64,000 nucleotides of DNA from a bacterium (GTDB taxonomy: Bacteria > SAR324 > XYD2-FULL-50-16), in contig JAVVEA010000006.1 of the NCBI GenBank assembly GCA_032250835.1, forward strand, positions 32,001 through 96,000, in the 5' to 3' direction. Positions 1-64,000 of the stretch are shown one piece after another. Position 1 is the stretch's first letter. Each line of letters begins with the position of its first letter. The notes beneath the pieces were generated by a model. The model had not been told where the DNA came from. It worked only from the letters and a program-made list of their open reading frames with translations, and ran no database searches. The translations under genes and the position numbers were made by a program.

Positions 1-829
1 GGAAATCTCGGTGCTCGATTGAGCCCGTTCCTTGGAGGTATCGCCCTGGCATTTTCAGCGTTACTTCAAGAGTCTGATCGGCGATTCCCTAGGCAGCTAT
101 ATCTGGGGGCGTCGTTTGAGCCGAGCGGCTAGCTTGCTGTTGGAGACCGATTGGGGGATTCTAAAAATCGGCGTAGAGGTCGGCTTTGGGTCTCATGAGG
201 CCTTCACCCGCGCCTTTAAAGTACGGTTCGGACTGACACCCAAAGAGTTCCGCCGCCGACGCCCATCGGTGGTCCTGCAGGAAAAGCCCCGGCTAGAGCC
301 CGAATTACTCCTGCATTTGACCCAGGGAATGCAAAAAGCGCCGACTGTCATCTACGAACCAGCCTTTGAATTGGTCGGGTTTTCCCGGCCCGTCCCCTCG
401 CCCTTTTATGGGGGGCAAAGCTATTGCCAATTACTGCATGAACCCTGGACCGATCTCTTGAATCGTCAGGGGGAAGTAAAGCAGCGTTGGCCTGGTTGTT
501 ATGCGGGTCTATTGCTGAGTCCCTCAGGGGACTTTACAGAGGAGACAATTGAGTATCTGGCCGCAGTACCGCGTAAAGACGAGGACTCGCTGCCTCAGGG
601 GATGCGCGGCATTCGGTTCGAGGCGCAATGGGTGGCTCGGTTCGACGTTTTTGCGGGAGTCGAAGACCATTTGGCTAAGACGGTTGACTACATATACGGA
701 TATTGGCTGCCTCGCTCAGGTTACCAGAGAGGGCCAGGAAGTGACTATGAATGGTTTGAAGGGGTGAGCGATTTCACTGCGCCGGGCTTGAAATCTCAAT
801 ATGTGGTGCCTCTGCTCCCCAAAGATTGA
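1..829 (+). pseudogene. AraC-family transcriptional regulator with C-terminal GyrI-like domain; 5' end outside window, in-frame TGA at 20-22
   Basis: HTH_AraC motifs (SPWHFQRYFK; VGFGSHEAFTRAFKVRFGLTPKEFR) and GyrI-like C-terminus (YIYGYWLPRSGY). The frame upstream of 32 reads EISVLD*ARSLEVSPW, so the stop falls inside the first HTH. Confidence 0.6.
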
Positions 830-922
830 GCTGTTTACGGTTCCATTCAAATCGTTAACTGGCGGTCTGGGCAGATGCCTTTTTATAAAGTGAGCGCGGC
901 TGGCGGCCCCAAACAGTCCCCC

Positions 923-1264
923 CTAAACCACCTCCAAATGATCGATCAGTAATTCCTGCCCGGCTAGCAACTGGCCAGGGCCGCCGCATTGGGGGCATTG
1001 GAGGAAGAGGCCGCCCTCGGGGCGGAAGGGTTGGGCGCATTCTAGGCAGCGGGCCTGGGCCTCGATCCAGACCAACTCCAACTCGGCCCCGGCGGCCATG
1101 CTGTCGATGCGGGCGGCTTCGAAGGCAAATTCTAGGGCCTCTAAGCTGACGCCCGAACGCTCGCCGATCTTTAAGTTGATTTTTAGGATTTGACCGGCTC
1201 CGGCGTCTTTGGCGGCCTGTTCGCAGCTTTCAATGACGCCGGTGATGATCGAGAGTTCGTGCAT
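923..1264 (-). CDS. hypA: Hydrogenase maturation nickel metallochaperone HypA
   Basis: N-terminal MHELSI Ni site; two CxxC motifs (CLEC, CPQC); 113 aa. Confidence 0.95.
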   Translation of the reverse strand: MHELSIITGVIESCEQAAKDAGAGQILKINLKIGERSGVSLEALEFAFEAARIDSMAAGAELELVWIEAQARCLECAQPFRPEGGLFLQCPQCGGPGQLLAGQELLIDHLEVV

Positions 1265-1267
1265 CGG

Positions 1268-1843
1268 TTATAAGATGCCTGCCAGCAGCAGCAAACCAGC
1301 GGTGGCGCTGGCACCGCCGTAAATTTTCTCGGCCCGGCTTGGGGCGGTTGCACTCCATTTACCCAAGGCCACGCCGCCCAGGTGTAGGGCCAAGCTAGCG
1401 GCCAACATGCCGACCAAATAACTCCCCCAAGCCCCGCTCACTTCAGCTCCGTGGGCCATTCCATGCAGCCAAGCCGTTGCCGCGATCAGGGCGTACAAGG
1501 GGAATGCGGCCAACTGCCGTCCCCAAACCAACAACAGGCCCAGCAAAACCAAGCTGCCCGCAACGGCTCCTTCTAGGCCTGCCCAAGGGCCGCCAAAAAT
1601 CCCGAAGACCGCGCCCAAAGCCAGCATAGCCACAAACAAAAGGGGCAGCGACCAGCGCACCGGTGGTTGGGCCCGGACCGCTAAAATCCCAACGGTGAGC
1701 ATGGCCAATAAATGGTCCCAACCCAAGAAGGGGTGGGCCAAACCGGCGGTTAATCCTAAGGTGGAATGCCCCATATGGGCAAAAGCCGGGGTGGCGATCC
1801 AGGCAAAAGCCAGGGTAGAGAGCAGGGTGATTTTGCGGTTCAT
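1268..1843 (-). CDS. hupE: HupE/UreJ family nickel transporter
   Basis: Signal peptide ending AFAH; GLAHPFLGWDHLLAML and LHGMAHGAE motifs; hydrophobic. Start placed at ATG 1843. Confidence 0.9.
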   Translation of the reverse strand: MNRKITLLSTLAFAWIATPAFAHMGHSTLGLTAGLAHPFLGWDHLLAMLTVGILAVRAQPPVRWSLPLLFVAMLALGAVFGIFGGPWAGLEGAVAGSLVLLGLLLVWGRQLAAFPLYALIAATAWLHGMAHGAEVSGAWGSYLVGMLAASLALHLGGVALGKWSATAPSRAEKIYGGASATAGLLLLAGIL

Positions 1844-2049
1844 GGCAAAGACTCCGAAAAAAAGTTGTGTTGCTTTGTTTCTATCAGCACCGGGGCCAAG
1901 GGCCAATACTTTTTTCGGCCCTTTGGTTTGAGTCCTTTCCCCCTTTGGGTTGTGCCCATAGCTACTAAGTCCGCAGGGCCCGCAGAGGAACTCTTTCCCT
2001 GATCACTTACATGTGGTAGCCTGAAACCGAACCCTGTTGGGAGTCCCCT

Positions 2050-4338
2050 ATGCTCGCGGCCGTGCTTTCTTGCTATCTGCTGGCGCTACTGCAACCGATC
2101 TTCCACCCCTTCGACCGCCGCCGGGTCGGGTGGTTGATCGGTCTGTTGCCCATGATCTTAACCCTTCAGTTCTGGGGCCTTAGTGAAGAAGTGGGCCTGA
2201 ACCCGCTGGTCGAAAGTTATGCTTGGGTTCCCTTTTTGGGGCTAGAGGCCAGCTTCCTGCTCGACGGGCTTTCGGCTACCTTGGCCTTGATGGTCTTGGG
2301 GATCGGTGCCGGGGTGATGGTCTACTCTGGGGGCTATTTAGAGGATCACCCGGATCTGGACCGGTTTTTTTCTTACATGCTGGTCTTTATGGGCAGCATG
2401 CTGGGCTTGGTGCTGGCGGGCAATCTGCTGTTGATCTATGTCTTTTGGGAACTGACTTCCTTTTCCAGTTTCTTGCTGATCGGCTTTCACCACGAGCGCC
2501 CCGGTGCCCGTGGAGCCGCCCAGAGGGCCTTGGTAGTGACCGTTACCGGGGGCTTGATGTTGCTCGCTGGGTTGATCCTGATCGGCCAAGCGGCGGGGAC
2601 CTACGAACTGGTCGAAATCCTGGCTCATCCCGAAGTCATCGCCAACAGCCCCTACTTTGAAGCGATTTTGGTGCTGGTGGCCTTAGGCTGTTTCACCAAA
2701 TCGGCCCAGGTGCCCTTCCATTTCTGGCTCCCCGGTGCCATGGCCGCCCCCACTCCGGTCAGCGCCTACTTACACTCGGCCACCATGGTCAACGCAGGCA
2801 TCTATCTATTGGCCCGCTTACACCCCCTTTTGGGTGGCTCGGACCTTTGGTTTTATCTTCTCGGCGTGACCGGTTTGGCCAGCATGCTGATCGGTGCGGT
2901 GACTGCGCTGATGCAAGAAGACCTAAAGCTGGTGCTGGCCTATAGCAGCATCAGCGTCTTGGGGGTGTTGGTGATGTTGCTGGGCATCGGCACCGAGATG
3001 GCGCTGAAAGCCATGTTGGTGCTCTTGGTGGGTCATGGGCTTTATAAGTCGGCGCTCTTTTTGGTGGCCGGGATCGTGGACCATGTAATGGGTACCCGCG
3101 AGGTGCGGCGGTTGCAAGGGCTTTCGAAGATAATGCCGATCACGGCGCTGGCCGCCGGTTTGGCTGCCTTCTCTAATGCAGGCATCCCGCCGATGTTTGG
3201 CTTTGTGGGAAAGGAACTGCTTTATGAGGCGGGCTTGGCGCATAGCGGTTGGTATTATGTGATTCTGCCGGTCTCGATGCTGTCTTCTATGTTCCTTTTC
3301 GCCACCGCTTGGCTGGTGGGCGTGCATCCCTTTTGGAGCCAAGGTCCCAAACACCCAAAGACCCTGGGCGAACCGCCTCTTTCGATGTGGCTAGGGCCCA
3401 CAGTCTTTGCCTTGGCTGGGTTGTTTTTCGGGATCTTTCCGGGGCACCTGACCCAGAGGCTGTTGGAGCCAGCGGTACAGGCTGTTTTCGCCCAGCCGGT
3501 GCAGGTGGAACTGGAGCTTTGGCATGGCCTTACGCCGACGCTCTTTTTTAGCATCTTGACGGTAGTGGGCGGCTTTTTATTCTTTTTGGGTAGAGACCGG
3601 CTGCAGTTGCGCAGTTTTGCCCTGCGACCCCTGGCCCAGTTGAGCCCCCTGCGGCTCTACCATAGCAGTCTAGAGGGACTGCAAAGGATGGCCACAATAG
3701 AGACCCGGTTCCTGCAAAACGGCTATTTGCGGTTTTATTTGATTGTGATCTTTGGCTCGGTGGCGCTGCTGCAATTGGTGGGCTGGGCCTATTCGGGGTG
3801 GGTTTTTCCGCTGGAATGGGAAGCACCCGATCTGGCCGAGTTGGCGGCGCTAGCCTTGATATTTGGGGGCACCTTGGCGGCGCTGAAAGTACGCAGCTTT
3901 TTGCGGGGAATCTTTTCGGTCGGGGTGGTGGGCCTAGGGGTGGTGCTGTTTTTTGCGCTGCATTCGGCACCGGATTTGGCGATGACTCAGGTTTTAGTGG
4001 AGACCCTTTCCTTGGTGCTGGTGGTCTTGATGCTCACCAAACTGCCCCACTACCTCAAGCGCAGCAGCCGTTGGGTTTATCTGCGCGACGGCGCGGTGTC
4101 GATTCTCTTTGGGGCGTCGATCAGCCTAGGGTTGCTGCTGAGCCCGGCCTTTGAAGGGGCCCGTGTGTCGCTGTGGCATAAGGCCTTGGCGTTGAGCGCT
4201 GGGCACGGGGGCAACATCGTCAATGTGATCTTAGTGGACTTTAGGGCCTTGGATACGCTCGGTGAGATCAGTGTGCTTGCGGCGGCGGGGATCGGTGTCT
4301 ATAGCCTCTTCAACCTGAAAAGGGGGCGGACACCATGA
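2050..4338 (+). CDS. mrpA: Na+/H+ antiporter subunit A
   Basis: NuoL/MrpA motifs (FWELTS, KSAQVPFHFWLPGAMAAPTPVSAYLHSATMV, VNVILVDFRALDTLGE); first gene of an overlapping operon. Confidence 0.95.
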   Translation: MLAAVLSCYLLALLQPIFHPFDRRRVGWLIGLLPMILTLQFWGLSEEVGLNPLVESYAWVPFLGLEASFLLDGLSATLALMVLGIGAGVMVYSGGYLEDHPDLDRFFSYMLVFMGSMLGLVLAGNLLLIYVFWELTSFSSFLLIGFHHERPGARGAAQRALVVTVTGGLMLLAGLILIGQAAGTYELVEILAHPEVIANSPYFEAILVLVALGCFTKSAQVPFHFWLPGAMAAPTPVSAYLHSATMVNAGIYLLARLHPLLGGSDLWFYLLGVTGLASMLIGAVTALMQEDLKLVLAYSSISVLGVLVMLLGIGTEMALKAMLVLLVGHGLYKSALFLVAGIVDHVMGTREVRRLQGLSKIMPITALAAGLAAFSNAGIPPMFGFVGKELLYEAGLAHSGWYYVILPVSMLSSMFLFATAWLVGVHPFWSQGPKHPKTLGEPPLSMWLGPTVFALAGLFFGIFPGHLTQRLLEPAVQAVFAQPVQVELELWHGLTPTLFFSILTVVGGFLFFLGRDRLQLRSFALRPLAQLSPLRLYHSSLEGLQRMATIETRFLQNGYLRFYLIVIFGSVALLQLVGWAYSGWVFPLEWEAPDLAELAALALIFGGTLAALKVRSFLRGIFSVGVVGLGVVLFFALHSAPDLAMTQVLVETLSLVLVVLMLTKLPHYLKRSSRWVYLRDGAVSILFGASISLGLLLSPAFEGARVSLWHKALALSAGHGGNIVNVILVDFRALDTLGEISVLAAAGIGVYSLFNLKRGRTP

Positions 4339-4760
4339 ACCTGAACCTACTGAAAACTGGGGCTAAGTTACTGTTGCCGATCTTTGTTGTGATGGCCCTG
4401 TGGCTGCTGTTGCGCGGGCACAATGCACCCGGTGGGGGCTTCATTGCTGCGCTGGTCTTCATCACCGGTTATGGACTTTATCTGTTTGCTTACGGCGTTG
4501 AAGCCTCCCGGCGCATCCTGCCTTTTGACCCGCGCAGCCTGATTGGGGTGGGGTTGTTGACGGCGCTTTTTTCGGCCGCTTGGCCGGTGGTCTGGCGGCA
4601 GCCTTTTTTTCAGGGGATGTGGTGGTCTTGGGACCTGCCCGGATGGGGGCCTTTGATGCTGGGCACACCGGTCTTGTTTGATCTGGGCGTTTTCCTGGTG
4701 GTCAGTGGGGCCTTGATGATCATCTTGACTAGCTTCGAGGAGAGCCGATGGAACTCCTAA
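4335..4760 (+). CDS. mrpB: Na+/H+ antiporter subunit B
   Basis: LRGHNAPGGGFIAAL and LFDLGVFLVV motifs. Confidence 0.95.
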   Translation: MNLNLLKTGAKLLLPIFVVMALWLLLRGHNAPGGGFIAALVFITGYGLYLFAYGVEASRRILPFDPRSLIGVGLLTALFSAAWPVVWRQPFFQGMWWSWDLPGWGPLMLGTPVLFDLGVFLVVSGALMIILTSFEESRWNS

Positions 4761-5083
4761 GCATTTTGGCTCTAGGCGGGCTATTCGCCGCCGGGGCATA
4801 CCTGATGCTGCGCCACAGCATTGTTAAATTGATTTTGGGCACCATCTTACTGACCCATGGCGGCAACCTCTTGCTGCTGCTTTCGGGCGGCTTGGTCGAG
4901 GGGCAACCGCCCCTGGGTGAGGCGGGCATGGCCGCCGCTACGGACCCGCTGCCCCAGGCGCTGATATTGACGGCCATTGTGATCAACTTCGGGATATTGG
5001 CCTTTTTCCTGGTCCTGGTCTTCCGCGCCTACCAGACCAACGACGCCAAGGACCTAGACGAACTCCACGGAGGGGATCGATGA
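4748..5083 (+). CDS. mrpC: Na+/H+ antiporter subunit C
   Basis: DPLPQALILTAIVI motif; three TM segments. Confidence 0.95.
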   Translation: MELLSILALGGLFAAGAYLMLRHSIVKLILGTILLTHGGNLLLLLSGGLVEGQPPLGEAGMAAATDPLPQALILTAIVINFGILAFFLVLVFRAYQTNDAKDLDELHGGDR

Positions 5084-6567
5084 GATTCTTGGTGCTGATG
5101 CCTCTTTTGTTGCCTCTGTTGGTGGCTACCTTGTCGCTGTTGCCGAGGCAGTGGCGTCTAGACCGCGAGCTGTTGGCCTTAGTCGGCAGCGCGGGGCACT
5201 TCGGGGCGGGGCTTTATTTCTTCTTCTTGGTGCGCGCCGAGGGGATCTTGGTGGTCGATGTGGGCGGTTGGCCTGCGCCTTATGGGATTGTTTTGGTCTT
5301 TGACCTGCTTTCGGTCACTTTGCTGGCGACCGCCGGGTTTTTGGGTTTCTGCGTGGCGCTCTATTCGCTGGGCAGCGTAGACCCCGAGCGCCAGTCCTTT
5401 GGTTATTTCCCGGTTTTTCATCTGCTTTTGATGGGAGTCTCCGGCGCTTTTTTAGCCGGAGACCTGTTTAATCTTTTTGTCTGGTTTGAGGTGATTTTAA
5501 TCGCCAGCTTTGTGTTGCTTACTTTAGGCGGCGAGCGCGCGCAGATCGTGGCGGGGGTCAAGTATGTGGCGATCAACATGGTGGCCAGTACGCTTTTCCT
5601 GGCGGCTATCGGCTTGCTCTACCGCATGACCGGTAGCCTCAATTTAGCGGACCTGCATTTGCGGGTGCAGGAGTTAGAAGACCCAAGGGGGTTGGTTTTT
5701 TGCGCTCTGCTCTTTTTGGTGGCCTTCGGGATTAAGGCGGCAGTTTTCCCCTTCTTTTTCTGGCTGCCTGAATCGTACCCCACCCCGCCCGCAGCGGTGG
5801 GGGCCATTTTTGCGGGATTACTGACCAAGGTAGGGGTTTACGCCATGCTTCGGCTATTTACCCTGCTCTTCTTTGACCTGCGGGACCTGCTGCAGCCGAT
5901 CTTCCTGGGAATCGCCATCACCACCATGGTGGTGGGGGTTTTAGGCGCATGGTCCCAAAAGGATATGCGGCGTATCTTGAGCTTTCATATCGTTAGCCAG
6001 ATTGGTTATATGATGATCGGCCTCGCCCTTTGGGTGCCGTTGGCCCTGGCCGGGGCGGTGTTTTTTATGCTGCACAACATCTTTGCCAAGACCAATCTCT
6101 TTTTGATCAGCGGCGTGATCGGGCGGCTGTCGGGCAGTTACGACCTGCGGAATTTAGGTGGCCTGTACCACAGCTTCTTCTTGTTGGGGATGCTCTTTTT
6201 GGTGCCCGCATTAGCTCTGGCCGGGGTGCCCCCGCTTTCTGGGTTCTTCGGCAAGCTGGCTTTGATCCGCTCAAGTATCGAAGAGGGGGCTTATAGTTTG
6301 GCCGCGGTGGCCATGGCGGTTAGCGTGATCACTTTACTCTCGATGCTAAAAATTTGGCATTTTGCCTTTTGGCAGCCTGCGCCCAGCGGTGAAGCGCCGA
6401 ACAAAACCGAAGTCCGCCTATTGGTGCCGATCCTGCTGTTGGCCACCGCTACCTTAACGATGGGGTTGGCGGCCCAGGTCTTTTTGCAGCTCTGCGGCGA
6501 GATCGCCCAGCAGCTACTACACCCTGAACCTTATATCCAGGCTGTTTTAGGCCGGGGGGTAAGATGA
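5080..6567 (+). CDS. mrpD: Na+/H+ antiporter subunit D
   Basis: GDLFNLFVWFEV, WLPESYP and LLTKVGVYA motifs. Confidence 0.95.
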   Translation: MRFLVLMPLLLPLLVATLSLLPRQWRLDRELLALVGSAGHFGAGLYFFFLVRAEGILVVDVGGWPAPYGIVLVFDLLSVTLLATAGFLGFCVALYSLGSVDPERQSFGYFPVFHLLLMGVSGAFLAGDLFNLFVWFEVILIASFVLLTLGGERAQIVAGVKYVAINMVASTLFLAAIGLLYRMTGSLNLADLHLRVQELEDPRGLVFCALLFLVAFGIKAAVFPFFFWLPESYPTPPAAVGAIFAGLLTKVGVYAMLRLFTLLFFDLRDLLQPIFLGIAITTMVVGVLGAWSQKDMRRILSFHIVSQIGYMMIGLALWVPLALAGAVFFMLHNIFAKTNLFLISGVIGRLSGSYDLRNLGGLYHSFFLLGMLFLVPALALAGVPPLSGFFGKLALIRSSIEEGAYSLAAVAMAVSVITLLSMLKIWHFAFWQPAPSGEAPNKTEVRLLVPILLLATATLTMGLAAQVFLQLCGEIAQQLLHPEPYIQAVLGRGVR

Positions 6568-6923
6568 ACCGCTGGTTTGGCCGCCTCAATAAACTGATCG
6601 GGAAGCTCTATCTGCTGATCGGCTTCAGTTTTACTTTTGCTTGGTTTTTGTTTCGATCCAATCTGGTGGTGCTGCGCGCCATCATCGAACCCGAGGGGCG
6701 GTTGCGCCCCGCTCTTTTGGCCTACCCTTTAACCGCCACCGGGGAATGGGAAATTTTTACGCTCGCCCATTTAATCACCCTCAGCCCCGGCACCTTAAGC
6801 GTACGCCACGACAAAGACGCCCGGATTCTGTGGGTCCATGCGCTCTATTGTCATGAGCCCCGCGAATTGTTGGGCGAAATCACCCAAGGCTTGGAACGCC
6901 CCATCATGGAGTTGTTCTCATGA
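6564..6923 (+). CDS. mrpE: Na+/H+ antiporter subunit E
   Basis: LAHLITLSPGTLS motif; operon position. Confidence 0.9.
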   Translation: MNRWFGRLNKLIGKLYLLIGFSFTFAWFLFRSNLVVLRAIIEPEGRLRPALLAYPLTATGEWEIFTLAHLITLSPGTLSVRHDKDARILWVHALYCHEPRELLGEITQGLERPIMELFS

Positions 6924-7264
6924 ACTCAGCCCAATGGATTCACCTATTGTTAAATCTTTCGGTTGCCCTACTAGCCTTGGGCACCCTGCCCACCTTGGCT
7001 CGGCTGGCCAAGGGCCCCTCGCTGGCAGACCGGATGGTGGCTTCGAGTCAGTTGGGAACCCTGCTGGTCGCCGCCTTGGGGGCCGGGGCGTTAATCGATG
7101 GGGCGGCGCTCTTTGTGGACTTGGCCTTGGTGGCTGCCTTGACTGGGTTTTTGTCCACTTTGGCTTTTGGGCTCTATCTGGGCCGCGCCAGCGAAGACCA
7201 AGCCCAACGGGAGGCCTTGGGCCAGCAGCAAGACCCAACCCAGGGACCTGAGGAGGATTTATGA
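6920..7264 (+). CDS. mrpF: Na+/H+ antiporter subunit F
   Basis: RLAKGPSLADRMVA motif; operon position. Confidence 0.9.
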   Translation: MNSAQWIHLLLNLSVALLALGTLPTLARLAKGPSLADRMVASSQLGTLLVAALGAGALIDGAALFVDLALVAALTGFLSTLAFGLYLGRASEDQAQREALGQQQDPTQGPEEDL

Positions 7265-7632
7265 ATCCAACCTGGGTCGATATTTTGGGTGCTGGGTGCC
7301 TACTTTTCGGGGCACTGTTGATCGCCGGGTCGGGCTGGGGGTTGTACCGGTTTGAAGACCTTTACCAGCGCATCCACGCCAGTGGACTGGCCACTAGTTT
7401 AGGGACCCTGTCCTTCTTTTTGGGGATTTCGCTGTTACACGGCGGTCTGGGACTTTGGCTGACTTCGGCGGCGGTGGTTTTGCTCAGTTTTTTGACCGGC
7501 CCTTTGGCTTCACATTTTATCGCCATGGCAGGCTATGAAAACGGTGTTCCTCATGTACGTGAAACCTTGGTGGATGGCCCGGTAGGGGATTTCCATCCAG
7601 ACGTTTCCGCAGAGGAGATTACCGAAAGCTAA
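7261..7632 (+). CDS. mrpG: Na+/H+ antiporter subunit G
   Basis: GLYRFEDLYQRIHA and LTGPLASH motifs. Confidence 0.9.
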   Translation: MNPTWVDILGAGCLLFGALLIAGSGWGLYRFEDLYQRIHASGLATSLGTLSFFLGISLLHGGLGLWLTSAAVVLLSFLTGPLASHFIAMAGYENGVPHVRETLVDGPVGDFHPDVSAEEITES

Positions 7633-7761
7633 AAGGCCCATTGATGGCCCTTTAGGGACTTTTTTATCGAATTGTTTTTTATAGGTTGCGCATTTTGGGC
7701 ATAAGATCGATAAGCGAATTGTAATTTAACCAATTTGACCCCTTTCCCCTAGAGGAATTAG

Positions 7762-9693
7762 ATGGCAGGAGAAGCTCGCAGCAAAAAGGCCGCCAAGGCT
7801 TTAGGTCCCGTTGATCAGTTAGAAAAGCATTTGCACCCTGACTGGTGGAACCGGATTTTTAATTCCCTTTACTTAAAGACCGACGGCGACGTGGTCGAAG
7901 ATGCGCGGATCACGGACATGGAAGTGGACCGTTTTAGCGAACATCTGGGCTTAAAGGCCGGGGAACAGTTGCTGGATATCTGCTGTGGACAGGGGCGCCA
8001 CGTGTTGGAATGGGCCCACCGGGGTTTTGAGGTTTGCGGCATGGACCGTAGCCGTTATTTGATCCAAAAGGCCAAGAGCCGCGCCAAGGCGAAAAACCTA
8101 AACGTCTCCCTCAAAGAAGGCGACGCCCGCAAACTGCCCTTCACCACCGACCGCTTCGACGCGGTGACTTTGCTGGGCAACAGCTTTGGCTATTTTGAGT
8201 CCGCCTCTGAGGATTTATTGGTATTGCAAGAAGTCAAGCGGGTGCTTAAGCCCGGTGGACGTTTGCTGCTCGACGTCTCGGACGGTGAATTTTTGCGCCA
8301 AAGCTTTGAGCCCCGCTCTTGGGAATGGATCGATAAAAACCTGTTTGTTTGCCGCGAGCGTAGCATTGCCGGTGATGGCCAGCGTTTGATCAGCCGCGAG
8401 GTGATCACCGACGTAAAAAAGGGCGTCATTGCCGACCAATTTTATGCCGAGCGTCTCTACAGCCAGGCCGAACTGGGTGAATTGTTGGCTGAAGCAGGCT
8501 TTAGCGAAATTGAGTGGCATGGCGAGATGGTCCCCGAGAGCCAGCGCAACCAAGATTTGGGCATGATGAGCCGCCGCTTGGTGGTGACCGCCAAAATGGT
8601 TAAAGAATGGACCCCAGTCCGCCGCCGGTCTGCGGCGACCGCGCGCAAGGTGACCGTATTACTGGGCGACCCGCGTAAGCTGGACATCATCAAACCCGAT
8701 GCGGTCTTTGATGAAGACGACTTTGTGACCCTCAAGCGCCTTAAAGACGCCTTGGCCAACTTGGGCGACTTCCGCTTTAAGTACATTGACGACCATGACA
8801 CCATGATCGCTGAACTCAAGAAATTGAGCGGTAAAGACGAGCTGATTTTTAACCTTTGCGACGAGGGCTTCGGTAACGACCCGCGCCAGGAATTACACGT
8901 CCCGGCGTTGCTGGAATTATTTAATTTGCCCTACACCGGCTCGAACCCGCAGTGCCTGGCTTTTTGTTACGACAAATCGCTGGTCCGTGGTGCGGCCCGA
9001 GAGATGGGCGTGGCGGTGTCGCAGGCCTTTTTTGTGCGGCCCGATGACTCCATCTTCGAGTTGCCCATTGAGTTTCCGGTATTGATCAAGCCCAACTTTG
9101 GCGATTCCAGCTTTGGCATCACCCAAAAAAGCTTGGTTCATAACATGGAAGAGCTAGCTGCCGGTATCGCCCGCATCCGCGATATCCAAGGTTTCGAGAA
9201 GCCCTTTTTGGTGGAGGAGTTTTTGCCCGGTAAGGACATCAGTTTTGGGGTGATTGGCAACGCCGGCGACTTCCGCATCTTGCCGATCATTGAAGAAGAC
9301 TACTCGGGACTGCCCGAGGGATTGCCGCGGATCTGTGGTTATGAAGCTAAATGGCTGCCTGATTCGCCCTACTCCTGCATCCGCTCGATCCCGGCTAACC
9401 TGCCTTTGGATGTGGAAAAGGAAGTGATCGACGGGTCCTTGGCGCTTTTTGAGCGGCTTGAATGCCGCGATTACGCCCGTTTTGACTGGCGCTTGGATAA
9501 ACAGGGGCGCCCTCGGCTCTTGGAGGTGAATCCTAATCCCGGTTGGTGTTGGGACGGCCATTTGGCCAAGATGTCTCATTTGGAAAACATCGACTACTCG
9601 GCCATGTTGGGTTTGATCGTGGAAGCGGCCTTCAAACGCACCGACAGTGTGAGCGCCAAGAACTCGGCTCAGGTGATTGAAAGTCAGGGCTAA
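7762..9693 (+). CDS. Class I SAM methyltransferase fused to a D-Ala-D-Ala-ligase-like ATP-grasp domain
   Basis: N-terminal LLDICCGQGRH (SAM motif I); C-terminal PYTGS, LIKPNFGDSSFGI, LVEEFLPG, DYARFDWR and LEVNPNPG ATP-grasp motifs; RBS GAGGA. Confidence 0.85.
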   Translation: MAGEARSKKAAKALGPVDQLEKHLHPDWWNRIFNSLYLKTDGDVVEDARITDMEVDRFSEHLGLKAGEQLLDICCGQGRHVLEWAHRGFEVCGMDRSRYLIQKAKSRAKAKNLNVSLKEGDARKLPFTTDRFDAVTLLGNSFGYFESASEDLLVLQEVKRVLKPGGRLLLDVSDGEFLRQSFEPRSWEWIDKNLFVCRERSIAGDGQRLISREVITDVKKGVIADQFYAERLYSQAELGELLAEAGFSEIEWHGEMVPESQRNQDLGMMSRRLVVTAKMVKEWTPVRRRSAATARKVTVLLGDPRKLDIIKPDAVFDEDDFVTLKRLKDALANLGDFRFKYIDDHDTMIAELKKLSGKDELIFNLCDEGFGNDPRQELHVPALLELFNLPYTGSNPQCLAFCYDKSLVRGAAREMGVAVSQAFFVRPDDSIFELPIEFPVLIKPNFGDSSFGITQKSLVHNMEELAAGIARIRDIQGFEKPFLVEEFLPGKDISFGVIGNAGDFRILPIIEEDYSGLPEGLPRICGYEAKWLPDSPYSCIRSIPANLPLDVEKEVIDGSLALFERLECRDYARFDWRLDKQGRPRLLEVNPNPGWCWDGHLAKMSHLENIDYSAMLGLIVEAAFKRTDSVSAKNSAQVIESQG

Positions 9694-9799
9694 CCTTTTC
9701 GATTGGTTGCCGATTTATTGCGGGGCATGGTAGGCTCTTTCGAGCAGTCCGGTAAGGCAAACGGCCCGAACCGGACGGCTCTAATGAGGACCCAAACTT

Positions 9800-12700
9800 G
9801 TGACCACATCAAACCTGCCGCCTACCGAGCTGCTTTTTGACGCTCTGGAGGATCTTCTCTTTTTGACCGATTCCCAAGGCACGGTAACCCAGGCTAATCC
9901 GGCGGCTTTGGCTTTTTTGGGCCTAGGCGCTGAGCAAGCTTGCGGCCAGGACTTTGCCCAGTTGTTGGGCCTGAAACCCGGCCTGTTTGAAGCTTGCTTG
10001 TTACCGGAGTTTAAGGGCACCGAACTGCGGTTAAAACAAGGGCAGGAACATATCCTGTTTACATGCCACTGCAAGAGCCTGGGCGAAAGCTGGTTGATCC
10101 AACTGCACCAAGACGACGGCCCGGCCAGATGGCGTCTGCAAGAGGCCCAACGGCTAGCTAAAGTGGGGACTTGGTACCTCGACTTGACGCTGAACCAGTT
10201 GCATTGGTCCGACGAGTTGTTTCGACTCACCGACTTGGACCCTAAAAGGGACCTCCCGTTGAGTGTGGACCAACTGCTCGAAAGGGTCCATCCCGAGGAC
10301 CGCAACCAGATGTTGGAACGTTCCTTAAGGTTGCTTTCGGCGACCCAAGACGAGCCGCTCCCGCCGATTTCCCACCGGATACTTAAAGCAGACGGTTCTT
10401 ACCTACGCTGCAACCTCACCACCAAGATTCATTTTGATCCACAGGGGGTCCGGGTTGGCATCTCCGGCGCGGTCCAGGATATTTCGGATCAAGAGGCCTT
10501 GCACTTGAGCCAAGCCCGTTTGTCTAGGGCCCAGGCGATTGCCCATTTCGGGTATTGGCGGTGGGAAGCGGGGGATGAGGTTTACCAATGGTCTGAGGAA
10601 ATGTACCGAATCTTCGGCTTAGACCCTGCCCATTTTGAACCCAGACCAGAGGCCTTAGGCGCTCTGCTGGCTGGGCCGGATTCAGGGTCACTGGCGGCGC
10701 TCCTAGACCCGGCGAGTCTTAACCAAGCCGGCCATTTCGAGCTGGACTTGGCCATCAAGCAAAGTAGCGGCGCTCGCAAACAGATATTGGTACGTGGCGA
10801 GGCTTTGGCCGATCCGCAGGGCCAAGTTCGGGCCGTTGAAGGGGTGATGCTCGACGTAACCCAGCAGAAACAAACTGAAGCGACTTTGCGCGAGCGCGAA
10901 GCCCAATGGATTCAGGCGCAGCACATTGCCCATTTCGGCAGTTGGCATTGGGATTTGATCGCTGACCAGATCACCTGGTCCGAAGAGGTGTTTCGGATTT
11001 TTGGCCAACCGGCTGATTTTGTCCCCACCTACGCAGCCTATAAAGCCCAGGTGCACCCCTTAGACCGCGAATCGGTCGATCAAGCGGTCCAAAAAACCCT
11101 GAGAGAACACCAACCCTTTCGGGTGGAACACCGCATCCTCCTGCCCGATGGGAGCCAAAGGGATGTACTGGAACAAGGGGAGGTGACCTACGACGATCAA
11201 GGCCGGGCGGTGAGCTTTATGGGCGTTTCGCAAGACATTACGGAACGAAAAGAAGCAGAGCGCCGACTTAAGCTGCATGATTGGGAGTTAAACCGGGCCC
11301 AACAGGTTGCCCAGTTTGGGTCTTGGAGCAAAGGAGTCCGCGGCGGCGAATTGCGCTGGTCCGAAGAGTTTTACCGAATCTGCGGCATCGACCGGAACCA
11401 AAAGCCGGACAGTGCCTACTTCCGGTCTTTGATCCATGAGGAGGACCGTCATTATATTTCAGAGCTAGCCGACCAAATGGAGAGTGAGGTCCGTTCTGCC
11501 GCGGAGGTTTTTCGGTTGATACGACCTGATGGGCAGTTGATCTATCTGCGGAGCCAGTTGGAACAGGACTTAAGCGAAACCGGCCAGCCTTTGCGTCTTT
11601 TTGGCGTGATCCAGGACATTACCGCGCAAAAGGAGGCCCAAGCTCAGTTGCTAGAGTCCCGCAAAAACCTAGCAGAAGCCCAGTCAGTCGCCCATGTGGG
11701 GAGCTACCTGTTTGAATTAAAGACCGGGAAGCTAATTTGGTCCGATGAATTTTTCCGGCTCTTTGGTTTTGAGCCCGGTGAGGTGGAGCCAAGTCATGAG
11801 CTTTATTATGAACGGGTCCATCCTGAAGACCGGGAGTGGTTGGCCAAAATCTCCGCCGAGGCCTTAACGGGGCAGCAGACCCATAGCGAGCTGGTGCATC
11901 GGGTGTTGTTGCCCGACGGAACCCTGCGCTACCTACAGCTGCGCGGAAGGGTAGAGTTCGAACAGGGGCAAGCCATCAAAACCTGGGGCACCGCCCAGGA
12001 CATTACGGACTTAAAGGTCAAAGAACGAGAACTACAAGAGAGTCGTGAACTGCTGGAATTGGCTCAGTCCATGTCTCACCTGGGCAGTTGGATCATCGAA
12101 ATGCCGTCGATGAAGTCGATTTGGAGCAGCCAGATGCGGACCGTATTGGGCTTGGGGCCCGAGGTAGAGCCCAGTTTGGAGGCTTTCTTTGAGGTGCTGC
12201 ACCCTGAGGACACCCAAAACGTTAAAGAATACTTTGAAAAGAGCCTAGCGGACCCCGAGTTCCGAAAAGACGTAGAAATCCGTTTGCGCCGCCCCCAAGG
12301 GAAGTGGGCCTATGGATATCTGCGGGGCCGGGTGGTTTTTGAAGAGGGTCAACCGGTGCGGGCCATCGGTAGTTTGCAGGACATCACCGACCTCAAGGAG
12401 CTAGAAGTCCGTTACCGCTTGGTGAGCGGGCACTTGCACGACCTCATCTACCGGTACCGCCTGGACCCGCCGGGCTTTGAGTATGTCAGCCCATCGTCAA
12501 CCCAACTAACGGGCTACACGCCCGAGGAGCACTATGCCGATCCTAAGCTGGGCTATAAATTGGTCCATCCCGACGACCGCCACCTACTAGAACGGTTAAA
12601 TCACCCCGACCCGGATGTCCTGTCCGAACCCATAACCTTTCGCTGGGTCCGAAAAGATGGAGGAGTTTTTCACTGTGAGCAGCGCAACGCACCGGTTTAT

Positions 12701-14587
12701 GATGATGCGGGGCGCTTGGTGGCGATCGAAGGCGTTGCGCGTGATGTCAGCGCCCAGATGGAATATGAGGAAAAATTGCGTGAAAACGAGCGCAAATATT
12801 ACCAAATGTTCAACACCAACCAAGCCGTCAAGCTGTTGATCGACCCCAGCAGTGGGCAGATTGTTGAGGCCAACCAAGCGGCCTGCCATTTTTATGGCTA
12901 CCCCATGGAGCGGTTGACCCAAATGTCGATCACTGAGCTGAACCAACTTTCGGCTGAAGAAGTGAGAGCTGAGATGGAGCGCGCCCGCAGCGAACAACGG
13001 CTCTACTTCCAGTTCCGCCACCGCTTAGCCAACGGAGAAATCCGTGATGTGGAGGTCTATAGCGGCCCGGTAGAAATGCGTGACCGTACCCTATTGTATT
13101 CGATTGTCCATGACGTCACCGAACGCAACCAAGCGCGGGCCCGACTAGAGGAGGCAAAACAGTTGGCTGAACAGGCATCCAAGGCCAAGGGCGAATTTTT
13201 GGCTAATGTGAGCCATGAAATCCGTACCCCGCTAAATGCGGTTTTGGGTTTTGCTGAATTACTAGACCCGATTGTGGTAAGGCCCGAGGCCCGGACTTAT
13301 CTAAGCTCGATCCGAACGGCTGGCGAAAGCCTGTTGAGCCTCATCAACGACATCTTAGATCTGTCTAAAATTGAATCAGGGATGGTCTCGGTTCAGGCCC
13401 AGCCAACGGACCTTTCGGCCTTGGTGGCTGAAATGGCGGAAATTTACCGCAACGTCTCGGAGCGTAAAGGGTTGGCCTTTAGTTGCCGGACGGTGGGTGA
13501 TTTCCCGGCGCGGTTGCGCTTTGATCAAAATAAGCTGCGCCAAGTGATGATCAACTTGATTGGGAACGCGCTCAAGTTCACTGAAGCTGGGGGTGTAGAG
13601 GTGGCCCTCTCGGCCGAACGACAAAGCCCAGAGCGCTACCGGTTGGTTTTGGTGGTGAAAGATAGCGGGATCGGGATCGACCCGAGCCAGCAAGAAGCAG
13701 TCTTTGAATCCTTCCGCCAGCAAGAAGGCCAGTCAGACCGCCGCTATGGCGGCACGGGCTTAGGGTTGACGATCGTCAAACGGTTGACTCAACTGTTGGG
13801 TGGTGAAATCCTGCTGGACAGTCAGGTCGGTGAAGGAACGAGCTTCGAATTGCGCTTTGAAAACATAGAGTCAGTGCCCGAAGAGCCAGTTTCTTCTTCC
13901 GCAGCTATCTCAGAGGTGGTATCCTTGAAGGGAACCAAGGTTTTGATTGTTGATGACAACAACAGCAATTTGGCCTTGCTGCGGGCGGCATTAAATAAAA
14001 AAGGTTTAACGCCTAGCGAGGCCAGCGACGGTGCCGAGGCGATTGAGTTGGCCTTGGCCTTGGAGCCCGATTGCATTTTAATGGATCTGTTCATGCCCGG
14101 CATGGACGGCTTCACGGCCTGTGAACGACTCAAGGCAGACCCGAAGACCGCCCATATCCCCATCTTGGCGGTCACCGCCTCGAAAACCGAAGAAGTGGCG
14201 GTGCGGGTAGAGCAGTTGGGTTTTGATGGAATATTCTACAAGCCCGTAAAAATTAAAGAACTGTTGTCGGCCCTAGCCGAGCAGGTCGGCCAAAAGCCCG
14301 AATCGAAGGCCCCGCCAGCGCCAGCAGATTGGCCGTCAGAGGCCGAATTTTGGCGCGAACTTAAAGAGCGTCTCGGCGAGCCCTTGGCCCAGTTGGGTGG
14401 TGCCATTGAGTTGGAGGTGGTGTCGCAGTTGGTTAGGGCCTTTGAAGAAGTGGCCGGAAAATGGCGGGGGGATCGTTTGTTATTGGAATTAGAGACGCTT
14501 AAAAAAGCCTATTCTTCATTTGATTTGAATGAGTTGACGGCTTGGACTAAGCGCCTGAGCCAGGAACTTCACAACCGGGGGGAATAG
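9800..14587 (+). CDS. Multi-PAS hybrid sensor histidine kinase (about 9 PAS/PAC, HisKA, HATPase, REC)
   Basis: Repeated AQxxAH.GSW...W(S)DE...HPEDR PAS units; H-box FLANVSHEIRTPLN; GGTGLGL; receiver LIVDD...LMDLFMPGMDG. Confidence 0.92.
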   Translation: MTTSNLPPTELLFDALEDLLFLTDSQGTVTQANPAALAFLGLGAEQACGQDFAQLLGLKPGLFEACLLPEFKGTELRLKQGQEHILFTCHCKSLGESWLIQLHQDDGPARWRLQEAQRLAKVGTWYLDLTLNQLHWSDELFRLTDLDPKRDLPLSVDQLLERVHPEDRNQMLERSLRLLSATQDEPLPPISHRILKADGSYLRCNLTTKIHFDPQGVRVGISGAVQDISDQEALHLSQARLSRAQAIAHFGYWRWEAGDEVYQWSEEMYRIFGLDPAHFEPRPEALGALLAGPDSGSLAALLDPASLNQAGHFELDLAIKQSSGARKQILVRGEALADPQGQVRAVEGVMLDVTQQKQTEATLREREAQWIQAQHIAHFGSWHWDLIADQITWSEEVFRIFGQPADFVPTYAAYKAQVHPLDRESVDQAVQKTLREHQPFRVEHRILLPDGSQRDVLEQGEVTYDDQGRAVSFMGVSQDITERKEAERRLKLHDWELNRAQQVAQFGSWSKGVRGGELRWSEEFYRICGIDRNQKPDSAYFRSLIHEEDRHYISELADQMESEVRSAAEVFRLIRPDGQLIYLRSQLEQDLSETGQPLRLFGVIQDITAQKEAQAQLLESRKNLAEAQSVAHVGSYLFELKTGKLIWSDEFFRLFGFEPGEVEPSHELYYERVHPEDREWLAKISAEALTGQQTHSELVHRVLLPDGTLRYLQLRGRVEFEQGQAIKTWGTAQDITDLKVKERELQESRELLELAQSMSHLGSWIIEMPSMKSIWSSQMRTVLGLGPEVEPSLEAFFEVLHPEDTQNVKEYFEKSLADPEFRKDVEIRLRRPQGKWAYGYLRGRVVFEEGQPVRAIGSLQDITDLKELEVRYRLVSGHLHDLIYRYRLDPPGFEYVSPSSTQLTGYTPEEHYADPKLGYKLVHPDDRHLLERLNHPDPDVLSEPITFRWVRKDGGVFHCEQRNAPVYDDAGRLVAIEGVARDVSAQMEYEEKLRENERKYYQMFNTNQAVKLLIDPSSGQIVEANQAACHFYGYPMERLTQMSITELNQLSAEEVRAEMERARSEQRLYFQFRHRLANGEIRDVEVYSGPVEMRDRTLLYSIVHDVTERNQARARLEEAKQLAEQASKAKGEFLANVSHEIRTPLNAVLGFAELLDPIVVRPEARTYLSSIRTAGESLLSLINDILDLSKIESGMVSVQAQPTDLSALVAEMAEIYRNVSERKGLAFSCRTVGDFPARLRFDQNKLRQVMINLIGNALKFTEAGGVEVALSAERQSPERYRLVLVVKDSGIGIDPSQQEAVFESFRQQEGQSDRRYGGTGLGLTIVKRLTQLLGGEILLDSQVGEGTSFELRFENIESVPEEPVSSSAAISEVVSLKGTKVLIVDDNNSNLALLRAALNKKGLTPSEASDGAEAIELALALEPDCILMDLFMPGMDGFTACERLKADPKTAHIPILAVTASKTEEVAVRVEQLGFDGIFYKPVKIKELLSALAEQVGQKPESKAPPAPADWPSEAEFWRELKERLGEPLAQLGGAIELEVVSQLVRAFEEVAGKWRGDRLLLELETLKKAYSSFDLNELTAWTKRLSQELHNRGE

Positions 14588-14598
14588 GGAGTGAAACC

Positions 14599-15720
14599 AT
14601 GGATTCTACAGAGGGCGGATTAAAGGTCTTACTAGTAGACGACGGCCCCGAAAATCTACAGGTTTTGGGGCAGTTGCTCCGGCCACGTGGTTATGCCTTG
14701 ACCGCTGCGACAAACGGGGCCCAAGCCTTGGCTTATGTGCAGCAGCACAGACCCGACTTGGTTTTGTTGGACCTGATGATGCCCGATATCGACGGCTTAG
14801 AGGTCTGCCGCCGGATGCGGCAATTGCCCCATATGGGCCAAGTGCCCATCTTGTTTTTATCGGCCCGCTCGGACCAAGATAGCATCAACAGCGGCCTGGA
14901 AGCAGGCGGTGACGACTATGTAACCAAGCCCTTCAATGCGCGCGAATTACTCAACCGCGTGGAAAAACACCTCGAGCGCGCCCAGGCTATTTTTGACCTG
15001 GACCTGCGCAACCATGAATACCGCGAACTGTTGCATGTGCTCAGCCACGACCTAGCCAACCCCTTGGGCACCATCATCAGCTTCACCGAGTTGATTGGAG
15101 GCGAGCCGGAATTAGGCCCAGAACTGATCGAAAAAATAGCGCGGCTCGCCGATAACAGCTTAGAATTGATCGACCTGATCCGCCGGATGCGTTTTTTAGA
15201 CGAGAAGGGCATTGAGGTAGGGCCCGTCAACCTGCGTGAGGTGATTTTAGAGGCTCTAGACATTTCCCGGACCCGATTGGTTGCCAAGGAATTGACGGTC
15301 GAGCTTGAAGGTGGGTCCGAAGATTTTTGGGTGCTCGCCGAGCACAGCTCCCTGATCTATTCGGTGCTTTCAAACCTACTGACCAATGCCATCAAGTTTT
15401 CTCACCCCGGTGGGGTGATCCACTTGAGTCTAAGCAGCCAAGCAGAGGAGGCGGTGGTGCTGTTGGCGGATCAAGGGATCGGCATGACGCCCAATCTGAT
15501 GTCTGATCTTTTTGATATCACAAAACGCACCAGCCGGGTGGGGACGGCAGGTGAGCAGGGCACCGGATTTGGCATGCCACTGGTAAAGAAGTTCATGGCC
15601 GCTTATGGCGGTAAAGTTGCGGTCCGTTCGAAGGATCAGCCCCACTTTCCCGAAAGCCACGGGACCCAAGTTGAATTACATTTCCGCGCCTGCAACTGCC
15701 CGCAGCAGGCGCTTGGCTGA
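14599..15720 (+). CDS. Response regulator receiver-histidine kinase hybrid
   Basis: VLLVDD...LLDLMMPDIDG...KPF receiver; LSHDLANPL H-box; NLLTNAIKFS; GTGFGM. Confidence 0.9.
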   Translation: MDSTEGGLKVLLVDDGPENLQVLGQLLRPRGYALTAATNGAQALAYVQQHRPDLVLLDLMMPDIDGLEVCRRMRQLPHMGQVPILFLSARSDQDSINSGLEAGGDDYVTKPFNARELLNRVEKHLERAQAIFDLDLRNHEYRELLHVLSHDLANPLGTIISFTELIGGEPELGPELIEKIARLADNSLELIDLIRRMRFLDEKGIEVGPVNLREVILEALDISRTRLVAKELTVELEGGSEDFWVLAEHSSLIYSVLSNLLTNAIKFSHPGGVIHLSLSSQAEEAVVLLADQGIGMTPNLMSDLFDITKRTSRVGTAGEQGTGFGMPLVKKFMAAYGGKVAVRSKDQPHFPESHGTQVELHFRACNCPQQALG

Positions 15721-15787
15721 GCTTTACAAGCCGAAGGCGCTCTTGTATGCTGGCGCAACTTAAAAACAACAACAAGCGAGAGTATTC

Positions 15788-16588
15788 ATGGGTTTGTTTT
15801 CCCAGTCGGGTTATGTGGGCTACTGGAAGGACCGGGTCGCGCAAGCGCAAGACGGAACCAAAGTCGCCGGGGCCGAGGTGCAGGAGGGTTTTTTGGACCG
15901 GTTGGAGATCCAAGCGGGCCAACGGGTCTTAGACCTAGGTTGTAGTTATGGTCGCCTGTTCCCGCTGCTCGCCGCGCGGGGTGCCCAAGTTTGGGGGGCG
16001 GATGTAGACCCCGAGGCGCTCAAAGAGGCAGCCGCACAGGGTTACCAACAGTTAGACGTCGGTGCCGCCGAAAAGACTCCCTATGAAGCAGACTTCTTTG
16101 ATCAAGTGATTGCTTGGGGGGTATATGACGTGGTGGAGCAAGAAGAAGGCTTGGTCGAGGCGAACCGCATCTTAAAAACCGGCGGGCGCTTTTTGTTTAC
16201 CGGTAAGCACCATGACTACAGCCCCAATGACCGCCTGGGTTTTATCGCCGAGCGCAATGCCTGCCTCAAGGATTTCCCCAACCACTTCACCGACCTGCGC
16301 AGTCTGGCCCAACTGTTGCCCCAATATGGTTTCCGCTGGGTCGCCGGATTTGGCTTCGAACAGCGCGGCGATTTCGGCAAAGGCGAATTCTTTGAACTGG
16401 ACTTAAAGGAGGCTAAGCCTTTTTACGAGTTTTTGTTGGTTTTAGAAAAGACCGAAACCCTGGCTCCACAAGGTCTAACCTTCTGCGGTCCCCACAGCCA
16501 AACGGCATTGAGCAAGGCCGCTCATTCGGGCTACCAAGATCTGCGCCAGTTTTTTAAGGAACACAAAGCCCAAAACGGCGATGAGTAA
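15788..16588 (+). CDS. Class I SAM-dependent methyltransferase
   Basis: VLDLGCSYGR motif I; RILKTGGRF. Confidence 0.85.
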   Translation: MGLFSQSGYVGYWKDRVAQAQDGTKVAGAEVQEGFLDRLEIQAGQRVLDLGCSYGRLFPLLAARGAQVWGADVDPEALKEAAAQGYQQLDVGAAEKTPYEADFFDQVIAWGVYDVVEQEEGLVEANRILKTGGRFLFTGKHHDYSPNDRLGFIAERNACLKDFPNHFTDLRSLAQLLPQYGFRWVAGFGFEQRGDFGKGEFFELDLKEAKPFYEFLLVLEKTETLAPQGLTFCGPHSQTALSKAAHSGYQDLRQFFKEHKAQNGDE

Positions 16589-17927
16589 AGTCCTCATCTG
16601 CCTACATGTAGACACCGAAGGGCCGCTCTACGAATCGAAGGTTGAGCTTTTTAAACGGATCAACGAAATCTTTGGCCTGGAGCTGGCGGCAACGGACGAA
16701 AATCTCGCCCGCTTACAAGCCAAAACCCTGGATTTGGGGGGGATCGAGGCCGAGGTAGCTCAGGCCGTGGACCCGCATAGCATAGGATTTAAGACCGACT
16801 GGGGCGCAATCCGGCAGATGTTAGAAAAGATCATGGCTCCACCGTTCCGCAACCAGATGCTGGATTCGGCGGGAAAGGGCTGGGTTTTTAACTGGCATGT
16901 GATGGACCATGCAGGATACCAAAACAACCCCCGCCGCCGGGACCTTGGGTTTTTAAATATCTTCGATTTTTACCAGGAAATGATCGAAGTGACCGGTTCG
17001 AGCCAAGACGCACTGCATTGGCACTTCCACCCGGTCAATTTCTTCGGCGATGCGCACCACTGCGCCACCAGCTATACCAACAACTATCCCTTGCTTAACG
17101 AGGTGATCAGCCGCCGGGTGGTTGAGCGGAGTTGGTTCCCGGCGGTTAACCGGGCGGGCTTCCATTCTGAACGAAGCGATGGGCATTTGTTTTTAGAACA
17201 ATGGATTCCCTTTGATCCCTCCAACCAATCGGTTCCGGTGGACCAGGAACCCAAGTTCCAGCGCGACTTAAGCGGCGGGCGTTTTGGCGATTGGCGCATG
17301 GCCCCGTCGGATTGGAGCTGGTACCACCCACACCATGACAATTACCAATTACCGGGCCAATGCCGCCGGGTGATTGCCCGGGCCTTGAACTTAAAGGCGC
17401 GGCACCGCTCGATCAACGTTGAAGAGATCGAAAAGGCCTTTAAAAAAGCCCAAGCCGGGGAGGTAGTTTACCTGGGACTGACCAACCACGACTGGCGCGA
17501 TATGGCCGCTGAAGTGGACGAGTTTCGCGGGATGTTGAAACAAGTAGCGGCGCGTTATCCTTCCGTTCCTTTTTATTTTAAGGAATCAGTCGAGGCTTTT
17601 CGCGAATTGGTCTATCCCCAGACCGACTGTTCAGCCGAAGCTTTGGACTTTGAGGCAAAAGTGGTGGCCACTGAGGGCCAAACTCGCTTGGAAGTGACCC
17701 TCAAAAAAGGAGCTCTGTTCGGCCCCCAGCCCTGGCTGGCCATCAAGACCAAAGGCCAGACCTACCACCATGACAACTTTGACTTAGGCGAGCCCGGCAA
17801 GAGCTTTGTCTATGTCTTTGACTCGCACACGCTCAGCCTGGATCAGGTCGAAAGCCTTGGGGTCGCCGCCAATGACCGCTACGCTAACCAGTGTATCCGT
17901 CTGCTCCACTCGGGGCGCGATTTTTAA
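16581..17927 (+). CDS. Hypothetical protein, possibly polysaccharide deacetylase-like fold
   Basis: 448-aa ORF overlapping the upstream gene. VDTEGP, HWHFHP, RAG and NHD motifs resemble NodB/deacetylase-like metal sites (inference). Confidence 0.55.
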   Translation: MSKVLICLHVDTEGPLYESKVELFKRINEIFGLELAATDENLARLQAKTLDLGGIEAEVAQAVDPHSIGFKTDWGAIRQMLEKIMAPPFRNQMLDSAGKGWVFNWHVMDHAGYQNNPRRRDLGFLNIFDFYQEMIEVTGSSQDALHWHFHPVNFFGDAHHCATSYTNNYPLLNEVISRRVVERSWFPAVNRAGFHSERSDGHLFLEQWIPFDPSNQSVPVDQEPKFQRDLSGGRFGDWRMAPSDWSWYHPHHDNYQLPGQCRRVIARALNLKARHRSINVEEIEKAFKKAQAGEVVYLGLTNHDWRDMAAEVDEFRGMLKQVAARYPSVPFYFKESVEAFRELVYPQTDCSAEALDFEAKVVATEGQTRLEVTLKKGALFGPQPWLAIKTKGQTYHHDNFDLGEPGKSFVYVFDSHTLSLDQVESLGVAANDRYANQCIRLLHSGRDF

Positions 17928-18769
17928 AGCTTCTTGAGCCGGGCCTTCATCTCTTCTAGGGTGATGGGCTCGTAGACCGGGCTTTCGTGACCGCTCGGGG
18001 TGACGTTGATGAGCTTAGCCCCATGGGCCTCGGCGAGTTCTTTGATGATCGCGTGCTGGGGCGGGATGGTTTGTTTGCTGTAAGCCTCCCAATCGAGCCC
18101 CGCTAGATCTTCGTCGCTGTCGTAAAAATGTCCAGGCTCAACGGGCTGGTAAGTCCAACCAAACCCCAGCAGATATATTTCCTTAAAGCCCATGTATAGG
18201 GCTAATAGGATCATTAAATAAGCGACCCCGTCGGTGAAGTCGATGCGTTCGGTTAGGTCTGTATGGAAGGGGCCTTTGGTCCCGGTGGGGCCTCGCTTGC
18301 CGATGTAGTGGACCGCTTTGCCTTTAAAAAAGCCCTGTTCTTGGACAAAGTCATGGTTTGAAAGATCCAAGATCATTTCGGTATGTTCGCCTAAGGCTTC
18401 TTCAATCAGCCGGTAGTAAACAATGGGGCTACCTTCGGGGACAGCCTTGTTGCCCCAAAGGTTATGCATCGAGGTGGCGTTGACGTAATAGTTGCAGTCC
18501 GCTTCCTTGAGGGTTTTATTTTCATAGAGCCGGTTGCAGCCGAAGATGAACTCCTCTTTAAAGACCCTTAAATCCAAGTCCCGCAGCGTCCGCCCAGTGG
18601 CCAGCAAAAAGCACCGCTCCCCTAGGTGCCGGTCTTTGAGCTGGGCATTGGCTTTTAATAAGGGCCTGGCCTTCAGGTCCTGCCAACTGTGAACTATCGC
18701 CCGGTAAACAGGCTTAAGCGGGGCCAACCACTTTGAGTAGCGAGCAAAGTTTTTGAGGGTTGTTTTCAC
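17924..18769 (-). CDS. DUF115/Maf-like (MptE-like) protein, putative glycosyltransferase
   Basis: LKDRHLGERCFLLATGRTL...FGCNR and ALYMGFKEIYLLGF...HFY motifs. Confidence 0.75.
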   Translation of the reverse strand: MKTTLKNFARYSKWLAPLKPVYRAIVHSWQDLKARPLLKANAQLKDRHLGERCFLLATGRTLRDLDLRVFKEEFIFGCNRLYENKTLKEADCNYYVNATSMHNLWGNKAVPEGSPIVYYRLIEEALGEHTEMILDLSNHDFVQEQGFFKGKAVHYIGKRGPTGTKGPFHTDLTERIDFTDGVAYLMILLALYMGFKEIYLLGFGWTYQPVEPGHFYDSDEDLAGLDWEAYSKQTIPPQHAIIKELAEAHGAKLINVTPSGHESPVYEPITLEEMKARLKKL

Positions 18770-18988
18770 AGTTTCCGGCTCCTAGCGTTTGAAGGTCTGA
18801 TTGCCCTAGACCCTATGTGCTGGGCCGTAAAAAATCAAGGTTCGGTCCTTGGAGATTGCGTATATTAGCTTTATATATTAAAAAGCTTCTAAATCAATTT
18901 TTGGAGTGTTATACTGATTACAACTGAGGAGTGCTGGACTTTTACCGCTTGGTAGAAGGTGGGTCAACGACCGGCGAGGGAGATCCAA

Positions 18989-20521
18989 ATGAGTGAACCA
19001 ACCGAAGCAATCCGCCGAAGGAGGCGGCTTGCCTATTCTGTGGCGATTTTGACCTTAAGTATGCTGCTTCTCTTTTGGCAGCTTGATGCATTGATTGACC
19101 GACTCTTTTTCCACCACAACAAATCTTATCTGGAATCGCTGATTCATCTGACGGCCTATGAAGTCTATTTCCGAAGCACCGTTTCCTTCATGATTCTGGT
19201 CTTTGGGTTGGTGGCTTGGCGCTTGTCGGACCGCCAATTGCTGGCCTTTATCCGGATCGAGCAGGGGCGTAGACGTCTAGAAGAAGCCCAGGTTTTGGCC
19301 CGGCAAGGTAACTGGGAGATGGACTTGAACAGCCGTAGGGTGGTTTGGTCCCCTTCGCTTTGTAGTCTTTTGGGAACCAAGCCCGAGCGCCTCGAAGGCC
19401 ACTTAGAGGAACTCCGTCGTTTTTTGCACCCCGCTGAAGACCAACGAGTCTTTTCGGTGATCCAAGAGGCCCTTGAGGAGCAACGAGAATTCCGGGTTGA
19501 GCACCGGATCGTGCGTGCCGATGGTCATTTGCGCCGCGCCCTCTCTTCGGGGCATATCCGTTACGGTTCAGCCGACGGGAAACCCAAATTATTGGTGGTG
19601 GTGCAAGACCAAACGGAGCAAAAATCGAACGGCCAAAGAGCTGATTTGATGAGTAAGGTAGTGGCCCATGCCGATGAGGCGGTGATGGTCACCGATGCTG
19701 AAAATAAGATCATCGAAATCAACTCGGCCTTTGAGCGAATCACCGGTTATTCCTTTGAGGAAGTCAAAGGTCGCGACCCTAAGATTTTGGGCTCAGGCCG
19801 TCATGACCGCTTCTTTTTTAAGGAAATGTGGGATTCTATTTTAAGCACTGGCAGTTGGCAGGGAGACGTTTGGGACCGCCGCAAGAACGGTGAGGTTTAC
19901 CCTAAACGCTTGTCTATCTTTACCTTTGCGGGGGTATATCCCGAAGATACGATCCATGTGGGTATGTTCCATGACGTCACCCATGAGCGGGCCAACGAGG
20001 CCCAACTTCGGCATCAAGCATTGCACGACTACCTTACCGGCCTACCCAATCGTTGCGGCCTTTTGCAGTCTTTGGAGCAGGCCCTAACCTATGCTAAGCG
20101 CAATGAAAAAAAGGTGGGCGTGTTGTTCTTTGATTTAGACGGCTTCAAGCAAGTCAATGACCGTGCGGGCCACCAAATTGGCGACGAGGTCTTGGTTTCG
20201 GTTGCGAAGGCGCTGCAAAGCGCTGTGCGGGAATCCGACTTGATTGGGCGGCTTTCGGGCGATGAATTTGTGGCCGTGTTGCTGGATGTCCCGGATCACT
20301 TTGAGGTCCAACGGCTCGCTTCGAAACTGGCCGAACAGGTTTCACAGCTGATGATTGTGGGCAAGGATTTGTATTTTGTGGGGGCCAGCGTAGGATTTTC
20401 GATCTTTCCCGATGATGGGGAAGAGATGTTGAGTCTTTTGGAGCGGGCCGATCAGGAAATGTACCGGTCCAAAGGACGGCGGGATCCCCGCTCAGGCGCG
20501 GACCCCGTGGAGTCTAATTAG
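18989..20521 (+). CDS. Membrane-anchored PAS-PAS-GGDEF diguanylate cyclase
   Basis: Two N-terminal TM segments; two PAS domains; HDYLTGLPNR, FDLDGFKQVND, RESDLIGRLSGDEF; ATG 18989 with GAGGGAG RBS. Confidence 0.9.
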   Translation: MSEPTEAIRRRRRLAYSVAILTLSMLLLFWQLDALIDRLFFHHNKSYLESLIHLTAYEVYFRSTVSFMILVFGLVAWRLSDRQLLAFIRIEQGRRRLEEAQVLARQGNWEMDLNSRRVVWSPSLCSLLGTKPERLEGHLEELRRFLHPAEDQRVFSVIQEALEEQREFRVEHRIVRADGHLRRALSSGHIRYGSADGKPKLLVVVQDQTEQKSNGQRADLMSKVVAHADEAVMVTDAENKIIEINSAFERITGYSFEEVKGRDPKILGSGRHDRFFFKEMWDSILSTGSWQGDVWDRRKNGEVYPKRLSIFTFAGVYPEDTIHVGMFHDVTHERANEAQLRHQALHDYLTGLPNRCGLLQSLEQALTYAKRNEKKVGVLFFDLDGFKQVNDRAGHQIGDEVLVSVAKALQSAVRESDLIGRLSGDEFVAVLLDVPDHFEVQRLASKLAEQVSQLMIVGKDLYFVGASVGFSIFPDDGEEMLSLLERADQEMYRSKGRRDPRSGADPVESN

Positions 20522-20607
20522 GCGCCGAGATGGTGCATGTAAGCTAAGCCAAAGAGAATGGTTGCAACCGCAGCGACGATCCAAGAAGATGCAAATGCCT
20601 TATCCAT
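20518..20607 (-). CDS. 29-aa hydrophobic small protein MDKAFASSWIVAAVATILFGLAYMHHLGA
   Basis: Read manually; AAAGG upstream of ATG; a single TM helix; upstream sigma70-like promoter. Confidence 0.55.
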   Translation of the reverse strand: MDKAFASSWIVAAVATILFGLAYMHHLGA

Positions 20608-20722
20608 AGGGTACCTTTGTCTGAGGGTTGGATTGCCGATTTTTCGGCAGCGCCGGCCTTAGCTATTTGAGGCCGGCATATTGGGCTCCTTTGGGGAGGG
20701 GACCAAGCTTTTGTTGGATATA

Positions 20723-20751
20723 AATATATGAATATTCATATATGCTGGCAA
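20723..20751 (-). promoter_or_regulatory. Sigma70-like promoter (TTGCCA-17-TATATT) overlapped by the perfect 20-bp palindrome ATATATGAATATTCATATAT (20724-20743)
   Basis: Direct reading of the sequence. Confidence 0.6.
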
Positions 20752-20946
20752 GTAAAAATCCCCCCTTTTGTTGCCCAACTCACCAAATCCCCATAAATCC
20801 CCTGCCGCTCATTCCTCCCGTGCCGTTACCCTAGGTGAAACCCCTCCCTGTTCCTTTGTATAGGTCCTCAAGGTCTGGGCAAATCAGTAGGTTTTAGGTA
20901 TAAGCAGTGAAACCCAGATTTATGCCATCTACTTTCAGAGGGAGCT

Positions 20947-23900
20947 ATGAGCCTGCCAAAGTACATTGAAGCGACCGGAAATATCTGTTTCGAACCGCCC
21001 TACGATCTCTTAGGCACCGACTTCTATTGCTTCCCCTTGGGGGGTAAAAGGGAGACCATCCAAGCGACGGTAGACCAGTTTTTGGCTCCGGTGCTTGAGG
21101 GGACGGGCATCCGGTATGAGGTGATCAGCGATTTCTTGATGCTGGGCTTGGCCTATGCCGAACGCGCCAGCAGCGCCGTTGAGCCCGCTCGTTCGACTGG
21201 CTGGGTGCCCGAGGTGGACTGGGCTTTTTGGGTTCCCTTGATGCGTTATGAGGGCAACGAACCCAAGCGCATGGTTTGGTTTATGCCCTATGTGTTTGTG
21301 AACAATCCCATTGCTATGGTCGGCGGGCGCGAGATTTATGGATTCCAAAAGACCACCGCCCAGTTTGATCCCCCGGCGTCGCCTAAGGTAATGGGTGACT
21401 TTAGCTTAGAGGCCTGGGCCTTTGCGGAATTTGGAGTGGAGCAAGAAGGCAAGGTTCAGGAGATCTTCAATTTGAAAAACCTGGGCGCTGGGCCCGACGA
21501 AGCTTCGTTCTTTAAAGACCTACTGCTTGCCGCCGAGACGCTGGTTAGCTTGGCCGAAATGGCGATAGGTGATCCGGCAGATCTATTGAAAGCCCTAATC
21601 GCCGATTTGCTCAGGGGCCAAGTCCCTCAGGTGTTCCTCAAACAATTCCGCGATATAACGAAAGGGGATAAGGCCTGTTACCAAGTGGTGGCCGAGGCTC
21701 CGGCGCGTTTGCTGAAGCTGCCGAGTATTAGCCCGATCTTTGAATCTTACCAACTCAACAACCCCAACCTAGCCAGCTATCCCTTTGCCCAGTCTTTGGG
21801 GATCGGTGAAGGGGCGATCCCATTGGGGCTGGGGATGAAGGTGCAGATGGATTTCCGCATGGAAATGGGCGAGGTCATCGCCCAGTCCAAGGAATTGCGG
21901 CCCCAGAAGGTTGCGGTCTTGGGGGCTGGGGTGGGCTCGCTCTTGGCGGTGGCGGCGGTGGTGACCGCGCCGGAATATAACGGGCAGTATCAGTTCACCG
22001 TCTATGAACGCGGCTGGCGGATCGGCGGCAAAGGAGCCAGTGGCCGTAATACTGAAAAGGACATGCAGATTGAAGAGCATGGCCTGCATATCTGGTTGGG
22101 CTTTTATAATAACGCCTTCCATTGGATCGACGCCGCCTACCGCGCGGCTTTGGAGCGGCTGGGATACAGCCACCTGGGTCTAAGCTGGCGCGATTTCTTT
22201 TCGCCCACCGACCTAGTGGTCTTTGAAGAAAAGGTCAAAAATCAGTGGAAGCCCTGGCCCATCAAGTTCCCAGATAACGCCGAGGTCCCTGGCAGCCCCG
22301 AGCAGTTCTTAGGCCCTATCGACTATGCCGAGATGATGGTGGAAATGCTGCTGGAGATGCTGCGGAATTTAAAAGCCGAAATTGAAGGGGAACGCAGACA
22401 ACGGACGGGCTTTTTTGGTGGATTGCAGGACTGGTTTGAGCGGTTGGTTAGCAACCAGCCGATTCAAGCCTTAGATGGGCTATTGGTCTCCTTACTAGAA
22501 CGCTTGGCCCAAGCTAAAAAAGCAATGAACCGGGCCGAGGGCCCGGTCCAAGAGATCGAAGAGCTGATCCAGGCGGTGTTGGGCGAGATCTTGGAATTGG
22601 TAGATAGCGTCCAAAAGCTGATCGAAAAAATCCTCAAGCCCTTCTTTGATGACTCGGACCTGTTGCGTCGACTTTGGACCATCATGGACTTAGGCCTGAC
22701 CGTATTGACCGGCATGTGCCAAGATAAAATGTTTACCCGGGGCTTCTCGGTGGCCAATGACCTCGACTTTTACGCTTGGCTTAAAAAACATGGTGCCGAC
22801 CAGTTAGTGATGGAAGGGCCGCTGATTCAGGCGGTCTACGACATTGTCTTTGGTTACGACGACGGAGACCCAGAACGCCCGGCCTTGGCCGCTGGGGTGG
22901 GGCTTTACGGTAGCTTTAGGATGCTGCTGACCTACAAGGAGCACATCTTCTGGCGCATGAACATGGGCATGGGGGACATTGTCTTCACCCCGCTTTATGA
23001 GTTGTTACGCTCCAAGGGCGTGAAATTTGAGTTCTTCCATCAAGTAGACCAGATCAAAGCCAGCGACGATGGGGACCAAATTGACTCCCTTGAGATCATC
23101 CGCCAAGTGGACCTTAAGCCTGAAGTGAAGGCCTATGACCCTTATGTAAGCGTTCCTTATAATGTACCGAACAAGGACCTAACGATTGATTGGCCCTGCT
23201 GGCCCAGCGAGCCTAATTGGGACCAAATCAATCCCGATCAGGCCGCCCAGCTTAAGGAATTGGAAAAGCGGCGGCTGACCTTAGAGTGCCCTTGGTCTCC
23301 CTGGGAAGGGGTGGGGCGTATTGAGCTGAAGCGCGGGGTGGACTTTGATCAAGTCATCTGCGGGATCACCGTGCGCGCCTTGGACCCGATCAGCCAGGAC
23401 CTGCAGGCGAAACGACCGGAATTTAAGGAGATGTTGCGACAAACCAAAACAGTGGTCACCCGTGGGGCCCAGCTTTGGTTTAAACAGAGCAGCGAAGAGT
23501 TGGGCTTTGATCCCGGAGAGGACCGGTATCAAGGGCTTGAGCCCATTGTGGGCGGCTATGTAGAACCCTACGGCAGCATCGCCGACTTGACCCATCTGAT
23601 CGCTCAGGAAACCTGGGGAGCGAACCCGCCCAAATACTTGGCCTATCCCTGCGGGGTGATGAAGATGGGGGTGATGCCGCCGCCCAGTGATCAGGACTTC
23701 CCCATGCGGGCCTATCAAGAGATTGTGGACACCTCTTGGGCTTGGCTGGACCAAAACGCCGCCTACCTCTGGCCCAATGCTTGCGGTCCCGATGGCAAGC
23801 TGAAACCTGAAGCTTTAGACAGCCAATATTGGCGGCCCGGTGTCAATTATACGGAGCATTACGTCTTGAGCGTGCCCGGTTCGGTGGTCTACCGCCGGGG

Positions 23901-24078
23901 CCCTAACGACCTGAAGGTAGCCAACTTGTTTTTAGCCGGCGACTGGACCAAAAACCTGATCAACGCCGGTTGCGTCGAGGCGGGCGTGATCAGCGGGCTC
24001 AACTGTGCGCGCTTCTTGACTGGCTGGAACATCCCAATCTACAACGCCACCAAGAAGCAGCTCGAAGAGGGGCCCTAG
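20947..24078 (+). CDS. Acetoacetate-decarboxylase-like domain fused to an FAD/NAD(P)-binding oxidoreductase
   Basis: N-terminal FVNNPIAMVGGREIYGFQK (ADC-like); KVAVLGAGVG Rossmann motif; YERGWRIGGKGASGR, EEHGLHIWLGFY, NLFLAGDW, GCVEAGVISG. Confidence 0.8.
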   Translation: MSLPKYIEATGNICFEPPYDLLGTDFYCFPLGGKRETIQATVDQFLAPVLEGTGIRYEVISDFLMLGLAYAERASSAVEPARSTGWVPEVDWAFWVPLMRYEGNEPKRMVWFMPYVFVNNPIAMVGGREIYGFQKTTAQFDPPASPKVMGDFSLEAWAFAEFGVEQEGKVQEIFNLKNLGAGPDEASFFKDLLLAAETLVSLAEMAIGDPADLLKALIADLLRGQVPQVFLKQFRDITKGDKACYQVVAEAPARLLKLPSISPIFESYQLNNPNLASYPFAQSLGIGEGAIPLGLGMKVQMDFRMEMGEVIAQSKELRPQKVAVLGAGVGSLLAVAAVVTAPEYNGQYQFTVYERGWRIGGKGASGRNTEKDMQIEEHGLHIWLGFYNNAFHWIDAAYRAALERLGYSHLGLSWRDFFSPTDLVVFEEKVKNQWKPWPIKFPDNAEVPGSPEQFLGPIDYAEMMVEMLLEMLRNLKAEIEGERRQRTGFFGGLQDWFERLVSNQPIQALDGLLVSLLERLAQAKKAMNRAEGPVQEIEELIQAVLGEILELVDSVQKLIEKILKPFFDDSDLLRRLWTIMDLGLTVLTGMCQDKMFTRGFSVANDLDFYAWLKKHGADQLVMEGPLIQAVYDIVFGYDDGDPERPALAAGVGLYGSFRMLLTYKEHIFWRMNMGMGDIVFTPLYELLRSKGVKFEFFHQVDQIKASDDGDQIDSLEIIRQVDLKPEVKAYDPYVSVPYNVPNKDLTIDWPCWPSEPNWDQINPDQAAQLKELEKRRLTLECPWSPWEGVGRIELKRGVDFDQVICGITVRALDPISQDLQAKRPEFKEMLRQTKTVVTRGAQLWFKQSSEELGFDPGEDRYQGLEPIVGGYVEPYGSIADLTHLIAQETWGANPPKYLAYPCGVMKMGVMPPPSDQDFPMRAYQEIVDTSWAWLDQNAAYLWPNACGPDGKLKPEALDSQYWRPGVNYTEHYVLSVPGSVVYRRGPNDLKVANLFLAGDWTKNLINAGCVEAGVISGLNCARFLTGWNIPIYNATKKQLEEGP

Positions 24079-24149
24079 GCTGAGGGCCGGGTTGCCCAAA
24101 CCTGGGCAACTCGACATTTTTGGGCAAGGCCCATAAAACCCCATGTGGA

Positions 24150-27100
24150 CTATAACCCATCCACGGTCACGGGGGTAAGCAAGTTCAATGAATTGCTCAA
24201 CGCTTCCGAAACCGCACCTCTGTAGTTGCTGCCCCAGCATTTTACCGTTCCATCGCTGAGTAGGGCACAACTGTGGGTGCTTCCGGCGGCTACTTTGGTG
24301 GCGGTAGTTATGCCACTGACTTGTACCGGTACGCTGGAATTGGTGGTGCTGTTGTTCCCTAACTGCCCATAGAGATTGTGGCCCCAACACCAAACAGTTC
24401 CATCACTTTTAAGAGCACAGGCATGGCTGCCCTTTGACGAAATCTGGGTGATGCCCGTCAAACCGGATACGGTGGCTGGGCTGGTGATCAATACGGTGGT
24501 GGTGGAATTGTTGCCACATTGCCCATAGTAGTTACTTCCCCAACAACGGAGGGTGCCATCGGTGCGCAGGATGTAAAAGGCAGAACTTCCTGTTACTTGG
24601 GTGGCCCCAGCTAGGGCGGTTTGTAGGGTTGACGCTCCTGTGTTGCGATTTACCGAATAGATGGCACCCGCCGCAGTTCGGCCAAAAAACTCTAAACTAC
24701 CAAAGGCCGCATCCACGTATGAAGAGGTCGCGAGGTAGTTGACCGGATTGCGGTGAGTGGTTCCCGCTTCGCTTGGAAGGGTCAGATAACCCCAACACTT
24801 TACGTTGCCACCGGCTAGAATGGCACAAGTCGCTTGAGTAGACGATATTAAAGCCGAGGGATTGCTGATCCCGGGGACCGTGAGGGGTTTTAGGGCACCC
24901 GAATCGATGGAGCTATAAGTCAAGCCATCGCCCAACTCTCCGTGATAAGAAGCGCCGGAGCACTGGACCGAACCGGTGGTGAGCAGGGCGCAATAAAAGT
25001 AGTCGCCCATATTTATTTTCGACAGATTGCTTAGGCCCGGCACCCGGTTCAAGGGGCCGCTGGTGGTTTGGTCCATCCAGGGGACCAGTCCCCAACATTT
25101 AGCGGTACCGTCCGAAAGCTTGGCGCAGGTGGAGAAATTACTGGCTGCTAGGTCGGTGACTGGAATGGAATCAACCACTTTGACGCTCGCCGGGGAGGCA
25201 AATTCACCGGTGCTATTTTTAGAATAGACCAGCAGGTGGGTTGCTCCGTTGGGCAAGCTTCTGGCGGTTAAATTGAAATTTTGACTGGCCCCGGTTTTGG
25301 GTAGGGTAGCCAGCGCAGCGTATCCACTCAACTTGGTATAGCTATTGGAGCCCCAGTACACTACATAATCGGTTAGGTCGGACTCGCTGGTCGCCAAGGT
25401 GATCCCCAAGGTCCCCTGAACCGTGCCCGCCGTATGGTTTTGATCGATAAAGGTCAGGCTGCGCGCTGTGCTGCTGGGGCCAACTTGGGCTAGGCCCGCC
25501 TTGCCCACCAAGGAGGGGAGGCTCTGAGACGTGGTGTTGCCGTTGCCAAGTTGCCCGTAGTCATTGCTGCCCCAACACAGAATCTTTCCGCTCGAAAGCC
25601 GCGCACAAATTCCGTTAGAAGTGTTGGCCACAATTTGTTGTACTCCAGCGAGTCCGGGCACTAAAGTGGGCTGATAGCGCCACGCCAAGTCCCCTAATCC
25701 GTTTGCACCGTATGAGGCTAGGCCCCAGCATTTAACGCTCCCATCGGTATGCAAACTGCAGATATTGCCGCTGCCCAGGGCTAAGGCCTTGACTGAAGTA
25801 AGCCCTGCCAAGGTTGTGGCTGTGGTGGATGCTGCTGCCGTAGGGTCGGCCAGGAAGAGGCGGAAGCCACTATTGCCCCAGCATTTGACGGTAGCATCTG
25901 TCAATACGGCGCAAGCCCGGCTATTTCCCGTGTAGACGCTCACGGCGTTGGTGACCCCAGAGACCATTACTGGCACCCACCGATCAATGGTGGTTCCGTC
26001 GCCTAATTGGCGATAGTTGTTGTGGCCCCAGCAAGAGACTTGCCCGCTAGAGAGCCTCGCGCAGCCAAAACCGTTAGTCATAGAAATTTGGGTCGCTGTG
26101 GAAATTCCGGTCACCGGCACGATACTCGACTGGTTCTGGTCGTTGCCGTTGCCTAGGGCGCCATAGTATCCGTAGCCCCAGCAGTAGACGATTCCAGATC
26201 CGGTGAGGGCGCAGTTAGAATGCCCGTAGGTTACGAGTTGGGTCACGTTGCTGAGCCCAACCACAGTAGACTGGTGTGTAAACCACCCAAGGTTGGGGTC
26301 GCCCAGCTGCCCATACCAGTTGATGCCCGCACATTGGACCGTTCCCGTTGAGGTTCGGGCGCAAGCGTGAGACGACCCGATTTCCACTTCGACCACATCG
26401 CCGAGACTAGAGGAAATTGCGGGCAACAAACTCTGATCTGAGGAGGCTGTTGGGCTGCGCAGATAATCGCCGGTATCTCCCCAACATTGCATCAACTTGT
26501 TGGACAGAGCCGCACATCCGGCTTGATCACTCAAACTAATTTGGCTGAGTGTCGGCTCCGCTTCGGTGGTGAAGGTAACGCTGACCGGATAGTTTATGGC
26601 ATTGCCCGCCGCGTCTTTCACCCCTGTGGTGATGCTTAAGTTATAGGTCTTGCCAAAAAGTAAGGCTTGGCTGGGGGTAAAGGTGATGACTTGATTTGAA
26701 GCCGAAGCGGTCCCCGAAAGGGTGGTTCCGTTTTGGGTGAGGACGACCGTACTGGCGTTGACGCTGCTAGAGGACAAGGCCTCGTCGAAGGTGACCGTTA
26801 AATCCTTGATCACGCTGACGCCAGTGCCGCCCCCGCTGGGCGAAGTGGAAACCAGGCTTGGGCCGGTGGTATCGCTGGTACTGCTGGTGGTTGTAGTAGT
26901 GGTGGTCGTAGAAGTGGAGGCATAGTCAACCACGGCCCAGGCGGTAGGGCGCGCATTCAGGCCATTTTCGTTGTAGCTGAAGCCCAAGAAAAAACCAGTT
27001 GCAGCCGGAATATCTTGGTCGGTCAGTACAATCTTATGGTTGGCTTCATTGACAGTAGAATCAAAAATAGGCGCGCTACCTGGAGTGATCTGGGTTTCGG

Positions 27101-27407
27101 TAGAACCCCAATAGACGCGGTAACCGGTAATATCGGATTCATCCACCGCATCCATCAAAGACAAAGTTCCCGTCAATTTCCCATAACTCTGACCTACGTC
27201 CACAAAGGTCACCACCAACGGCCCGTAGGTCGGGGAACCAGGGGCCCCAATTGTGGGACCGTCCGTAGCCGTCGTATCGGTTGTGGTTGAGGTTGTGTCG
27301 GTGCTGCTGGAGTTATCTTGCGCTGAACTACCGGATTCTGATTGGCAATTCATCAAACTAAGGATCAATAGTAACCCAACTATCAGGCGGTAAAACTTGC
27401 GGTCCAT
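24150..27407 (-). CDS. RCC1-repeat / Ig-like surface lipoprotein
   Basis: Lipobox-like LSLMNC; Ser/Thr-rich linkers; Big_5-like Ig domain (VSTSP...VTFDEAL...GVKDAAGN); many C-A-x-L-x-x-G-x-V-x-C-W-G-x-N-x-x-G-Q-L-G repeats. Confidence 0.85.
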   Translation of the reverse strand: MDRKFYRLIVGLLLILSLMNCQSESGSSAQDNSSSTDTTSTTTDTTATDGPTIGAPGSPTYGPLVVTFVDVGQSYGKLTGTLSLMDAVDESDITGYRVYWGSTETQITPGSAPIFDSTVNEANHKIVLTDQDIPAATGFFLGFSYNENGLNARPTAWAVVDYASTSTTTTTTTTSSTSDTTGPSLVSTSPSGGGTGVSVIKDLTVTFDEALSSSSVNASTVVLTQNGTTLSGTASASNQVITFTPSQALLFGKTYNLSITTGVKDAAGNAINYPVSVTFTTEAEPTLSQISLSDQAGCAALSNKLMQCWGDTGDYLRSPTASSDQSLLPAISSSLGDVVEVEIGSSHACARTSTGTVQCAGINWYGQLGDPNLGWFTHQSTVVGLSNVTQLVTYGHSNCALTGSGIVYCWGYGYYGALGNGNDQNQSSIVPVTGISTATQISMTNGFGCARLSSGQVSCWGHNNYRQLGDGTTIDRWVPVMVSGVTNAVSVYTGNSRACAVLTDATVKCWGNSGFRLFLADPTAAASTTATTLAGLTSVKALALGSGNICSLHTDGSVKCWGLASYGANGLGDLAWRYQPTLVPGLAGVQQIVANTSNGICARLSSGKILCWGSNDYGQLGNGNTTSQSLPSLVGKAGLAQVGPSSTARSLTFIDQNHTAGTVQGTLGITLATSESDLTDYVVYWGSNSYTKLSGYAALATLPKTGASQNFNLTARSLPNGATHLLVYSKNSTGEFASPASVKVVDSIPVTDLAASNFSTCAKLSDGTAKCWGLVPWMDQTTSGPLNRVPGLSNLSKINMGDYFYCALLTTGSVQCSGASYHGELGDGLTYSSIDSGALKPLTVPGISNPSALISSTQATCAILAGGNVKCWGYLTLPSEAGTTHRNPVNYLATSSYVDAAFGSLEFFGRTAAGAIYSVNRNTGASTLQTALAGATQVTGSSAFYILRTDGTLRCWGSNYYGQCGNNSTTTVLITSPATVSGLTGITQISSKGSHACALKSDGTVWCWGHNLYGQLGNNSTTNSSVPVQVSGITTATKVAAGSTHSCALLSDGTVKCWGSNYRGAVSEALSNSLNLLTPVTVDGL

Positions 27408-27691
27408 CTTGATCGGTCCAAAACAACAGAATTAAAAAATACCCTTAGTTTTCCGAAGCTACCCTATAAAAGAGAAAATTCACAACCAGCAGAAACTGCA
27501 ATTCGGCCCTTTTGACCGATTTTGACCAAAACCACCAACAGAATCGGGCTGGCCAAGATTCAAGCAAGTCAACGTCACCACGAAAAAAGAGGTCTTTAGG
27601 GCAAATTTCCTGGCCGCACCCTAGGCTAAGGGTGCCTAGGGGCGATCAAAAAAGTTTATATAACTGGTGGGAGTTGCAGTAGAGTAGGCTA

Positions 27692-27878
27692 TCTAGTGCG
27701 ACTTTTTGGTGCTGCGGCGCTGGAACGAGCTAGGACCAAATCAGGGATGGAAGCCAAGTAGGGGGAAAAGTAAACTTTGCTGCTGGAGCGAGCCAGCCCT
27801 GAGGTCCTAAGGAAAGAGCAGATAGACGCAACCCAAGGGCCCAATCTATCTGCAAGACCCCCCGAGTGCCGCACTAGA
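27692..27878. ncRNA. Putative structured non-coding RNA (~187 nt; 6S-like or CsrA-binding sRNA-like)
   Basis: Nested inverted repeats: 27692-27700/27870-27878; 27731-27737/27803-27809; 27741-27746/27797-27802; 27818-27826/27845-27853. Confidence 0.4.
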
Positions 27879-27896
27879 GGGACTTTGTTGGGTTGA

Positions 27897-28643
27897 TTAA
27901 CCTTTTTTGGCTGCCTTCTCAGCTTCGGCGGCTTCCTTAAACTTGTCGTCGATCATCTCCTTGACGTATTCTAGGACGTTGCTGACCGAGCTGTTGACCT
28001 GCTCTTTAAGGTCCGAACCGCGCCAAACACCGGCAAAGCTGCTGATCGTTTTGTCTCCGCTACGTGTGGCACCTTGCATCAACACCTTTTTCCCGGTGGC
28101 GTCAAAGAGGTGCATGGTCAGTGTGGTGTTAACCCGTGCTTGAGTTACGCCGATGGAGGTTCCGGCTTTTTCCAGCTTGGCGTCCATCATCACGATCAAA
28201 GCACCATCAACACCCCTGAGCCCTTTGATGGCTTCTAGGACCAGTTCGGTCTGGTTGGGGTAAATCTGCTTGTATCCATCAGGGGCAATTTTGCCGCCCA
28301 TGTTTTCGTCCTTAATGGCCTTATAAAATTTGCTGGATAACACTTGAGACTCAGGGACCATTTGAACCCGGAAGATGCCTTTGGATTCGCGTAAGATCTG
28401 GTCTTTAACGGCGTCCATCATGGGCTTGAGTGACGTCGAGTCGCTTTGTGCGGCAGTGGCGGCTAAAGCCAACAGACTGCCGCTGGAAACCTCCGACGTA
28501 TTGACGTCTTCAGGAGCCATTAAAGTGACCAAAGCAATTTTATTCATTTTCTTGATCGCCGGGACATCTACCTTTGCACAGGCTGACATAAGCAGCGCAA
28601 TGGAGGCCAAGGCGAAGAAGATTTTTAAGGAGGGCTTTTTCAT
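27897..28643 (-). CDS. Hypothetical lipoprotein
   Basis: Start at ATG 28643 gives MKKPSLKIFFALASIALLMSAC (signal peptide plus lipobox). Confidence 0.75.
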   Translation of the reverse strand: MKKPSLKIFFALASIALLMSACAKVDVPAIKKMNKIALVTLMAPEDVNTSEVSSGSLLALAATAAQSDSTSLKPMMDAVKDQILRESKGIFRVQMVPESQVLSSKFYKAIKDENMGGKIAPDGYKQIYPNQTELVLEAIKGLRGVDGALIVMMDAKLEKAGTSIGVTQARVNTTLTMHLFDATGKKVLMQGATRSGDKTISSFAGVWRGSDLKEQVNSSVSNVLEYVKEMIDDKFKEAAEAEKAAKKG

Positions 28644-28928
28644 GGTAAACTCACGTTGGGGTGTGCGCGAGCAGGGAATTCGCTTAATGGGGAACGGAGT
28701 CCCTGAGGAAATCTGAACGTCTTGGGTGACCTCTAAAGGACTCGGAGCCATATACTGACCTTGGGTAGCCAATAGAGTTTGATGCAATTGGAGGCTTGGC
28801 TCAAAACCAATTATTTTATTTGGTTATAAGCTACTAATCGCCCTGAAATTGTACGATCATGTTAATCTATAAGGGTGCCGCTGCAATCGGTCAGTTTCAC
28901 TTAAATACACTTCTATTAAGGAATTAGG

Positions 28929-29171
28929 ATGATTAGCAAAATAAAGAGCTTAGCGGTCTATTCGGTAGGCTTGGTAGCAGGAATTTTCCTGGGGAAATGG
29001 GCGGCCAAAATCGCCGGGGATATGATGGGGTTTTTAGATTCTTTGGGCGGCCCAGCCTACTTAACCAGTCGGGTGATGATCCCGACGAACCTGTTAGGGG
29101 TGGTTGAAGCTTTAGTCACGGTGATTGTTCTTGCCGCGGTGGTTGGCGCCATCGGAAATCGCTGGCAATAA
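28929..29171 (+). CDS. Small hypothetical membrane protein
   Basis: 80 aa, two hydrophobic segments, AAGGA RBS. Confidence 0.6.
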   Translation: MISKIKSLAVYSVGLVAGIFLGKWAAKIAGDMMGFLDSLGGPAYLTSRVMIPTNLLGVVEALVTVIVLAAVVGAIGNRWQ

Positions 29172-29520
29172 GGTAAGCTGGCGGTAGGATACTTATTTTG
29201 GTATCTGGCGCAAGCAGGGGGCATTCTTTCGCGGCAAAGCTGTACGATCCGTCTTTTGGTTTGCTGCTGTTCATTGGCAGCTAGCGTTTGTCCAGCCAGC
29301 GTGAAACAGCAGCCGTCATGGCCGGGGCTGGCGCAGAGCCCCAAAAGCAGCAAAGCGAAGTGCGCAGAATCCCCGCTCTTCCAAATCTCCCCCGGTGGAA
29401 TACAAACCAATCCCGGCTAGCTTACCCTGCTTCACTTTTTATCGGTGGGGAATAAGGTGGGGAGCGGAGCCCCTAGGAAAATCTGACCGGCTTGAATAAG
29501 CGCTAAGTCATTGAAATTTG

Positions 29521-29597
29521 TGGCGGGGTTGACGGGACTCGAACCCGCGGCCTCTAGCGTGACAGGCTAGCGTTATAACCAACTTAACTACAACCCC
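29521..29597 (-). tRNA. tRNA-Asp(GTC)
   Basis: Cloverleaf GGGGTTG...CTAGC-CTGTCAC-GCTAG...GTTCGAG...CCA. Confidence 0.95.
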
Positions 29598-29629
29598 ATT
29601 GTGCCGCTGCCATCAGGCAGGGTCAGTCG

Positions 29630-29705
29630 TGGTGGGCGCTACAAGGCTCGAACTTGTGACCTGCGGCTTGTAAGGCCGATGCTCTACCAACTGAGCTAAG
29701 CGCCC
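29630..29705 (-). tRNA. tRNA-Val(TAC)
   Basis: GGGCGCTTAGCTCAG...CCTTACAAG...GTTCGAG...ACCA. Confidence 0.95.
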
Positions 29706-29746
29706 ACGACTTGAGCCCTAAAATCTATCGAGTAGGCTTTAAGCTG

Positions 29747-30127
29747 TCAAGGGAAACTGCGGACCGAACCTTCGTAAACTGCTGAGTGGCTGAAAATATA
29801 CCCCGGCATCGGCTGATCGGTTGCAACCAAGTGGAAGCCATGACGCTCTAAGATTTGAAAAACCATCTCACCGACCATTTTTTTGGCCAACTGCTCCTTA
29901 GACTCAAACCAACTAGGATCGATCAGAGACACCAGCAAAGGCTCCACTAAGCTCATGGCAGGCAGACCCGACTCGGTGGCCTGGACCAGAAGCCGCAAGC
30001 CCGGACCCTGACTGAGCGCATACCAGCAGGCATGTGCCTGGGGGCTGCTGGCCAGTTGGCGATGGGAATTTGAAGGTTGGTAAGAGCCGGGGAGGCCCGG
30101 TTGTTGATTGAGGGGTTCTGCTTTCAT
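29747..30127 (-). CDS. Hypothetical protein
   Basis: 126-aa ORF with ATG and AGGA RBS; no recognised family. Confidence 0.5.
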   Translation of the reverse strand: MKAEPLNQQPGLPGSYQPSNSHRQLASSPQAHACWYALSQGPGLRLLVQATESGLPAMSLVEPLLVSLIDPSWFESKEQLAKKMVGEMVFQILERHGFHLVATDQPMPGYIFSHSAVYEGSVRSFP

Positions 30128-30208
30128 GGGAATGTCCTATTTTTGTCCTGTACAAGTGGCACAAAAGGAGGCCTTAACATAAAGCTGAACCTTTTTTCTG
30201 GAGTAAAT

Positions 30209-30409
30209 ATGGCCTATCCTTACGGAAACATAAAAATCATCAGAGCAAAATACAAACTTAACGGGACCAACTATTCAAAGCGTTGTAGTGAATGCGGATA
30301 TGAAACGGAGGACTACAACGACAGCCGAGGCGTTCATGTCATAAATATCTGCAAGGCCTGTTCTTACCTCAACCATGTCAACAATGGCGACCAAGAGGTA
30401 TATACCTAA
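30209..30409 (+). CDS. 66-aa zinc-ribbon-like protein
   Basis: ATG 30209 after GGAG; CSEC...CKAC; followed by terminator. Confidence 0.6.
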   Translation: MAYPYGNIKIIRAKYKLNGTNYSKRCSECGYETEDYNDSRGVHVINICKACSYLNHVNNGDQEVYT

Positions 30410-30415
30410 ACGCGA

Positions 30416-30450
30416 AAAAGGCACCGCAGGTTTACTCTACGGTGCCTTTT
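30416..30450. terminator. Bidirectional intrinsic terminator between the zinc-ribbon gene and clpX
   Basis: AAAAGGCACCG...CGGTGCCTTTT inverted repeat. Confidence 0.8.
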
Positions 30451-30471
30451 AATGTCTTGTCGATCAATTGT

Positions 30472-31704
30472 TTAACTGGCCTTAGCGTCCCGATAGACGA
30501 TCAGCGGGTCTTTGCGGCCTTCGATCACCTCTTTGTCCAAAACGATCTCTTGGATGTTGTCCGCCGAGGGGGCTTCGTACATCAAGTTGAGCATGCAGCT
30601 TTCCATGATCGCCCGCAAACCGCGCGCGCCGGTGTTGCGCTCTACCGCCTTCTTGGCAATGGCGCGGATCGCATCGTCTTTGAAGACCACCTGAACCCCG
30701 TCCATGGCCATCAAGCTAGTGTACTGCTTGACCAACGCATTTTTGGGTTCTTTCATGATCATCACCAAGTCGTCTTCGCTCAGGTCTTCTAAGGTGGTCA
30801 CCACCGGCAAACGACCGATAAATTCGGGGATCAGGCCGTACTTAAGCAAGTCTTCGGTTTCCACTTGGGGCAACAGAGATTTGTCGGGCCGCTCGGTTTC
30901 AACTAGCTTGGCCCCAAAGCCCATGGACTTCTTGCCGACCCGCTCGTTGATCACGTCACTTAAACCCACGAAAGCCCCACCGCAGATGAAGAGGATGTTG
31001 CTGGTGTCTACCTGCAAAAACTCCTGTTGCGGGTGCTTGCGTCCGCCCTGGGGGGGGATGTTGGCCACCGTGCCTTCAATGATCTTTAATAAAGCTTGCT
31101 GTACGCCTTCACCAGAAACGTCGCGGGTGATCGAAACGTTTTCGGATTTGCGGGTGATCTTGTCGATTTCGTCGATGTAGACAATCCCGCGTTGGGCCTG
31201 TTCGATGTCATAATCCGAAGCCTGCAACAGCTTGAGGATGATGTTCTCTACGTCTTCGCCCACATAACCAGCTTCGGTTAAGGTGGTGGCGTCGGCCATG
31301 GCAAAGGGAACTCGCAGGATACGCGCTAAGGTCTGGGCCAACAGGGTCTTGCCGGTACCCGTCGGGCCGATCAAGAGGACGTTGGATTTAGAGAGCTCGA
31401 CCTCACCTGTCTTGGGCAGGTTGTAGATCTTTTTGTAATGGTTGTAGACCGCTACCGAAAGGGTCTTCTTGGCTTCGGTTTGGCCGATCACATAATCGTC
31501 CAAAATAGCCTTGATTTCCTTCGGTTTGAGCAGCTCTTCGCCTTGTTCGGCGGGCTTTTCCTTGGCGCGCTCTTCTTCGATGATGTCGTTGCAAAGCTCG
31601 ATGCATTCATCGCAGATATAGACCGCCGGTCCTGCAATGATCTTCTCGACTTCTTCTTGCGACTTGCCGCAAAAGGAGCAGCGGAGCGTCGTTTCCTTAG
31701 CCAT
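30472..31704 (-). CDS. clpX: ATP-dependent Clp protease ATP-binding subunit ClpX
   Basis: Zinc-binding CSFC...ICDEC; Walker [32 protein letters not shown] loop. Confidence 0.98.
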
Positions 31705-31712
31705 ATTGGCCC

Positions 31713-32300
31713 CTAGTCTTGGGTTCGTTTGGTCATCGTCACGTCGATCAGTCCGTATTTTACCGCTTCTTCGCCGGTAAGGAAATAGTCTCTTTCGGTA
31801 TCGTTTTGGATCTTTTTGAGATCTTGGCCGGTGTGCTCGACCAGGATTTCATTGATCCGGTTTTTAATCCGTACGTTTTCTTTCGTTTGGATTTCGATAT
31901 CCGAAGCCTGACCGCCAATACCGCCGATAGGCTGGCGTAAATGGACCGTAGAGTTAGGTAATGCAATCCGTTTGCCCTTTGTGCCTGCCGCCAGTAAGAG
32001 AGCGGCAATATTTCGGGCCTGACCGACGCAGATCGTTTGCACCTGGGGCCGGATGTATTGCATGGTGTCGTAGAGCGCCAAACCGGCGTTGACCGAACCG
32101 CCGTAGCTGTTGATGTAGAGGCTGATGTCCGCATCGGGCTTGTCGGCTTCTAAAAACAGCAACTGGGCGATGATCACGTTAGCGGTGTAGGAGTTGACCT
32201 CTTCACCTAAAAAGATGATGCGGTCTTTGAGCAGCCTAGAATAGATGTCGTAGGTCCGCTCACCCCGGTTGGTTTGCTCAATAACGTAAGGGATGCTCAT
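31713..32300 (-). CDS. clpP: ClpP-family subunit with substituted catalytic residues (ClpR-like)
   Basis: [14 protein letters not shown] and ERDYFL motifs, but GQARNI replaces GQAASM and VHLRQP replaces MIHQP. Confidence 0.9.
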
Positions 32301-33550
32301 TTGAGGATCTCAGCAACGAGTTGATCCAAGACCATCTCTTCGGCGGTGGTCTGGTAAATATCATTATAAAACTGGCGGCCGTAATCGGTGCGGATCAGTT
32401 CCATCGGATTTTGGCCCATCATCTGGCACTGCATGCCGAAGCGCTGCCAGATGTTGTTGTCATCGGGCTTGAGTTCCTTTTCGTCCATGTAGCGATGGAC
32501 AAAGCGGTTCAGGCGCAGATAACCGTCGGCCTCTTTTTGGGCTTGGGGCTTGAGGTCTTCTTCAGATTTGTCGGCGTTTTCGGGTTGGTTTTTGAGCTGG
32601 TGGACCCGAAATTCCACTTCCGAAGCTTGCAGGCTGGCCGGTAATTGGAAGTCCAATTTCTCGACGATTTGCTTGCGCAGCTCTTCGCGGTAGTGGTGCG
32701 ATTGCTCGCGCTCTTTGATTTCCTTAAGTTCGTCTTCGACCATCTGGTCGAATTCAGCCTCGGTGTTTACCTTGTCCCCGAATCGCTCTAAAAACTTCTC
32801 GTCGATGGCGGGCAGCACACGGGCTTGGACTTCCTGAACCGTTACTTCAAAGCTGGCTTTTTTGCCTTTGAAGCGGTCTTCGGGGTGGTCTTCGGGGAGC
32901 GTGGTTTCAAACTCTTTGCTCTCGCCTTTAGAAAGGCCCAAGATGGCCGATTCAAAAGCTTCGATCAATTGGCCGTTGCCCAAGACGACTTTAAATCCTT
33001 CTTGGTTTACCTCTTCGCCGTCCTCGGTTTTGCCTTTAAAGTCCACCGTCACTTGGTCGCCCGCAGCGGCGGGGCCGTCTTTGTCGCTCAACTCGGCCGA
33101 TTGGCCTAGGTGGTGGTCGCGGCGCACTTTGCGCTCGTCGTCGCTGATGGTGACTTCTTTGACGTCTAGTTTGAAGTCTTTGGGCTCAAGCAAGCTGAAT
33201 TCAGGCCAGACTTCTAGGGTGGCGGTGAAGACAAAGGGTTTGCCTTTTTCCACTTCCAGGTCGGCGAATTCGGGCTGGATCGCCGGGGCGATGCTTTCCT
33301 TGGCTACGGCTTTTTCGTAGTACTGGGGGACCAATGTTTCCATGGCCTCTTCCTTCATGTACTTAGAAAAGCGCTTCTCCAACAGCGTTTGGGGCATCTT
33401 GCCCTTGCGGAAGCCGTTGACCCGGACTTTGTTTTTGATGTCGCCATAGCTTTTGTCATAGGCGGCTTTGACCTCTTCGGGAGGTACGGTAATGGTCAAC
33501 TTAAGTTTTAAGTCACCCAGGTCTTCGCGCTGTACGTTAAAGGTATCCAT
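32297..33550 (-). CDS. tig: Trigger factor
   Basis: GFRKGK ribosome-binding motif; FKBP domain; upstream of clpP-clpX. Confidence 0.95.
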
Positions 33551-33737
33551 CGAGGCAGGTAGTCAGGAAAAGGTTGCCCACAAGGGGGATGCTGGTTCTT
33601 CAAAAGACCAGAGTCGGTCTTTTTGGCTAAAAAGTCAATTCTCTTAGGTCCCAAGCCGCCTCGGTAAATTTAGGTACCAAGGAGCCCGCCCGTATTGGCG
33701 GCGGGGTCTGCAAAAGAGGAACAAAAAAGGCGGGGCT

Positions 33738-34400
33738 TTAAGCGAAGTGGCGGCGGCGGAAGCCCCAGTAGGCGAGGCCCATGGCCAGGGTGTAAAGCGC
33801 ACTGACCAAAAAGGCGGTCTGTCCGATCCAGCCCCAGGTCAGTCCCCCGGCAATTCCGCCGCAGAGGAATCCTAAGATTAAGGTCAAGTAAAGTATGGTC
33901 CGCTCCCCGTCCATTTTTCGTTCGCGCAGACCCCGACCAATGGCTAGGCCCAGGTCGGTCAAGACGCCGGTCAGGTGGGTGGTGCGGATGACGGCTTTAG
34001 AGTGGGCGGTAAACAGGCCGTTTTGCAAACCGCAAGCGACACTGAGCGGGAACAAGCCAGTGTGGCTGCCTTGCTTGAAAAGGTAATAGGCAAAAAAGAT
34101 CAAGCAGGCCTCAACCCAAAGGGCTATGCCGTAGCGTTTGTGGGGGTTAAACTTGCCGCCGCCCATGGCCAAACCCGAACCCACTGCGCCGCACAAAAAA
34201 CCGACCAAAACCCAAAAAGCGGTCCAGGGGGCGTTGCCGAAACTGAGTTGTAAGCTTAAATGACTGACCGTACCGGTCACGTGGCTAACCCCTTGGTGTA
34301 AGGGCTCGATGATCGAAAGGGCGTTCAGGTAGCCCGCGTTGGCGCTGAGGGCTGGGCCTAAAAGTAGCGGGGTATGACGGATTACAAAGGGTTGAGACAC
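33738..34400 (-). CDS. YoaK/DUF1275 family membrane protein
   Basis: AGYLNA, SHVTG, GLQNG and IRTTHLTG motifs. Confidence 0.85.
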   Translation of the reverse strand: MSQPFVIRHTPLLLGPALSANAGYLNALSIIEPLHQGVSHVTGTVSHLSLQLSFGNAPWTAFWVLVGFLCGAVGSGLAMGGGKFNPHKRYGIALWVEACLIFFAYYLFKQGSHTGLFPLSVACGLQNGLFTAHSKAVIRTTHLTGVLTDLGLAIGRGLRERKMDGERTILYLTLILGFLCGGIAGGLTWGWIGQTAFLVSALYTLAMGLAYWGFRRRHFA

Positions 34401-34433
34401 GGGCTCCTTCTGGGTACCGGGCGTCTAAACGGA

Positions 34434-34468
34434 AAAAGGGAGGCTCCCGGTAGGGGAACCTCCCTTTT
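34434..34468 (-). terminator. Intrinsic terminator downstream of the tRNA operon
   Basis: AAAAGGGAGG...CCTCCCTTTT inverted repeat. Confidence 0.8.
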
Positions 34469-34476
34469 GATCCGTT

Positions 34477-34552
<76 letters not shown>

Positions 34553-34589
34553 CCCTAAGGGGACTTGGGGCCCATCTGGGCCGTAATGC

Positions 34590-34674
34590 TGGTGCGAGAG
34601 GAGAGACTTGAACTCTCACATCCGAAGATACCAGATCCTAAATCTGGCGCGTCTGCCAATTCCGCCACTCTCGC
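34590..34674 (-). tRNA. tRNA-Leu(TAG)
   Basis: CCAGA-TTTAGGA-TCTGG anticodon arm; long variable arm; CCA. Confidence 0.93.
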
Positions 34675-34717
34675 AAAGAGGGGGTTCTCCTAAGGTCTGG
34701 CTAGGAGCATTAAAATG

Positions 34718-34804
34718 TGGTGCGAGAGAAGAGACTTGAACTCCCACGTCCTTACGGACACATGGACCTGAACCATGCGCGTCTGCCAATTCCGCCACTC
34801 TCGC
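34718..34804 (-). tRNA. tRNA-Leu(CAG)
   Basis: CATGG-TTCAGGT-CCATG anticodon arm; long variable arm; CCA. Confidence 0.93.
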
Positions 34805-34831
34805 ACAACAGACTGGTCGTATTCTACGTAC

Positions 34832-34908
34832 TGGCGCGCCTGGTAGGATTCGAACCTACGACCTTTGGATTCGAAGTCCACTACTCTATCCAGCTGAGCT
34901 ACAAGCGC
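34832..34908 (-). tRNA. tRNA-Arg(TCG)
   Basis: TGGA-CTTCGAA-TCCA anticodon arm; GGTTCGAATCC; GCCA end. Confidence 0.92.
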
Positions 34909-34919
34909 GCTTCAACTTT

Positions 34920-34996
34920 TGGGGCGAATGACGAGGCTTGAACTCGCGACATCCGGAGCCACAATCCGGTGCTCTACCAACTGAGCTACATCCGCC
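34920..34996 (-). tRNA. tRNA-His(GTG), with encoded G-1
   Basis: CCGGA-TTGTGGC-TCCGG anticodon arm; G-1/C73; CCA. Confidence 0.93.
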
Positions 34997-35009
34997 ATCA
35001 ACTTTATAA

Positions 35010-35086
35010 TGGCACGCCCGAGACGATTCGAACGTCCGACCTACTGATTAGAAGTCAGTTGCTCTATCCAACTGAGCTACGGGCGC
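35010..35086 (-). tRNA. tRNA-Arg(TCT)
   Basis: ACTGA-CTTCTAA-TCAGT anticodon arm; GCCA end. Confidence 0.95.
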
Positions 35087-35094
35087 ATAATCTT

Positions 35095-35172
<78 letters not shown>

Positions 35173-35239
35173 AAACCCAAGGAAGAGGCCAGCTTGCCCT
35201 AAGAGAAAACCTTCGTCAACGAAAATTCCAACCCTTGGT

Positions 35240-35965
35240 TTACCGCCTGCCTTGGGCGATGGCTTCTAGCTGCGCGGCGAAATGACCCTTAAGGCCCGCA
35301 GTGGCAAGCTCAAACATTCCGTTCATTTGTGCGGCACTAAAGGGCTCTCCCTCGGCGGTGCCTTGCACCTCAACAATCCCCCCGGTGGCCGTCATCACCA
35401 AGTTCATGTCCACCTCGGCTTGGGAATCTTCTAAATAGTCTAGATCCAGCAGGATCCGGTTCTCTAAGATTCCTAGGCTGACCGCCGCCACTTGGCCCTT
35501 TAGGGGATTGCTAATAAAGCTTACACCGGAACTTTTTAAATGATCAAGGGCCATTGCCAGCGCCACATAGGCCCCGGTGATCGAGGCCGTACGGGTGCCG
35601 CCATCGGCTTGGATCACGTCGCAGTCTAAGGTGATGGTCCGCTCGCCTAGGGCCTTTAAGTCGACCACCGAACGTAGACTGCGGCCAATCAGGCGTTGGA
35701 TTTCTAAGGTTCGCCCTGAAACCTGCCCGCCCCGGTCCCGCCGGACGCGCTGGTTGGTGGCCCTGGGTAACATCGAATATTCAGCAGTTACCCAGCCTTG
35801 GTCCTGGCCTTTTAAAAAGGGCGGAACCCGCTCTTCGACGCTGGCGGTGCAGATCACCTGGGTTTGGCCGGAGCATATCAAAACCGAGCCTTCGGCTTGG
35901 TTGGTGAAGTGTGGGGTGATGCTCAGGTTGCGGCATTGTTGGTCTGAACGATTTTCGCTTCGCAT
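35240..35965 (-). CDS. rph: Ribonuclease PH
   Basis: [42 protein letters not shown]. Start placed at ATG 35965. Confidence 0.97.
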
Positions 35966-36098
35966 AGTTCTTTTTGCTGAGGTCATGGGGGCAAGGGAGG
36001 TTCCCGTTGGGCATCTAGGGCGCAGCGGTCCCTAAAGGCCTTGCCTTGGGGATTGCTTCGCTTTAGAATCTTGTTTCAAGGCCCTATTGGGGTCCTGT

Positions 36099-36437
36099 TT
36101 ACTGGCTCCACCAAATCTCTCGGGCGAAGCTGGGCGGTAGCTGTGTCCCCGCCCGCTGCGCGAGTAGGAGCAGTTTGGAGACCAAACGCCGGGTGATCGA
36201 ATAAACCCGGAAGTCTGGGCAATGACGGTCCTTGTTCTTTTCGGTGGCATAGGCGCAATCGATCCATTTCCATTTGCGCTTTTGCGAAAAGGGCAGGTCC
36301 TGCTGGAATATTTTCTGGGCCCCTTTCAAGCAAGCCGGGCGTGTCCGGCCTGTTTTATAAGGAAAAGGTGCCAGATAATAACGACAATATTCACAGCCCG
36401 GATTTTTTAAAACAATCGGTTTTATGAGCTGCGCCAT
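36099..36437 (-). CDS. Small Cys-containing hypothetical protein
   Basis: 112 aa; CEYC...C...C...C; basic. Confidence 0.5.
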   Translation of the reverse strand: MAQLIKPIVLKNPGCEYCRYYLAPFPYKTGRTRPACLKGAQKIFQQDLPFSQKRKWKWIDCAYATEKNKDRHCPDFRVYSITRRLVSKLLLLAQRAGTQLPPSFAREIWWSQ

Positions 36438-36443
36438 ATCCCT

Positions 36444-39356
36444 ATGAGCAAACGTTACCTGATCTCTCTCGCCCTGGTGCTGGTTGCAGCCGGGTTTAGC
36501 TATCGGTTTTTCGCCCCCCGCCCCGCCACGGTGGTCAAAAGCCCCATGGATTCCAAGCTATACCGCTCCTTGGTTTTAGACAACGGCCTCAAGGTGCTTT
36601 TAGTCTCCAACCCCAAGGCAGACCAAGCCGCCGCGAGCCTCGCCGTGAGCGTCGGCCAATTCCAAGACCCCGCCCACCGCCAAGGTTTAGCCCACTATTT
36701 AGAACATATGTTGTTCCTGGGTAATCAGGCCTACCCGGACCCCGAGGGCTTCGGTAAGTTTTTGTCCGAAAACGGAGGCAGCACCAACGCCTTCACGGCC
36801 CTAGAAGACACCAATTTTCACTTTGTGGTCAACCGGGACCACCTACAAGGGGCCTTAGAGCGGTTCAGCCAGTTTTTTATCAGCCCTCTGTTCACCGCCG
36901 AGTTAGCAGGGCGCGAAGTCAACGCCGTCAACTCCGAGCACCAAAAGAACCTACAAAACGACTTCCGGCGCATGTTTGAGGTGCAAAAGTCGGGCTTTAA
37001 CCCTGAGCACCCCATGAGCCGCTTTGGCACCGGGTCTTTGGAATCATTAGGCGGCGAAAATCTGGACCAGACCCAACTACAAAAAGACCTGCGCCAGTTT
37101 TTTGAAACCCAGTACTCGGCCGATAAAATGAGTTTGGCGCTGCTGGGCGTCGAAAGCTTAGACCAACTCGAAGCCATGGCCCGCGGATTCTTTTCGGCGG
37201 TGCCGCGCAAAGTGACGCCTAAGCGCGAATACTTAGAAATCCCCCCGGTGACCGCGCCCTTGCCCCGGTTGGTCAAAATTGAACCGGTCCAAGAACAGCG
37301 CTGGCTCAAGCTCTCTTGGGTGATCGACTCACAGAAGAAAAACTTCCGCAGCCGTCCGGGCGAATTGATCAGCCACCTTTTGGGGCACGAAGGCCCCGGT
37401 AGCCTGCTGTCTTATTATAAGGCCCAAGGCTGGGCCGCTAAATTGACGGCAAGCCCCAGCTTCAATACCGACGACTTCACCCTTTTTGAGTTGCATATCG
37501 AGGTCACTCCCTCGGGTCTGGAACATTGGCCTGAGATGGTGGAGACGGCCTTCGCCTTTTTGAAAAAAATCGAGCAGACCAAAGCCCAAGACCTACAAAC
37601 CTATCAAGACGAACTGGACCGGATCGGCCAGTTACAGTTTAAGTTCCTCGACGAACAGGCTCCCTTAGATTTTGTGACCCGGTTGGCTTCGCAGTTGCAA
37701 GATGTCCCGGCTGCTGAAGTGTTGGAGCAGCCCTATCGATACGCTCCCCTAAAGTCGGGCGAAGTGGCGGCGCTGTTGGGCCAGCTTTTGCCGGAACGCT
37801 TGAGCGTTTATCTGGTCGCTAAGGGGTTCGTTACCGACCAGACCGAACCTAGATACGGCACCCAATACCAGCAAGAGGCCATCAAGGCCGATCTGCTGGC
37901 TCGTTGGGAACAGCCCAAATCCCCGCAATCCTTGGCTTTAGCTGAACCTAACCCCTTCATCCCGAAGAAAGTGGAGTTGGTCGCGCGGGACCAAACCAGC
38001 GACGAGCCTAAACTACTGGCCGATCAGGCGGGGCTGAGGGTTTGGTTCCAACAGGACCCTGGCTTTGATACCCCTAAGGTGCGGTTGGCCGCCTCGATCC
38101 GCTCCCCTATCGCCTACGACAACCCGAGACATGCCGCCTTGACGCGGCTCTATACGCAGTTGGTTCAAGAGCGGATGAACGAATATGCCTACGCCGCCAG
38201 TCTGGCGGGCCTAACCTACCGCATCCAAAACGACACCCAGGGGCTGATTTTGGTGATGGAGGGTTACCCGGACACGCTGGGCAAGCTCTTCACGAGGCTG
38301 CTGTCTGAGATGCGCCTCAGTGAGGTTTCGCCCCAGCGCTTTGAACTGCTCAAACGGGAGCTTAAAGAAGACCGACTCAACCAAGAGCGGCGTCAGGCCT
38401 TCCACCGCGCCATTTACGAAGGCCAATATCTGTTGAGCCAACAACTCTGGCACAATCGGGATTATCTGGCGGTGATCGATGACCTGACCCGCGCCGACTT
38501 GCAGGACTTTATTCCTCAGCTGTTGGGGGCCCTGCGGCTAGAGACCCTGTTGATGGGGAACTTAAACCGCGACGACGCCCTGTCTCTTTCTAAAGCTTTA
38601 CAAGATGGGTTGGCGTCCAAGCCGCTGGGTCTTGAGACCATTCCGGTCGAACGGATCGCCAGGCTGCCGCCTGGAAAACCCCAAGCCCTGGCCTTTGAGG
38701 TCCTAGACGTCAATTCGGCCATTGAGATGGTTTTTCAAGCAGGGCCCACTTCGGACCAGAAAGCCGCCGAGATGTTGCTACTGACCCAAATCTTAGAGAA
38801 GCCCTTTTACCACCAACTACGCACCACCGAACAGTTGGGTTATGTGGTCTGGTCTATGCGCCAACGGCAGCAGAACGTCGAGAGTTTGGTCTTGATCATC
38901 CAAAGCAACGTGAAGCGCCCGCCTTACCTACGGCAACGGATTTTGAGCTTTTTAGAACAATTTGCCGCTCAGTTAGAACAGATGCCCACCGAGGCATTTG
39001 AGCGCCACCGCAAGGCTTTGGCCGCTGAGCTGAGCCAAGATCCGAAGAATCTGGACGAAGCCCTGCGCGAGTCCTGGGGGCGCATCCAGGACGGGAACTA
39101 TGACTTTAAAGAAAAGGACCGGCTGATCGCCCAGTTGGATGCCCTAAGCCCCCCATTGCTCGCCCAGAGGTTGCGTGATTTAGTCTTTTCGCAGCAAAGA
39201 CAGGTGCTTTCGGTGGACGCCTTTGCCGCCGGGCACAAGCCCCGAGGCGCTGATTGGCCGTTGATTCAAGGAGTCCCCCAACACAAGTTAACGCAGCCCT
39301 ATTACCCTAACCCTGTGGGCCAACCCTCTTTAAGCCAAGGCCATGGATCTGACTAA
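36444..39356 (+). CDS. M16A insulinase/pitrilysin-family zinc metallopeptidase
   Basis: N-terminal signal/TM; GLAHYLEHMLF inverted HxxEH; NAFT; LRTTEQLGYVV. Confidence 0.93.
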   Translation: MSKRYLISLALVLVAAGFSYRFFAPRPATVVKSPMDSKLYRSLVLDNGLKVLLVSNPKADQAAASLAVSVGQFQDPAHRQGLAHYLEHMLFLGNQAYPDPEGFGKFLSENGGSTNAFTALEDTNFHFVVNRDHLQGALERFSQFFISPLFTAELAGREVNAVNSEHQKNLQNDFRRMFEVQKSGFNPEHPMSRFGTGSLESLGGENLDQTQLQKDLRQFFETQYSADKMSLALLGVESLDQLEAMARGFFSAVPRKVTPKREYLEIPPVTAPLPRLVKIEPVQEQRWLKLSWVIDSQKKNFRSRPGELISHLLGHEGPGSLLSYYKAQGWAAKLTASPSFNTDDFTLFELHIEVTPSGLEHWPEMVETAFAFLKKIEQTKAQDLQTYQDELDRIGQLQFKFLDEQAPLDFVTRLASQLQDVPAAEVLEQPYRYAPLKSGEVAALLGQLLPERLSVYLVAKGFVTDQTEPRYGTQYQQEAIKADLLARWEQPKSPQSLALAEPNPFIPKKVELVARDQTSDEPKLLADQAGLRVWFQQDPGFDTPKVRLAASIRSPIAYDNPRHAALTRLYTQLVQERMNEYAYAASLAGLTYRIQNDTQGLILVMEGYPDTLGKLFTRLLSEMRLSEVSPQRFELLKRELKEDRLNQERRQAFHRAIYEGQYLLSQQLWHNRDYLAVIDDLTRADLQDFIPQLLGALRLETLLMGNLNRDDALSLSKALQDGLASKPLGLETIPVERIARLPPGKPQALAFEVLDVNSAIEMVFQAGPTSDQKAAEMLLLTQILEKPFYHQLRTTEQLGYVVWSMRQRQQNVESLVLIIQSNVKRPPYLRQRILSFLEQFAAQLEQMPTEAFERHRKALAAELSQDPKNLDEALRESWGRIQDGNYDFKEKDRLIAQLDALSPPLLAQRLRDLVFSQQRQVLSVDAFAAGHKPRGADWPLIQGVPQHKLTQPYYPNPVGQPSLSQGHGSD

Positions 39357-39684
39357 GCTACCTAAAGAAAAGACGCCCGAACTACAACAGATCCAAGACC
39401 GGCTGGCCGATGCGATCCGAGCAGTGATCAACCAGCAGGTCGCCGAAAAGGACCCGCCTGAAACCTTGCTGACCTTAGAGCGGTTGCAGGAAGAGGGCTT
39501 TAGCGAAGATGAAGCCTGGGGCTTGGTGGGCCAAGTGGTCAGTCTAGAAGTGGCCGAAATGTTCGCCGGAAGGGGTGGGATTGAGTTGGAACGGTTTAAG
39601 GCGTCTTTGGAGCTTTTGCCTAAGCCCTTTGCAGAACCCAAAGGGGGCCAGGGAGACGAAGAAACCCCGATTGGATTACCATGA
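39343..39684 (+). CDS. Hypothetical protein
   Basis: 113-aa helical ORF overlapping both neighbours; NQ...DPPET...RL...G motif. Confidence 0.7.
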   Translation: MDLTKLPKEKTPELQQIQDRLADAIRAVINQQVAEKDPPETLLTLERLQEEGFSEDEAWGLVGQVVSLEVAEMFAGRGGIELERFKASLELLPKPFAEPKGGQGDEETPIGLP

Positions 39685-40049
39685 TTTTCTTGGGGTTTTT
39701 AGGGCTTTCGGCGCTGTTATTTTTTGATTTGGTTTTTTTGATGCTCTTGGCCCAGGGGCCGGGATTATGGTTGGTTGGCCTAACCCAAGGGGCGGGGCTG
39801 CTCTATGGAGCTTGGCAGCTGCGGGGCCGGGATCAATCCTTATTGTTTTATCTGGAGATTCAATGGAGCCAGGGCGAGCCGGTAGTGGCCGAACTATGGG
39901 AGGAAGGGCTGATTTTGTTGGCCTGTTACGGGCTGATGATTCCAGGCTTCTTGAGCGATCTCTTCGCCTTGTTGGTGCTGATTCCTGCAACCCGCAAGTC
40001 GGTCTTCGAGGGGTTGTGCCATTTTTTTGCCCGACTGGCCGGCAAATGA
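39681..40049 (+). CDS. fxsA: FxsA-family membrane protein
   Basis: LMIPGFLSDLFALLVLIP resembles the FxsA PGFLTD motif. Confidence 0.7.
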   Translation: MIFLGFLGLSALLFFDLVFLMLLAQGPGLWLVGLTQGAGLLYGAWQLRGRDQSLLFYLEIQWSQGEPVVAELWEEGLILLACYGLMIPGFLSDLFALLVLIPATRKSVFEGLCHFFARLAGK

Positions 40050-41158
40050 GACGTCGAGGGCTGTTTAAGTTCCTGGTGAGCTGCTCCTTGTTGGTCTGGG
40101 GCTGGGCTCCGCTGCTGGCGGCGGACCTGGATTCGGAGTTACATGACTTAGAAGATTTCAGCCGAGCCCTTTCGGTGATCGAAACCCAGTCCTTATACCC
40201 TAGGGAGCACAAAGAACTGATCGATGCGGCCATTTCAGGTATGCTCAAGGACCTGGACCCCTACTCGAACCTGCTGGACGCCCAGGGGTTTGAACGGGTC
40301 AAAGAGGTGAGCAAAGGCCGCAATTTTGGGGTGGGCTTAAGCTTGGCCCCGGTCGGAGCGGACCTCGTCATCACGCGTGTGGTGCCTGGCACGCCGGCGG
40401 CTCTAGCGGGGCTCAAGCGGGGGCAAAAGGTGAAGGCCGTCAATGGCCAGCCCATCGACTCCTTCGACGCCAAGGCACTCTCGGACTTGCGCTTTGATGG
40501 GGCCCCGCTCAAACTCACCTTGAGTTCCGGGCAGCAGTTGACGCTGCAAAAAACTTGGTATGACAACCCCGGCATGCGCTTTCAGCGGCCACAGCCAGGG
40601 ATTTTGGTCGCCGAAGTGCCCGAATTTTTTGTGGACACGCCCACTCAACTGGCGGCAGAACTCCTGCGAGAACCGCCCCAGACACTCATCTTAGATCTGC
40701 GCGACAACCCCGGCGGTTTGGTCTTTTCGGCCGTAGAAACGGCGGAACTGCTGGTCGGGCCGGGACCCATCGTGGAGACGCGGGACCGCCAGGGAAAACG
40801 CTTGGAAAGCTTTTTGGCCCGTCAGCCGCCGGTGGTGCCCTTAAAAAAGCTGGTGTTGCTGCTCAACGGAAATTCAGCCAGCGCCGCCGAAATCTTGGCC
40901 CAGAGCCTAAAGGAGCGGGGTGTCGCGGTCTTGGTCGGCGAGTTGAGCTTTGGTAAGGGAGTGGTGCAGACGCTCTTCCCGCTGGGGCGCGAGCGCTTTG
41001 CTTTACTGACGGTGGCCCGGTATTATGGGCCCTCGGGCAAAAGCTTTCATGGACAAGGGATCACCCCCGATTGGGCGGTAAAGGACAACCTCCAGGCAGA
41101 GCGCTGGGGACCAGAAGACCCGATTTATCAAAGGGCCCTTAAATTAGCCGTTCCTTAG
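40046..41158 (+). CDS. S41 carboxyl-terminal processing protease (PDZ)
   Basis: LDPYS, PDZ, LILDLRDNPGG, SASAAEI, SFGKGVVQ; start at ATG 40046 with a signal peptide. Confidence 0.92.
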   Translation: MRRRGLFKFLVSCSLLVWGWAPLLAADLDSELHDLEDFSRALSVIETQSLYPREHKELIDAAISGMLKDLDPYSNLLDAQGFERVKEVSKGRNFGVGLSLAPVGADLVITRVVPGTPAALAGLKRGQKVKAVNGQPIDSFDAKALSDLRFDGAPLKLTLSSGQQLTLQKTWYDNPGMRFQRPQPGILVAEVPEFFVDTPTQLAAELLREPPQTLILDLRDNPGGLVFSAVETAELLVGPGPIVETRDRQGKRLESFLARQPPVVPLKKLVLLLNGNSASAAEILAQSLKERGVAVLVGELSFGKGVVQTLFPLGRERFALLTVARYYGPSGKSFHGQGITPDWAVKDNLQAERWGPEDPIYQRALKLAVP

Positions 41159-41490
41159 CCGGAAATGTTCATGGCGCGGATGTCTAGCAGCAGCCGCTCA
41201 AGCAGCGGGATTTGGCCCACCGCGTCGAGTTTGCCGATCTCTATCTCTTTGGCTACGTTCGAGGGGGCAATGATCCCGTAATTGATGGTCGAGCCTTTGA
41301 TGTCGTGGGCTACCGCAGAGGTCTGCTGGGCATCACCGGCTTCAGCGGCGGCTTTTAAGTTGGGGATCTTGGAGAGGGCATCGTCGAGCACGTCGTCGAT
41401 CATCTCGACCAACTCTTCGGGCTCTAGGCCCATCCGCTCGGCAGCTTCGTCGATGTCGCGCAGGATTTGTTCTTTCGGGGGCGTTTCCAT
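41155..41490 (-). CDS. Hpt (histidine phosphotransfer) domain protein
   Basis: AHDIKGS motif; 111 aa. Confidence 0.85.
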   Translation of the reverse strand: METPPKEQILRDIDEAAERMGLEPEELVEMIDDVLDDALSKIPNLKAAAEAGDAQQTSAVAHDIKGSTINYGIIAPSNVAKEIEIGKLDAVGQIPLLERLLLDIRAMNISG

Positions 41491-41653
41491 AGGCTCTTTA
41501 ATTCTAAGGGTTGCCAGTCCAGAATAGCCAAACCTACAAAATCCGCAAGATTAAATTGGTCTAGAATTAGGGCTAGTATGGATTCTGCATTGCTTAGGCG
41601 AACTGCTGGGTCCGCTACGGGCTTGAGTTGAACCCTCTTGAGTGCCTAAAAAG

Positions 41654-42025
41654 ATGAAATTTAAGTTGATCCTCTGCTTGCTCCTGCTGGTCTTCACGGC
41701 GCCCCTGATGGCGCAATCGGTGGTGGTAGACCAACGTGACCAATTTCGAGACATCGAGAATTTGATCAAGCTGATCGAAAAGGCCCGTGAAAACGGCCTG
41801 AGTGATGAGGAGATCAAACAGCTGAACCTCCGCGAGCAGGGCGGCGACATCAACGTGATGGAATACATCGAAGCCTTCCGCCTTAAAAAGCGTCTTAAGG
41901 ACCAAAAATTACAGGCTTTTTTAGAAAAGCGTTTCCTTACGGTGACCGATATTTTCAACGAATTGGTCAACATGGAACCCGAACAACTTGAAAAACTGCG
42001 CGAGGAATTGACTAGTGACTACTAA
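41654..42025 (+). CDS. Secreted hypothetical protein
   Basis: Signal peptide MKFKLILCLLLLVFTAPLMA; charged helical mature part. Confidence 0.7.
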   Translation: MKFKLILCLLLLVFTAPLMAQSVVVDQRDQFRDIENLIKLIEKARENGLSDEEIKQLNLREQGGDINVMEYIEAFRLKKRLKDQKLQAFLEKRFLTVTDIFNELVNMEPEQLEKLREELTSDY

Positions 42026-42722
42026 ACCTGCGTTCAACCTTGCCGGGCTGCCTGGGGTGGGTAAGACCAGCTTGATCGAAGGGCTATTGAGCTTGCTCAA
42101 AACTCAAGGGAAAAACCCGGCGGGATTTAAACCCTTTGACGCTGGGCTGATTGCGGACAACGCCCTTGAGCGGCGCAGTGATTGCGAGCGGATCGCTGCC
42201 TTGATGAGCTTTGAGCCCGCCTTGGGGTTGATCACTCCATATACGGGCCACGAAGACTACCCTATTGAGCTGGCTCTGCGGCGTGATGGCACCCGGGTGG
42301 ACTGGAAGTTTTTGAACAGCCGGCGCAAGATTTTGTTGGAGCATTATGATCTCTGTTTGAGCGAGATGCCCGGCGGCTTAGCCACGCCGTTGACGGAGCA
42401 AAAATCGGTGATCGATTGGCTCAAGGAAACCGGCGACCCCTTGATTTACCTAATCCGCCCCGAGCCCAGCGGCCTGAACCAGATGTTGTTGGAATTGGAG
42501 CTGCTCAACCGCAGCGGGTTGGATTACCACCTGATCTTCTGCAACCTTGAGCGTAGCTTAGACGGAGATTGGATCTTTTATCAGTGGGAAAAGGCCGAAG
42601 CGCTGGCCCAGCGCCAAGCGATGGGTATGTTGCCCTTCTTAAAAGACCCCAGCCCAAAAGCGTTGGGCCAGGCCATTGAAACGCACCTGCCCAAGCTAGT
42701 GGAACTCTGCCTGGGGCTCTAA
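42015..42722 (+). CDS. bioD: Dethiobiotin synthase-like P-loop protein
   Basis: GVGKT P-loop; GFKPF; EMPGGLATPL (divergent EGAGG). Confidence 0.7.
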   Translation: MTTKPAFNLAGLPGVGKTSLIEGLLSLLKTQGKNPAGFKPFDAGLIADNALERRSDCERIAALMSFEPALGLITPYTGHEDYPIELALRRDGTRVDWKFLNSRRKILLEHYDLCLSEMPGGLATPLTEQKSVIDWLKETGDPLIYLIRPEPSGLNQMLLELELLNRSGLDYHLIFCNLERSLDGDWIFYQWEKAEALAQRQAMGMLPFLKDPSPKALGQAIETHLPKLVELCLGL

Positions 42723-43501
42723 CCTTTGGGTTCGGGCACCGGCATTTTGGGCATCTTTTTTAAGAACTTATCAAAGGCTAGGCCTTTATTCTTAAAGACC
42801 AAAGACCCGTCTCGGTAGAGGGCAATCTCTTGGCCTAGGCCTTTGCAGAAATAGACCGGAATCGTGAGCTTTTTCTCGTGCTTTAAGACTTCGGCCTCGG
42901 TATCGGTGACCACGCTGTTGGCGGTGCTGCCGTTATACTCCACAATGATCCCGGTCTTTTTCTTTTCCATAAACTGGCTCTTGCCTTTGAGGCCCGCCAG
43001 GGTTTTGACTGGAGACTTGCAGCGGCGCAGGGTAGTCAAAACGTTGGCGCGGAACTCGCTGTGGTCGAACTCGCCATTGTAAACCTGCACATCGTTGGGG
43101 CCAGTAAAGAGGGCGTATCCGTGGCCTTCGGGCAGCGGGGTCCAGTGCATCAAGGCCGAATCGCCTAAGCGCTTTTGGTTTTTTAGTTTTTCGTCGGGGC
43201 TGAGGTCGTTGGCCGGGTTCTTGGGCCTCTTTTCGGCCTTCTTATCTTTCTTCTCATCCTCTGCAGGCGGGGATTCGCCGGACCTAAGGTTGGAGTAGCC
43301 ATAACAAACCACCAAGTTGGCTAACTTGGTGATCCAACCGTTTTTAAGTAGGTTGATGAAGTCTTGCAGCTTGGCGCATTCTTCACAGTGGGTGTTGATG
43401 TTGACCACCAAGACCACCCCCTTTCCTTCTACTTGGGAGGCTAACGCATTGAATGCGTTGGCCGGGTAGTTCCCACCCAGTTGTTTGATCCGCTTGGTCA
43501 T
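42719..43501 (-). CDS. Hypothetical Lys-rich protein with thioredoxin-like CxxC
   Basis: VVLVVNINTHCEECAKL; 260 aa. Confidence 0.6.
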   Translation of the reverse strand: MTKRIKQLGGNYPANAFNALASQVEGKGVVLVVNINTHCEECAKLQDFINLLKNGWITKLANLVVCYGYSNLRSGESPPAEDEKKDKKAEKRPKNPANDLSPDEKLKNQKRLGDSALMHWTPLPEGHGYALFTGPNDVQVYNGEFDHSEFRANVLTTLRRCKSPVKTLAGLKGKSQFMEKKKTGIIVEYNGSTANSVVTDTEAEVLKHEKKLTIPVYFCKGLGQEIALYRDGSLVFKNKGLAFDKFLKKMPKMPVPEPKG

Positions 43502-43628
43502 GGCCGACGCCCCCTATGATTGAATACCCGCTTCCTTGCAAATTAGGCGGTTTTTGACTAAGTATCAGGTTCGGTGAGGCTTGCCAAGCAGGCGCCTCAT
43601 GGGGGCAAAAAATGCAATCAAGCAGCTC

Positions 43629-44549
43629 ATGGACCTGATCTATAAACCCTTTACAAACCAAGAGCTGACTGGCTCCTGGGCCGTACTGATCGGGAATTTT
43701 GATGGCTTCCACCGGGGGCATCAGGTCCTGGCTCGGCGCTTGTGTGAAGAATCCAAGCGGTTAGGGGCCAAGTCGGCAATCTTGACCTTTGACCCGCACC
43801 CGAAACAGGTCTTACAACCGACCATCCCTTTTTATCAGCTTTATCCAAACGAATCCAAGTGGCGGCTGATCGAACAGGCCGGGCTGGATGCCTGTTTGAT
43901 TGCCCCCTTCACCCATAAATTTTCGGCCCTAGCCGCCGAAGACTTCTTAGACCGCCTCTTTCGGTACATTGACCTCAAGAAACTCTTGGTGGGCTATGAC
44001 TTTAACTTCGGCAAAGGCCGCGAGGGCGGTGCCCATCTGCTAGAGCAGGTCTGCCGTAGCCGCGGGATCGAGTTTGAAAAGATGGCCCCTGTCAAGTTGG
44101 ACGGACTGACCGTGAGCAGCACCATGATCCGCCGCTTGCTCTTTGAAGGCGATTTTATCTCGGCCGAAAAGTTCTTAGGCCGCCGCTGGGCCATTGAAGG
44201 CGCGGTGATGCCCGGCCACCGCAAAGGACATGACTTAGGTTTTCCGACGCTCAACCTGCCCAGTGCGGCTCCCTTGCCGCTTAGGCTGGGGGTTTACCAA
44301 TGTGAAGTGGCGCTGGGAGGAAAGTTATATCCGGGGGTTTGCAATCTGGGCTTTAAGCCTACCTTCGAAGGGCAGTCGTTGGTTACCGAGGCCCATCTCT
44401 TTGGGTTTGACCGCGAAGCCTACGGCGAGTGGATTCAGGTCTTCCCGATTAAGTTTCTGCGCGAAGAAGAACGCTTCGGCAGCTTCGAGGCCCTCTCCCG
44501 CCAGATCGCCGTTGATGTGGCGTTAGCCAAGGAGCTATTTGGGCGCTAA
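43629..44549 (+). CDS. ribF: Bifunctional riboflavin kinase/FAD synthetase
   Basis: IGNFDGFHRGH, VGYDFNFG, VSSTMIR, LGFPTLN, EAHLF. Confidence 0.96.
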   Translation: MDLIYKPFTNQELTGSWAVLIGNFDGFHRGHQVLARRLCEESKRLGAKSAILTFDPHPKQVLQPTIPFYQLYPNESKWRLIEQAGLDACLIAPFTHKFSALAAEDFLDRLFRYIDLKKLLVGYDFNFGKGREGGAHLLEQVCRSRGIEFEKMAPVKLDGLTVSSTMIRRLLFEGDFISAEKFLGRRWAIEGAVMPGHRKGHDLGFPTLNLPSAAPLPLRLGVYQCEVALGGKLYPGVCNLGFKPTFEGQSLVTEAHLFGFDREAYGEWIQVFPIKFLREEERFGSFEALSRQIAVDVALAKELFGR

Positions 44550-45186
44550 ACTTCTCTTGTTGGTTTTTGCTCTCCTTTGGTCCACCCCCCTTTGGGCCGC
44601 TTGGCCCGATGGGCTAACGCTGGGCGGGTTGGTCCGCGCCGGGGGCTTTGCGCTAGATGGGCAAACTCAAGAACAGGCCCCAGCAGGCCCCAGTTTCCAA
44701 GAAAAACAGGCCGAAAACAGCCTGGGTTCTTACCTATTGGTGGAGCATTGGCTGAATCCGCTGTTCTTTTATGGTTATCAGTACCACCATTATTTACTGT
44801 CCATCGAAGGGATTGAAGAAACCGAAAGTATCCGGCTCAACGAGCATTTCTTCACCATTGGCGGCGCTTGGCGGCACCAAGACCGCCGCAATAGGGTCTA
44901 TAGGGTAGGCTTAGTGGCAGGGGTGGGGCAGGCGAGTTATAAAAACCAATATTTTCTCCACCCCTCTGATGGCGGTGAGGACCAATCTTGGTCCTTTAAG
45001 AGCCAGGGTAACTTGGTACGGCTAGAGCTATTTTTTCAGGCCCAAATCAGCAGCGGTTGGGGCTACCGGGCGGGTTATGCGACTCAGTCAGGGAAGACCC
45101 AAGGCCACTTGAACGGTTCTGCCGTGGATTTGTCGGCCTCACCCTTTTTGTCGATGACCCTGATCTGGACTCCTAAAGGCTTTTAA
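44539..45186 (+). CDS. Putative outer-membrane beta-barrel protein
   Basis: Signal peptide; alternating beta-strand pattern; terminal Phe. Confidence 0.55.
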   Translation: MGAKLLLLVFALLWSTPLWAAWPDGLTLGGLVRAGGFALDGQTQEQAPAGPSFQEKQAENSLGSYLLVEHWLNPLFFYGYQYHHYLLSIEGIEETESIRLNEHFFTIGGAWRHQDRRNRVYRVGLVAGVGQASYKNQYFLHPSDGGEDQSWSFKSQGNLVRLELFFQAQISSGWGYRAGYATQSGKTQGHLNGSAVDLSASPFLSMTLIWTPKGF

Positions 45187-45320
45187 GAACAGCTTAATGT
45201 GATTGAGTCTGGATTTTTTCCTTACATTTTTCCTCTGGTCTAGTAGGCTGGGGCAGTTTGACCCAGAGGGTTAAAAAAATTTGCCCAAAATCCGCAAAAC
45301 CCCCAATCCACGCCCGCTGA

Positions 45321-46370
45321 ATGGAGCTGATTCTAGAAGACGGCGCGGTCTACTCAGGCCGCCACTTCGGTTACAAAGGTTCGGTCGCCGGTGAGGTGAT
45401 CTTCAACACCGGTATGGTCGGCTACCCAGAGACCCTAACCGATCCTTCCTATCAAGGGCAGATCCTGGTCTTTACCTACCCCTTGATCGGCAACTACGGC
45501 ATCCCTGAATCTCAGGTGATCGACCAGTTGCACCGGCACTTTGAGTCCGACAAGATCCACCTCAAGGGGATCGTGATCACCAGCCTGACCCGTGAGCCCT
45601 CCCATTGGAACGCGGTGCGGACCTTGGAAGACTGGATGATCGAATACAAGATTCCGGGCATTGAAGGCGTCGATACGCGCGCGATCACCAAAAGGCTGCG
45701 CGACAAGGGCACCCAACTGGGCAAGCTGGTCTTTGAAGGCAAGGACCTTCCCTGGTATGACCCGAGCACCGAAAACTTAGTCGCTCAGGTCAGTTGTAAG
45801 GAGCCGATCTTGTACGAAGGCGGAGCCAAACGGGTGATCTTGGTGGATAACGGCTGTAAAAACAACATCATCCGAAATCTACTCAAGCGCGGCGTTTCGG
45901 TTCTGCGGGTTCCTTGGGATTATGACTACACCGGCGAAAAATTCGACGGCGTCTTCTTAAGCAATGGCCCTGGTGATCCGCTTTTGGTGGACAAAGGGGT
46001 CGAGGTCTTAAAGAAGCAGATGAGCCAAGACAAGCCGATTTTTGGTATCTGCATGGGGCACCAGTTGATGGCGCTGGCCGCTGGGGCCCAGAGCTATAAG
46101 CTTAAGTTCGGCCACCACAGCCAAAATCAGCCCTGCATCTTGGTGGGCACTAAGCGCTGCTTCATCACCAGCCAGAACCACAACTACGCCATCGACGACC
46201 AAACTCTGCCGGCCGAATATCATCCTTGGTTTTTTAATGCCAACGACGGCAGCAACGAAGGGGTCAAACATGTCAGTAAACCCTTCTCCAGCGTGCAGTT
46301 CCACCCCGAGGCATGGCCCGGGCCGGTGGACACTGGCTTTTTGTTTGATCACTTTGTAGACTCACTGTAG
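45321..46370 (+). CDS. carA: Carbamoyl-phosphate synthase small subunit
   Basis: GEVIFNTGMVGY, SNGPGDP, GICMGHQ, QFHPE. Confidence 0.97.
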   Translation: MELILEDGAVYSGRHFGYKGSVAGEVIFNTGMVGYPETLTDPSYQGQILVFTYPLIGNYGIPESQVIDQLHRHFESDKIHLKGIVITSLTREPSHWNAVRTLEDWMIEYKIPGIEGVDTRAITKRLRDKGTQLGKLVFEGKDLPWYDPSTENLVAQVSCKEPILYEGGAKRVILVDNGCKNNIIRNLLKRGVSVLRVPWDYDYTGEKFDGVFLSNGPGDPLLVDKGVEVLKKQMSQDKPIFGICMGHQLMALAAGAQSYKLKFGHHSQNQPCILVGTKRCFITSQNHNYAIDDQTLPAEYHPWFFNANDGSNEGVKHVSKPFSSVQFHPEAWPGPVDTGFLFDHFVDSL

Positions 46371-46379
46371 GGGCAGTTC

Positions 46380-49300
46380 ATGGAACCATTAGTCAAAAAA
46401 GTGATCATCCTGGGTTCGGCGGCGCTAAAAATTGGCGAAGCCGGTGAGTTCGATTATTCGGGCAGTCAGGCGATCAAAGCGCTCAAACAAGAAGGGATCA
46501 CCACGATCTTGGTTAATCCCAACATCGCCACGATCCAAACCTCAGACCATCTGGCCGATAAAGTTTATCTCCTGCCGGTAACCCCGGAGTTCATCGAACA
46601 GGTGATCGAAAAGGAACGGCCCGACGGAATCTTGCTCAGCTTTGGCGGCCAAACGGCGCTAAACTGCGGGATGGAGTTGGACCAAAGCGGGGTCTTGGCA
46701 AAATACGGTGTGAAGGTATTGGGAACGCCCGTCTCGGTGATCCAAAAGACCGAAGACCGCCAGGAATTTGCCGACGCCTTAGCCGAGATCGGCGTCTTCG
46801 TGCCCAAATCCAAGGCGGCGAACAACCTCAAAGAGGCCATGGTCATCGCCGAGGAGATCGGCTACCCGATCATGATCCGCCTAGCCTTCGCTTTGGGCGG
46901 GTTGGGCTCTGGGGTCTGCTGGAACGAGAAGGAAGCCAAGGATTTGGCCGGTAAGGCCTTCAGCTACACCAAGCAGATTTTGGTGGAAGAATACCTAAAA
47001 GGCTGGAAGGAAGTGGAATATGAGGTGGTGCGGGATGCCTATGACAACTGCATCACCGTCTGCAACATGGAGAACTTCGACCCCTTAGGCATCCACACCG
47101 GTGAGTCGATTGTGATCGCGCCGAGCCAGACGCTGAGCAACGCCGAATACCATATGCTGCGCGAGGTGGCCATCAAGACGGTGCGGCACCTGGGCGTGAT
47201 CGGTGAGTGTAACATCCAATATGCTTTAAACCCGGTCAGCGAAGAATACCGCGTGATCGAGGTGAACGCGCGGCTTTCGCGCTCTTCGGCCCTGGCTTCG
47301 AAGGCCACCGGCTATCCCTTGGCTTTTGTGGCCGCCAAGTTGGGTTTGGGCTATAGCCTAACGGAGCTAAAGAACTCGATCACCCACAGTACCATGGCCT
47401 GCTTTGAGCCTGCCTTGGATTATGTGGTGGTCAAAATCCCGCGCTGGGACTTAAAGAAGTTCCGCATGGTCAGCACCAAGATCGGCACCAGCATGAAGTC
47501 CGTCGGGGAAGTCATGGCCATCGGTAAGACCTTCCAAGAAGCCCTGCAAAAGGCGCTGCGGATGCTCGACATCGGTGCTTGGGGCTTGGTGACCAACCCC
47601 AACGAGTTGGGCTTTAAGAACAACCGGGAAGAACTGATCCAAGAATTGCAAGCGCCCACCGACGAGCGGGTTTTTGCCATCCCCCAGGCCCTCAAGCTGG
47701 GCATGTCCATCGCAGAAATCCACGACCACACCCGTATCGACCGTTGGTTCTTAAGCAAGATCGCCAACATTGTCCGGGTTGAGCAGTTAGTCGCTCAGTA
47801 CAACGGTGGCATCTGCCCCAAACATGTTTTGAGCGAGGCCAAGCGGGTCGGCTTTTCGGACCCCCAGTTGGGCCAATTGTTGGGCACCACAGAGCGCCAA
47901 GTGCGCCGCCAGCGGATCAATTACGGGATCGTTCCCGCCGTCAAGCAGATCGACACCTTGGCCGGCGAGTACCCCGCCCAGACCAACTATCTCTACCTGA
48001 CTTACAACGGTAGCGAAGACGACATCGTCTTAGGAGACAAGGAATCGGTGGTGGTGCTGGGCTCCGGTACCTACCGCATCGGTAGCTCGGTAGAGTTTGA
48101 CTGGTGCTGCGTAAATGCCGTTAAAACCGTAAAGGCCGAAGGCATCCGTTCGATCTTGATCAACTACAACCCCGAAACGGTCAGTACGGACTATGACGAG
48201 GTGGATCGGCTTTACTTCGACGAGATCCGCTTAGAAACGGTGATGGATATTTACGAGAAGGAAAACCCCAAAGGGATCATCGTTTCGATGGGCGGTCAGG
48301 TGGCCAACAACTTGGCCTTGCCGCTGATGCATTGGGGTGCTCAGGTCTTAGGTACCAGCCCGGTCAAGATCGACATGGCCGAAGACCGCCATAAGTTTTC
48401 TTCTATGCTCGACCAGCTGGGCATCGACCAGCCCCAGTGGCAGGAATTGACCAGCATCGACGCCGCCAAGACCTTCGCCGCCAAAGTGGGCTATCCGGTT
48501 TTGGTGCGGCCCTCTTACGTGCTTTCAGGCGCGGCCATGGGCGTGGCCACTTCTGACGAGGCGATGGAGTCTTATCTTTCTAAAGCCGCCCAGCTCAACG
48601 AAGACCACCCAGTGGTGATCAGTAAGTTTTTGACCAACTGCAAAGAGGTTGAGTTCGACGCGGTGGCCCAGAACGGCGAGATCATCAACTTCGCCATCAG
48701 CGAGCACTTAGAAAACGCCGGGGTCCACTCAGGCGACGCCACCCTGGTCCTGCCGCCCCAGCGCACCTATCTGGAAACGACCCGGCGGATTAAGCGGATC
48801 GCTAGCCAGATTGCCAAGGCTCTAGAGATCACCGGCCCCTTCAACATGCAGTTTTTAGCCAAGGGCAACAGCGTTAAGGTGATCGAGTGTAACTTAAGGG
48901 CCTCACGCAGCTTCCCCTTTGTCTCGAAGGTGACCAAACAAAACCTGATCGCTCAGGCGACCCAGGCGATTTTGGGGCGGCCACTGGAAAAACATACCGA
49001 CAGCTTCTTTGAGCTGAATTATGTGGGCGTTAAGGCCAGCCATTTCTCTTTCACCCGGCTTCTGGGTGCCGACCCGACCTTAGGGGTTGAGATGGCTTCG
49101 ACTGGCGAGGTGGGTTGTTTAGGCGACGACTTCCGCGAGGCGCTGTTAAAGGCCATGCTTTCGGTGGGCTATAAAATGCCTGTTAAGCGCATGTTGCTTT
49201 CCAGCGGGCCTGAGAAAAACAAGGTTGATTTCATGGATACGGTCAGTCAACTGCTGGCCAACGACGTGGAAATCTGGGCGACCAGTGGCACCCATGCCTT

Positions 49301-49583
49301 CTTGGCCCAGCATGACCTAAAGGTCAAGCTAGCGCCTTGGCCTGATGCGGCTCCCGAGGGGACCCCCAACGTGGTGGAAATCTTAGAGTCCATGCCCTTT
49401 GACTTGGTGATCAATATCCCCAAGAATTTCCAGTCCGACGAACTGACCCAGGGGTATCAAGTGCGCCGTCGGGCGGTGGACTTGGCGATTCCTTTGATCA
49501 CTAACTTACAACTGGCCAGCCGTTTCTTAGAAGCCGTCTTAGATAAGCCGGATTTAAAGATCAAGTCCTGGGACGAGTATTGA
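46380..49583 (+). CDS. carB: Carbamoyl-phosphate synthase large subunit
   Basis: GEFDYSGSQA, IEVNARLSRSSALASKATGYP; two ATP-grasp halves; MGS-like C-terminus. Confidence 0.98.
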   Translation: MEPLVKKVIILGSAALKIGEAGEFDYSGSQAIKALKQEGITTILVNPNIATIQTSDHLADKVYLLPVTPEFIEQVIEKERPDGILLSFGGQTALNCGMELDQSGVLAKYGVKVLGTPVSVIQKTEDRQEFADALAEIGVFVPKSKAANNLKEAMVIAEEIGYPIMIRLAFALGGLGSGVCWNEKEAKDLAGKAFSYTKQILVEEYLKGWKEVEYEVVRDAYDNCITVCNMENFDPLGIHTGESIVIAPSQTLSNAEYHMLREVAIKTVRHLGVIGECNIQYALNPVSEEYRVIEVNARLSRSSALASKATGYPLAFVAAKLGLGYSLTELKNSITHSTMACFEPALDYVVVKIPRWDLKKFRMVSTKIGTSMKSVGEVMAIGKTFQEALQKALRMLDIGAWGLVTNPNELGFKNNREELIQELQAPTDERVFAIPQALKLGMSIAEIHDHTRIDRWFLSKIANIVRVEQLVAQYNGGICPKHVLSEAKRVGFSDPQLGQLLGTTERQVRRQRINYGIVPAVKQIDTLAGEYPAQTNYLYLTYNGSEDDIVLGDKESVVVLGSGTYRIGSSVEFDWCCVNAVKTVKAEGIRSILINYNPETVSTDYDEVDRLYFDEIRLETVMDIYEKENPKGIIVSMGGQVANNLALPLMHWGAQVLGTSPVKIDMAEDRHKFSSMLDQLGIDQPQWQELTSIDAAKTFAAKVGYPVLVRPSYVLSGAAMGVATSDEAMESYLSKAAQLNEDHPVVISKFLTNCKEVEFDAVAQNGEIINFAISEHLENAGVHSGDATLVLPPQRTYLETTRRIKRIASQIAKALEITGPFNMQFLAKGNSVKVIECNLRASRSFPFVSKVTKQNLIAQATQAILGRPLEKHTDSFFELNYVGVKASHFSFTRLLGADPTLGVEMASTGEVGCLGDDFREALLKAMLSVGYKMPVKRMLLSSGPEKNKVDFMDTVSQLLANDVEIWATSGTHAFLAQHDLKVKLAPWPDAAPEGTPNVVEILESMPFDLVINIPKNFQSDELTQGYQVRRRAVDLAIPLITNLQLASRFLEAVLDKPDLKIKSWDEY

Positions 49584-49752
49584 GCCGCTCCGCTCTGGGG
49601 TAAATGCCCAGGGTGGGGCTCTTGCTAGCATGAGCATTGGGGCCCAACTGATTCAGTTGATAGGGCTTGTTTTGAAAAAGCTGGACAAGGTTTCTATTGG
49701 AGTGTTAGGGTTAAGTACCTACAGAGGAAACCTTATTTATGGAGGAGGCCCC

Positions 49753-49833
49753 ATGAATCGACTAGCTGACGGCGTCATGTTTTTTTTAGCCCTCTGGGCA
49801 TTGGTCCTAGGTGCAGGTGTCGCTTACCTCTAA
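49753..49833 (+). CDS. 26-aa single-TM small protein MNRLADGVMFFLALWALVLGAGVAYL
   Basis: Strong GGAGGAGG RBS; hairpin TCGAACCC/GGGTTCGA just downstream. Confidence 0.6.
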   Translation: MNRLADGVMFFLALWALVLGAGVAYL

Positions 49834-50007
49834 CTAGGTCGAACCCTGCGGGTTCGATCCCCCTGATTCTTGGCATACTGCCTTGGCTTATGCGGTCAAC
49901 TCAGCTTGACCGCAGCAAAGCCGCTCGATTCTTTCCCCCCTTTAATTGCGGCATTGTCTTTTCCTGTGCTTTGGCATAGAAGAAAAGGAACCCAAACCTT
50001 TGCTGCC

Positions 50008-51459
50008 ATGATTCGGAAAGTTTTATTTACCCTGTTGATTTTATTGTTCTTTGTCCCGTCAAGCTGGGCGTTGGACCAAAGCACGGCACTGGATCAGGTG
50101 GCCCGCAAGCTTTTTGAAGGCGGCAGGGTGCCTAAAGACAAAAGCATGTCTTTAGAATTGGTCAATGAAACCAACCAAAAACAAGACCGGACGGCAAACA
50201 AACTGAAGTCGGCGCTGTCCTTGGCTCTGCAAAGACAGGGCTTTAAAATCTTGAGGGCTGACGAAAGCTTGACCGGCGTGGGATCAAGCGTGATTAGTTT
50301 GAAGGCGAGCTACGAAGCCCGAGGCGGGGAATTGGTTTTAACGATCCGCGCCCAACACATGACCAGTGGCGAAGTTTTTGACCAAACCCGAATCGCCTTT
50401 GCGCGTTCCGGTGCCAGCCGGGGCGACCTCTTTGCGGTCTTGGACCTAGAAGCTAAGGCGCTCAACCCCGCGCAGCGTAAGTTTTTTTCCGACAGTTTCC
50501 GCACCGCCCTGCGCCAGACCGGCCAGTTTGATATTGCCAGCAGCGCCGAGGTGGACAAGATGGACCCTGACTCAGTCCAAAAACAATTGGGCTGCACCCG
50601 CGATGAATGTGCCACGGTGATCGGTGAGCAGTTGGGGGTGGATCAGGTAGTCTCGACGGCCTACACCCAAATCCAAGGCGACCTATACGGCTTAACGGCT
50701 ACGGTGATCGACATCCACGGCGGACGCATCAGCGGCTCGGCAACGGTCAAACACCAAGGTGATTTGACGACTCTAGACAAAAGCTTGGCTGCCTTGGCCA
50801 AGGAACTGGCCAAGGAGTTTGAGGCTCCGGTACCCAAAGTAGCCGTCCCCGCTCCGGCGGTGATCCCGCCTCCCATGATGGCCCAAAGAAGGCCAGAGCC
50901 GGTGAGTGCTCCGTCCAGCGGCGGGGAATTCCGGGTTTTTTATATCGATGAAGCCACGGATTTTACCTTTGACTGGAGCCAAGGCAACCAGCAGATCATC
51001 AGCTATATGGGACCGGCCTACGGGATTCGGGGGATGGGTGACGCCTGGGGTACGACCATTGGCGTTTCTTCGGGGGAATTTGATCAGTTTAGCGACGATG
51101 GGGTAGCCCAAGAGGGCTGGATCGGTAGCATGTCTGGAATTTTTATGTCCATCGACCACTATTGGTATTCCTCAGGCGTGGGCCAGGGCTCTCAATTGGT
51201 GCTCGCTTTGGGTTTAGGCTTTGCGGCGCGCGATGCGACCCTGACCTTTGGCAGCAACGACCCCTATGAGTTTTCTAGCTTCAGCACCAACCTTACCGCT
51301 AGCTTGGACTACACGACTTCCTTCGGGTTCTTTTTTGGTGCCCACATGTCTACGGCGCTCAGTGACTCCACCGAGTTCACTACCTATACAGACTTAAACA
51401 GCAACCTCATCGCTTCAGACACCAGCAGTGCCGGGATGATGCTGGGCATTACGTTCTAG
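50008..51459 (+). CDS. Secreted/outer-membrane hypothetical protein (CsgG/FlgO-like domains, Pro-rich linker, C-terminal beta-barrel)
   Basis: Signal peptide from ATG 50008; FAVLDL...GCTRDECATVIG...; PAPAVIPPP linker; ends LGITF. Confidence 0.6.
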   Translation: MIRKVLFTLLILLFFVPSSWALDQSTALDQVARKLFEGGRVPKDKSMSLELVNETNQKQDRTANKLKSALSLALQRQGFKILRADESLTGVGSSVISLKASYEARGGELVLTIRAQHMTSGEVFDQTRIAFARSGASRGDLFAVLDLEAKALNPAQRKFFSDSFRTALRQTGQFDIASSAEVDKMDPDSVQKQLGCTRDECATVIGEQLGVDQVVSTAYTQIQGDLYGLTATVIDIHGGRISGSATVKHQGDLTTLDKSLAALAKELAKEFEAPVPKVAVPAPAVIPPPMMAQRRPEPVSAPSSGGEFRVFYIDEATDFTFDWSQGNQQIISYMGPAYGIRGMGDAWGTTIGVSSGEFDQFSDDGVAQEGWIGSMSGIFMSIDHYWYSSGVGQGSQLVLALGLGFAARDATLTFGSNDPYEFSSFSTNLTASLDYTTSFGFFFGAHMSTALSDSTEFTTYTDLNSNLIASDTSSAGMMLGITF

Positions 51460-51466
51460 CTTTATC

Positions 51467-52756
51467 TTAAATCAACTGGCCTATGGCCAATGCGCCTTGG
51501 GTAGCGGTGATTTGGACGGTGATGATTTGGTTGCCTAAGTCCTGCTCGCTTTCGGCCAACACCCGCAGATAATTTCCGGTATATCCCGCATAGCGGTTCC
51601 CCCCTTCATTACGCTCAAACAAGACCGAAACCAACTGCCCCACCTGAGCTTGGGCGAAGGCCGCCCGTTTGGCGTCGCTTAGTTCGCGCAAAGCCAAGGC
51701 CCGCTCGGTGGCGACTGACGGGGTGACCCGCTCACCCAAGCTGGCGGCACGGGTGCCGGGCCGTTCGGCGAAGGGGAAGACATGGAAATATTGGATCGGT
51801 AGTTCTTCGAGAAGGCGGTATGTCGCTTGGAAGTCGGCGTCTGTTTCGCCAGGAAAGCCGACCATCACATCGGTGCCTAAGCCTAAGCCCGGCACAGCGG
51901 CGGCGGCGTCGAGCACAAAAGCCCGGTATTCGGCGGCGCTGTAGCGGCGGCGCATGGCCTTTAAAATAACGTCCGACCCGGCTTGCAGGGGCAGGTGCAA
52001 ATGGGGCGTGAGTTTTCGGTTGGGGTCCTTCATGGGGCCGAAAACCTCGGGGCCGAGGGTGGTCGGTTCGATGCTGCTGATCCGCAACCGCTCAATGCCC
52101 GGCACCTCTTCTAAGGCCGCCAGCAGCGCGCCAAAGTCTTGGCCTTCGGTGGCAAAACAGCCCAGATTCACGCCTGTTAAAACCAATTCCTTTACTCCTG
52201 CTTGGCCCAGGGCCTCGGCCTCGGACAGGGCGTCACCAAAGCGGCGGCTGCGCGAGCGCCCTCGGGCTTGGGGGATGATGCAGAAGCTACACAAAAAATC
52301 GCAGCCCTCTTGGATTTTTAGGTTCGCGCGGGTCAAGGCTAGGTGCTGGTCTGCCTGCAAGATGGTGAACTCTTCTTTGCTAATGGGCCCCACGGCGACC
52401 AAGGGGCCTTCGCCGGGCTCTAAGCGACCTAAGTATTCGACCAACTTCATCTTCTCCTGGGTGCCCAAAATCAGGTCCACCCCGCCGATCTCCAAGAGTT
52501 CCTCGCTAGACATCTGGCTGAAGCAGCCCAAGACGGCGATCACCGCACCGGGATTGTTTTTTTGGATGTTGCGGACCAGTTGGCGGACCTTTTGGTCTGT
52601 CTGGCCGGTGACGGTGCAGCTGTTGATCACGCAGAGATCCGCCCCGCCCTTTTCCTCAACCACCCGGTATCCTTGGGCTTTGAGCTGGTGCGCCAAAAGG
52701 GCGGATTCGGTCTGGTTTAGGCGGCAGCCTAGGGTGTGGAAACTGGCGGTCTTCAT
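51467..52756 (-). CDS. mtaB: tRNA t6A37 methylthiotransferase MtaB
   Basis: TLGCRLNQTES, INSCTVT, LKIQEGCDFLCSFCIIP radical SAM motif, HVFPFAERPGT, TRAM domain. Confidence 0.92.
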   Translation of the reverse strand: MKTASFHTLGCRLNQTESALLAHQLKAQGYRVVEEKGGADLCVINSCTVTGQTDQKVRQLVRNIQKNNPGAVIAVLGCFSQMSSEELLEIGGVDLILGTQEKMKLVEYLGRLEPGEGPLVAVGPISKEEFTILQADQHLALTRANLKIQEGCDFLCSFCIIPQARGRSRSRRFGDALSEAEALGQAGVKELVLTGVNLGCFATEGQDFGALLAALEEVPGIERLRISSIEPTTLGPEVFGPMKDPNRKLTPHLHLPLQAGSDVILKAMRRRYSAAEYRAFVLDAAAAVPGLGLGTDVMVGFPGETDADFQATYRLLEELPIQYFHVFPFAERPGTRAASLGERVTPSVATERALALRELSDAKRAAFAQAQVGQLVSVLFERNEGGNRYAGYTGNYLRVLAESEQDLGNQIITVQITATQGALAIGQLI

Positions 52757-52897
52757 GGCTCCTTGGGTCAAGATCGGCCATTATCTACGGCCCAAGCCAA
52801 TCGGGCAAGGGCGGCTTGTCAAACCGGGGCTTTAGGCTGTACAGCCTAAGGGGTCTTTTGGTAGCCTGTCGGCAATCTATCTCCCCAATCAAGTCAA

Positions 52898-54799
52898 ATG
52901 TCTACTGTCCAAATCCTTCCTGAAGACCTGATCAATAAGATCGCCGCTGGCGAAGTGGTCGAACGGCCCGCTTCGGTGGTCAAGGAATTGGTCGAAAATG
53001 CCATCGACGCCGGGGCGGACCAAATCTTTGTTACCTTGGCCGATGGCGGCAAGCAGCTGATCAGCGTCTTGGACAATGGCGCGGGGATGAGTCCCGAAGA
53101 TGCTCAACTGGCGGTGCAGCGTCACGCTACCTCGAAGATTGCCATCGAGGCGGACTTAGAAAAGATTGCCTCCTTGGGCTTTCGCGGTGAGGCCCTGGCG
53201 GCGATTAGTTCGGTCAGTCGGTTTGAGCTGGTCACTTGTCATGATGAGGCCCAAGGCGGTTTCCAACTGAAGATCGAAGGGGGCAAGCCGCCCAAGACGG
53301 CCTCCCTGGGCTTTCCTAAGGGAACCAAGATCACCGTGGCGGACTTGTTTTTTAACCAGCCCGCCCGGCTGAAGTTCCTTAAGTCCGTCAAAACCGAATA
53401 CCACCATATTTTTGACCTGATCTTACGGTTGGCCATCGCCCACCCGCAGATTCAGTTTAAGTTGACCCATGACAAAAATCTGGTGCTTAACCTGCCCAAA
53501 GGGCAAGACCTGCTGGCCCGTATTGCCGACTGTTATGGCACCGAGATCGCCTCGGAGTTGGTGGCCATCGAATATGAGGAATCTTATCTGAAGTTCCGGG
53601 GATATTTTTCCCACCCCGCCAGCGCCCGCAGTTCCAAACGCTGGCAACATGCCTTTGTAAACCACCGCTGGGTCCGCAACAAGACTCTCACCCAGGCGGT
53701 TTATGAAGGTTATAAAACGCTGCTGATGAAAAACATGCACCCCATGTTTTTTATGGAAATCCAGTTAGACCCCCGTGAACTGGACGTCAACGTCCACCCG
53801 GCGAAAACCGAAATCCGGCTGCGCAATACAACGCTGGTCCACACCATCCTTTCGGGCCGGTTGCAGCGGGCCTTAAAGGAGGCGAGCCGCCGTCGCTTTT
53901 TTTCGCCTGAAGACGAGGCCGAAGCGGGCGGGATTGCTGCCCAGGGGGTTCAAGAGCGGATGTTGCCCAGTGGGGCCTTGCCGCCGGGACCCGGCAAGTT
54001 GTTTGTGGAGCTAAACGACCAGATTGGCTTTGAAGCAGGGCCGCCGCTTAAAACTAAGCCCGAGCCCATCAGGCCCCAACGCCCGATTCCTGGCCGCCTG
54101 CCCAGCCCGCCGCTTGAGACGACCCCAACCCAAGCTCCCGAACCCGAAGAATCCGCCTTTAGCTTTAATTCAGGCAGCGACTTCGCCCGGCCCCAGCCGA
54201 CCCACTTGGGGGCCGGGGCACCGGTCTATTCGGCCATTGGTCAATTGGGGAAAAAATACATCCTCGCCCAGGGGGCCGAGCGGCTGATTCTGGTGGACCA
54301 ACACTCAGCCCATGAGCGGATTCGTTTTGAGGAAATCCGGGGCGACTTTTACGCTAAAAAACTGGAAAGCCACAGCCTGATCATCCCCTTGCTGGTCGAG
54401 CTACCGCCCCAAGACGGCCTGTTGTTGGAGCAACACTTGCCCCAGTTCGCCCAGTTGGGCTTTGTGATCGAGCCCTTTGGCGGCAATGATTATTCGGTAA
54501 AAGAGGTGCCCAGCATCCTCAAGGACAAAGACGTAGGTGCGCTGCTCAAGGAGGTGCTCGACGAAATGAGCCAATTCGGGCGCAGCGGCAAGATGGAGAT
54601 TTTTTTTAACGAGGTCTTCGAAAAAATCGCCTGCCACTCCGCCATCCGCGCCGGGCAGTCCTTAAGCCTACCAGAGATGCAGTCTTTGCTCAACCAGCTG
54701 GCCAGCCTGGACCTACAAATCCACTGCCCCCACGGCCGCCCGGTCCTAGTCGAAATCAGCCTCACCGAACTGGACAAGCGCTTTAAGCGGATTGTATGA
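52898..54799 (+). CDS. mutL: DNA mismatch repair endonuclease MutL
   Basis: IAAGEVVERPASVVKELVEN, LGFRGEAL, DQHSAHER, ACH, CPHGRP. Confidence 0.98.
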   Translation: MSTVQILPEDLINKIAAGEVVERPASVVKELVENAIDAGADQIFVTLADGGKQLISVLDNGAGMSPEDAQLAVQRHATSKIAIEADLEKIASLGFRGEALAAISSVSRFELVTCHDEAQGGFQLKIEGGKPPKTASLGFPKGTKITVADLFFNQPARLKFLKSVKTEYHHIFDLILRLAIAHPQIQFKLTHDKNLVLNLPKGQDLLARIADCYGTEIASELVAIEYEESYLKFRGYFSHPASARSSKRWQHAFVNHRWVRNKTLTQAVYEGYKTLLMKNMHPMFFMEIQLDPRELDVNVHPAKTEIRLRNTTLVHTILSGRLQRALKEASRRRFFSPEDEAEAGGIAAQGVQERMLPSGALPPGPGKLFVELNDQIGFEAGPPLKTKPEPIRPQRPIPGRLPSPPLETTPTQAPEPEESAFSFNSGSDFARPQPTHLGAGAPVYSAIGQLGKKYILAQGAERLILVDQHSAHERIRFEEIRGDFYAKKLESHSLIIPLLVELPPQDGLLLEQHLPQFAQLGFVIEPFGGNDYSVKEVPSILKDKDVGALLKEVLDEMSQFGRSGKMEIFFNEVFEKIACHSAIRAGQSLSLPEMQSLLNQLASLDLQIHCPHGRPVLVEISLTELDKRFKRIV

Positions 54800-54893
54800 C
54801 TTAAAAATCCCAGGATTGATTTCCAAACCACCAAGATCCTGGTCAGCTAGTTGTATTTGGTATTTATGATTAATTTGGGTATAGGTGTATTCA

Positions 54894-55541
54894 ATGAGAA
54901 GGGTTAATTGGTTGGTAGGCTATTTTTTGCTTTCCTGTTTGCTCGTCGTGCCGGTCGCAAAGTCGGAGCCGATAGACGAATACATTAAGACCTTGGACTA
55001 TTATGTGGGGTTTCCAGGTCTACCTTGTATTGGTCAAATCGGGATGTTTTACAATCAAGGCTCACGGCTGATTCGATACGAGTACTGTAGCTGGGGAAAT
55101 TCCTGGAGCCAAGAACACAATCCAACCAATGGTAACGGTGTCTTGCTTAGTCGTGGTTTGGATTGGTTTTTCATAAATAAAAGGGCACGAATTTTCAGTT
55201 TCATGTTGTCTTACCGAAACGAAACATTCACGGGCTCACTCTCTAAGACCATGGACGATGGAACGGGAAATCAGGTCGAGTTATCCAATGACTTGATGGT
55301 TGGCACCAAGTCTCTCTCTGCAGGCTTTTCGTTGATGGTGGCATTTTCGGGCTGGACCGGATTCATGGAATTGAAGCCCTTGCTGCTCTGGAAATCTGAG
55401 CAGGACCAGCGATTGGCTTCAACCTCAACTTCGCCAACCTATTCGACCAGCGATATTGACCGCGAATTTGACGCAGAGGTGTCTGATATGCATTCGAATC
55501 AAAGATATCCTGGAGCCATATCGATGGGCTTTAGTTTTTAG
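54894..55541 (+). CDS. Hypothetical secreted/outer-membrane protein
   Basis: Signal peptide; ends MGFSF; AT-richer than its neighbours. Confidence 0.6.
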   Translation: MRRVNWLVGYFLLSCLLVVPVAKSEPIDEYIKTLDYYVGFPGLPCIGQIGMFYNQGSRLIRYEYCSWGNSWSQEHNPTNGNGVLLSRGLDWFFINKRARIFSFMLSYRNETFTGSLSKTMDDGTGNQVELSNDLMVGTKSLSAGFSLMVAFSGWTGFMELKPLLLWKSEQDQRLASTSTSPTYSTSDIDREFDAEVSDMHSNQRYPGAISMGFSF

Positions 55542-55619
55542 TATCCAGCTCAGCGCCCTGCTCCGCCTAAGCCGCTAAAAGGATAGACTTGACTAATTCA
55601 AGGCTATTTCTTGGACCCC

Positions 55620-56126
55620 TTACCCCGGCCACTCCAAGCTACCCTCGGGCCAAAAGGCGGCGGGGTTTTCTTCGCCGGCCCAATAGTCTACCGGCTGGGT
55701 CATTTCCCAGCGCTGGTCGGGGCCCAGTTTGTAGTCGATCACCTTGCCGGTGTCGGGGTAATAGCCCCGCTCCGTCTCGGTTTGGTTAGAGCAGGAGAAA
55801 TACAGGCAGGGCTCTGGGCCGGGGTTGTAGAGTTGGTGCGCCAGGGCTTCGCCGGTGGGGCAAAAGACCAAATCCCCGGCGACCAAGGGTTTTACGCCCT
55901 CAGGTCCGCGCAGTAGCGCCCGCCCCTCTAAGATCAAAAACAATTCCTCTTGGTTTTGGTGCCCATGATAGGGGCAGGCAAAGTGCCCTACCGCCAAGCG
56001 TTGGACTTGGAAACCTAAGTGCTGGGCCCCGGCCTGGGCCGAAAGGCGGTTTTTCTCTACCCTATAGGCCCCTTGGTCCAAGAGGGTAAAGGGCCCTTCG
56101 GCGGTTTTGAATATCTTTTCGCTCAT
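55620..56126 (-). CDS. Cupin-domain protein
   Basis: PYHGHQNQEELFLILEG...AHQLYN; YYPDTGK. Confidence 0.85.
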   Translation of the reverse strand: MSEKIFKTAEGPFTLLDQGAYRVEKNRLSAQAGAQHLGFQVQRLAVGHFACPYHGHQNQEELFLILEGRALLRGPEGVKPLVAGDLVFCPTGEALAHQLYNPGPEPCLYFSCSNQTETERGYYPDTGKVIDYKLGPDQRWEMTQPVDYWAGEENPAAFWPEGSLEWPG

Positions 56127-56142
56127 GGGATTACCTGAAACC

Positions 56143-56652
56143 TTAGGCCAGCGGCAAAACCAGCCGGGTTTTTAGTTGGTCCGTTGGGGTTTCCTTTGGG
56201 TCATTTAAATAAAACTCAAAGCTTTGTTGTGCCAAGGTTAGTCCCTGGTCCTCGGCCCAGCGGTTCAGTTCCTTGTATGAGGCCCCTACCATCGCGTAAG
56301 AGCCGGTATGGACCGCCGTCAAGGCTGGACCCCCGGCGAAGGACGCGGTCTTTAAAACGCCTTGTTCTTTGGCTCCATCAACGGGAAAACCTAACTGGTA
56401 ATGCCAGCGCTTAAAAACCATTTGTAGTAGGTTTTTGAGGGCTCCCGCCTGGTTCAAAGCCGCCCAATCCAAGTCCAGATAGACCGTAAAGGGAAACCCG
56501 CTGGCACTAAGTTCTTGGTCTTGCAACGCGTCCTTTAGCTGAGTAAAGCCTTGCTTCATTAGGGCAGGCATGGCTAACATTTTTGCATGTTGTTCCAAAA
56601 CCAGCGCGTCAAAAGGCTCGATGGTTTCTTGTTGGATATCTGAAAGGCTCAT
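56143..56652 (-). CDS. GyrI-like small-molecule-binding protein
   Basis: HTGSY...Y...EFYLNDP...LKTRL; start at ATG 56652. Confidence 0.85.
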   Translation of the reverse strand: MSLSDIQQETIEPFDALVLEQHAKMLAMPALMKQGFTQLKDALQDQELSASGFPFTVYLDLDWAALNQAGALKNLLQMVFKRWHYQLGFPVDGAKEQGVLKTASFAGGPALTAVHTGSYAMVGASYKELNRWAEDQGLTLAQQSFEFYLNDPKETPTDQLKTRLVLPLA

Positions 56653-56752
56653 GTGGAACTCCCTTGGGTTGATTGCTTGGGATTTGAATATAACCGATAG
56701 CGCCTCAGATTCCAACGCCTGAGCAAACAGTAAATTAATATAGTGAATTCAG

Positions 56753-57136
56753 ATGATTAAGATATACGGGATTGAAGAAATTTTAGAACCCAAGATCCCC
56801 TCCATGAGCGACGTGATCCAAGGCTGCATGCAAGACGCCCTGGGCTACCCTGCCAACAAGAGGGCCCAACGGTTTTTGCCGGTCAAGCGGGGGCACTTTT
56901 TTTCGCCCGAAGGCCGCACCGAAGCCTACACGATTTTAGAGATTTCCCTGCTTTCGGGCCGCAGCAAAGAGGCCAAAAAGACGCTGATTTATTTGCTTTT
57001 CGAGCGCTTTGAACGGGAATTGGGCATTAAGCCGGTAGATCTAGAGATCACCCTTTTTGATTCGCCCGGCGAAAACTGGGGCTTTCGGGGCATTACCGGC
57101 GACGAAGCCCAATTGGATTACAAAATCAACGTCTAA
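56753..57136 (+). CDS. Tautomerase-family protein (4-OT/YrdN-like)
   Basis: GRSKEAKK, ENWGFRG, LDYKINV; lacks the N-terminal Pro. Confidence 0.8.
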   Translation: MIKIYGIEEILEPKIPSMSDVIQGCMQDALGYPANKRAQRFLPVKRGHFFSPEGRTEAYTILEISLLSGRSKEAKKTLIYLLFERFERELGIKPVDLEITLFDSPGENWGFRGITGDEAQLDYKINV

Positions 57137-58074
57137 TCCCAGGTTAAGACCAACTTACCGGCCACGTGCCCCTCTTCGCTAGCCTGGACGGCTTGGAGCA
57201 CCTCGGTAAAGGGGTAGACCTGCGCGATTACTGGGCGCAAAGTTCCTTCTTCAACCCAAAGGGCTAGTTGGTTTAAATCCTTTAAGCGCGATTCGACCAT
57301 CACCTGCAACCGTTTTTTGGCGAAGACCAAATTGCGCGGCGGCAGCCACAACATCCCCAACAACCCCGCTTGGGTGCTCACATACCGGCCCCCGTGGGCG
57401 AGGTGCTTTTGGGCTGGGCCAAAGGGTAGGTTGCCGATGCAGTCGAAGATCAAGTCATACTCGGCCAGCAGGCTGGGTAAGGGACCTTTTTGGTAGTCGA
57501 TCAAGTCAGCGGCCCCTAGGCTGCGCGCCAGCTCAAATTTACCTTGGCTGCATACCCCCGAGATCATAGAACCGTACGCTTTGGCCACTTGCAGTGCCAT
57601 CACGCCGACCCCACCCCCACAGCCGTTGACCAGCACCCGCTCCCCATGCTTGATTTTCGCCTGAGAAACCAGCGCTTGTAGGGCCGTTTGCCCGGTGAGC
57701 GGAAGCGCGGCGGCTTCGGCGAAGCTAAGGTTTTTGGGCTTAAGGGCGACCATCTCGGGCCCGGCAACCAGTTGCTGGGCGAAGGCACCGCCTTTAAAAT
57801 AGTTGGTTAGACCGAAGACCTCGTCTCCGGGTTGCAGCCCGGCCTGGGGCCCCGCGTCGATAACCACCCCGGCAAAGTCACCGCCCAAAATGGCGGGCGG
57901 TTGTTTGCCGGTCAGCATCTTAAAATCGCCTTGGCGGATTTTGTTGTCTACCGGATTGATGGAGCTGGCTTTGACCTCAACCAAGACTTGGTCGGCTCCG
58001 GGGCGGGGTGCTTCGGTTTCTTCTAACGACAACACTTCAGGTCCGCCATATTGGCGGGAAATTACAGCTAACAT
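57133..58074 (-). CDS. NAD(P)-dependent MDR-family (quinone oxidoreductase-like) oxidoreductase
   Basis: SINPVD, GGDFAGVV, VLVNGCGGGVG, GKLVL. Confidence 0.88.
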   Translation of the reverse strand: MLAVISRQYGGPEVLSLEETEAPRPGADQVLVEVKASSINPVDNKIRQGDFKMLTGKQPPAILGGDFAGVVIDAGPQAGLQPGDEVFGLTNYFKGGAFAQQLVAGPEMVALKPKNLSFAEAAALPLTGQTALQALVSQAKIKHGERVLVNGCGGGVGVMALQVAKAYGSMISGVCSQGKFELARSLGAADLIDYQKGPLPSLLAEYDLIFDCIGNLPFGPAQKHLAHGGRYVSTQAGLLGMLWLPPRNLVFAKKRLQVMVESRLKDLNQLALWVEEGTLRPVIAQVYPFTEVLQAVQASEEGHVAGKLVLTWD

Positions 58075-58203
58075 TTGAACTCCTTAGAAATTTCAGACCA
58101 GACTAGGCCAAATTTAGGCGAGATTCAAGGGGTAGGTTGTACTCTAGACAAAGGTGGGCCTGAAAAGATATTCTAATCGATAACCTTAAGCCCTTGGCCC
58201 TGC

Positions 58204-59529
58204 ATGAAATTGATCGCCCTAGTCGGCAAACCCAACGTGGGTAAATCGACGCTCTTCAACCGCTTGGTTGGCCGCCGCTATGCGATTGTCGGGGCCCAGC
58301 CGGGCGTCACCCGCGACCGCAACATTGCCCCAGTGGACCGCAAGGGGTACCGATACCTTTTGATGGACACCGGCGGCTTCGAGCCCGAGGCGGTCGAAGG
58401 GATTCCCGCGAAGATGAAGGAACAGAGCCGCTTGGCGGTCGAAGAGGCGGACATCATCTTGTTTGTGATGGACCGCAGTTCGGGCCTGACGGTTAACGAT
58501 AAGGACATCTACCGCTACCTAAGCCAGTCGGAAAAGCCGGTTTATGTGGTCGTCAACAAGGTGGACAGCGACAAACACGAAGAAGGCCTAGGCGAGTTTT
58601 ACGAGCTTGGGGCCGAGACGCTCTTTGACGTCAGCGCCGAACATGGCCGCGGCATCAGCGAGCTGTTGGAGTTTTTGGGCGAACAGCACCCCGAGATCCT
58701 CAACCCCGACGACCCCCGCGAAGACGACGCCCTGTCCATCGCGCTGCTGGGCCGCCCTAATGCAGGCAAATCCAGTCTGGCCAACGCCTTTTTGGGCGAG
58801 AACAAACAAATTGTCCACGACGAACCGGGCACCACCCGCGACCCGGTGGACAACTACTTCCAGTTTCAGGGCCAGCGCATCCGCCTGATTGATACCGCAG
58901 GCCTCAAACGTAAGGCCAGGGTTAGCCAGAAGGTGGATCAATATTCCATGGCCGGTTCGATCCGCAGCATCGAGCGTTGCGACGTCGGCCTTTTGGTGAT
59001 CGACGCCACCGAAGGGGTGGTGGAGCAAGACGCACGTATCGGCGGGTATATTTTGGAGCGGGGCCGGGGCGTGGTGATTGTGGTCAATAAGTGGGACTTA
59101 GTGGCCAAAGACAGCAAAACGCTACAAAAAATGGAGCGCGACATCCGCGACCGCTTGGAATTCCTCGCCTTTGCGCCGATCCTCTTTGTCTCGGCTATGA
59201 CCCAGCAACGGGTGCCTAAAATCTTAGAAGCAGCCATGGCCGTTTTTGAACAATACCAAAAACGGGTCCGCACCGCCGACTTCAACAAGGTCTTAGAAGA
59301 GGTCACCCTGCGACACCAGCCGCCGGGCCGCGCGGGCAAAAAACCCCGGCTTTATTACGGGGCTCAAGTTTCTATCAAGCCGCCCAGCTTCGTGATCCAC
59401 ACCAACGAGCCAGACCTCTTGAGCGAAAGCTATCGCCGGTTTATGGTGAATCAGTTACGCTATTACTTCGGCTTCGAGGGGACGCCGATCAATGTCTTTT
59501 GGCGAGCAAAAAACAAAAAACAAGAATAG
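58204..59529 (+). CDS. der: Ribosome biogenesis GTPase Der (EngA)
   Basis: Two GTPase domains (GKPNVGKS, GRPNAGKS) with DTGG/DTAG and NKVD/NKWD; KH-like C-terminus. Confidence 0.97.
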   Translation: MKLIALVGKPNVGKSTLFNRLVGRRYAIVGAQPGVTRDRNIAPVDRKGYRYLLMDTGGFEPEAVEGIPAKMKEQSRLAVEEADIILFVMDRSSGLTVNDKDIYRYLSQSEKPVYVVVNKVDSDKHEEGLGEFYELGAETLFDVSAEHGRGISELLEFLGEQHPEILNPDDPREDDALSIALLGRPNAGKSSLANAFLGENKQIVHDEPGTTRDPVDNYFQFQGQRIRLIDTAGLKRKARVSQKVDQYSMAGSIRSIERCDVGLLVIDATEGVVEQDARIGGYILERGRGVVIVVNKWDLVAKDSKTLQKMERDIRDRLEFLAFAPILFVSAMTQQRVPKILEAAMAVFEQYQKRVRTADFNKVLEEVTLRHQPPGRAGKKPRLYYGAQVSIKPPSFVIHTNEPDLLSESYRRFMVNQLRYYFGFEGTPINVFWRAKNKKQE

Positions 59530-59533
59530 CCCC

Positions 59534-60151
59534 ATGAACTTCTTAAACCCCGAAATGCTGTCCCACGGCGGGCCGGTACTTCTGATCCAATTGATTTGTA
59601 GCATCGTCGCTCTGGGCGTAGTCTTAGAGCGTTTTATGTATCTGCGGCACGACAAGGTGGTGCGGGTCGATCTGTACCAAACCATCTTACGACAGGTCCG
59701 CGGAGGCGAGTTGAACTCGGCCTTATCCTCGGCCCAGAGCGATCCGGGGCCGATGATGCGCATCTGCGCCACCGCCTTGTCCCACGCTGAACAGGGCCCC
59801 CGCGAACTACGCGAAACCATCGAAGACGCAGGTAGGCTCGAAGTGCCCCGCCTGGAACGTTACCTAGGCATATTGCATACCATTGCGGTGATCAGCCCAC
59901 TCTTAGGTCTCTTGGGCACCGTCTTCGGCATGATGCGTGTCTTTGATACCATCGTCACCGAAGGGGCGGGCAACACCCAGCTACTCGCCGGGGGCATCAG
60001 CGAAGCCTTGGTGACCACCGCTGCCGGTCTTTGCGTGGCGATCCCCACCTTGGTCTTTTACAATTATCTTTCCAAGCGCACCGACAACCTTTTGGTGGAG
60101 ATGGAAGGCTTGGCGATTGAGCTGCACCGCGCCTTGAAGGGACGGGCATGA
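59534..60151 (+). CDS. MotA/TolQ/ExbB proton channel protein
   Basis: SPLLGLLGTVFGM, GISEALVTTAAGL. Confidence 0.92.
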   Translation: MNFLNPEMLSHGGPVLLIQLICSIVALGVVLERFMYLRHDKVVRVDLYQTILRQVRGGELNSALSSAQSDPGPMMRICATALSHAEQGPRELRETIEDAGRLEVPRLERYLGILHTIAVISPLLGLLGTVFGMMRVFDTIVTEGAGNTQLLAGGISEALVTTAAGLCVAIPTLVFYNYLSKRTDNLLVEMEGLAIELHRALKGRA

Positions 60152-60552
60152 AATTCCGACAGAAGACCAAACCGAGCTTGGGGATTGAGATCACCCCGCT
60201 GATCGACGTGGTCTTTTTGCTGTTGATTTTCTTTATGATCAGCACCACCTTTGTGGCCCAACCGGGCATCCAGGTGGACCTGCCCCAAGCCAGCGCCCGG
60301 CCCGACGCCCAAAAGCCCGAATCTTTAGACCTGACGCTCACCAAAGAACACCGCATCTACTTAAACGGACAGGAACTTGCCCCAGACCAACTGTTAGCCC
60401 GCCTCAAGGCGGCACCGGGCGGAAAAGACCGCTCTTTGGTGATCCGCGCCGACGGACTGGCCCAACACCGGATGGTGGTTTTTGTGATGGACCAAGCCCA
60501 CCAAGCAGGCATCGGCAAACTGTCGGTGGCGACCATCGAACGGGAGCGCTAA
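60148..60552 (+). CDS. ExbD/TolR family protein
   Basis: ITPLIDVVFLLLIFFM; VIRAD. Confidence 0.92.
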   Translation: MKFRQKTKPSLGIEITPLIDVVFLLLIFFMISTTFVAQPGIQVDLPQASARPDAQKPESLDLTLTKEHRIYLNGQELAPDQLLARLKAAPGGKDRSLVIRADGLAQHRMVVFVMDQAHQAGIGKLSVATIERER

Positions 60553-61329
60553 ATGAAGCTCTCGGCGGCGATCATCACGCTGAACGAGGAGCGCAATCTG
60601 GCGGCCTGTCTGGACAGCCTGGACTTTTGTGATGAATGGGTGGTGGTGGACTCGCTCAGCCAAGACGCCACCTGCGAAATCGCTCGTTCCAAGGGGGCCA
60701 AGGTCATCGACCAAGCCTTTTTGGGCCATGTGCGGCAAAAGCAACTGGCCGTGGATTCCTGTAGCCACGACTGGGTTTTGTGTCTCGACGCCGACGAACG
60801 GATCAGCCCCGAATTGCGGGCCAGTATCTTAGCCTTAAAAAATCAAGAAGAGCCTGAATTGGCAGGTTATCAGGTCAACCGGCTGAGCTGGCATCTGGGC
60901 CGCTGGATCCGCCACGGCGGCTGGTACCCGGACCGCAATATTCGGCTCTTTGACCGCCGGCGCGGCCATTGGGCGGGCTATGACCCCCACGACAAGGTGG
61001 AGGTTGAGGGGCCGGTGGGCCTGCTAACCGGCGACCTGCACCATTATGTGTTCAAAGACTTGGCCCACAACGTGGCGACCAATAATTCTTATTCGGGCAT
61101 CATGGCCAAAGACTTGGCCCAGGCGGGCAAAGGTCCTAGTTTACTCAAGCTGCTCTTTAAGCCGCCCTGGAAATTTGTGGAATGTTATGTTCTTAAGGCA
61201 GGCTTTTTGGACGGCATGGCGGGCTTCATCATCGCCGTAGGGGCGGCTTATTCGCTCTTTTTAAAATTCGCTAAGCTTTGGGAACAGCAGACCCTTGATC
61301 CGGGGGACAGTGAACAGCCCCGAAAGTAA
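60553..61329 (+). CDS. Glycosyltransferase family 2 (WaaE/KdtX-like)
   Basis: IITLNEE, VVDSLSQD, LDADE, GFLDGMAG. Confidence 0.9.
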   Translation: MKLSAAIITLNEERNLAACLDSLDFCDEWVVVDSLSQDATCEIARSKGAKVIDQAFLGHVRQKQLAVDSCSHDWVLCLDADERISPELRASILALKNQEEPELAGYQVNRLSWHLGRWIRHGGWYPDRNIRLFDRRRGHWAGYDPHDKVEVEGPVGLLTGDLHHYVFKDLAHNVATNNSYSGIMAKDLAQAGKGPSLLKLLFKPPWKFVECYVLKAGFLDGMAGFIIAVGAAYSLFLKFAKLWEQQTLDPGDSEQPRK

Positions 61330-62380
61330 AGCCCAGGCGCTCTGCCGCTGGTTTGACCAAACCCAACGTCCGCTGCCCTGGCGGGCCGAATATGCCCCCT
61401 ATCAGGTCTGGATTAGCGAGATCATGGCCCAGCAGACCCGCATGGACCAGCTGATTCCCTATTACTTGCGGTGGATGAAAGCGCTGCCCGACATAGCCGC
61501 CCTGGCGGAGGTGCCTGAAGACCAACTGCTTAAGCTTTGGGAGGGTTTGGGTTACTACAACCGGGCCCGCAACTTAAAGCTAGCCGCCCAAAAGGTGATG
61601 GCCCAGGGCGGCAAATTGCCCATGGGCCGCAAGGAGCTTTTGGACCTGCCGGGCATCGGCCCCTATACCGCCGGAGCGATTCTTTCGATTGCCTTTAACC
61701 AGCCCGAACCCTTGATCGACGGGAATATCGAGCGGGTCTTGGCGCGGCTCTTGGACCTGGATATAAACCCCAAGACCGCCGCCGGCAAGCGCTACTTTGA
61801 AGCCGAAGTGGCGGCCCTGATGCGCGGCTTTGAGCCCCGTAAAGTGGCCCAGGGGTTGATGGAGCTAGGCGCGCTGGTCTGCTCGCCCACTAACCCCAAC
61901 TGCGGCGAATGCCCCTGGGGCGGTGACTGCTTGGCCCGCCAAAAGGGAACCATCGAGGCCCGCCCAGTCCTGCCGCCGCGCCCTGAAGGGATCAAAGAAA
62001 AGCGCTTGGTCTTGGTTTTAGAAGAGTCCGGCCAGTTTTACCTGCTGCCCCAACCCAAGGGAGCCCGCTGGGGCGGTATGGAATTGTTTTTGATGCCCTT
62101 GGTTGAACGCTGGCCCCAAGCCGAGGGCCTAACCGCCCACCTCCCCGAAGGCGTCGCGTTAGCCGGAACGCCCCAATATCTAGGCGAATTCAGGTATACG
62201 GTCACCAAATACCGCGTCCAAGCCCAAGCCTGGCGTATCCCCATAGACCGCCGCCCCTCTGGTGGCCTCTGGCTGAGTCTAGAAGAACTAGAAGCCCGCG
62301 CCCTACCCCGGCCCGGCGTAAAGACCCGGGAGTTGTTGCGGGGTGCGCTTAAGCCCCGCAATGCTGTTGCTGCGCTATAG
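61310..62380 (+). CDS. mutY: A/G-specific adenine glycosylase MutY
   Basis: WISEIMAQQT, WEGLGYYNRA, HhH LPGIGPYTA, DGN, Fe-S motif CSPTNPNCGECPWGGDC. Confidence 0.95.
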   Translation: MNSPESKAQALCRWFDQTQRPLPWRAEYAPYQVWISEIMAQQTRMDQLIPYYLRWMKALPDIAALAEVPEDQLLKLWEGLGYYNRARNLKLAAQKVMAQGGKLPMGRKELLDLPGIGPYTAGAILSIAFNQPEPLIDGNIERVLARLLDLDINPKTAAGKRYFEAEVAALMRGFEPRKVAQGLMELGALVCSPTNPNCGECPWGGDCLARQKGTIEARPVLPPRPEGIKEKRLVLVLEESGQFYLLPQPKGARWGGMELFLMPLVERWPQAEGLTAHLPEGVALAGTPQYLGEFRYTVTKYRVQAQAWRIPIDRRPSGGLWLSLEELEARALPRPGVKTRELLRGALKPRNAVAAL

Positions 62381-62689
62381 GGGTATCGAGAGATTGTCGC
62401 GCATAACCTGGGCCCATTTCGGAGCGCCGGGAACCTAATTTCTTCACAATCATCTTAAAATCACAATTTATTTTGCGATTTTCTACATTGCGTTGCTTTG
62501 TCATTAGATTTTGAATTCTCTATTTATTGCGAAATTCATGGTTTCAAGGGCAGGCGACTCGAATCAAACACTATTTTTATCTCAGCAGCTTGACAATAAA
62601 ATATCCCTGTGAAATAAGATAACCGCCTGCGGGATGATTCGATTCCCATGGGTTTTTATTGTTTCATTTAACTTTTCAAAAGAGGAAAT

Positions 62690-62725
62690 ATGTACCCACC
62701 TGTGATTAAGCCTGAGGCTAAATAA
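62690..62725 (+). CDS. 11-aa micro-ORF MYPPVIKPEAK, candidate RiPP precursor or leader peptide
   Basis: AAGAGGAAAT immediately before ATG; 11-bp hairpin follows; lies upstream of tailoring-enzyme-like genes. Confidence 0.45.
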   Translation: MYPPVIKPEAK

Positions 62726-62736
62726 ATAACCAATAG

Positions 62737-62764
62737 CGTTTAGAGGCAGTTCCGCCTCTAAACG
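62737..62764 (+). other. Perfect 11-bp stem-loop between the micro-ORF and the oxygenase
   Basis: CGTTTAGAGGC-AGTTCC-GCCTCTAAACG. Confidence 0.75.
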
Positions 62765-62788
62765 TCTTAATACATTAAAATTCGTGAA

Positions 62789-63406
62789 ATGAACAAGTTG
62801 TATGCAGATTTGCAGCACAGGTTCGATGCCGCTGGTTTTTTGATATTGAAGGGTTCCGAGTTTTATTCCGACGCCCAATGGGAAATTATTGACGGCTATT
62901 CAAATCAAGTCAGCTACGAATCAGTCCAGAAGGGGCTGCAGAAAGACTCCGAATACGCGGCACATGTTGGCCGTATTGTCCTTGATGGGCCCACACCATC
63001 GGGAGAATACCTTCAGATCAACGAACCCGAAAACCTAGCCGATTGCAGCACAGAGCTTTTATGGACGATACTCAATCCTCGAGTACTCGCCGTTACCAGC
63101 GCCATTGCCTCCATTGACATCCCCAAGGTTCAAAGGTGCCAATACAACCTATTGAGATCTGGGGACCATATCGGAAAACATATCGATGCGCTGCACGGTA
63201 TTCCCTATGACCTTACCTTTGTACTCGGTCTAGAAGGAGACTACCAAGGTGGGATTTTTCAGCTTTATGGCCAAACCAACAGTGAGGTCTTTTTCCATAA
63301 AATTTCAGAAAAAGACCTAATAATTTTTAAAAGCCCTTTGCTGCATTCTGTTACCAAAGTATCAAGCGGCAAGAGGAAAACTCTTTGCTTATTTTTGAAA
63401 AAATAA
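62789..63406 (+). CDS. 2OG-Fe(II) oxygenase (prolyl-hydroxylase-like)
   Basis: HID...YQGG...LLHSV...GKRKT, matching HxD...H...R. Confidence 0.85.
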   Translation: MNKLYADLQHRFDAAGFLILKGSEFYSDAQWEIIDGYSNQVSYESVQKGLQKDSEYAAHVGRIVLDGPTPSGEYLQINEPENLADCSTELLWTILNPRVLAVTSAIASIDIPKVQRCQYNLLRSGDHIGKHIDALHGIPYDLTFVLGLEGDYQGGIFQLYGQTNSEVFFHKISEKDLIIFKSPLLHSVTKVSSGKRKTLCLFLKK

Positions 63407-63422
63407 ACTGTACGAGGAACCC

Positions 63423-64000
63423 TTGGACTTTATAATTTTTGTTCCCTTCCCTGACTATTGCTTTAGTCAAGACCCCCCTTGTTTAGGCGCCGGAAGTATC
63501 TCTGGTTATTTGAGCAGCAAAGGCTATGAAGCTTCCGTGGTGCCGGTGACTAGTGCAGACCTCCCCAATATTTCTCAAAATCAATGTGATATTATCGGGA
63601 TCAGTATTCTTGAGGATTCTTGGGAACTGGCGCAAAATATCGCCGCAATTTATCAAGCTCAAGGTAGCAAGGTAATCGCAGGCGGCGTATTCACCTCAGT
63701 TTGCCCAGAGGAGGTACTGCAAAGCGGTCTTTTTGATGCAGTCTGTATTGGAGATGGGGAATTAATCGCTCAAGTGTTCATTGAGCAAATTATGTCTGGC
63801 AGGCACGAGAACCTTAAAGGTTTGGTCTGGAACGATAAATATTTGGTTTCTGAGGCTCAGGATTTTTCCTACAACATACAAGAGGATCTTTCGTTATTCC
63901 AAAGTTCGGATTTTGGCTACAAATCATTTTTACCCATTAGTTCCTATTCAGATACTTCTCGAGTCATCTTAACGCCCCCTTCAGGCGACGAAACCGGTGC
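63423..64000 (+). CDS. Cobalamin-binding domain protein, probably B12-dependent radical SAM (3'-truncated by window)
   Basis: Manual translation from TTG 63423 after a GAGGA RBS is open to the window end: PPCLGAGSISGYL...DIIGISIL...KVIAGGVFTSVCPEEVL...FDAVCIGDGE. Confidence 0.8.
   Translation, partial: MDFIIFVPFPDYCFSQDPPCLGAGSISGYLSSKGYEASVVPVTSADLPNISQNQCDIIGISILEDSWELAQNIAAIYQAQGSKVIAGGVFTSVCPEEVLQSGLFDAVCIGDGELIAQVFIEQIMSGRHENLKGLVWNDKYLVSEAQDFSYNIQEDLSLFQSSDFGYKSFLPISSYSDTSRVILTPPSGDETG

Follow-up and report, generated by a model that had tools for sequence, protein, structure and literature searches.

A 4.5-kb low-GC island inserted between mutY and hisS, which begins near the end of the 64,000-nucleotide stretch of bacterial DNA analyzed here (the window), carries an open reading frame (ORF) of only 11 codons, followed by a stable hairpin and the genes of three enzymes, i.e., a 2OG-Fe(II) oxygenase, a B12-binding radical SAM protein, and a predicted ferritin-like diiron oxidase. 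In the reading that we prefer, and to which we give about an even chance, this micro-ORF encodes the leaderless precursor of a minimal RiPP that is made by a small, horizontally acquired operon.

Genomic setting of the island

For the analysis of the complete island, the contig was extended past the end of the window. The gap between mutY and hisS spans approximately 180 to 255 bp in the two nearest relatives versus 4.5 kb here, and the GC3 values are 0.42 to 0.53 for the island genes versus 0.67 to 0.76 for the flanking genes. The island was imported by horizontal transfer; direct repeats flanking it were not found, and positions 1 to 5000 of the extended contig (L002, in which position 2758 is equivalent to window position 64757) contain neither Rfam families nor tRNAs. 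The order of its elements is a Shine-Dalgarno (SD) site with the 11-codon ORF, the hairpin, the PF13640 oxygenase, the B12-binding radical SAM enzyme, the diiron oxidase, and a BrnT/BrnA toxin-antitoxin pair (L002 4095 to 4702, minus strand). Besides the three enzymes and this pair, no gene is located between mutY and hisS.

Neither the gene list nor Pfam revealed a transporter, a peptidase, or a scaffold-building enzyme among the island genes, so that the substrate of the enzymes must be either encoded by the island itself or derived from the host. Genes of lipid, sugar, or nucleoside metabolism were likewise not detected on the island by Pfam. A non-peptide pathway downstream, which the preliminary description of this DNA had named as evidence against a peptide product, was not encountered, the genes in question being those of the diiron enzyme and the toxin-antitoxin pair. 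The same description had suggested looking beyond the window for further tailoring, transport, or peptidase genes; an additional tailoring enzyme, the diiron oxidase, did emerge, whereas a transport or peptidase gene did not. No island protein carries a cytochrome P450 domain or an RRE-type domain, the only Pfam matches on the enzymes being PF13640, PF04055, and PF02310, and PADLOC and PHROGs returned only generic 2OG and radical SAM matches on the island. A search for sequencing runs containing the island yielded none, RNA data sets included.

The three enzymes

The first enzyme gene (62789 to 63406, plus strand) encodes a protein of 205 residues that matches PF13640 with 31.9 bits (cutoff, 27) over residues 118 to 202, in agreement with its initial designation as a 2OG-Fe(II) oxygenase. 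The iron ligands HxD...H (H-I-D and a later H) and a distal basic K/R are visible in the translation, its neighbors in the Atlas are PF13640 clusters, and by these sequence features the protein is classified as a member of the PF13640 (P4H-like) 2OG-Fe(II) family. An SD site is absent before its ATG. In a word-indexed search of 5.8 billion proteins, a single one of 123 candidates matched, namely, the oxygenase itself. The sole informative relative is a homologue with 30% identity in a Streptomyces NRPS locus, and this proximity to an NRPS suggests that the oxygenase works in amino acid or peptide chemistry.

The second enzyme gene begins at position 63423 (plus strand), runs beyond the window end at 64000, and terminates at L002 position 2758 (window equivalent, 64757); 192 of the 444 residues of its product are encoded within the window. 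This ORF, unlisted in the ORF track, had been credited with a B12-binding domain, and PF02310 (51.2 bits) bears this out. The radical SAM core matches PF04055 with 78.3 bits, and extension of the contig, which had been proposed as a way to find the CX3CX2C motif, located it just beyond the window end. Judged from its domains, the protein is a class B (B12-binding) radical SAM enzyme. Its best relative in the word-indexed search is 30% identical. With 56.4 bits, it stays far below the cutoff (281.85) of TIGR03975, the NCBIfam model "RiPP maturation radical SAM C-methyltransferase," above whose cutoff no match was obtained in this genome; on these sequence comparisons, the enzyme is placed outside the curated RiPP methyltransferase family and is not of the MpcB type. 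Its best NCBIfam match is a lipid biosynthesis family, TIGR04072 (98.6 bits; cutoff, 360), and no curated NCBIfam subfamily was reached. The genome contains 11 further matches to B12-binding radical SAM proteins, 8 of them on contig C22.

The third enzyme gene (L002 2883 to 3623; window equivalent, 64882 to 65622; plus strand) follows that of the radical SAM protein and was characterized by its fold and metal ligands; its product reached no Pfam family, including the AurF model. The ligand pattern E/ExxH/E/ExxH (E53, E83, H86, E132, E162, and H165) is invariant in 31 sequences. A structure model calculated with an alignment reached a pLDDT of 92.6 (39.8 for the single-sequence fold), and the closest folds are those of R2lox, aldehyde-deformylating oxygenase, and PaaA. 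Superposition with R2lox (4hr0) gave a Z-score of 22.6 and a root mean square deviation of 2.7 over 237 residues, and Foldseek TM scores were 0.76 to 0.79. Both the fold and the six-ligand set thus match those of R2lox/AurF-type oxidases, although sequence identity to these is only 13 to 16%. According to the model, the protein is a ferritin-like diiron carboxylate oxidase (R2lox/AurF-like).

The micro-ORF and the hairpin

The preliminary description had drawn attention to a TTGACA at position 62590, to a ribosome binding site directly before an ATG at 62690, and to an 11-residue ORF starting with this ATG, all of which can be read directly in the sequence. TTGACA (62590 to 62595) is part of an AT-rich leader with 38% GC (62381 to 62689, plus strand), which forms the left edge of the island; a consensus scan gave no -10 partner for it, and none of five promoter-like sites is located there. 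The SD-like sequence AAGAGGAAAT (62680 to 62689, plus strand; core GAGG) abuts the ATG, and the ORF (62690 to 62725, plus strand) codes for MYPPVIKPEAK, a candidate leaderless precursor peptide, and ends with TAA. Among the first ATGs of long ORFs in this genome, 407 of 1466 (27.8%) have an SD-like 4-mer at positions -14 to -5, compared with 86 of 1716 randomly sampled ATGs (5.0%). The micro-ORF is the sole SD-preceded ORF of 4 to 90 codons in the spacer and is separated by 63 nt from the first enzyme gene downstream, that of the oxygenase, with which it shares the reading frame. A frameshifted N terminus of the oxygenase was considered and ruled out by two intervening in-frame stops (TAA 62723 and TAG 62741). 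Encoded in a spacer of 38% GC, the peptide contains three prolines in addition to a tyrosine at position 2 (Y2); it has neither a leader nor an Arg cleavage site nor an acidic follower, and the genome holds no second copy.

When the 408-nt spacer was subjected to 5000 dinucleotide shuffles, 17.6% of these yielded an SD- and ATG-containing ORF of 5 to 40 codons, and the micro-ORF alone is therefore not beyond chance. This figure favors an explanation in which the ORF arose fortuitously in an AT-rich promoter, the imported enzymes modify a metabolite, lipid, or macromolecule of the host, and the hairpin serves either as a palindrome to which a protein binds or to confer stability. Such an explanation also gains from the lipid biosynthesis family as top NCBIfam match of the radical SAM enzyme, albeit far under its cutoff, from the fatty acid-like or acyl ligands bound by R2lox, aldehyde-deformylating oxygenase, and PaaA, from the absence of an exporter or peptidase from the island, and from the 11 other B12-binding radical SAM matches, according to which host substrates for such enzymes may exist. 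Against it stand the lack of any island gene with ties to lipid, sugar, or nucleoside metabolism and the composition of the peptide: with at least three prolines required in the ORF, a criterion picked after the peptide had been seen, the fraction of shuffles drops to 0.94%.

The 11-bp perfect hairpin noted earlier at 62737 to 62764 is present, with the arms CGTTTAGAGGC (62737 to 62747) and GCCTCTAAACG (62754 to 62764), and a G-U pair extends its stem to 12 pairs enclosing a 6-nt loop (62736 to 62765, plus strand). Its fold energy is -19.8 kcal/mol, the 125-nt leader folds with a z-score of -3.04, and the paired arms are found nowhere else in the genome. Unlike the micro-ORF alone, the hairpin is beyond chance. 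It is spaced 11 nt from the preceding stop codon of the micro-ORF and 24 nt from the oxygenase start that follows. On the plus strand, a T-run after the hairpin is absent, and the scan calls the hairpin terminator-like on the minus strand only. An alternative pairing of the ORF with the hairpin arms was not seen in minimum-energy folds, which cannot exclude one.

An SD site and a short ORF with a stable hairpin ahead of an operon also constitute the anatomy of leader control, as in the leaders of the erm, cat, and trp type. The micro-ORF might accordingly be read as a regulatory leader peptide whose stalling or translation would, together with the hairpin, set the expression of enzymes acting elsewhere. 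Polyproline stretches stall ribosomes, and the PP in MYPPVIKPEAK could slow them. Several features of the window are at odds with this reading, i.e., the missing T-run on the plus strand, the lack of alternative pairing in the minimum-energy folds, the uncovered start of the next gene, and the distance between stop codon and stem, across which a ribosome in termination would hardly reach the stem.

Loci related through the diiron protein

Since the word-indexed search gave no relative of the oxygenase and the best relative of the radical SAM enzyme is only 30% identical, a comparison with homologues was possible only via the diiron protein, whose family comprises 127 representatives among 1.84 billion. 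Its nearest relatives are P0123 (Trichormus variabilis NIES-23 plasmid; 40 to 41% identity) and P0124 (Amycolatopsis). In the tree, it groups with P0123 to P0125 (support, 100/98), and this group is nested in a 13-row clade (100/94) that also contains the proteins of the type B loci described below, with AurF-family proteins of the own phylum (360 to 410 residues, housekeeping-like contexts) as the outgroup. These own-phylum matches were rejected as members of the same subfamily on account of their length and their unrelated contexts; three of them pass the AurF model (PF11583). Two non-self matches among 401 Acidobacteriota genomes (frames of 484 and 332 residues), plasmid matches from Rhodococcus and Burkholderia (annotated with approximately 370 residues), and a Nonomuraea match (a 396-residue ORF) were assigned to another subfamily. 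Of 18 genomes of the same family as the present one, none contains the diiron gene; a conserved host substrate is thus not implied, which speaks against a fortuitous ORF accompanied by enzymes of host metabolism.

A search for related loci with a three-row diiron alignment gave one genome locus, four metagenome loci, and no viral locus. L018 was taken as the same sequence as L019, as their match figures are equal, and both L020 and L021 break off within the diiron gene. The comparison covers three type B records, two of them 82% identical, and two type A loci, and in all five, which have the flanking sequence needed, a small ORF is found beside the diiron homologue. With regard to the idea that homologous clusters should carry conserved micro-ORFs, small ORFs do accompany the diiron relatives, and the word-indexed searches gave no clusters with an orthologous oxygenase or radical SAM gene.

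The type B loci reside on plasmids of Pantoea agglomerans, Pantoea ananatis, and Xenorhabdus sp. TH1. Their operon starts with an MFS gene, which is followed by the diiron gene, a gene for a hypothetical protein, and, further on, a gene of the sterol desaturase family. The hypothetical protein, which has 200 residues, was rejected as a counterpart of the oxygenase (BLASTP E value of 1.5, no Pfam match). Just upstream of the operon, in all three loci, a strong SD site precedes an ORF of 8 codons, which encodes MDYQPLAV or MDYQPLAS. Between Pantoea and Xenorhabdus, 21 of 27 nucleotides are identical in the ORF, compared with 48 of 128 in the upstream flank and 36 of 92 in the downstream flank, and codons 5 to 7 differ only synonymously; the two Pantoea ORFs are identical at 27 of 27 positions versus 82% identity over the operon DNA. 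By its sequence pattern, the type B ORF shows coding-type conservation. It is followed by hairpins of 13 to 14 pairs with compensatory changes. These end 14 to approximately 20 nt before the first gene (24 nt in the window), leaving its start uncovered as well, and the distance from stop codon to stem is 11 nt in Pantoea, as in the window, and approximately 22 to 24 nt in Xenorhabdus. A 7-codon "second ORF" in Pantoea turned out to be merely the 3' arm of the hairpin. The type B DNA was not detected in E. coli genomes, the peptide string was not found in the literature searched, and a named Pantoea product linked to the operon was not found there either, the matches being unrelated fungal ones.

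The layout of SD site, ORF, hairpin, and operon is thus common to the window and the type B loci, and its occurrence in three of three such loci with coding-type conservation argues against a chance ORF. Conservation at the amino acid level would suit an arrest peptide equally well, and MFS transporter genes, such as the one heading the type B operons, are often under leader peptide control; both points favor a regulatory role.

The type A loci, from a Terriglobia metagenome-assembled genome (L017) and a metagenome contig (L019), consist of the diiron gene, an SD-preceded small ORF of 51 codons (L017) or 39 codons (L019), and an MpcB-type radical SAM gene; in L019, a DUF5825 gene and an MFS gene follow downstream. 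The L019 DUF5825 protein was examined as a relative of the oxygenase and shows no similarity to it. With 487 and 561 bits, the radical SAM proteins pass TIGR03975; they are 20% identical to that of the window, which has CX3CX2C versus CX7CX2C in the MpcB type. The encoded peptides contain ...RYQYIVPVP... and ...RYFLPPRPP..., each with an acidic tail thereafter. The clavusporin precursor MpcA is described as combining an Arg residue, a hydrophobic core with Pro, and a follower of acidic character (bioRxiv 10.1101/2024.01.23.576971), and on sequence the type A small ORFs share this architecture. The position of these ORFs in mid-operon, between the diiron and radical SAM genes, together with this published RiPP precursor architecture, is not what a leader peptide would lead one to expect. 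The small ORF of L019 is followed by a 14-pair hairpin (z-score, -4.38). A complex prediction for the L019 diiron protein and the 39-residue small ORF product scored 0.02 (mark, 0.32) and is neutral on binding. In all peptides of the window, type A, and type B, a Tyr is followed by a Pro within 1 to 4 residues, a likeness noticed post hoc; when the five peptides are aligned together, M and a single P are the sole invariant positions. The sharing of an enzyme and a Tyr/Pro peptide by three otherwise different operons would be unexpected for a regulator.

Possible function of the operon

As for the RiPP-like cluster proposed at the outset, the anatomy, the CX3CX2C motif, and the small ORFs next to diiron relatives are in its favor, whereas the lack of a transporter and peptidase and the low TIGR03975 score of the radical SAM enzyme are not. 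The missing leader and RRE lower the probability of a functional RiPP, but, leaderless minimal RiPPs being known, do not exclude it. Under the preferred reading of a minimal RiPP, the 11-codon ORF would be translated from its own SD site, and the peptide would be the substrate of the enzymes. The hairpin would stabilize or partly terminate a short transcript, so that the peptide message exceeds the enzyme message. All three enzymes would then tailor the micro-peptide. The diiron oxidase, the sole part common to the other small-ORF operons, would most likely target the Tyr near the N terminus, either by hydroxylation or by radical coupling; for the P4H-like 2OG oxygenase, hydroxylation of a side chain is proposed, with Pro as the obvious candidate; and the B12-binding radical SAM enzyme could C-methylate Pro, Val, or Ile, as MpcB does, or form a cross-link, as PbsB does. 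The Pro hydroxylation and C-methylation suggested earlier may take place, going by family resemblance.

A chance ORF next to enzymes of host metabolism is considered unlikely, and a regulatory leader peptide is, with the evidence given above, a still less probable explanation. Beyond the window, a wider interpretation is put forward tentatively and, taken as a whole, with somewhat less than even confidence. The loci would represent an undescribed class of minimal RiPPs, defined by a ferritin-like diiron oxidase of approximately 250 residues and leaderless peptides of 8 to 11 residues with a Tyr near the N terminus, and in mpc-like clusters this role would fall to longer Arg-Tyr precursors. The class would have been spread by plasmids and small islands over Enterobacterales, Acidobacteriota, the present genome, and probably Cyanobacteria and Actinomycetota. 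The window would then hold a unique three-enzyme variant, to which a P4H-like oxygenase and a B12-binding radical SAM enzyme, neither with a relative on record, have been added.

If this interpretation holds, the rare ferritin-like diiron family would provide a genome-mining handle for minimal peptide natural products, and ferritin-like diiron chemistry would join the enzymology of peptide tailoring; the RiPP iron enzymes among the papers listed in the literature searches, judged by title or abstract, are of the MNIO/DUF692 type and related. A direct test is possible, as the sister operon is carried by cultured Pantoea and Xenorhabdus strains, and the cluster in the window, a three-enzyme cassette of approximately 3.3 kb, is compact enough for heterologous expression.

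Comparison with known systems

With leader peptide attenuators of the erm/cat kind, the window shares the series of elements ahead of an operon, namely, an SD site, an ORF of very few codons, and a stable hairpin; it differs from them by the missing U-tract, the uncovered start of the next gene, and the lack of alternative pairing in the predicted folds.

The clavusporin cluster (mpc), as described in the accessible part of the preprint, comprises the precursor MpcA, the B12-binding radical SAM enzyme MpcB, the DUF5825 protein MpcC, an S9 peptidase, and an MFS protein; the radical SAM enzyme methylates Pro, Val, and Ile in a 13-mer, and the preprint has 228 precursors (bioRxiv 10.1101/2024.01.23.576971). 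In both systems, a B12-binding radical SAM gene lies beside a gene for a small Pro/Val/Ile-rich peptide with Lys, and mpc-like loci encode relatives of the window's diiron protein, with the gene of the candidate precursor following immediately. Differences concern the radical SAM enzyme (CX3CX2C rather than CX7CX2C, with the TIGR03975 score far below the cutoff), the island, which is devoid of a peptidase and an MFS gene, and the peptide, which is devoid of leader, Arg site, and acidic follower. DUF5825 (PF19142) is absent from the island proteins and gave no match in the genome, a search that is unvalidated in that the control genomes gave none either.

In the biphenomycin-like pbs cluster, according to the sections available of the report, a multi-iron oxidase, a cupin-like hydroxylase, and a B12-binding radical SAM enzyme act on one peptide (PMC12257519). 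The likeness to the three enzymes of the window extends to the division of labor, in which the oxidase hydroxylates aromatic residues, the cupin-like enzyme hydroxylates another residue, and the radical SAM enzyme finishes with a C-C cross-link. The pbs iron enzyme, in contrast, is an MNIO, i.e., a DUF692 protein with a TIM barrel fold, and has an RRE partner, whereas that of the window is predicted to be a ferritin-like four-helix bundle; moreover, pbs precursors have leaders and an FHAFRF-type motif, and an arginase and a protease are encoded as well (PMC12257519).

The closest parallel in size is offered by the biarylitides, whose precursors consist of 5 residues, versus 11 in the window and 8 in type B, in the portions consulted of the reports on them (PMC12951456, PMC13417212, and PMC12002111). 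Going by these portions, they use a cytochrome P450 in place of the diiron oxidase, 2OG oxygenase, and B12-binding radical SAM enzyme of the window, and the hairpin between peptide gene and enzymes is a feature of the window. In both cases, an ultrashort gene for a leaderless Tyr-containing precursor (a candidate precursor in the window), missed by gene callers, lies directly upstream of a gene for a tailoring enzyme. Genes of 8 to 11 codons are invisible to annotation, and within the literature searched, as far as it was accessible, the biarylitides are the only RiPP precursor family of comparably small size.

Leader region and the 11-codon ORF

All leader elements were read directly from the forward strand. 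A TTGACA hexamer (62590-62595) precedes the Shine-Dalgarno sequence AAGAGGAAAT (62680-62689), which abuts the ATG at 62690 of an 11-codon open reading frame (ORF) encoding MYPPVIKPEAK (62690-62725), and a perfect 11-bp inverted repeat with a 6-nt loop follows (62737-62747 and 62754-62764). Each of these elements had been named in the preliminary description and lies where it was placed there. A G-U pair lengthens the stem to 12 pairs (fold, -19.8 kcal/mol), and the layout comprises, in order, the Shine-Dalgarno sequence, 11 codons, 11 nt, the 12-pair hairpin, 24 nt, and the first gene. A consensus promoter scan found no -10 hexamer partnering the TTGACA, and neither the sequence nor a scan for terminator-like elements revealed a T-run on the forward strand at the hairpin. 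Taken alone, the 11-codon ORF does not exceed chance: when the 408-nt spacer was dinucleotide-shuffled 5000 times, a Shine-Dalgarno-preceded ORF of 5 to 40 codons turned up in 17.6% of cases. Such an ORF with three or more prolines is unusual for this spacer (38% GC; 0.94% of shuffles), by a criterion picked after the peptide was known.

Oxygenase and radical SAM enzyme

Two enzyme genes follow on the same strand. The first (62789-63406), previously described as a 2OG-Fe(II) oxygenase gene, indeed encodes a 205-aa protein matching PF13640 above the cut-off, a minimal protein of this family carrying the HxD...H ligands. A word-indexed search of 5.8 billion proteins yielded no relatives, the sole match of 123 candidates being the protein itself; by embedding and predicted structure, it resembles generic PF13640 clusters of roughly 200 aa from bacteria and phages. 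One homologue, 30% identical, belongs to a Streptomyces locus with an NRPS module, an MFS gene, and an amidinotransferase-like gene. This locus, on plasmid NZ_CP108509.1 of Streptomyces sp. NBC_01237 (L068, 134-6447), combines a 200-aa PF13640 oxygenase with an NRPS module C-A-T-TE in a stretch where the gene table shows no features.

The second gene, starting at 63423, is an open frame with a B12-binding domain, as had been noted, and continues beyond the window to a complete 444-aa radical SAM (rSAM) protein (PF02310, PF04055); extension of the contig, from which the missing CxxxCxxC motif had been expected, supplied the canonical CX3CX2C. Its closest relative is 30% identical. No curated NCBIfam subfamily was reached, the best being TIGR04072 (98.6 bits versus a cut-off of 360), and the RiPP methyltransferase family TIGR03975 scored 56.4 bits versus a cut-off of 281.85. 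The source genome (G000) holds 12 B12-rSAM matches: the island gene, eight clustered on contig C22 at about 8-96 kb (L010-L013, L015, L057-L063), and three elsewhere (contigs C1, C5, and C12). None of the 11 further paralogues passes TIGR03975; the C22 cluster may represent an extensive locus for modifying lipids or peptides.

An island between mutY and hisS

The window corresponds to G000:C40:32001-96000, and its continuation was taken from L002, 20 kb read from C40:94000 (window-equivalent coordinates are L002 positions + 61999). After the rSAM gene, L002 carries a third enzyme gene (2883-3623), a BrnA/BrnT-like pair on the other strand, and hisS, hemA, hemC, etc. Across this block, GC content drops from about 0.60 to 0.37-0.45, and GC3 is 0.43-0.53 in the three enzyme genes versus 0.67-0.76 in mutY, hisS, and hemA. 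The gap between mutY and hisS measures about 4.5 kb here versus roughly 180-255 bp in the two nearest comparable relatives (mutY 56% and 52% identical to that of the window genome), hisS being seen in 2 of 18 relatives' loci while the others extend at most 1.5 kb past mutY. The GC drop, the GC3 contrast, and the short gap in relatives therefore identify the block as an insertion. No direct repeats were found flanking it, and Rfam and tRNA scans detected no Rfam family or tRNA within it. The preliminary description had proposed looking on the extended contig for any further tailoring, transport, or peptidase genes: an additional enzyme was found, and the Pfam domains of the island's genes reveal neither a transporter nor a peptidase, regulator, or scaffold-building enzyme.

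The BrnA-like (CopG_antitoxin, 36.5 bits) and BrnT-like (22.3 bits, below the cut-off) genes occupy L002 4095-4702 on the minus strand (window-equivalent 66094-66701), at the right end of the insertion. The pair may be the island's addiction module. Past the third enzyme gene, a 470-bp gap contains a 46-codon GTG ORF (L002 3742-3882; window-equivalent 65741-65881) that begins M-Y-P and has no Shine-Dalgarno sequence before it; this start is probably a coincidence.

The third enzyme is a diiron protein

The product of L002 2883-3623 matched no Pfam family and was recognized from its aligned ligands and a structure model. All six diiron-carboxylate ligands (E, ExxH, E, ExxH) are invariant in an alignment of 31 relatives, and the model (pLDDT 92.6) matches R2-like ligand-binding oxidase, RNR R2, aldehyde-deformylating oxygenases, and multicomponent monooxygenase hydroxylases (Z 22.6 versus 4hr0; Foldseek TM 0.76-0.79). 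The family comprises 127 representatives at E <= 0.001 and 48 at E <= 1e-10 among 1.84 billion. In a maximum-likelihood tree (39 rows), the protein groups with its nearest relatives P0123, P0124, and P0125 (100/98) within a 13-row clade (100/94) that includes the proteins of the plasmid loci termed type B below, and those of type A branch elsewhere in the family. The closest of these, P0123 (40-41% identity), is a hypothetical protein encoded on a cyanobacterial plasmid (Trichormus variabilis NIES-23), and P0124 derives from Amycolatopsis.

The gene is absent from all 18 same-family genomes searched, and matches within the phylum belong to a longer AurF-type subfamily in unrelated contexts. 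These 360-495-aa proteins are found repeatedly within a single family of the phylum (L045-L050, from genomes G033, G032, G077, G047, G043, and G055), have housekeeping-like neighbours, and form an outgroup to the 250-aa family; AurF (PF11583) was passed by three of the seven scanned, and two lie in tandem in G055.

Small ORFs accompany diiron genes

The preliminary description had looked to homologues of the oxygenase and rSAM enzyme for conserved short ORFs. Because neither has clusters to compare, the diiron protein was used, in three type B and two type A loci, with those of P0123 and P0124 left out. A small Shine-Dalgarno-preceded ORF with Tyr and then a nearby Pro lies beside the diiron gene or heads its operon in all five loci having the needed flank, a likeness noticed after the fact and among few loci; an alignment of five peptides retains the start Met and one Pro alone.

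Type B loci reside on plasmids of Pantoea agglomerans, Pantoea ananatis, and Xenorhabdus sp. TH1. The operon encodes an MFS protein, the diiron homologue, and a 200-aa hypothetical protein, with a sterol-desaturase-family protein further on in all three, preceded in both Pantoea plasmids by PpnP-like and Gfo/Idh/MocA genes; none of the three contains an rSAM gene. Roughly 70-95 nt upstream of each annotated MFS start, a strong Shine-Dalgarno sequence precedes an 8-codon ORF encoding MDYQPLAV (both Pantoea) or MDYQPLAS (Xenorhabdus). These ORFs (L054 5694-5720, L055 5590-5616, and L056 5562-5588; NZ_CP134742.1, NZ_CP081343.1, and NZ_CP147735.1) are missing from the plasmids' gene tables. Between P. 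agglomerans and Xenorhabdus, 21/27 ORF positions are identical versus 48/128 upstream and 36/92 downstream, and codons 5, 6, and 7 differ only synonymously; the two Pantoea ORFs are identical (27/27), whereas the operons are 82% identical. Judged from these substitutions, the ORF evolves as coding sequence. Each is followed by a 13- to 14-pair hairpin, whose Xenorhabdus and Pantoea stems differ by compensatory changes, and the first gene begins 14 to about 20 nt past the stem. Part for part (Shine-Dalgarno sequence, micro-ORF, hairpin, first gene), this is the anatomy of the window locus.

Type A comprises a Terriglobia metagenome-assembled genome (L017) and a metagenome contig (L019). L018, whose match figures equal those of L019, was treated as the same sequence, and L020 and L021, which end inside the diiron gene, were left out. 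Directly after the diiron gene lies a Shine-Dalgarno-preceded ORF of 51 (L017) or 39 (L019) codons, followed by an rSAM gene passing TIGR03975 (487 and 561 bits; 48% identical to each other) and, in L019, by DUF5825 and MFS genes. A 14-pair hairpin follows the small ORF in L019 (z -4.38), and none does in L017 (z -0.29). The L017 rSAM is divided between a frame at 9038-10447 and another at 10484-10927, suggestive of a frameshift or assembly error. The small ORFs encode a short leader, then ...RYQYIVPVP... or ...RYFLPPRPP..., then an acidic tail. According to the clavusporin (mpc) preprint (bioRxiv 10.1101/2024.01.23.576971), MpcB (CX7CX2C) and the DUF5825 protein MpcC methylate a 13-mer core at Pro, Val, Ile, and Thr, and this core is released by cleavage behind an Arg of a 39-mer whose follower is acidic; type A loci have the same gene set, and their small ORFs share this precursor architecture. 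Both (L017 7902-10927 and L019 5956-10676) are clavusporin-like (MpcB-type rSAM, DUF5825, MFS), each carrying in addition a diiron oxidase gene and a putative precursor whose core opens with Arg-Tyr, and fall outside the Actinobacteria-only set of the preprint.

Proposed function and comparison with known systems

The diiron oxidase gene is the only one common to three otherwise different operons, and the window island and type B operons contain tailoring-type enzymes and no scaffold enzyme. Together with the small ORFs, the coding-type evolution in type B, and the precursor architecture in type A, this makes it the most economical reading, held with about even confidence, that the small ORFs encode substrates and that MYPPVIKPEAK is a leaderless precursor, even though no recognition domain, peptidase, or exporter was found in the window island. 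That a chance ORF precedes a cassette modifying a host lipid or metabolite seems rather unlikely; the shuffle rate, the R2lox/ADO-like fold of the diiron protein, and the many B12-rSAM paralogues in G000 favor it. A regulatory leader peptide, which the anatomy of Shine-Dalgarno sequence, ORF, hairpin, and operon also fits, is a slightly less likely alternative again, as the window hairpin lacks a U-tract, the hairpins leave the next start codon uncovered, the spacing of stop codon and stem is not constant (11 nt to about 22-24 nt), predicted folds offer no alternative pairing, and the type A small ORFs lie inside the operon.

If the small ORFs do encode substrates, the diiron enzyme would act on Tyr; R2-type proteins generate radicals on tyrosine, and a cross-link between Tyr and Val is made by R2lox. 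Pro would be the target of the P4H-like oxygenase, and the B12-rSAM enzyme might methylate Pro, Val, or Ile as in clavusporin or form cross-links like PbsB, the cross-linking B12-rSAM of the biphenomycin-like pathway (PMC12257519).

In the literature outside subscription journals, we found no paper that connects RiPPs with a ferritin-like diiron enzyme, which is no proof of absence, and none containing the type B peptide string; among the matches listed, papers on diiron enzymes and RiPPs, judged by title or abstract, concern MNIO/DUF692 enzymes and related topics. Unlike clavusporin, the window locus has an rSAM outside the MpcB type, and no DUF5825 was found. Ultra-short precursors are represented by the biarylitides, in which a 5-residue peptide is combined with a P450 (PMC12951456, PMC13417212, PMC12002111). 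Beside these systems, the locus reads as a minimal RiPP-like cluster whose enzyme set is new, and no other member with exactly this composition is on record.
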